DNA from: an uncultured Gaiellaceae bacterium | GTDB taxonomy: Bacteria; Actinomycetota; Thermoleophilia; Gaiellales; Gaiellaceae | Direction: 5' to 3' | DNA: 24,000 nt | Assembly (NCBI GenBank): GCA_963784895.1 | Contig: CAWATM010000017.1 | Coordinates: 157,251 to 181,250 of the forward strand | Part shown: one piece after another, positions 1 to 24,000 of the stretch | Numbering within the stretch: position 1 is the stretch's first letter | How the letters are laid out: every line of letters starts with the position of its first letter | Program-made: the position numbers and the translations under genes | Notes under the pieces: generated by a model | The model's database searches: none | Seen by the model: only the letters and a program-made list of their open reading frames with translations | What the model was told of the DNA's origin: nothing

Positions 1-194
1 CACGAGTCCTTGGTGAGGTCGGGGTACCCCGTCAGCTCTCCGGGGCGGCACTCGAGCCACTCGGACCCGGCCGGTGCGGGTGCGGCGACCGTCGCGCACG
101 TGCCGAGGAGCCCGGTGCGGTCGAGCGCGCGCTCGTGCTTGGCCAGGGCCAGGAGTGACGCGATCATCGCGGCGGCGAAGACGATCCGGGACAT
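1..194 (-). CDS. hypothetical exported protein, 5' part only (gene runs off the left edge)
   Basis: Absent from the ORF track because its stop lies outside the window. Reverse-strand ATG at 194-192 is preceded by GGAG with a 6-nt spacer. The frame is open to position 1. The translation MSRIVFAAAMIASLLALAKHERALDRTGLLGTCATVAAPAPAGSEWLECRPGELTGYPDLTKDS has a signal-peptide-like N-terminus. Third codon positions are almost all G/C, as in the confirmed genes. Confidence 0.5.
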   Translation of the reverse strand, partial: MSRIVFAAAMIASLLALAKHERALDRTGLLGTCATVAAPAPAGSEWLECRPGELTGYPDLTKDS

Positions 195-438
195 GGGGGG
201 CTCCGGAGCTGGGGGTGGCCTCTGAGATCTCCGCCGCAGGCAGAGATCTCGACACAGCATCGGCGGACCCCGCCCGCCCGAGAATCACCCGATCGAGCCG
301 TTGCGATCGACCCGCGCGAGCGCCGGCGCCGTGCCTTCCCGACAAGCACGACGACACGTCGCCTTCGCCCTCGCTCCTAGTTCCCGCTGACGCCGCCGCC
401 ATCCGTAATCCCCCGCAGGAAGTCGAGGGTCGACCACG

Positions 439-1266
439 GTGGCGGCCGGCGCCCGCCGGGCCTACAACGGAAAGCGAATGGCGAGCGGAAAGGTCAGCAA
501 GCGGAGGCGGGCGGCGGAGCGCGTGCAGGTGCCCGTGCCGCGCGGCACGCCGGCCAGGCGCGGCGTCGACCGCGGCGTCTGGGTCGCGGCAGCGGTCGCC
601 GCCGCGCTCGTCGTCGCGGTCGTCGTCGGAATCGCGACCACGCGCGGCGGCGACGCCGACCAGGTCGCAGCAGGCTCGACGCTTGCCGACGCCGCCGACG
701 TGACCGCGATCTTCGACGGCATCGCGCAGGACGGTGTCGCCCTCGGCCGGGCCGACGCGCCGGTGACGCTGGTCGAATTCGTCGACATGCAGTGCCCGTT
801 CTGCCGCGAGTTCGAGGTCGCGGTGATGCCGACGCTGATCGAGAAGCACGTGCGGCCCGGCAAGCTCCGAATCGAGTTGCGCGGCCTCAGCTTCCTGGGC
901 CCGGACTCGGAGCGCGGCATCCGCGCCGTCCTCGCCGCCGGTGAGCAAGACGTGCTCTTCGGGATCAAGGCGCTGCTCTTCGCGAACCAGGGCGCCGAGA
1001 ACGCTGGCTGGCTCAGCCAGGACCTCGTCGAAGCAGCCGGGCGGTCGTTGCCCGGGCTCGACGTGGGCCGGCTCGTCGGCGACATGAGCTCGGGCGCCGT
1101 CTCCGAGCAGCTCGACGAGCACGCTGCCGAGGCGAAGCGCCGCGGCGTCAACTCGACGCCGACGATCCTCGTTGCCAAGACCGGCGAGGAGCCGCAGCTG
1201 GTTCAGCTCGACTCCCCGTCCGATCTCGCCTCGATCGAGCAGGCGATCGCCGCAGCCGGTTCGTGA
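439..1266 (+). CDS. DsbA-like thiol:disulfide oxidoreductase, membrane-anchored (thioredoxin fold)
   Basis: 275-aa ORF with the CxxC active site in VEFVDMQCPFCREFE. An N-terminal basic stretch is followed by a hydrophobic anchor (GVWVAAAVAAALVVAVVVGIA). The start is ambiguous between GTG 439 and ATG 478 (MASGKVSKRRR). The next gene is a DsbB/BdbC homolog. Confidence 0.85.
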   Translation: MAAGARRAYNGKRMASGKVSKRRRAAERVQVPVPRGTPARRGVDRGVWVAAAVAAALVVAVVVGIATTRGGDADQVAAGSTLADAADVTAIFDGIAQDGVALGRADAPVTLVEFVDMQCPFCREFEVAVMPTLIEKHVRPGKLRIELRGLSFLGPDSERGIRAVLAAGEQDVLFGIKALLFANQGAENAGWLSQDLVEAAGRSLPGLDVGRLVGDMSSGAVSEQLDEHAAEAKRRGVNSTPTILVAKTGEEPQLVQLDSPSDLASIEQAIAAAGS

Positions 1267-1802
1267 GCGACGCGGTCACCGCCGCACTCGGCGTCCTCGG
1301 GCTGCTCGCCCAGGTCGCCCTCGCGGCTGCCCTGCTCGCCGTCCTGCTGCGCCTGGTGGGCGTCCCCGGCCCTTGGCGCTCGCTGCGTGAGACGCTCGAG
1401 GGATCGGAGCTCTGGCTCGCCTTCGGGATTGCGCTCGTCGCGACCGGAGGCAGCCTCTTCTTCTCCGAGATCGAGCACTTCGTCCCCTGCAAGCTCTGCT
1501 GGTTCCAGCGCATCGCGATGTACCCGCTCGTCCTGCTGGCGCTGCCCGCACTCGCCCGCGACAACCGTGCAGGACGGTACTTCCTGCCACTGCCCGTCGT
1601 CGGTCTCGCCGTCTCGCTCTGGCACATCCTGGTCGAGCGCGGCGTGATCGAGGAAACACAGTCCTGCGAGATCTCGGCGCCCGGGGGTTGCAGCGTCAAG
1701 TGGATCGAGGAGCTCGGCTACATCACGATCCCGACGCTCGCCGCGACGGCGTTCGCGCTCTGCATCCTCATGCTGTGCCTCGCCGCCGCGCGCAGGGCGT
1801 AG
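1263..1802 (+). CDS. disulfide bond formation protein, DsbB/BdbC family
   Basis: 179 aa. SLFFSEIEHFVPCKLCWFQRIAMYPLVLL matches the BdbC signature (PCxLCWxQRIxMYP). A second Cys pair lies in ETQSCEISAPGGCSV, and there are four hydrophobic segments. The GTG start overlaps the upstream stop as GTGA (1263-1266). Confidence 0.9.
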   Translation: MSDAVTAALGVLGLLAQVALAAALLAVLLRLVGVPGPWRSLRETLEGSELWLAFGIALVATGGSLFFSEIEHFVPCKLCWFQRIAMYPLVLLALPALARDNRAGRYFLPLPVVGLAVSLWHILVERGVIEETQSCEISAPGGCSVKWIEELGYITIPTLAATAFALCILMLCLAAARRA

Positions 1803-1815
1803 CTGCTGTTCGCGT

Positions 1816-2298
1816 CTACGTCGGAGGTCTCAGGCGCTTCGCCCACGTCTCGCCCGCGGCACGGCCTTCCGGCGTGGCGAGAAAGTGCTCCAACGGGACG
1901 TGCAGGAACGTCCCCTCGGCCTCCGCGAGCAGCGAATCGACGTCGCGGAGCTCGGCAGCGATCTCGATCCGGCGGCCGCGTTCGCTCGTGACGCGGGCGC
2001 TGACCGCGAGCGGCGTGTTGATCGGAGCCGGCTTGCGGTAGCGGATCGCGATCCGCGCCGTCACGGTCGGAAAGCGGTGCCAGGTCGCGAGCAGGCCGCA
2101 CGCTTCATCGAGGGCCGCGCCGACGATGCCGCCGTGCGCGATCCCGGGACCGCCCTGGTGGTGGACGCCGAACGTGACCGCGGACGAGTAGGCATCGGCG
2201 CCCTCAGCAGCCGGGAGCGCCAGCCGCAGCCCGAGCTCGTGGTCGCCGCAGCCGAAGCAGGACGGGTCGTGATGGGGCGGGATCAGATGGCTCTTTAT
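1816..2298 (-). CDS. PaaI-family hotdog-fold acyl-CoA thioesterase (non-canonical start)
   Basis: This is the C-terminal 160 codons of the 1816..3027 track ORF: HLIPPHHDPSCFGCG...VTFGVHHQGGPGIAHGGIVGAALDEACG. The CFGCG N-terminal motif and GxxHGG plus LDEA core are typical of PaaI/4HBT thioesterases. No ATG/GTG/TTG precedes the conserved region. The 5' end is placed at ATA 2298-2296 (ATAA overlap with the upstream stop). CTG 2286-2284 is the alternative. Confidence 0.75.
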   Translation of the reverse strand: MKSHLIPPHHDPSCFGCGDHELGLRLALPAAEGADAYSSAVTFGVHHQGGPGIAHGGIVGAALDEACGLLATWHRFPTVTARIAIRYRKPAPINTPLAVSARVTSERGRRIEIAAELRDVDSLLAEAEGTFLHVPLEHFLATPEGRAAGETWAKRLRPPT

Positions 2299-3176
2299 GC
2301 AGCGAAGGGCAGCCGGATGTCGGAGACGTCGAGGCCCATGCTCGAGGCCATCCTGATCCCGTCGCGGACGTCTTCCTGCAGGCGCCTGATGTCGGTCTCG
2401 CGCATCACGTTTCCGATCCAGGCGCGTTCCTTCGGCCGCCAGAGTGCATGCTCGACGAAGATCGGCAGCAGGTTGTTGGCCGCCTGGACGAGGCTGTCCT
2501 TCGTTCGCTTGGACGCGCCCTCGAGCAGGACGCGCTCGTACGCGACGCCGGAGCTGTGGTGGATGCCGTCGTCGATTGTGAGCCGGTTGCAGAGATCCTC
2601 GAGCACCGTGCCGCGGGACGAGCGCGCGATCAGGCGGAAGCGAGGGATGATCAGCCGCTCGAAGAAGACCTGCATCTGAAAGACCTTCTCCTCGAGCGTC
2701 TCGGCCTCGAGGGTGATCTTCGCCAGCTCGTCGAGGTACGGGTCGCGCTCCGCGACGCCGCCGGCCTCGTCCGCGAGCTTGAGCCACGCCTCCGTGTGGC
2801 GGGCCTCGTCCTGGACCATCGTGGAGTAGTAGAGCTTCGCCTCCGGGTGCGGCGCGAGGTTGAGCAGCTGGGCCGCCATCTCGACGGCGAACTGATCCGC
2901 CTGCAGCTGCTGCGTGATCACCGACCGCCAGACGGCACGGCGCCGCTCCTTCCGCTCCGCCGAGGCGCCGGCGCGCGTCTCGGGGATCGGCGGGACGTCG
3001 CCCCACGGGAGGTCCCGCACCTGCCACTCCTGTTTCTTCGCCAGCTCGTAGAAGCGGAGCACCCCGCGGCCCTTGTCGTCCCGCGCGGCGTCGTCTGCGG
3101 CCTGCCGCTCCGCCTCGATCAGCGGTGCGTAGGTCGGATCCGCGTTGATCGGCTCGTCGGCCGGCTCGACCGTCAT
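2295..3176 (-). CDS. ferritin-like diiron-carboxylate protein (putative oxygenase)
   Basis: 293 aa counted from ATG 3176 (MTVEPADEP...). This is the believable part of the 2295..3740 track ORF. Ligand-like motifs are FAVEMAAQ, VQDEARH (ExxH), FFERLI and IDDGIHH (DxxH). VQDEARH resembles the VQDEAGH motif of PaaA-type CoA-ester oxygenases. TAAGCT lies 7 nt upstream of the ATG and there is no Shine-Dalgarno. Confidence 0.75.
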   Translation of the reverse strand: MTVEPADEPINADPTYAPLIEAERQAADDAARDDKGRGVLRFYELAKKQEWQVRDLPWGDVPPIPETRAGASAERKERRRAVWRSVITQQLQADQFAVEMAAQLLNLAPHPEAKLYYSTMVQDEARHTEAWLKLADEAGGVAERDPYLDELAKITLEAETLEEKVFQMQVFFERLIIPRFRLIARSSRGTVLEDLCNRLTIDDGIHHSSGVAYERVLLEGASKRTKDSLVQAANNLLPIFVEHALWRPKERAWIGNVMRETDIRRLQEDVRDGIRMASSMGLDVSDIRLPFAA

Positions 3177-3202
3177 CGCGCGAAGCTTAACGCCGCCGGG
3201 TC

Positions 3203-3231
3203 GGTCGGGCCGCGAAGCGGCCCCTTCAGGG
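3203..3231 (-). repeat. GC-rich stem-loop element, copy A (intercistronic, possible terminator or attenuator)
   Basis: Minus-sense sequence is CCCTGAAGGGGCCGCttcGCGGCCCGACC, with a 7-bp stem GGGCCGC/GCGGCCC. It is nearly identical to the element at 15704-15734. It lies between the HMGR-like stop (3244) and the ferritin-like start (3176). Confidence 0.6.
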
Positions 3232-3243
3232 ATCTTGCGCCGA

Positions 3244-4461
3244 CTAGCGCAGGCCGCCGAGCTGGTGGTGGGCCCGGAAGAAGTTCTCCGAACCGGCCGT
3301 CGCCATCGCCGACGAGGCCGAGATCTCGAGCGCGAGCGCGGCAGCGGCGACGATCTGCGCGAAGCGGTGCACCTTGCCGCTGCCGGCGCAGCCGAGCAGC
3401 GCCAGCCAGTCGCGGGCGTACGGGAGGGTCGTGCCGCCGCCGACGGTGCCGACCTCGAGCCCCGGGAACCGGATCGTCGCGTGCAAGCCCCCGTCCCCGG
3501 TCCGGCGCGCCGTGCCGTGCGCCATCGAGCTCGTCCCGACCATGCCGAGGTCCTGCCCGGTGCAGGCGAAGATCGACGCGATCGCCGAGGCGGGAGTAAA
3601 CGCGACCGACTGCATCCCGGACGCGACGGCGCCGTGCGTCCCCGCCCACGAGAGCTCGAGCAGGTCGTCGACGGACGTGCGCAGGACGCGCCGCACCGTT
3701 TCCGCGTCGAGCGTCGCCTCCGCGAGCACCGTCTTCCCATGCCCGGACTGAAAGAACTCGTACGAGGGTTTCTTGTCGCCGCCCATGTTCGCCTCGAGGA
3801 TCGCGCGCTCGGGCTGCACGGGCGCCTGCCGCATGACGTAGCCCATGTTCAGTGCGTAGCTGTTGCGGGTCATCATGTTCGGCCCGCAGGCGTCTCCGGT
3901 CGTCCAGGCCCAGAGCACGTGGCACATCGACCCGACGACGTGTGTCTTCACCTCGCGCAGCTTCGCCCGCTTCGAGAGCGAGGGGTCGTCGAGCGCGGCC
4001 AGGAACGCGCGGAGCTCGTCGAGGGAGCCCTCGAGCCACTTTGCAAGCCGTACGGCATCTGCTGTGTCATTGCAGATAAAGCATGATGCTCGTGTCATTC
4101 TGTCCTGGAGCACGTATGTTCGGAATCCGCCCGACGTCGCCGCCGCCTTCATCCCGCGCGACATCGAGGCGGAGAGGCCGCCCTCGGTGTGCGCCAGCGG
4201 TACCAGCAGCTCCTCCTGCTCACGGCCGGTCTCACGCAGGGTCCCCGCCGGCTCCTCGAGCTCGTACTGCCCGAGCTCGATCACGAGCGGGCCGACGACC
4301 GACACCGGTATGACCGTCGCGCCGGTGTGCGACTCCTGCGCGCGCGACCACGATTCGTCGTCGTGGGCGAGCGGCCCGTCGCCGACGACGTCACGGATCG
4401 CATCGCGCCGCGCCTGGATCGACTCGGCGTCGTTCTTGCGTGGCCAGCGCCGCAGCTCCAT
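3244..4461 (-). CDS. class I hydroxymethylglutaryl-CoA reductase-like protein (soluble catalytic domain only)
   Basis: 405 aa. It carries class-I HMGR motifs in the canonical order: QESHTGATVIPVSVVGPL (ENVIG...PVGVAGPL region), VPLAHTEGGLSASMSRG (TTEGCLVAS), WTTGDACGPNMM (DAMGMNM), GGDKKPS...SGHGKTV (DKKP...GRGKSVV), GLEVGTVGGGT, and C-terminal FFRAHHQL. It lines up end to end with short actinobacterial HMGRs as I remember them. Confidence 0.85.
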   Translation of the reverse strand: MELRRWPRKNDAESIQARRDAIRDVVGDGPLAHDDESWSRAQESHTGATVIPVSVVGPLVIELGQYELEEPAGTLRETGREQEELLVPLAHTEGGLSASMSRGMKAAATSGGFRTYVLQDRMTRASCFICNDTADAVRLAKWLEGSLDELRAFLAALDDPSLSKRAKLREVKTHVVGSMCHVLWAWTTGDACGPNMMTRNSYALNMGYVMRQAPVQPERAILEANMGGDKKPSYEFFQSGHGKTVLAEATLDAETVRRVLRTSVDDLLELSWAGTHGAVASGMQSVAFTPASAIASIFACTGQDLGMVGTSSMAHGTARRTGDGGLHATIRFPGLEVGTVGGGTTLPYARDWLALLGCAGSGKVHRFAQIVAAAALALEISASSAMATAGSENFFRAHHQLGGLR

Positions 4462-4472
4462 GGCTGGGAACC

Positions 4473-5042
4473 CTACGGCCTCGCGCTGCGCAGGCGGCGA
4501 ATGACGCCGCGGACACCGAGCGAAGGCGTCAGCCCGACCACGGTGTGGCGGAGCGGGTAGTCCGTCGGCCGAACTGGAATCCGCAGTTGCGGCTGCGCGG
4601 GCTCAGAGCTCACCCACTCGTTTCCCCACTCGCGGCGGAAACCGGTGCGCGGCAGCGCGTAGATGAGGCCGTCGGTCCATGTTGCCGGAGACGCTGGATC
4701 GCCGAACACCGCCGAGACGTAGAACCGACGGCGGCGCGATCCTCGCCCGATGTGCGTGCAGGCCGTCACCACGCCGTCGACGCAGTCGCGTGCGACGACG
4801 GCGTAGAAGAGCGGCCAGATGCCGTCGTCGCACGCGACCACCGCGAGCAGCTCGGTGTCGAGATCGTGTGCCGGCTGGGGCTCCAGGAGAGTCAGTGTGG
4901 TGTGGTTCGAGCCGTGCAGGAGGAGGCCGTGCTGATCGACGAGGTACGTCAGGAACTCATGAACCGGATACGGCGATCGCGCGACGTCGACCAAGCCGTC
5001 GCGGCCCTGCGCCGAGGCGATCAGCTCCTCGAACGTGCGCAA
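4473..5042 (-). CDS. hypothetical protein (189 aa from TTG 5042; true start uncertain)
   Basis: The ORF has strong GC3 bias and non-repetitive composition (…HEFLTYLVDQHGLLLHGSNHTTLTLLEPQ…IYALPRTGFRREWGNEWV…). I recognise no family. The stop lies 11 nt before the HMGR-like start on the same strand. The in-frame region upstream to about 5135 also looks coding but has no canonical start. Confidence 0.6.
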   Translation of the reverse strand: MRTFEELIASAQGRDGLVDVARSPYPVHEFLTYLVDQHGLLLHGSNHTTLTLLEPQPAHDLDTELLAVVACDDGIWPLFYAVVARDCVDGVVTACTHIGRGSRRRRFYVSAVFGDPASPATWTDGLIYALPRTGFRREWGNEWVSSEPAQPQLRIPVRPTDYPLRHTVVGLTPSLGVRGVIRRLRSARP

Positions 5043-5217
5043 CCGCTCGGCGTCGCGCGTGATCGCCGGCCCTTCCGTGGCGCCGACGAGGTTGAGCCCG
5101 AGCCGCTCGCCGAGCCGCCAGACGCCGATGCCAACCGAACGCAGAAGGCTCAGCGCGACTCGCTGCGATCGTGGCCCCGTGCGCTCGATCGCAGGAAGCT
5201 ACCAGCCGGGTCGGCAC

Positions 5218-5223
5218 TATCCT
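5218..5223 (+). promoter_or_regulatory. -10-like box TATCCT placed for a leaderless folD mRNA
   Basis: TATCCT (TANNNT) is followed by 7 nt (gaccgcg) and then the folD ATG at 5231. There is no purine-rich Shine-Dalgarno in between. Confidence 0.4.
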
Positions 5224-5230
5224 GACCGCG

Positions 5231-6088
5231 ATGGCAGCGACGCTGATGGACGGGAAGGCGCTCGCGGAGCGGATCCGTGCCGAGGTCGCGGCCGAGGTGG
5301 CGGCGTTCCCGCGCCCAATCGGGCTCGCCACCGTCCTCGTCGGCGACGACCCGGCCTCGGACGTCTACATCCGGATGAAGCACAAGGCGACGCTCGAGGT
5401 GGGGATCGAGGCTCGTGACCTGCGCCTGCCGCAGGAGACGAGCGAGGCTCAGTTGCTCGAGCTCGTCGTGGAGCTGAACGGCGACGACGCGATCGACGGC
5501 ATCCTCGTCCAGCTGCCGCTGCCGGGCCAGATCGACGAGGGCCGCGTGATCCGCGCCGTCGACCCGGTCAAGGACGTCGACGGCTTTCATCCCGTCAATG
5601 CCGGGCTTCTCCTCGCCGGCAACCCCGGGCACGTGCCGGGCACGCCGCTCGGGGTGCTCGCGCTGCTCGACGCATACGAGGTCGAGCTGAAGGGGGCGAA
5701 TGCGGTCGTGATCGGTCGCAGCGACATCGTCGGCAAGCCCGCGGCGCTGCTGCTCCTCCATCGGCACGCGACCGTGACGATCTGCCACTCCCGCACGCGG
5801 GATCTCGCCGCCGAGACCTCGCGTGCCGACGTGGTCGTCGCCGCCGTCGGCGTCCCGGGAGTCGTGACGCCCGCGATGGTGAAGGCCGGCGCCGCCATCG
5901 TCGACGTCGGGATCAACCGCACCGAGAATGGCCTCGTCGGTGACGTCGACCCGGCCGTGTCCGAACGAGCAGGGTTCCTGACGCCGGTGCCCGGAGGGGT
6001 CGGTCCGATGACGATCGCGATGCTGCTCCGGAGCACGGTTCGGGCGGCGCGATACCGCTCGAAGGAGGTTGCACATCCAGCCGCGTAA
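5231..6088 (+). CDS. folD: bifunctional 5,10-methylenetetrahydrofolate dehydrogenase / methenyl-THF cyclohydrolase
   Basis: [19 protein letters not shown]..., [30 protein letters not shown] and [15 protein letters not shown] are classic FolD blocks. The start is taken at ATG 5231, not the track start 5171, because FolD proteins begin close to the DGK motif. Confidence 0.95.
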
Positions 6089-6097
6089 GGCTATGGT
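6069..6097 (+). promoter_or_regulatory. sigma-70-type promoter for the cold-shock gene
   Basis: TTGCAC (6069-6074), a 17-nt spacer, then TATGGT (6092-6097). It overlaps the folD stop and would give a 5' UTR of about 60 nt before the csp start. Confidence 0.5.
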
Positions 6098-6165
6098 TCG
6101 CGCGCTTTATCAAGGTCGGCGGCTCGGTGCCCGGGCCGTCGCTTCATCGCAAGGAGGAAGTCCAG

Positions 6166-6366
6166 TTGGCTCAGGGCACCGTTAAGTGGTTCTCGAACGA
6201 GAAGGGGTACGGGTTCATCGAGCGTGAGGGTGGCGAGGACGTTTTCGTCCACTTCTCCGCGATCACGATGGACGGCTACAAGTCGCTGACCGAAGGCCAG
6301 CGGGTGGAGTTCGAGGTCGTCCAGGGGCCCAAGGGCGCCCAGGCGGCGAACGTCTCCGCGGTCTAA
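6166..6366 (+). CDS. cold-shock protein, CspA family
   Basis: (M)[32 protein letters not shown] contains the RNP1 (KGYGFI) and RNP2 (VFVHF) motifs. TTG start at 6166 sits 5 nt after AAGGAGGAAG. The product is 66 aa. Confidence 0.93.
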
Positions 6367-6386
6367 CCCCTCTTAGATCCGAGCTC

Positions 6387-6420
6387 GAAGGGCTCCCGAG
6401 AGGGGGCCCTTCCTCTTTTG
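6387..6420 (+). terminator. rho-independent terminator of csp
   Basis: GAAGGGCUCCC-GAGA-GGGGGCCCUUC forms an 11-bp stem (one U-G pair) with a GAGA tetraloop. It is followed by CUCUUUUGG. Confidence 0.8.
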
Positions 6421-6434
6421 GAAGGATTGGTGCG

Positions 6435-6719
6435 ATGGCAATCACACGCGAAGAGGTCCTGCACGTCGCGAAGCTGGCGAGCCTCGAGTTGACCGACGAC
6501 GAGGTCGAGCGGCTGACCGGCGAGCTGAGCGCAATCCTGGAGGCGGTCTCGAAGGTGAGCGAGCTCGACCTCGCCGACGTGCCGCCGACCTCGCATCCGC
6601 TCCAGCTCGTCAACACCTGGGCCGAGGACGAGCCGCGGCCATCGCTTTCGCTCGACGAGGCTTTCGCGAACGCGCCCGCGCGCGAGGGCGACCTCTTCAA
6701 GGTGCCGCCGACCGCATGA
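6435..6719 (+). CDS. gatC: Asp/Glu-tRNA amidotransferase subunit C
   Basis: 94 aa. MAITREEVLHVAKLASLELTDDEVERLTGELSAILE is typical of GatC. It is followed by gatA with an ATGA overlap. GGAAGGA lies upstream. Confidence 0.92.
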   Translation: MAITREEVLHVAKLASLELTDDEVERLTGELSAILEAVSKVSELDLADVPPTSHPLQLVNTWAEDEPRPSLSLDEAFANAPAREGDLFKVPPTA

Positions 6720-8119
6720 TCGACACACTTCGTCTCAGCGTCGAGGACGCGCTTGGCCTGCTCGAGCGCAAGCAGGTCTCGGGGACCGAGCTCCACCGTG
6801 CTTACCTCGATGCCGTCGGCGAGCGCGACGGCGAGCTGCACTGCTACCTGCGGACGGTCGAGAACGCGGAGGGCGACGGCGTCCCGATCGCGCTCAAGGA
6901 CGTGATCTCGACGAAGGGCATCGAGACGACCGCAGGGTCGAAGATCCTCGCCGGCTACGTGCCCGTCTTCGACGCGACCGTCGCCGCGCGCTGCCGCGAA
7001 GCCGGGTTGCCGGTGATCGGCAAGACGAACACGGACGAGTTCGCGATGGGCTCCTCGACCGAGAACTCGGCCTACGGCCCGACGCACAACCCGTGGGACC
7101 CGAAGCGCGTGCCGGGCGGCTCGGGCGGCGGGACCGCGGCCGCGGTCTCGGCCGGGCTCGCGCCCTGGGGGCTCGGCTCCGACACGGGCGGCTCGATCAA
7201 GCAGCCGTCCGCGCTCTGCGGCAACGTCGGCCTGCGGCCGACGTACGGCACGGTCAGCCGCTACGGCGTCGTCGCGTTCGCGTCGAGCCTCGACCAGATC
7301 GGACCGGTCGCGAGGAACGTCCGCGACTGCGCCCGGCTCTACTCGATCATTGCCGGCAAGGATCCGGCCGATTCGACGACTGTCGACGTGCCGCCGGTCG
7401 AGCTGCCTGAGGGAGAGAGCCTGCAGGGCGTCCGGATCGGCGTCCCCAAGGAGATGAACGAGGCCGAGGGGATCGAGCCGGGCGTGTCCGCCGCCGTCCA
7501 GAGGGCGATCGAGCTGGCGCGGGAGCTCGGCGCGGAGGTGGGGGAGTGCGAGCTGCCCCGCTCGGTCGAGTACGGCCTCGCCTGCTACTACCTGATCGCC
7601 CCGGCCGAGGCGTCCTCGAACCTGGCGCGCTATGACGGTGTCCGCTACGGCCTCCGCGTCGATGCCGCCAACTACTACGAGATGGTCGAGCGCACGCGCG
7701 ATGCGGGGTTCGGGGACGAGCCGAAGCGCCGGATCATGCTCGGCACCTACGCGCTGTCGGCCGGCTACTACGACGCCTACTACGGCCAGGCCCAGAAGGT
7801 GCGAACGCTGATCGCGCGGGAGCATGCGGCGGCGTTCGAGCGGTTCGACCTGCTCGTCTCGCCGACCTCGCCGACAGTGGCGTTCGAGTTGGGCGAGCGG
7901 GCGGCCGACCCGCTCGCGATGTACCTCTCCGACCTGCTCACGATCCCATCCTGCATGGCCGGGCTGCCGGGCCTGAACGTCCCCTGCGGCCTCTCCGACG
8001 GCCTCCCGGTCGGGCTGCAGCTGATCGGGCCGCAGCTCTCGGAGAACACGCTCTTCCGCGCCGGGCACGCGCTCGAGCGCGCACTCGGCTTCGACCCGGT
8101 TCCGGAGCGGCTTCGGTGA
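6716..8119 (+). CDS. gatA: Asp/Glu-tRNA amidotransferase subunit A (amidase signature)
   Basis: 467 aa with the amidase signature GGSSGG-like block VPGGSGGGTAAAVSAG and GSDTGGSIKQPSALCG. The gatC-gatA-gatB order is conserved. Confidence 0.95.
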   Translation: MIDTLRLSVEDALGLLERKQVSGTELHRAYLDAVGERDGELHCYLRTVENAEGDGVPIALKDVISTKGIETTAGSKILAGYVPVFDATVAARCREAGLPVIGKTNTDEFAMGSSTENSAYGPTHNPWDPKRVPGGSGGGTAAAVSAGLAPWGLGSDTGGSIKQPSALCGNVGLRPTYGTVSRYGVVAFASSLDQIGPVARNVRDCARLYSIIAGKDPADSTTVDVPPVELPEGESLQGVRIGVPKEMNEAEGIEPGVSAAVQRAIELARELGAEVGECELPRSVEYGLACYYLIAPAEASSNLARYDGVRYGLRVDAANYYEMVERTRDAGFGDEPKRRIMLGTYALSAGYYDAYYGQAQKVRTLIAREHAAAFERFDLLVSPTSPTVAFELGERAADPLAMYLSDLLTIPSCMAGLPGLNVPCGLSDGLPVGLQLIGPQLSENTLFRAGHALERALGFDPVPERLR

Positions 8120-9525
8120 GCGCGCACGCCTGGCAGCCCGTCGTCGGGCTCGAGATCCACGTCCAGCTGAAGACGCGGACGAAGATGTTCTGCCGCTGCG
8201 CGAACGGCTTCGGCGGCGGCGAGAACGCGCAGACCTGCCCCGTCTGCCTCGGCTTCCCGGGTGCGCTGCCGACCGTGAACCGGGTTGCCGTCGAGTGGAC
8301 GATCAAGCTCGGCCTTGCGCTCGACTGCGAGATCGCGCCGCACGCCGTCTTCGCGCGCAAGAACTACTTCTACCCCGACCTGCCGAAGGGCTATCAGATC
8401 TCGCAATACGATCTACCTTCTTGCACCAACGGCAAGGTGCTAGTCCCGACGCCGGACGGTGACCACGAGATCGGGATCGTCCGCGCGCACCTCGAAGAGG
8501 ACGCCGCGAAGACCACACACGTCGGCGGCCGCACCGGCCGCATCGGCGGCGCCGACTATTCGCTCGTCGACTTCAACCGCGGCGGCACACCCCTGGTCGA
8601 GATCGTCACCGGCCCCGACGTCCACTCCTCCGAGGACGCACGCCGCTTCCTGCAGCTGCTGCGGCAGACGATCGTCGAGCTCGGGATCTCCGACGCGGAG
8701 ATGGAGAAGGGCACGCTCCGCGTCGACGCGAACGTCTCCGTGCGCCCGGAGGGGTCGGACGAGCTCCGCACGCGCTGCGAGCTGAAGAACATGAACTCGT
8801 TCCGCTTCGTCGCTCAGGGGATCGACGCGGAGGTCGCGCGTCAGATCGCCGTTTACGACGGCGGCGGCGAGATCGTCCAGGAGACCTACGACTTCGACGC
8901 CGCCAGCGGCAAGCTGACCGCGCGGCGCTCGAAGGAGGAGGCCGACGACTACCGCTACTTCCCCGAGCCCGATCTCGTCCCGGTCGAGCCGCCGGCGGAG
9001 CTCGTCGAGCGGCTGCGGGCCGAGGTGCCGGAGAGCCCCGCGCGTCGGATCCGCCGGATCGAGGCCGAGCTCGACCTCGACCGGGCGGTCGTGCTCGTCA
9101 CCGGCGGGCTGGACGCGCTCTGGCAGGCGACCGTGGCTGCGGGAGCGGACGGTCTCGCCGCCGCAAACCTGATCGCGAACCGGCTTGCCGGCGTCGACAC
9201 GGGCGCCGTCGACCCGGCCGAGCTGGCGAAGCTCGTCGAGGCGCGCGACCGGATCCCGCGTGCGGCGCTCGACGACGCGCTCGGCAACGTCGCGGAGCCG
9301 GGCTTCGCGGCGGCGGACTACCTGGCGCAGGAGGCCGTCTCCGACACGGCCGAGCTGGAGCCGATCGTCGCCCGCATTCTGGACGCGAACCCGGGCCAGG
9401 TCGCCGCCTACAAGGGCGGCAAGGAGGGCCTGCTCGGCTATTTCGTCGGCCAGGTGATGAAGGAGACCGGTGGCAAGGCGAACGCTCGCACGGTGAGCGA
9501 GCTCGTCCGCGAGAAGCTTCAGTAG
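8116..9525 (+). CDS. gatB: Asp/Glu-tRNA amidotransferase subunit B
   Basis: 469 aa. WQPVVGLEIHVQLKTRTKMFC, CPVCLGFPGALP, KNYFYPDLPKGYQISQ and a C-terminal YqeY-like tail (GYFVGQVMKETGGKANA) are present. It has a GTGA overlap with gatA. Confidence 0.95.
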   Translation: MSAHAWQPVVGLEIHVQLKTRTKMFCRCANGFGGGENAQTCPVCLGFPGALPTVNRVAVEWTIKLGLALDCEIAPHAVFARKNYFYPDLPKGYQISQYDLPSCTNGKVLVPTPDGDHEIGIVRAHLEEDAAKTTHVGGRTGRIGGADYSLVDFNRGGTPLVEIVTGPDVHSSEDARRFLQLLRQTIVELGISDAEMEKGTLRVDANVSVRPEGSDELRTRCELKNMNSFRFVAQGIDAEVARQIAVYDGGGEIVQETYDFDAASGKLTARRSKEEADDYRYFPEPDLVPVEPPAELVERLRAEVPESPARRIRRIEAELDLDRAVVLVTGGLDALWQATVAAGADGLAAANLIANRLAGVDTGAVDPAELAKLVEARDRIPRAALDDALGNVAEPGFAAADYLAQEAVSDTAELEPIVARILDANPGQVAAYKGGKEGLLGYFVGQVMKETGGKANARTVSELVREKLQ

Positions 9526-9534
9526 CCTGGCGGC

Positions 9535-9984
9535 GTGAATCCCGACTTCCGCAAGGTCGCTCTGATCGCGGCGTCGCTCGGACTGCTCGTCAGTCTCTTC
9601 TTCGCGTTGCGGCCGGACGACGACGACGAGACGGCGGCGACGACGACGGCGCAGACGACGACCGAGGCGCCGCCTCCGACGACCAGCGAGCAGGCGACGA
9701 CGGCGCCTCCGGAGCAGCCGGCGGTCGTGCGTGCGCTGATCGTCGTCCCCGCCGATACTGCGCCGACGGTGAAGCAGTTCTCCGTCGAGCGTGACCGCCA
9801 GGTCGAGCTCGTCGTCGAGTCGGAGCTCACCGATCACGTGCACCTGCACGGGTACGACCTGACGGCCGACGTCGGGCCGGGCGTGCCTGGCACGATCCGG
9901 TTCCAGGCGACGGCGCCGGGTCGGTTCGAGATCGAGCTCGAGGAGCGCGGCCTCCAGATCGGCGAGCTCGAGGTCCGCCCCTGA
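9535..9984 (+). CDS. membrane-anchored cupredoxin-like domain protein
   Basis: 149 aa with an N-terminal TM anchor (VALIAASLGLLVSLFFAL) and an Asp/Thr/Pro-rich linker. The roughly 90-aa C-terminal beta domain carries ELTDHVHLHGYDL...PGRFEIELEERGLQIGELEVRP, which resembles EfeO-N/cupredoxin-like domains. GTG start. TAGCCT lies 6 nt upstream. Confidence 0.65.
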   Translation: MNPDFRKVALIAASLGLLVSLFFALRPDDDDETAATTTAQTTTEAPPPTTSEQATTAPPEQPAVVRALIVVPADTAPTVKQFSVERDRQVELVVESELTDHVHLHGYDLTADVGPGVPGTIRFQATAPGRFEIELEERGLQIGELEVRP

Positions 9985-11339
9985 GCGTCGTTGCGCATGG
10001 GATCGGCGGCGTCAAGGATCTGCCCGTCCCAGACTGGCTGTTCTTCTGGGGCGCCGCCGTCGTGCTCGTCCTGTCGTTCCTCGCGCTCGGCACGCTCTGG
10101 AAGCGCCCGCAGCTCGAGCGGCGGGCGCCGGGGCGGCCGCTCCCCGCCGGCCTCGAGCGCGTGCTCCGCTCGACCGCTCTCCGCTTGGTCGTCGGCGCAC
10201 TCTCCGCCGGTCTGCTCGCACTCGTCTTTCTGACCGCACTGATCGGCGAGCCGTCGTCGGCGGTGAACTTCGCGCCGAGGTTCGTCCTCGTCATCTTCTG
10301 GGTCGGCCTCGTCCCGGTGCAAGTCCTGCTCGGCAACGTCTGGCCGGTGCTGAACCCGTGGCTCGCGGTCGCCGACGCGGTCGCGTGGATCTGGCGCAAG
10401 CTCGGGCAAGAGTGGACACCGCCGCTCGTCTACCGGGAGCGGCTCGGCGTCTGGCCCGCCGCGTTCACGCTCTTCTGCTTCGTCGCGCTCGAGCTCGCCT
10501 ACGCGGAGCCCGCGAGCCCGCGCGCGCTCGCGCTCGCGATCGCGCTCTACAGCTATGCGATGTGGTTCGGGATGGTGGCAGTCGGCCGGAAGGCCTGGGA
10601 CGAGCACGGCAACGGCTTCACGGTCTACTTCGGCCTGCTCGCCCGGATCGCGCCGTTCGGCGAGCACGAGGGCAGGCTCGTCCTCCGAATGCCCTTCTCC
10701 GGGCTGGCGGGCGCGGAGCGGACGGCGGGAATGCTCGCGTTCATCGCCGTCATGCTCGGCTCGGTCGGCTACGACGGGCTCAGCCGCGCACCGTTCTGGC
10801 AGAACCTCCGCGCCGACCTCGAACGTCCCTACGTCGTCGACAAGCCCGGAACGGCGGAGCTGCTCTCGAGCGGCCTGGCGCTCGCGGGTTTGCTCGGCTG
10901 CATCTTCCTCGTCGCGTCCGCCTACCTGGCGGCCACCACCATCGCGGAGCGGATGATCGAGTCGGATCGGCCACTCGCACCCGAGTTCCTCCAGAGCCTC
11001 GTGCCGATCGCGCTCGTCTACGCAGTCGCGCACTACTTCACGCTGCTCGTCATCGAGGGCCAGTATGTGTGGCCGCACGCGTCGGATCCCTTCGGGTTCG
11101 GCTGGAATCTCTTCGGCACCGCCGACGACGCCGTCAACCTCGCGCCGATCTCGCCGAACCTCGTTGCCTACATCCAGGTCGGCGCGATCGTTCTCGGGCA
11201 CGCCGCGGGGCTGGCCGTGGCACACGACCGTGCCGTGACGATCCTCCCGGCGCGGGACGCCCTGCGTTCGCAGTACGCGATGCTGTTCATGATGGTGCTC
11301 TACTCGACGGCCGGGCTCTGGCTCCTGTGGAACACCTGA
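9981..11339 (+). CDS. conserved polytopic membrane protein (function unknown), probable CTG start
   Basis: The track ORF 10062..11339 (425 aa) is multi-TM. The in-frame sequence upstream, (L)SVVAHGIGGVKDLPVPDWLFFWGAAVV, is coding-like and begins exactly at the upstream stop (CTGA, 9981-9984). Conserved-looking blocks include HASDPFGFGWNLFG and IVLGHAAGLAVAHDRA. Confidence 0.7.
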   Translation: MSVVAHGIGGVKDLPVPDWLFFWGAAVVLVLSFLALGTLWKRPQLERRAPGRPLPAGLERVLRSTALRLVVGALSAGLLALVFLTALIGEPSSAVNFAPRFVLVIFWVGLVPVQVLLGNVWPVLNPWLAVADAVAWIWRKLGQEWTPPLVYRERLGVWPAAFTLFCFVALELAYAEPASPRALALAIALYSYAMWFGMVAVGRKAWDEHGNGFTVYFGLLARIAPFGEHEGRLVLRMPFSGLAGAERTAGMLAFIAVMLGSVGYDGLSRAPFWQNLRADLERPYVVDKPGTAELLSSGLALAGLLGCIFLVASAYLAATTIAERMIESDRPLAPEFLQSLVPIALVYAVAHYFTLLVIEGQYVWPHASDPFGFGWNLFGTADDAVNLAPISPNLVAYIQVGAIVLGHAAGLAVAHDRAVTILPARDALRSQYAMLFMMVLYSTAGLWLLWNT

Positions 11340-11464
11340 TCGCCCACGGCGGCGTCGGCGGCGCGATCGTCGAGGCGCTCCTCGCCGTCTCGATCGCGGG
11401 AGCGTTCCTCGCCGTCTACCTGCGGGAGCGGCGGGGCCGCCGCTCCCGCGACGACGACGCCTAG
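11327..11464 (+). CDS. small single-pass membrane protein (45 aa)
   Basis: GTG 11327 overlaps the last 13 nt of the upstream gene. The product is MEHLIAHGGVGGAIVEALLAVSIAGAFLAVYLRERRGRRSRDDDA, one TM helix plus a basic/acidic tail. 42 of 45 third positions are G/C. In the track it appears only as the tail of a 368-aa alternate-frame ORF. Confidence 0.5.
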   Translation: MEHLIAHGGVGGAIVEALLAVSIAGAFLAVYLRERRGRRSRDDDA

Positions 11465-12021
11465 ATCAGGCCGCAGGAACGGGCCGTGTTCGGCCAGGGG
11501 TAGAAGCCGCGGCCGCTCCGGTGGGCCCGCTCCGCGACCCACATCTGCTCGGCCGCCGTCCAGCGGTTGGCCGTCCCCTTGCGTCGCAGCAGCTCGCCGC
11601 CGTAGGTGCGCTGGAAGGCGAGGTCCATCTGCAGGCCGCCGTAGTAGCCGTTGCCGGTCCGCGTCGCCCAGCCCTGCTCGGGATGGCGCTCATAGCGATG
11701 GATGCAAAGCCACTGGCTCCGGTGCGGCGGGTACTGCGCGAGGCGCTGGGCCTTCGTGGCGCGACGCTGCCAGAGGTCGCGCAGCCAACGGAGATAGGCG
11801 ACGTCCTTGCTCCGCCGCTCGCGGTAGAGCGTCGGCGTGCGCGGCTTGCTCATCAGAGCCTGCCAGCGCCACGTCTCCTTGCGGTACGCGTCGATCGCGT
11901 CGAGTTGCGCCAGGCGCGCCGCAGACGACGTCGCAGCCTTGGGCTCGGTCTGGCCGGCCGCGCCGAGTGCGATGGAGAGGGCGCCGGCAAGCACGAGCAG
12001 GCGCACGAACGGGTTCCTCAC
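11461..12021 (-). CDS. secreted Rpf-like (transglycosylase-like domain) protein
   Basis: 186 aa with a signal peptide (LLVLAGALSIALGAAG). The C-terminal WLCIHRYE...TGNGYYGGLQMDLAF...YGG...AAEQMWVAE...WPNTARSCG matches the resuscitation-promoting-factor domain pattern (W..I..CE...TGNGYYGGLQF...EQ...WP.C). GTG start lies 4 nt after GGAGG. Confidence 0.8.
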   Translation of the reverse strand: MRNPFVRLLVLAGALSIALGAAGQTEPKAATSSAARLAQLDAIDAYRKETWRWQALMSKPRTPTLYRERRSKDVAYLRWLRDLWQRRATKAQRLAQYPPHRSQWLCIHRYERHPEQGWATRTGNGYYGGLQMDLAFQRTYGGELLRRKGTANRWTAAEQMWVAERAHRSGRGFYPWPNTARSCGLI

Positions 12022-12144
12022 ATGACCTCCAAGATCGTTGACACGGGTGGCGCGCGCCGGGCACGGATGGAGCCGCAGGCGGCCCGGGCGGCGATGTTGC
12101 GGGTCTAGGCTAGCAACCGTACTGTTTGCAAAAGGTAAGAACCG

Positions 12145-12759
12145 TCAGCGCGAGGAGATGGTTCCTGCGTACAAAAGTCCTGCAGCAACGGCGATGAACA
12201 CGGCCGTCGGGGCCGCGCCGAGTCCCGCGACGGCACTGCCGGCGGCGGCTGTGGCGAAGCCGGCGAGCAGCAGCGCGTTGCCGAGTGGGCGCCTGCGGAA
12301 ACCCCTGAGCGCGACGACGATCAGGGCGAGCGAGCCGGCGACGTTGCCGACGATCGCGAGCATTCTCGTCGGGAAGAGCGCCAGGTGCTCCTGCGCTTCC
12401 GGGATCGCGGTGCCGCCGACCGGCTCCTCCAGCGGGGCGGCGAGCACGACCCCGATCGCGAGCCCGGTGTAGACGAGCGCAACCGGCCCGGCGATCCGCA
12501 CGCCGGCGAGCAGCAGCGAGCCGGCGCCGAGGAGCGCCGCCGTGAGCAGGCCGCCGAAGAGGTAGTACACCCGGAAGCTGCCCTCGTTCCAGCCGGCGGC
12601 CGCGCCGGCGGCGATCGCGGCCGCGCCGAGGGCGTACGCGGCGAGCCCGGCGCTCCAGGCGAGCATGTGCGGGTGCCGCTGCGCACGCCATCGCGCCGCG
12701 AGCAGCCCGGCGAGCCGGAGCGCGAGCAAGGCGGCGCCGAAGGCGAGGAGCGCTTCCAC
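12145..12759 (-). CDS. hypothetical integral membrane protein (about 6 TM)
   Basis: 204 aa, Ala/Leu/Gly-rich hydrophobic segments throughout, strong GC3 bias. GTG start with TACGCT 7 nt upstream and no Shine-Dalgarno. No family recognised. Confidence 0.65.
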   Translation of the reverse strand: MEALLAFGAALLALRLAGLLAARWRAQRHPHMLAWSAGLAAYALGAAAIAAGAAAGWNEGSFRVYYLFGGLLTAALLGAGSLLLAGVRIAGPVALVYTGLAIGVVLAAPLEEPVGGTAIPEAQEHLALFPTRMLAIVGNVAGSLALIVVALRGFRRRPLGNALLLAGFATAAAGSAVAGLGAAPTAVFIAVAAGLLYAGTISSR

Positions 12760-12766
12760 GCCGGGG

Positions 12767-12797
12767 AGCGTATTCCGTCACCGCGCCGCGCTAGGCT
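12767..12797. promoter_or_regulatory. back-to-back -10 boxes in a 45-bp divergent intergenic region (both genes candidate leaderless)
   Basis: Plus strand: TAGGCT (12792-12797), 7 nt, then ATG 12805. Minus strand: TACGCT (12772-12767), 7 nt, then GTG 12759. Neither start has a Shine-Dalgarno. Confidence 0.4.
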
Positions 12798-12804
12798 GCG
12801 GGCG

Positions 12805-13959
12805 ATGGCGCAGAAGCGGTACCTGTTCACGCCTGGGCCGACACCGGTGCCGCCGCAGGTGCTCGCCGCGCTCGCGGAGCCGGTGCTCCACCACCGCGCG
12901 CCCGACTTCCGCGAGGTCTATGCGCGCGTGCTCGGGCGGCTGCAGGAGGTGCACCGGACGGTCGACGAGGTGCTCCTCTTCACCTGCTCCGGGACCGGTG
13001 CGTTCGAGTCCGCGATCGTCAGCCTCTGCTCGCCGGGCGAACGGGTGCTGGCCGTGACGGCGGGCTCGTTCGGCGAGCGCTGGGCGGCGATGGCGCGGAC
13101 GTACGGGCTCGAGGTCGAAGAGCTCCGCTACGAGTGGGGCGAGACGCCGAGCGCCGACGACCTCCGGGCCAAGCTCGCATCGATCGAGTCCGTCTCGCTC
13201 GTCTTCCTCGTCCACTCGGAGACCTCGACCGGCGTCGTCGCGGACATCCAGTCGCTGGCCGCGGTGGCGAAGGACGCCGGTGCGCTCGTCATCGTCGACG
13301 CGGTCTCGAGCCTCGGCGCCGTGCCGCTCGACATGGACGAGTGGGGCCTCGACGTCGTCGTCTCCGGCTCGCAGAAGGCGCTGATGACACCGCCGGGCCT
13401 CGCGACCGCCGCCGTCTCCGCGGCCGGCTGGGAGCAGGTCGAGCGCTCGACGCTGCCGAGCTTCTACTTCGACTGGCAGCGGATGCGGAAGGCGCAGGAG
13501 CAGCTCGACAGCGCCTTCACGCCCGCGGTCTCGCTGATCGTCGCGCTCGACGTCGCACTGGGCCTTCTGCTCGAGGACGGGCTCGAGAACGCCTTCGAGC
13601 GCCACGTCCGCCTCGGCCGCGCGTGCAGGGCGGGGGTCAAGGCGATGGGGCTCGAGCTGTTCTCGCCCGACGAGGATCGGGCCGCCGTCGTCACCGCGGC
13701 GCGGATGCCGGAGGGGATGGACTCGAGCGACCTGACGCTGGCGCTGCGCGAACGGCACGGCGTCACGATCGCCGGCGGTCAGGGCCCGCTGAAGCACGCG
13801 ATCTTCCGGATCGGCCACATCGGCTGGTACGACGAGTTCGACGTCGCGACGGCGCTGAGCGCGGTCGAGCTCGTGCTCGGCGAGCTGGGCGCTCCGATCG
13901 AGCGCGGTGTCGCGGCGTCGCGAGCGCTCGAGGTCTACGCGGAAGGGACGCCGGTCTGA
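12805..13959 (+). CDS. class V (AGXT/serine-pyruvate type) PLP aminotransferase, candidate phosphoserine aminotransferase
   Basis: 384 aa from ATG 12805. MAQKRYLFTPGPTPVPPQVL, FTCSGTGAFESAIV and VVSGSQKALMTPPGL (PLP lysine) are present. It lies immediately upstream of serA. The track ORF start at 12385 overlaps the opposite membrane gene and is not believed. Confidence 0.85.
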   Translation: MAQKRYLFTPGPTPVPPQVLAALAEPVLHHRAPDFREVYARVLGRLQEVHRTVDEVLLFTCSGTGAFESAIVSLCSPGERVLAVTAGSFGERWAAMARTYGLEVEELRYEWGETPSADDLRAKLASIESVSLVFLVHSETSTGVVADIQSLAAVAKDAGALVIVDAVSSLGAVPLDMDEWGLDVVVSGSQKALMTPPGLATAAVSAAGWEQVERSTLPSFYFDWQRMRKAQEQLDSAFTPAVSLIVALDVALGLLLEDGLENAFERHVRLGRACRAGVKAMGLELFSPDEDRAAVVTAARMPEGMDSSDLTLALRERHGVTIAGGQGPLKHAIFRIGHIGWYDEFDVATALSAVELVLGELGAPIERGVAASRALEVYAEGTPV

Positions 13960-14013
13960 GGCTCGTCGCGGCTCCTGGCTCGTCGCTCGTGGTGCGCGGC
14001 CGGAGAGGACAGC

Positions 14014-15655
14014 ATGCGTAAGACGGACTCGGACAGCCGCGTACGACCAGCGACGAGAGGCGCTGTCGAAGGCTCGCCGGGAGCCGGCGCCGGCCAGGGG
14101 CCGCGAGTCCTCGTGCGGGAGGCGATCGCCCCCGCGGGAGTCGAGCTGCTGCGCTCGCGTTTCGATGTCGACGAGGACAGTGACTCGCCGCTCGACGAGA
14201 TCATCGCCGGCTACGACGCGATCGTGATCCGCTCGGCGACGAAGCTGACCGCGGCTGTGATCGACCGCGCCGATCGGCTGAAGGTGATCGGCCGCGCCGG
14301 CGTCGGCGTGGACAACGTCGACGTCGACGCGGCGACGCGGCGCGGGATCGTCGTCGCGAACGCGCCCGACTCGACTGTGGTCTCGGCCGCGGAGCACACG
14401 ATCGGCCTTCTGGTCGCCCTCGCCCGCAACATCCCGCAGGCGCATGCGGCGCTGAAGGCACGGCCGCTGGGAGCGCTCGCGCTGGGGTGGGATCGAACTC
14501 GCCGACAAGACCCTCGGCGTTCTCGGCTTCGGCCGGATCGGGCGGCAGGTCGCGCGCCGCGCGCTCGGCCTCGGGATGCGTGTGATCGGCTACGACCCGT
14601 TCGTGGCGCCGGAGCGCTTCCGCGAGCTCGGGGCGGAGCACGCACACGATCCGGCGGACGTGTTCGAGGCGGCCGACTTTCTCACCCTGCACCTGCCGCT
14701 CACCGAGGAGACCCGCCACTTCGTCGACGCGGGCGCGCTGGGCCGGATGCGCGACGGCGTTCGGATCGTCAACGCGGCGCGCGGCGAGCTCGTCGACGAG
14801 GGCGCGCTCGCGCAGGCCGTACGCGACGGCAAGGTCGCGGGGGCCGCGCTCGACGTCTTCTCGGCCGAGCCGTACACGGGTGAGCTGCTCGAGCTCGAGA
14901 ACGTCGTCGTGACGCCGCATCTCGCCGCCTCGACAGAGGAGGCGCAGGACCGTGCGGGCGTAATCGTCGCCGAGCAGGTCGTCGCCGCGCTCGAGGGCGG
15001 CCTGGTCTCGAACGCACTCAACATCCCGATCGTCGGCGCCGAGGATCTGGAGCTGCTCGGTCCCTACATCCCGCTCGCGGCCAAGCTGGGACGGCTCGCG
15101 GTCGAGCTCGCCGGCGGTCACCCGCGCCGGATCGCGCTCTCCTTCAACGGCGCGATCGCCGACCACGACACGCGCCTGCTCACGGTCGCCGCGCTCAACG
15201 GCGCGTTCCAGGGCCGTGTCGAGCAGGCCGTCAACTACGTCAACGCACCGGTGATCGCGGCCGAGCGCGGGATTGAGGTGAGCGAGGAGCGGTCGGCGCG
15301 GACGCGGGACTACACCAGCCTCGTCACGGTCGCCGTCGACGACGTCCAGGTCTCGGGAACGATCATCGGGCCCGAGCATCGCCACTTCCTCGCCGGTGCG
15401 CTCGGCTTCGCGATCGACCTGCAACTCTCGCCGCGGATGGTCTTCTTCCGCTACGACGACATTCCCGGCGTGATCGGCCGGGTCGGAACGATGTTCGGCG
15501 AGGCGGGAGTGAACATCGCGAACATGGCCGTCTCGAGGACGAAGGAAGGCGGCAAGGCGCTGATGGCGCTGGCCATCGACTCCGAGCCGCCCGCGGAGCT
15601 CGTCGACCGCGTCCGAGGGGAGGGCTTCGACGATGCGCAGTTCATCACCCTCTAA
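14014..15655 (+). pseudogene. serA: D-3-phosphoglycerate dehydrogenase with the reading frame broken by a 1-nt insertion near 14461
   Basis: The frame from ATG 14014 (SD GGAGAGGA) gives ...IGRAGVGVDNVDVDAATRRGIVVANAP...NIPQAHAALKA, then nonsense. The +1 frame from 14462 continues GRWERSRWGGIELADKTLGVLGFGRIGRQVARRALGLGMRVIGYDPF... through the catalytic, ASB and ACT domains to stop 15655. Joined, the two parts make about 546 aa. Confidence 0.85.
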
Positions 15656-15657
15656 CC

Positions 15658-15698
15658 GCGCAAGGTCAGCAGCCGCAGGACGCGGATCCTGACCGCGC
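15658..15698 (+). terminator. imperfect long hairpin 3 nt after the serA stop (terminator candidate without U-tract)
   Basis: GCGC(aa)GGTCAG...CCGC-aggac-GCGG...CTGACCGCGC gives about 15 paired positions. It is followed directly by the second hairpin element. Confidence 0.5.
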
Positions 15699-15703
15699 CA
15701 ACA

Positions 15704-15734
15704 CCCCTCAAGGGGGCCGCAAGCGGCCCCGACC
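15704..15734 (+). repeat. GC-rich stem-loop element, copy B
   Basis: CCCCTCAAGGGGGCCGCaaGCGGCCCCGACC has an 8-bp stem GGGGCCGC/GCGGCCCC. It has the same flanks (CCCTnAAGGGG ... GACC) as copy A at 3203-3231. Confidence 0.6.
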
Positions 15735-15766
15735 AGCGCGGTCACCGCGGGGGCGGCTGGGTCGTC

Positions 15767-16165
15767 TTGCAGACGATCCTGATGCTGGCGATCGTCGTGC
15801 TCGTCTTCCTGCCCCCGTACTGGCCGCGGCAACTCAGCTTCGTCGGCGTTCCGCTCGCGCTCGCCGGTGCAGCCGGTTTCGTCTGGTCGGCGCGGGCGCT
15901 CGGCAAGTCGATGACGCCCTATCCGCGGCCCCGCGAGACCGGCGAGCTGATCGAGAAGGGGCCGTACCGCTACGTCCGTCACCCGATCTATGTGGCCGGG
16001 ACGCTGTTCTTTCTCGGGGTCGGGCTCTCGTCGAGCCTGCCGGCGACGATCGGTGCCTTCGCACTGGCGACGCTCTGGTGGCGGAAGGCGGCGCTGGAGG
16101 AGGAGCACCTGGCCGCGCGCTTCCCCGAGTACGACGACTACCGCCGCCGCGTCCGCTGGCTCTAG
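15767..16165 (+). CDS. isoprenylcysteine carboxyl methyltransferase (ICMT)/PEMT-family membrane methyltransferase
   Basis: 132 aa. GELIEKGPYRYVRHPIYVAGTLFFLG and EEEHLAARFPEYDDYRRRV match the family signature (GxY...RHPxY...EE..L...FG..Y..Y). There are 3-4 TM segments. The start is TTG 15767 or ATG 15782. Confidence 0.8.
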   Translation: MQTILMLAIVVLVFLPPYWPRQLSFVGVPLALAGAAGFVWSARALGKSMTPYPRPRETGELIEKGPYRYVRHPIYVAGTLFFLGVGLSSSLPATIGAFALATLWWRKAALEEEHLAARFPEYDDYRRRVRWL

Positions 16166-16227
16166 CCGAACGGGGACTGTCCCCTCCTGGTGCGGACTGC
16201 GGTGCGCCGGGCGGGTACCCTTCAGCC

Positions 16228-16716
16228 GTGCGAGCGACCTGGCCCGAGCCCGTCGAACGGGTCGCCGCCTATCTCAGGGAGGCCGGCGCCGAAGCGCGGC
16301 TCGAGGAGCTCGAGTCCGGAACGGCGACCGCCGAGGACGCCGCGAAGGCCGCCGGCTGCACGCTCGAGCAGATCGTCAAGGCGCTCGTGCTCGACTGTGA
16401 CGGCAGGGCTGTCGTCGCGCTCGTTCCGGGCGACCGGCGCGCCGATCTCGACAAGATCGCGCGCGCCGTCGGCGCGGCCAAGGCGAGGATCGCGCGGCCG
16501 GCCGAGGTCGAGCAGGCGACCGGGTTCGCGCCGGGCGCCGTCGCGCCGTTTCCGTTGCCGAACGTCGATCGCGTCCTGATCGACCAGACGCTGCTCAGTC
16601 ACGACGTCGTCTGGGTCGGAGCCGGCTCGGAGATCCATCTGGCCGCTCTGCATCCCGGCGTGCTCGTGCGGCTCGCCCGCGCGCAGCCCATCGACGCCGT
16701 CCAGGATTCCGCCTAA
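16228..16716 (+). CDS. YbaK/EbsC-type aminoacyl-tRNA editing (deacylase) domain protein
   Basis: 162 aa from GTG 16228. TAEDAAKAAGCTLEQIVKALVL...VVALVPGDRRADLDKIA...GFAPGAVAPFPL...VWVGAG fits the YbaK/ProX pattern. TACCCT lies 6 nt upstream of the GTG. Confidence 0.75.
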   Translation: MRATWPEPVERVAAYLREAGAEARLEELESGTATAEDAAKAAGCTLEQIVKALVLDCDGRAVVALVPGDRRADLDKIARAVGAAKARIARPAEVEQATGFAPGAVAPFPLPNVDRVLIDQTLLSHDVVWVGAGSEIHLAALHPGVLVRLARAQPIDAVQDSA

Positions 16717-16742
16717 CATTTCCGTTCGAGAGGAGCATTCGC

Positions 16743-17675
16743 ATGCGTGAGACAGAAACGATCTGGATGAACGGCGAGTTCATCGACTGGCACGACGCCA
16801 AGGTGCACGTCGGCGTGCACGGGCTGCACTACGGCACCGGCGTCTTCGAGGGCATCCGCTGCTACGAGACTCCTGACGGACCGGCCGTCTTCAGGCTGCG
16901 CGAGCACCTGGAGCGGCTCGACAACTCCGCGAAGCTCCTCCACATGGAGCTGCCGTACTCGACTGACGAAATCCGGACCGCGATGCACGAGCTGATCGGC
17001 CGCAATGGCCTGGCCGAGTGCTACGTCCGGCCGTTCGCGTTCTACGGCTACGGCGAGCTCGGCGTCCACACGAAGGGGAACCCGGTCGAGGTCGTGATCA
17101 TGAGCTGGCCGTGGGCGAATTACCTCGGCGACGAGAACGCCGCCACCGGCATCCGCGCGAAGATCTCCTCCTGGAACCGGATCGGGGCGAACACGATTCC
17201 GCACGTCGCGAAGGCGACGGGGATCTATCTGAACTCGATGCTGGCCGTGCACGAGGCACAGCGCGCCGGCTACGACGAGGCGATCCTGCTCACGGCCGAG
17301 GGCTTCGTCGCCGACGGCTCCGGCGAGAACGTCTTCGTCGTCAAGGACGGCAGGATCTGGACGCCGCCGCTCTCGACCTCGATCCTGCCCGGGATCACGC
17401 GCGACAGCGTGATCCAGATCGCGCAGGACCTCGGCTACGTGGTCGAGGAGGGGAACGTGATCCGCTCCGACCTCTATCTCGCGGACGAGATCTTCATGAC
17501 CGGCACCGCCGCCGAGGTGACGCCGGTGCGCTCGGTCGACGACCATGAGGTCGGCGTCGGCCCGGTCACGCTCGAGCTGCAGAAGGCGTACCTCGACACC
17601 GTGCGCGGCAAGAGCGACCGCTGGGGCCACTGGCTCGACCGGGTCGCCGTCGGGAAGACGGCCGCGGAGGCGTGA
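16743..17675 (+). CDS. ilvE: branched-chain amino acid aminotransferase
   Basis: 310 aa. IWMNGEFIDWHDAKVHVGVHGLHYGTGVFEGIRCY, NTIPHVAKATGIYLNS, GSGENVFVVKDG and ILPGITRDSV match class IV aminotransferase/IlvE. SD GAGGAG lies upstream. Confidence 0.95.
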   Translation: MRETETIWMNGEFIDWHDAKVHVGVHGLHYGTGVFEGIRCYETPDGPAVFRLREHLERLDNSAKLLHMELPYSTDEIRTAMHELIGRNGLAECYVRPFAFYGYGELGVHTKGNPVEVVIMSWPWANYLGDENAATGIRAKISSWNRIGANTIPHVAKATGIYLNSMLAVHEAQRAGYDEAILLTAEGFVADGSGENVFVVKDGRIWTPPLSTSILPGITRDSVIQIAQDLGYVVEEGNVIRSDLYLADEIFMTGTAAEVTPVRSVDDHEVGVGPVTLELQKAYLDTVRGKSDRWGHWLDRVAVGKTAAEA

Positions 17676-18793
17676 AGGCCGACACCCGCACGATCCCACT
17701 CTCGTCCCCGTATCTGGACGAGCGGGACGAGGAGCTCATCCTCGAGGTGCTCCGGTCGGGCCGGCTGTCGCTCGGACCCGCGATCGACCGCTTCGAGCGC
17801 GCCTTCGCGGAGAAGGTGGGCGCGCCATACGCCGCCGCCGTATCCTCCGGCACGAGCGGTCTCCATCTGCTCGCAGTGATCGGCGGCCTCGGCGAAGGCG
17901 ACGAGGTGATCACGTCCCCGTACTCGTTCGTCGCCTCGACCAACTGCTTCCTCTACGAGGGTGCGACGCCGGTCTTCGCCGACGTCGACGAGCGGACGAT
18001 GAACCTCGATCCGGGTGCGGCGGAGGCTGCGATCACGCCGCGGACGAAGGGAATCGTCCCGGTCGACATCTTCGGCTACCCGTGCGAGCTCGACCCGCTC
18101 CGCGCGCTCGCCGAGAAGCACGATCTCGTTCTGATCCAGGACGCATGCGAGGCGCTTGGCGCCGAGTACAAGGGCCGCACGGTCGGTTCGCAGGGCGTCG
18201 ACGCCGTCTTCGCGTTCTATCCGAACAAGCAGATGACGACGGGCGAAGGTGGGATCGTGACGACGCATGACGAGGCGACCTGGCACTCGCTGGTCAGCCT
18301 CCGCAACCAGGGTCGCGCCGACGGCGGCGGCTGGCTCGACCACGCCCGCCTCGGCTTCAACTACCGGATCGATGACATCCGCGCCGCACTCGGGCTCGGC
18401 CAGCTCGAGAAGCTCGACACGATCCTCGCGCTTCGTCGACAAGCAGCGAAGCGGTATTCCGACCTGTTGAGCGGAGTCCAGGGGGTCGAGGTGCCGCTGC
18501 CAGACGACACCGACCACCTCCGCTCCTGGTTCGTCTACGTCGTCACGCTCGCGCGCGGTATCGACCGCGAGCGTGTGATCGCGGAGCTCGAGCGCCAGGG
18601 GATCGCGTCGTCGCGCTACCTGCCGTCGATCCACCTCCAGGCCTACATGCGCGAGCGCTACGGCTTCGCGGAAGGGCTCTGCCCGGTCTCCGAGGATCTC
18701 TCGCGGCGGACGCTGGCGCTGCCGTTCTTCACCGCGATCGAGGCCGAGGATCAGGAGCGCGTGGCCGAGGCACTGGCGTCGGCGCTCGCCTGA
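17672..18793 (+). CDS. DegT/DnrJ/EryC1/StrS-family PLP aminotransferase
   Basis: 373 aa. IPLSSPYLDERDEELILEVLRSGRLSLGP, VSSGTSGLHL and FAFYPNKQMTTGEGGIVTT (PLP lysine) are present. It has a GTGA overlap with ilvE. Confidence 0.9.
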   Translation: MKADTRTIPLSSPYLDERDEELILEVLRSGRLSLGPAIDRFERAFAEKVGAPYAAAVSSGTSGLHLLAVIGGLGEGDEVITSPYSFVASTNCFLYEGATPVFADVDERTMNLDPGAAEAAITPRTKGIVPVDIFGYPCELDPLRALAEKHDLVLIQDACEALGAEYKGRTVGSQGVDAVFAFYPNKQMTTGEGGIVTTHDEATWHSLVSLRNQGRADGGGWLDHARLGFNYRIDDIRAALGLGQLEKLDTILALRRQAAKRYSDLLSGVQGVEVPLPDDTDHLRSWFVYVVTLARGIDRERVIAELERQGIASSRYLPSIHLQAYMRERYGFAEGLCPVSEDLSRRTLALPFFTAIEAEDQERVAEALASALA

Positions 18794-18809
18794 CGGAGAT
18801 ACTTCGCGC

Positions 18810-19160
18810 ATGGACGCGCGCATGGTCTTCCTCGGCTTCGGCAAGTACGCGCGCGCCGACCGGATCTACGCCCTGCAGCCGATCACCGGAGACAGCCGCG
18901 GCGGCGGCCAGCGGACGCTCGTGTGGGTCGAGGGCGTGACCGACCCGATCATCGCCTCGCGGACCGAGCGGACGATCCTGCACGACATGGGCCAGGAGGC
19001 GGTCGCCGGCTCGCCCCTGCTCGACGAGGCGCTCTCGCTCGCCGAGCGACTGGCCGAGGACGCGGCCAGCGGCCGCGTCGATCTCGCCGACCTCGGCCGC
19101 CGTGCGCGCAAACTGCTCGAGTCGTCCAACAAGCCCGCCGAGTCGTCGCAGCTCTTCTGA
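18810..19160 (+). CDS. DUF370/RemA-like protein with a C-terminal helical extension (tentative)
   Basis: 116 aa. [20 protein letters not shown]...[23 protein letters not shown] resembles the RemA pattern (INIGFGN..SANRIIAIV.P....ILSA.QPETI). Similarity is modest and the start could be ATG 18822. Confidence 0.5.
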
Positions 19161-19744
19161 CGGTCGCGCCGGACTTCTTCGCCCGCAGCGTCCACGAGGT
19201 GGCGCCCGACCTGATCGGCGTCACGCTGCTCGTCGACGGAGTCGGCGGCCGGATCGTCGAAGTGGAGGCGTACGATTCCGACGATCCGGCCGCGCACGGC
19301 TTCCGCGGCCGCACACTGCGGAACGCGTCCATGTTCGGGCCGCCGGGGCAGGCATACGTGTACCGCTCCTACGGGATCCACTGGTGTCTCAATCTCGTCT
19401 GCGAGGAGGAAGGAAGTCCTGCGGCCGTGCTGCTCCGGGCGCTGGAGCCGAGCGTCGGCCTCGAGCTGATGCGCGAGCGGCGCGGCCTCGACGACGCGCA
19501 GCTCCTCGCCGCCGGACCGGGCCGGCTCTGCGAGGCGCTCGGCGTCACGCGTGAGCACGACGGCCTCTCGCTCGCCGGGCCGCCCTTCGAGCTCCGCACA
19601 CCGAGCCAACGGCCGCAGGTTGTCGCGGGGACGAGGATCGGGATCAGCGTGGCGGCCGAGCGGCCGTGGCGCTATGCGGAGGCGGGATCGCGCTGGCTCA
19701 GCCGGCCGCTGCGGTCGCCCGCGCCCGTGAGACGACCAGCTTGA
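19157..19744 (+). CDS. mpg: DNA-3-methyladenine (alkylpurine) glycosylase, Mpg/AAG family, probable CTG start
   Basis: (L)[25 protein letters not shown]...GRIVEVEAY...[36 protein letters not shown]...AVLLRALEP...[11 protein letters not shown]...[13 protein letters not shown] matches Mpg. The conserved FF..S...VAP.LIG block begins right at the upstream stop. CTG 19157-19159 overlaps TGA 19158-19160. Confidence 0.85.
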
Positions 19745-22160
19745 CCTTGACCCCGGGCGCGGCTGCGAGCCCGGCAAGAGTCTTCTGCTCGACGACTTTC
19801 CCCGAGCCCCCCTCGACCCACGTGATCGCCGGCTCGAGCTTGAGGCGCCGCAGCCGCCTGCGCGCGTCGGCGATGTCGCGCCCGACGAGGTTTGGGATCA
19901 CGCCCTCCGTCGCCTTCGAGACGACGAGGATGATGCGGTCGTACGAGGAGCGGTAGCCGCGCTTGGGGCGCTGGTCGACGACGACTCCGGGCTGCTGCAG
20001 CGGGGCGGCGGGCTTGTAGACGAGCTCGGCGGTGAGCGGCTGGGCCTCGACACGCGCCTGCGCCTCAGCGAGCGTCAGCGTGCGCACGTCGGGCACCTGC
20101 ACCTCGTTCTCGAGGCAGTTGGCCGCCTTGCTCGGGCCGGTGCCGGCGAAGTAGACAACCTCCCGTCGCTCGCGGCAGAGGCCGTTGTCGAGCATGAGCC
20201 GGTCGCCGCGGCGGACGACGAGCTTCGGCGCGACGTAGGGCGTCAGCGGCGCCGGGAAGCCGACGGGCTCCTCGCTCTTGACCGCTTTCTCCATGAAGGA
20301 CTTCCAGATCAGAGCCGGGAACGTGCCGCCCGTGACCGGCTCGCCGCGGAACTCGGTCAGCATCGGCTTCAGCGTCGTCGGGTAGCCGACCCAGACCGCG
20401 ACCACGAGCTGCGGCGTATAGCCCACGAACCAGGCGTCGCCGTAGTTCTCGGTCGTGCCCGTCTTGCCCGCCATCGGCCGGTTCGGCAGGTACGCGCGCT
20501 TCCCGGTGCCGAAGCGGACCGCCTGCTGCAGGATCGTGTTGACGACACCTGCCTGCATCGGGGTGAGCGCCTTGAACTCTTTCGGCTTGTTGTGGCGCGT
20601 ACGGCCTGCGCGGGTGACCTCGTCGATCACCCGTGGCCGGTTGCCGAAGATCGCGCCGTCCGCGCGCTCGCCGCCGTTCGCGATCGTCGCGTAGGCGCGC
20701 GCGAGCTCGAGCGGCGTGACGGCTTCCGCGCCGAGCCCGATCGCGTAGTAGCCGTCGAGCTTGCTCCGGATCCCGAGCCGCTTCGCGGTCTCGGCCACCT
20801 TCTTCGAGCCGACCAGCTGCGTCAGCTGCGCGTAGACCGCATTGTCCGACTCGACCGTCGCCGTCTCGAGATCGACGTTGCCGAAGTAGACGTCGTCGTA
20901 GTTCCCGACCACCCAGTCCTTGTCGCCCAGGTCGATCGACTGCGGTTCCGACTGGAAGCGCGTCGCCGGCGAGATCCCCTGGCGCAGAGCCGTAGCGAGC
21001 ACGAACGGCTTGAAGGACGAGCCCGGCTGGCGGACGCCCTGGACGGCGAGGTTGAACTGGCTCTTGCGGTAGTTGTTGCCGCCGATCATCGCGCGGACAG
21101 CGCCGTCGCGGGGGTCGATCGCGACAAGCGCGGCGGACGGGCCGTTGGCGTCGGTCAGCCACTTCGAGATCGCGTCGCGTGCCGTCTGCTGCAGCTCGAG
21201 GTCGATCGTCGTCCGGACGCGCAGGCCGCCGCCGAACACCTTCGTCTGGCCGTACTCGTCGATCAGCTGCTGCTTGACGTAGTTGACGAAGTGCTGCGCC
21301 GGGCCTTCGGTGCCGGGGAGGCGGACGTCGTCCGGGTCGGGCAGGTCGGTCGCGTCAGCGGTCTCGTACTGCTCCTGCGTGATCTTCGACTCCTCGAGCA
21401 TCGCCTGCAGGACGACGCGGCGCCGCTCCTTGGCCGCACCCGGATTGTTGACCGGGTCGTAGCGCGTCGGGTCGGCGGGGATCCCGGCGAGGAGCGCCGA
21501 TTCGGCCAGCGTCAGGTCCTTGGCGCCGTGCTGGAAGTAGACGAGCGCGGCTTGCTGAATCCCGTAGGCACCGTTGCCGAAGTAGATCGTGTTCAGGTAC
21601 TCCTGCAGGATCTTCTGTTTCGACCAGCCGCCGGGGTCGCGCTCGAGCTGCCAGGCGTAGGCCGCCTCGCGCACCTTGCGGGCGATCGTCTTCTGATCGC
21701 GGTCGAGCGCGTTCTTGACGAACTGCTGTGTGATCGTCGAGCCGCCCTCGACCACGCCCTTGCTGCGAACGTCTGCGAGCAGGGCGCGCCCGATGCCGCG
21801 CAGGTCGATGCCGTCGTGCTCCCAAAAGCGGCGGTCCTCGATCGCCACGATTGCGTGCCGCATCGGATCCGCGATCTGGTCGTAGCTGATCAGCGTCCGC
21901 GCCTCCGAGCCGCGCAGGACGGCGAGAATTCGCTTGCCGTCCTTGTCGTAGATGTAGCCGTTCACCTGCTTGTCCAACTGACGCTGCGGATCGAGCTTGC
22001 CCGCGTCGATCTCGGCGGCGACGGCCCGGATCAACCCGAAGCTGAACGACACCGACCCGACGATCACGAGGACGGCGAGGAGCGCAAGGAGGCGCAGCTT
22101 GCGGATTCGGCGACGCGGCCGAGCACGATTTTTCCTGCTGAACACCCGCAAGGGGTGCAT
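19698..22160 (-). CDS. class A penicillin-binding protein (glycosyltransferase + transpeptidase) with two C-terminal PASTA domains
   Basis: 820 aa from ATG 22160 (SD GGAGG, 7 nt). It has an N-terminal TM anchor, GT51 motifs ([35 protein letters not shown]) and TP motifs (PGSSFKP as SxxK; KTGTT). Two PASTA-like repeats lie near the C-terminus ([16 protein letters not shown]..., [16 protein letters not shown]...). Confidence 0.93.
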
Positions 22161-22170
22161 GGTAGCCCTC

Positions 22171-24000
22171 CTAGGCGGCTGCGATGACGGCGAGCACGTC
22201 GTCGCCGTAGCGCTCGAGCTTGGTCGGCCCGAAGCCTTTGACCGAGGCCAGATCGCGGCCATTCGCCGGCTTCGCCGTCGCGAGCTCGCGCAACGTCGCG
22301 TCGTGGAGCACGACGTATGCCGGCACTTCGTCGGCCCGTGCCCGTTCGAGCCGCCACGCACGCAGCCGCTCGAAGAGGCCCTCGTCGGCCGTGCCCGCTG
22401 CGGCGGCCGCGCCACCGATTCGGGGTAGCTCGACGCCGGGCACCGCCCGCAGCAGCCTGAAGCCGTCCTCGCTCTCGAACGCCTCGAGGGCACCCGAGAG
22501 CTCCAGCAGCTGGAGCCAGCGCTTGACGTCCGCCTGGCTCGCAGCTGCGAGCAGGCCGAAGTGGGGGGAGCGCTGGGCAGAGCGCGGCGCGCTCATCGAG
22601 CCGCGCAGCATCGCAGTCAGCCCGGTGCGTCCGAGCGGCCACCGCAGTTCGAGCACGGCTCCGTGGATCGCGGCCGCGACGTCTTCCGGAAGCGGCGCGG
22701 CGGTCGCCGGTGTGTCGGCGGACGGCGCGAGCGGCGAGCAGACGTCGCACATGCCGCAGTCGTCGGCGAGCGTCTCGCCGAAGTGCTCGGCGACCTGCCG
22801 GTGCCGGCAGGTGCGCGACTCGGCGAAGCGGACGAGCCGGTCGGCCCGCGAGAGCGCCTCCTGCTCGTAGCGGGCAAGGAGCCGGTCGATCCGCTCGGCC
22901 GCGTCGCCCGGAGGCTCGGGCACCTCGATCTGCATCGCCCGCCCGGCGTCGAAGCCGCGCCGGACGAGGCCGACCTGCTCCAGCATCCCCACGAGCACGC
23001 GTGGGTCGGGCTCGTCACCAAGCTCGTCCGGAAGCGCCTCGCGCCGCCCGCGCAGCCGCGCGTAGACGGTGCGGAGGTCGGCGACGGTCGGGATGTCGGA
23101 GCGCGCGAACCGGCGCAGCTGGCCGGCGTCGGATCGGCTCGCGAGCAGGAGCGTGTCCGACGCTCGCCCGTCGCGTCCGGCGCGGCCGACCATCTGCACG
23201 TAGCTCTCGAGCGACTCGGGGTAGTTGTAGAGCGCGACGAGCCGGATGTCGGGCTTGTCGATCCCCATCCCGAAGGCAGTGGTTGCGACGACGGTCTGGA
23301 TCCGGCCCTCGATGAAGGCCTCCTGGGCGGCCGAGCGCTCCTGGGACTCGAGCCCGGCGTGGTAGTGGACGGCGGCGAGATCGTGGACGCGAAGTGTGCG
23401 TGCCAGGGTCTCGCAGCTTCGGCGCGAGCGGGCGTAGACGATCGCCGAGGCGCCGCGGAGGTCGTGGAGCCTGCGGACGAGCGTGCGCAGGCGATCCTCC
23501 TCGCCGTCGACGATCTCGACGTCGTAGCGCAGGTTCGGCCGGACGACACTCGTGCGCACGACCTCCGGCTCCCGGCCGAGCGCGGCCGCGATCTCCCGCT
23601 CCGTCGCAGGCGTCGCCGTCGCGGTCATGCCGAGGATTGCGGGCCGACCGAGCGCGTCGAGTGCCCGGCGGATGAAGAGGTAGTCGGGCCGGAAGTCGTG
23701 CCCCCACATGCTGACGCAGTGCACCTCGTCGATGACGACGAGCCCGACGTCGATCCCGGCGATTGCGTCGAGGAAGTGGCGCTGTCGGAGCCGCTCCGGG
23801 GCGACGTAGAGCAGCCGGTAGCGGCCCTCCGCGGCCGCGCGCAAGCGCGCCGCCGCCTCGTCCGGGTCGAGCGACGAGTTGATCAGCGTCGCCTGCGCCG
23901 CCACCTCGGGTGGCAGCTTGTCGACCTGGTCCTTCATCAGGGCGATCAGGGGCGAGAGGACGAGGGTCGGCGTCGGCCGCAGCATCGCAGCGAGCTGGTA
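22171..24000 (-). CDS. recQ: RecQ-family ATP-dependent DNA helicase (N-terminus beyond the right edge)
   Basis: The frame is open to the window edge (…YQLAAMLRPTPTLVLSPLIALMKDQV). Present are DEVH (VVIDEVHCVSMWGHDFRPDY), helicase C motifs (TTAFGMGIDKPDIRLV, QMVGRAGRDG), the Zn-binding Cys cluster (CRH...CGMCDVC) and a C-terminal HRDC-like domain (AYVVLHDATLRELA...VKGFGPTKLERYG). The stop lies 10 nt before the PBP start. Confidence 0.92.
   Translation of the reverse strand, partial: YQLAAMLRPTPTLVLSPLIALMKDQVDKLPPEVAAQATLINSSLDPDEAAARLRAAAEGRYRLLYVAPERLRQRHFLDAIAGIDVGLVVIDEVHCVSMWGHDFRPDYLFIRRALDALGRPAILGMTATATPATEREIAAALGREPEVVRTSVVRPNLRYDVEIVDGEEDRLRTLVRRLHDLRGASAIVYARSRRSCETLARTLRVHDLAAVHYHAGLESQERSAAQEAFIEGRIQTVVATTAFGMGIDKPDIRLVALYNYPESLESYVQMVGRAGRDGRASDTLLLASRSDAGQLRRFARSDIPTVADLRTVYARLRGRREALPDELGDEPDPRVLVGMLEQVGLVRRGFDAGRAMQIEVPEPPGDAAERIDRLLARYEQEALSRADRLVRFAESRTCRHRQVAEHFGETLADDCGMCDVCSPLAPSADTPATAAPLPEDVAAAIHGAVLELRWPLGRTGLTAMLRGSMSAPRSAQRSPHFGLLAAASQADVKRWLQLLELSGALEAFESEDGFRLLRAVPGVELPRIGGAAAAAGTADEGLFERLRAWRLERARADEVPAYVVLHDATLRELATAKPANGRDLASVKGFGPTKLERYGDDVLAVIAAA

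Follow-up and report, generated by a model that had tools for sequence, protein, structure and literature searches.

Why do soil Gaiellales keep what appears to be a rebuilt HMG-CoA reductase (HMGR), an enzyme of the cholesterol pathway, beside a putative iron/manganese oxidase of an undescribed family? The question is raised by a 24,000-nucleotide stretch of DNA from an uncultured Gaiellaceae bacterium (hereafter the window), for which a sequence-only reading had proposed a four-gene cluster and an acyl-CoA tailoring pathway. The findings suggest a pathway of acyl-CoA or lipid metabolism that is still uncharacterised, and not isoprenoid synthesis.

Gene Content of the Window

The four minus-strand open reading frames (ORFs) at 4473–5042, 3244–4461, 2295–3176, and 1816–2298 were all open as the sequence-only reading described, with coding-like third-codon-position G+C (GC3, 0.85–0.94); its intergenic gaps of 11 and 67 nt were correct, and all the motifs that it quoted (TEGGLSAS, GDACGPNM, DKKP..GHGKTV, VGTVGGGT, VQDEARH, CFGCG, and GIAHGG) were found. 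The other scanned genes include DsbA/DsbB, FolD, SerA, IlvE-like, DegT-like, and a PBP. Among the other scanned genes of the 24 kb (a few smaller ORFs lay outside the scan), none belonged to the mevalonate (MVA) or MEP pathway, in agreement with the earlier statement that mevalonate genes are absent. GatC, GatA, and GatB owe their names to their own sequences and to the Pfam labels of related loci.

A Reductase-Family Enzyme With a Rebuilt Pocket

The 405-aa protein encoded at 3244–4461 (minus strand) is a class-I-like, CoA-dependent oxidoreductase of the HMGR family, as its hallmark blocks had suggested. It matched Pfam PF00368 (HMG-CoA_red) with an E-value of 5.3e-80 and 269.6 bits (cut-off 27), its best PDB match was 6HR7 (E 3e-40), and it shares the PF00368 fold of class I HMGRs (human 1DQ8, Methanothermococcus 6HR7, Streptomyces) at ∼30–36% identity, as well as their cis-loop DKK, the CoA contacts S565/R568, and the NADPH contacts D653 and N658. 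All four catalytic residues are retained (E93/K230/D304/H398, equivalent to Glu559/Lys691/Asp767/His866) and do not vary among the 119 family members, nor do the equivalents of S565, R568, and R590; those of S626/R627 at the NADPH site are also kept. The family chemistry, in which a thioester and a primary alcohol are interconverted in a CoA-dependent, NADP(H)-linked transfer of four electrons, appears to be kept.

With the functional roles of HMGR pocket residues taken from the literature (PMC7503714), the HMG pocket of the window protein is remodelled at E223, A273/G274, T289, S292, and A382, of which E223 would be odd in a pocket for a purely hydrophobic substrate. The replacements S684E, K735A/G, N750A, H752T, N755S/T, L853A, and R702H are fixed in all 119 sequences. 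Of the five HMG-pocket residues without a catalytic role in that study, four (S684, K735, N755, and L853) are affected, together with H752; the fifth, K692, is kept. The replaced residues, these five included, are retained in every bona fide HMGR compared, whether human, plant, archaeal, or from a Streptomyces MVA operon. In addition, the protein fell far below the cut-off of the NCBIfam equivalog TIGR00533 (191.3 vs. 441.8 bits), and it scored 193, 160, and 158 bits against homologues from non-MVA contexts but 93 bits against an actinobacterial MVA-operon enzyme. By these alignments, and in line with the earlier view that this is no ordinary HMGR, the protein does not appear to be a standard HMG-CoA reductase: the tetrad is intact, whereas the HMG-carboxylate pocket is predicted to be rebuilt, its contacts to the carboxylate end of HMG having given way mostly to smaller side chains, with one Glu gained.

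The strong Pfam match, the intact tetrad, and the public annotation of the protein as HMGR would also suit a real HMG-CoA reductase, be it one step of a mevalonate pathway with dispersed genes or an orphan enzyme with HMG-CoA or mevalonate as its substrate; the ferritin-like and thioesterase genes would then be unrelated syntenic neighbours. We consider this unlikely given the fixed pocket replacements, the conservation of the same residues in bona fide enzymes, and the low equivalog score; moreover, the cultured relatives Conexibacter and Rubrobacter were scored as MEP-only (Table S1 of PMC13001223). The loss of Lys735 and the gain of Glu at 684 also amount to a charge swap, which might indicate a CoA ester that is small and either polar or cationic, such as an amino-acyl-CoA, handled in a small-molecule pathway together with an AurF-type N-oxygenase; however, since the pocket residues have mostly become smaller, a larger rather than a smaller substrate is suggested.

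A Ferritin-Like Protein Closest to R2lox

The 293-aa product of 2295–3176 (minus strand) is a ferritin-like dimetal-carboxylate protein of a small family without a Pfam model, and all Pfam and NCBIfam matches of the window protein were sub-threshold (NF006200, 17.7 bits; cut-off 194). Its profile matched R2lox best in the PDB (E 1e-6), and Foldseek with its AF2 model (pLDDT 88.4) returned R2/R2lox matches with TM-scores of 0.5–0.65, ∼0.6 for the best R2lox fold match. The earlier ligand pattern of E/ExxH/E/DxxH stood in that the predicted metal ligands are in place, but the first is D94 rather than a Glu (E99 is not conserved): the proposed ligands D94, E124, H127, E173, D203, and H206 are invariant in A2 and align with R2lox E69, E102, H105, E167, E202, and H205, giving a six-residue carboxylate/His site at equivalent positions. 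Both proteins also share an N-terminal YE-AK--W--D motif. Unlike R2lox, to which it is ∼15% identical, the window protein has Asp for Glu at two ligand positions and lacks the ether cross-link Val and Tyr, A97 aligning with V72 of GkR2loxI and no Tyr being found within residues 160–172 for the cross-link Tyr (Y162 in GkR2loxI); SaR2loxII is likewise without the Val-Tyr cross-link (PMC9314684). On profile and fold, the protein appears to represent a separate, small R2lox/R2-like family, with R2lox as the closest characterised one. Long-chain hydroxy fatty acids co-purify with R2lox proteins, for which alkane hydroxylase activity has been reported or implicated (PMC9314684, PMC10867098).

Other assignments fared less well. 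Ribonucleotide reductase R2 was rejected because W131 stands at H127+4 in place of the radical-bearing Tyr, and Pfam Ribonuc_red_sm reached 16.1 bits (cut-off 33.6). The PaaA/BoxB-like label of the sequence-only reading had to be replaced: the catalytic subunit of the phenylacetyl-CoA epoxidase PaaABCE is also ferritin-like and di-iron, but R2lox/R2 is nearer by sequence profile and fold, the window protein had no PaaA_PaaC (PF05138) match at E ≤ 0.01, and PaaB, PaaC, PaaD, and PaaE are absent from the window. PaaA_PaaC matched only 5 of 24 family members (E ∼7e-4); the automatic JGI label of the family is PaaA. An AurF-type enzyme, as the small polar substrate would entail, is suggested by three distant family members that match Pfam AurF at 1.4e-12, whereas the window protein has no such match, comes closest to R2lox/R2 in both structure and profile, and the extra His of the AurF ligand set is missing from its sequence. 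No reductase or ferredoxin partner for an oxidase was found in the cluster. A Burkholderia relative (25% identical) lies among genes for ACP, KAS III, AMP-ligase, and acyl-CoA dehydrogenase.

The Thioesterase and Its Translation Start

The third product (155 aa, 1816–2283, minus strand, GC3 0.89) is a hotdog-fold acyl-CoA thioesterase, with a match to Pfam 4HBT (PF03061) at E 1e-9 and 38.9 bits (cut-off 20.6) and PDB matches to 2OV9 (1e-13), THEM4 (2e-8), and THEM5 (2e-5). Its GIAHGG...LDEA aligns with GFIHGG...IDAT of THEM4, and it has the HGG...D active-site motif and 4HBT hotdog fold common to THEM4/THEM5, Rhodococcus 2OV9, and PaaI. The hotdog family had thus been recognised correctly, but the protein is THEM4/5-like and not PaaI, for which the equivalog TIGR02286 gave 22.1 bits (cut-off 118.9). 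THEM4 and THEM5 hydrolyse medium- and long-chain acyl-CoAs, which further argues against a small polar substrate, a reading that we regard as very improbable overall.

The window protein is much shorter N-terminally than THEM4 and 2OV9, and it differs from these, THEM5, and PaaI in its non-canonical start codon. The start previously placed at 2298 is doubtful, this codon being ATA, not ATG/GTG/TTG, and overlapping the upstream TAA, and the 4-nt overlap with the ferritin-like gene would be valid only if ATA initiated. The conserved N-terminus (IPPHHDPSCFGCG) begins instead at ATC 2283–2281, 11 nt past the ferritin-like stop. A canonical start codon is absent from the thioesterase in 41 of 42 loci, and its beginning always lies 2–29 nt from the upstream stop, a combination consistent with translational coupling to the gene before it.

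Gene Linkage Across the Gaiellales

Of 78 Gaiellales loci that could be evaluated at species level, 73 have the HMGR-like and ferritin-like genes side by side, in one of two arrangements: co-oriented (42 loci, median gap 24 nt) and divergent (31 loci, 82 nt). The ferritin-like gene has switched strand and side with its adjacency kept, which argues against unrelated neighbours; in five loci it occurs without an HMGR-like gene nearby. A comparison of the 73 neighbourhoods by ORF clustering showed no MVA gene next to the pair, and the HMGR-like gene differs from those of class I HMGRs in lying outside a mevalonate operon, paired with a predicted dimetal oxidase. The thioesterase accompanies 43 of the 73 pairs and is missing from 30; it lies 3′ of the ferritin-like gene in 38 of the 42 co-oriented loci, and immediately after the HMGR-like gene in locus L059.

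Linkage did not extend beyond the order, as none of the ferritin-like relatives outside Gaiellales (30–51% identity) adjoins an HMGR, and FolD-GatCAB synteny is equally conserved within it. Both points favour the housekeeping-neighbour view of a true HMGR, and synteny alone may account for some of the linkage. Of the proposed four-gene cluster, three genes form a conserved unit and the 189-aa gene lies outside it. By homology and context, the core of this unit appears to be a Gaiellales-specific gene pair, one encoding an enzyme of the HMGR fold and the other a predicted dimetal oxidase (Fe/Fe or Mn/Fe) akin to R2lox, which in the Gaiellaceae branch has been extended into an operon by the THEM4/5-like thioesterase.

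Possible Pathway

Function is argued throughout from homology and gene context, and the substrate and reaction direction are inferred from these. Our tentative reading, favoured but well short of assured, is a module particular to this lineage, which would process an acyl-CoA or alcohol other than HMG, probably of long chain length, through dimetal oxidation, an HMGR-like link, and thioester hydrolysis. The substrate would carry a larger acyl or alkyl group without a terminal carboxylate, unlike HMG-CoA, and would most likely be an aliphatic compound of medium or long chain length; the R2lox-like oxidase, the THEM4/5-like thioesterase, and the Burkholderia relative among acyl-chain genes share this lipid theme. 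The dimetal protein would carry out an O2-dependent oxidation (hydroxylation) of the aliphatic chain, the HMGR-like enzyme would link the primary alcohol and the acyl-CoA, and the thioesterase, where present, would hydrolyse the CoA ester. An oxidative order (hydroxylation, oxidation of the alcohol to acyl-CoA, hydrolysis) is preferred only slightly over the reductive direction, as the sole one that passes the product of every step on to the following enzyme. The sequence proposed earlier (reduce, oxygenate, release) is chemically awkward, because four-electron reduction of the thioester leaves no CoA ester for the thioesterase. The earlier proposal is partly supported, in its non-standard HMGR and the linked ferritin-like gene, but not in its order, its 189-aa member, or its PaaA and PaaI labels. 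Its view that this is probably not isoprenoid biosynthesis agrees with the rebuilt pocket and the lack of mevalonate genes nearby, and the pathway is inferred not to be the mevalonate pathway.

A precedent for an HMGR fold running from alcohol to acyl-CoA is Pseudomonas mevalonii MvaA with HMG-CoA lyase, whose operon, too, has an enzyme consuming the CoA ester; it differs in that MvaA is class II and acts on mevalonate, the partner is a lyase rather than a thioesterase, and there is no oxidase. Against the oxidative order, class-I HMGRs normally run reductively, and retention of the S626/R627 equivalents favours a reductive, biosynthetic direction. Possible, although we doubt it, is a route close to the earlier proposal that would start with reduction of a fatty acyl-CoA by the HMGR-like enzyme, to the aldehyde or alcohol; the dimetal enzyme would then deformylate this product to a hydrocarbon, like aldehyde-deformylating oxygenase (ADO), or hydroxylate or desaturate it, and the thioesterase would serve as a side-branch or in proofreading. 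HMGR enzymes, however, normally do not release the aldehyde, and the thioesterase, though apparently translationally coupled to the operon, would compete for the substrate of the reductase. In the cyanobacterial AAR/ADO pair, too, reduction of a thioester is combined with a ferritin-like di-iron enzyme whose target is a long aliphatic chain, and acyl-ACP reductase (AAR) passing aldehydes to ADO is a discussed precedent (PMC9314684), but its reductase fold is unrelated and it has no thioesterase. Two distant members of the ferritin-like family match Pfam Ald_deCOase (1.4e-5), whereas the window protein itself has no such match or ADO signature, and ADO activity was not observed for R2lox from either M. 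tuberculosis or S. erythraea (PMC9314684).

The Accessory Gene

The 189-aa protein had no match in Pfam, NCBIfam, or PADLOC, and its AF2 model (pLDDT 88.7) had no significant PDB fold match; its 350 homologues are restricted to Thermoleophilia-type MAGs. Contrary to its earlier inclusion in the cluster, the gene occurs with only 7 of the 73 HMGR-like/ferritin-like pairs, and homologues also sit elsewhere in unrelated contexts without HMGR, so it is best described as accessory. The frame is open at 5042–4473 as first described, but is probably longer at the N-terminus: the homologues carry ∼50 extra N-terminal residues, which are encoded in frame in the window, with an ATC (5189–5187) at the position of their Met. 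The minus-strand gene would then span 4473–5189 and encode ∼238 aa, rather than the 189 aa counted from TTG 5042.

Gene Content and Family Assignments

The window has a G+C content of ~70%, and the nearest relatives of its proteins are in Gaiellaceae and Gaiellales MAGs (72-100% identity). The four minus-strand ORFs that the sequence-only reading had proposed as an acyl-CoA tailoring unit, encoding a 189-aa protein (4473-5042), an HMGR-like protein (3244-4461, 405 aa), a ferritin-like protein (2295-3176, 293 aa), and a hotdog-fold thioesterase (1816-2283/2298), are real, with coding-type G+C at third codon positions (GC3, 0.85-0.94); the gaps of 11 and 67 nt and every motif quoted in that reading were also right. 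The HMGR-like protein matched Pfam HMG-CoA_red (E = 5e-80) and scored 191 bits vs. the 441.8-bit cut-off of the NCBI HMGR equivalog, the thioesterase matched 4HBT (E = 1e-9), the ferritin-like protein gave sub-threshold matches only (MiaE, 9e-4; R2, 7e-3; R2lox, the R2-like ligand-binding oxidases, 2e-3), and the 189-aa protein had no match in family searches. Further genes scanned were those for DsbA/DsbB, FolD, SerA, an IlvE-like protein, a DegT-like protein, and a PBP, and GatC, GatA, and GatB were identified by sequence and by related loci; no mevalonate or MEP genes occurred among the scanned or recognised window genes. Scans for riboswitches, promoters, and terminators gave no matches, nor did defence-system models, and no literature was found on this gene combination or on Gaiella isoprenoid metabolism. 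The serA gene (D-3-phosphoglycerate dehydrogenase; 14014-15655, plus strand) is split into two overlapping frames (14014-14883 and 14576-15655) by a frameshift or an assembly indel, and the window may contain indel errors.

Conservation and Gene Order

A pattern scan for ferritin-like relatives, covering one genome per species, returned 469 stretches, the best 80 of which were all from Gaiellales-type MAGs. When the 10-kb flanks of these best 80 were searched with the window proteins, 78 loci were evaluable, and the HMGR-like gene adjoined the ferritin-like gene in 73 of them. Two arrangements were seen. In 42 loci, HMGR, ferritin, and, if present, thioesterase genes were co-oriented in that order (median HMGR-ferritin gap, 24 nt) and divergent from folD-gatCAB; in 31 loci, the HMGR gene was divergent from the ferritin-like gene (median gap, 82 nt), which headed folD-gatCAB, and any thioesterase gene lay 3′ of HMGR. 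The ferritin-like gene thus switched strand and side while retaining its adjacency to HMGR. The thioesterase was found in 38 of the co-oriented and five of the divergent loci. The pair is conserved, often with a coupled thioesterase, and its linkage is strong, yet limited to one order with high housekeeping synteny. This neighbourhood analysis upheld the proposed association of these genes, except that the 189-aa gene was present in only seven loci and its ~60%-identity homologues lay in unrelated neighbourhoods; the four-gene unit is ruled out, and the 189-aa gene is accessory.

In five Gaiellales loci (L046, L047, L051, L052, and L080), a ferritin-like gene of 70-75% identity had no HMGR-like gene within reach and was surrounded by unrelated membrane and housekeeping genes. 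The ferritin-like family has very few members outside Gaiellales (487 proteins at E ≤ 1e-3 among 1.84 billion representative proteins, with many top-scoring matches far shorter than the query), and no HMGR gene was found beside ferritin-like relatives of 30-51% identity at the loci examined. Two predicted ORFs were considered as Rosetta-stone HMGR-ferritin or ferritin-thioesterase fusions and rejected: P0012 (697 aa) results from over-extension of an ORF call, its N-terminal part being unlike HMGR and probably antisense FolD read-through, and the contig that carries P0218 (451 aa) is noisy, with fragmented adjoining genes. The HMGR-ferritin spacer (3177-3243, minus strand) is 67 nt here vs. 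~20 nt in most relatives and holds a GGGCCGC-UUCG-GCGGCCC hairpin, the stability of which is no better than that of shuffled sequence (z = +0.77).

An HMGR-Like Enzyme With Intact Catalytic Residues and a Rebuilt Pocket

HMG-CoA reductase is among the most studied enzymes, and to our knowledge no member of the fold has a proven substrate besides HMG-CoA or mevalonate. An alignment was made of 119 family members with the human, Arabidopsis, and Methanothermococcus enzymes and a Streptomyces enzyme from a complete mvk-mvaD-pmk-fni-HMGR-HMGS operon. The catalytic residues are in place: human E559, K691, D767, and H866 correspond to window E93, K230, D304, and H398, all invariant among the 119 members. 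An apparent loss of the catalytic histidine (H to N) concerned the H861 position and was discarded. Equivalents of S565, R568, R590, D690, and K692 are retained, as are the NADPH contacts S626, R627 (as K/R), D653, N658, and V805.

The HMG-site residues listed in PMC7503714 include the non-catalytic S684, K735, N755, and L853. In the HMGR-like family these are swapped and fixed (S684 to E, K735 to A/G, N755 to S/T, L853 to A), and H752 to T, N750 to A, and R702 to H are likewise fixed; the original residues are all present in the four bona fide HMGRs. In statin-complex structures, the HMG carboxylate forms its salt bridge with K735. The swaps thus leave a pocket minus a cation, plus an anion, and with mostly smaller side chains. 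As judged from these residues, the thioester/alcohol redox machinery is intact and the acyl pocket rebuilt, and the substrate would be larger than HMG and without a terminal carboxylate.

An acidic residue at 684 and no lysine at 735 are also seen in three further class-I-like homologues outside mevalonate operons: a Vibrio “orphan” HMGR (L092, 2848-4110), a Streptomyces fusion of an HMGR and an APH kinase (L095, 5425-8199) adjacent to a GH3 ligase and DUF6182, and a Brevibacillus homologue (L094, 5617-11831) followed by a UbiA prenyltransferase, a PEP-utilising kinase, and DUF3419. Against the window protein the three scored 193, 160, and 158 bits, and the Streptomyces operon enzyme 93 bits. 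Homologues with this signature may constitute a subfamily that has gone unrecognised and that uses a substrate other than HMG.

A Ferritin-Like Protein Nearest to R2lox

The ferritin-like protein was predicted by AlphaFold with a pLDDT of 88.4 from a 24-sequence alignment, and Foldseek matched this predicted fold to RNR R2 and R2lox proteins in the PDB (TM ~0.5-0.65, E ~1e-4). In a profile search of PDB sequences, R2lox proteins came first (Geobacillus, 1e-6; Sulfolobus, 9e-6), followed by RNR R2 (5e-3), with MiaE (0.14) and sMMO (0.3) far behind; PaaA was absent from the results. The PaaA/BoxB identity suggested earlier, which also had no Pfam match, is therefore rejected. In the R2lox alignment, the six metal ligands are matched by D94, E124/H127, E173, and D203/H206, all invariant in the Gaiellales family. 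The protein differs from RNR R2 in having W131 in place of the radical tyrosine, and from R2lox in lacking the cross-link residues (A97; no Tyr in residues 160-172). Pfam matches of single distant members (AurF, 1e-12; ADO, 1e-5; PaaA, 7e-4; R2, 1e-6) show only that the family sits among substrate-oxidising ferritin-like enzymes. On homology, the protein is a predicted dimetal oxidase nearest to R2lox.

The contexts of distant family members (recA, tgt-miaA, a P450/aminotransferase region) had no shared theme. Relatives of 37-55% identity in low-GC organisms (L084, 4417-5385; L086, 10001-10894) have tgt, an aminoacyl-tRNA synthetase gene, MGMT, and miaA within a few kb. Since the two loci have common synteny, the miaA proximity counts as one observation in a single lineage, and a link to MiaE-like tRNA isopentenyl-adenosine hydroxylation is not supported beyond it. 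A Burkholderia ferritin-like protein (L093, 7893-8876; about 26% identical over residues 41-219) has a fatty-acyl tailoring context, its cluster also encoding an AMP-ligase, ACP, KAS III, a PLP decarboxylase, and an acyl-CoA dehydrogenase.

A Thioesterase Without a Canonical Start Codon

The PaaI identity given in the sequence-only reading is ruled out for the thioesterase, which scored 22 bits vs. 119 for PaaI and among solved structures is most closely related to Rhodococcus 2OV9 (1e-13) and to human THEM4 (2e-8) and THEM5 (2e-5). Its conserved sequence starts sharply at IPPHHDPxCFGCG, with an ATC or ATT isoleucine codon in 40 of 42 loci that sits 2-29 nt past the stop of the upstream gene, whichever gene that is. 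An ATG, GTG, or TTG start was missing in 41 of the 42 (window 1816-2298, minus strand; L002-L043, L059, and L062), the exception being L062, where a GTG overlaps the upstream stop; the adjoining genes start with ATG or GTG throughout (ferritin, 40/40; GatC, 61/61). The position of the upstream stop could be assigned in 38 loci, and in 28 of these it is overlapped by ATA, CTG, or GTG (ATAG, ATAA, CTGA, GTGA). The pattern recurs in several independent MAG studies with apparently different assemblers, as suggested by contig record names, so an assembly artefact is unlikely. A programmed -1 frameshift joining ferritin-like protein and thioesterase was also considered and rejected: no slippery site is conserved, five loci have the thioesterase in the +1 frame, and in L059 and L062 it follows other genes. 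The pattern points instead to termination-reinitiation at a near-cognate codon, which would couple production of the thioesterase to translation of the preceding gene. The non-canonical start probably contributes to gene callers missing, mis-starting, or merging the thioesterase (e.g., in a 403-aa ORF).

Possible Function and Significance

All functional statements are based on homology and gene context. We infer a common target of the three proteins, a single non-HMG compound that is probably a long-chain aliphatic. Long-chain hydroxy fatty acids co-purify with R2lox proteins, hexadecane induces R2lox in a haloarchaeon, and one R2lox is reported to be an alkane hydroxylase (PMC9314684, PMC10867098). 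The dimetal protein would hydroxylate the chain, the HMGR-like enzyme would convert the alcohol to acyl-CoA, and the thioesterase would hydrolyse the acyl-CoA; no other linear sequence of these steps has every product serve as substrate for the following enzyme. A precedent for this direction is the oxidative HMGR of P. mevalonii; the retained NADPH site favours the reductive one, so the oxidative direction is held weakly. The view that the cluster serves acyl-CoA tailoring and not isoprenoid synthesis survives in outline, without its four-gene membership, PaaA/PaaI assignments, and reduce-oxygenate-release order. Table S1 of PMC13001223, which does not include Gaiella, gives Conexibacter and Rubrobacter as MEP-only.

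It is conceivable, if improbable, that these elements combine into an ATP-independent route, the HMGR fold having taken a non-mevalonate job. An R2lox-type Mn/Fe or Fe/Fe hydroxylase would convert an aliphatic chain end to a primary alcohol, which the HMGR-like enzyme would take directly to acyl-CoA, alone replacing alcohol dehydrogenase, aldehyde dehydrogenase, and acyl-CoA ligase, and the translationally coupled thioesterase would provide optional release. The Gaiellales enzyme would then be an extreme member of an unrecognised acidic-684/no-Lys-735 class-I subfamily that includes the long-puzzling Vibrio “orphan” HMGRs and the Brevibacillus and Streptomyces cluster homologues.

Intact catalytic machinery combined with a systematically rebuilt pocket would make this HMGR-like family, which is conserved in hundreds of Gaiellales species abundant in soil, a concrete and testable example of neofunctionalisation, and a non-HMG family could explain “orphan” HMGR genes in MEP-pathway bacteria. 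The ferritin-like protein defines a family without a Pfam or NCBIfam model that adjoins R2lox in relatedness; as the physiological function of the R2lox group is still debated, a fixed genomic partner offers a handle on that question. The labels currently assigned by automatic annotation, “HMG-CoA reductase (NADPH)” and “phenylacetyl-CoA epoxidase,” would mislead readers of Gaiellales MAGs into assuming mevalonate and phenylacetate metabolism.

The Accessory Protein

Homologues of the 189-aa protein are longer by a conserved stretch of ~50 aa at the N terminus (MKRTGPL..WRLGERLG..ATEGP), which window 5042-5189 (minus strand) encodes in frame with ATC (5189-5187) at the homologues’ Met. Either the ATC is a second non-canonical start, or the start codon has mutated and TTG 5042 is left to serve as the start. 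Fold prediction for 4473-5042 gave a confident alpha/beta model (pLDDT 88.7) with no significant match in the PDB (best, rifampicin ADP-ribosyltransferase Arr-2; E = 0.38, TM 0.35-0.43). Invariant LLHGSN, ACDDGIWP, and GFRREWG.EWV motifs suggest that the accessory protein is an enzyme.
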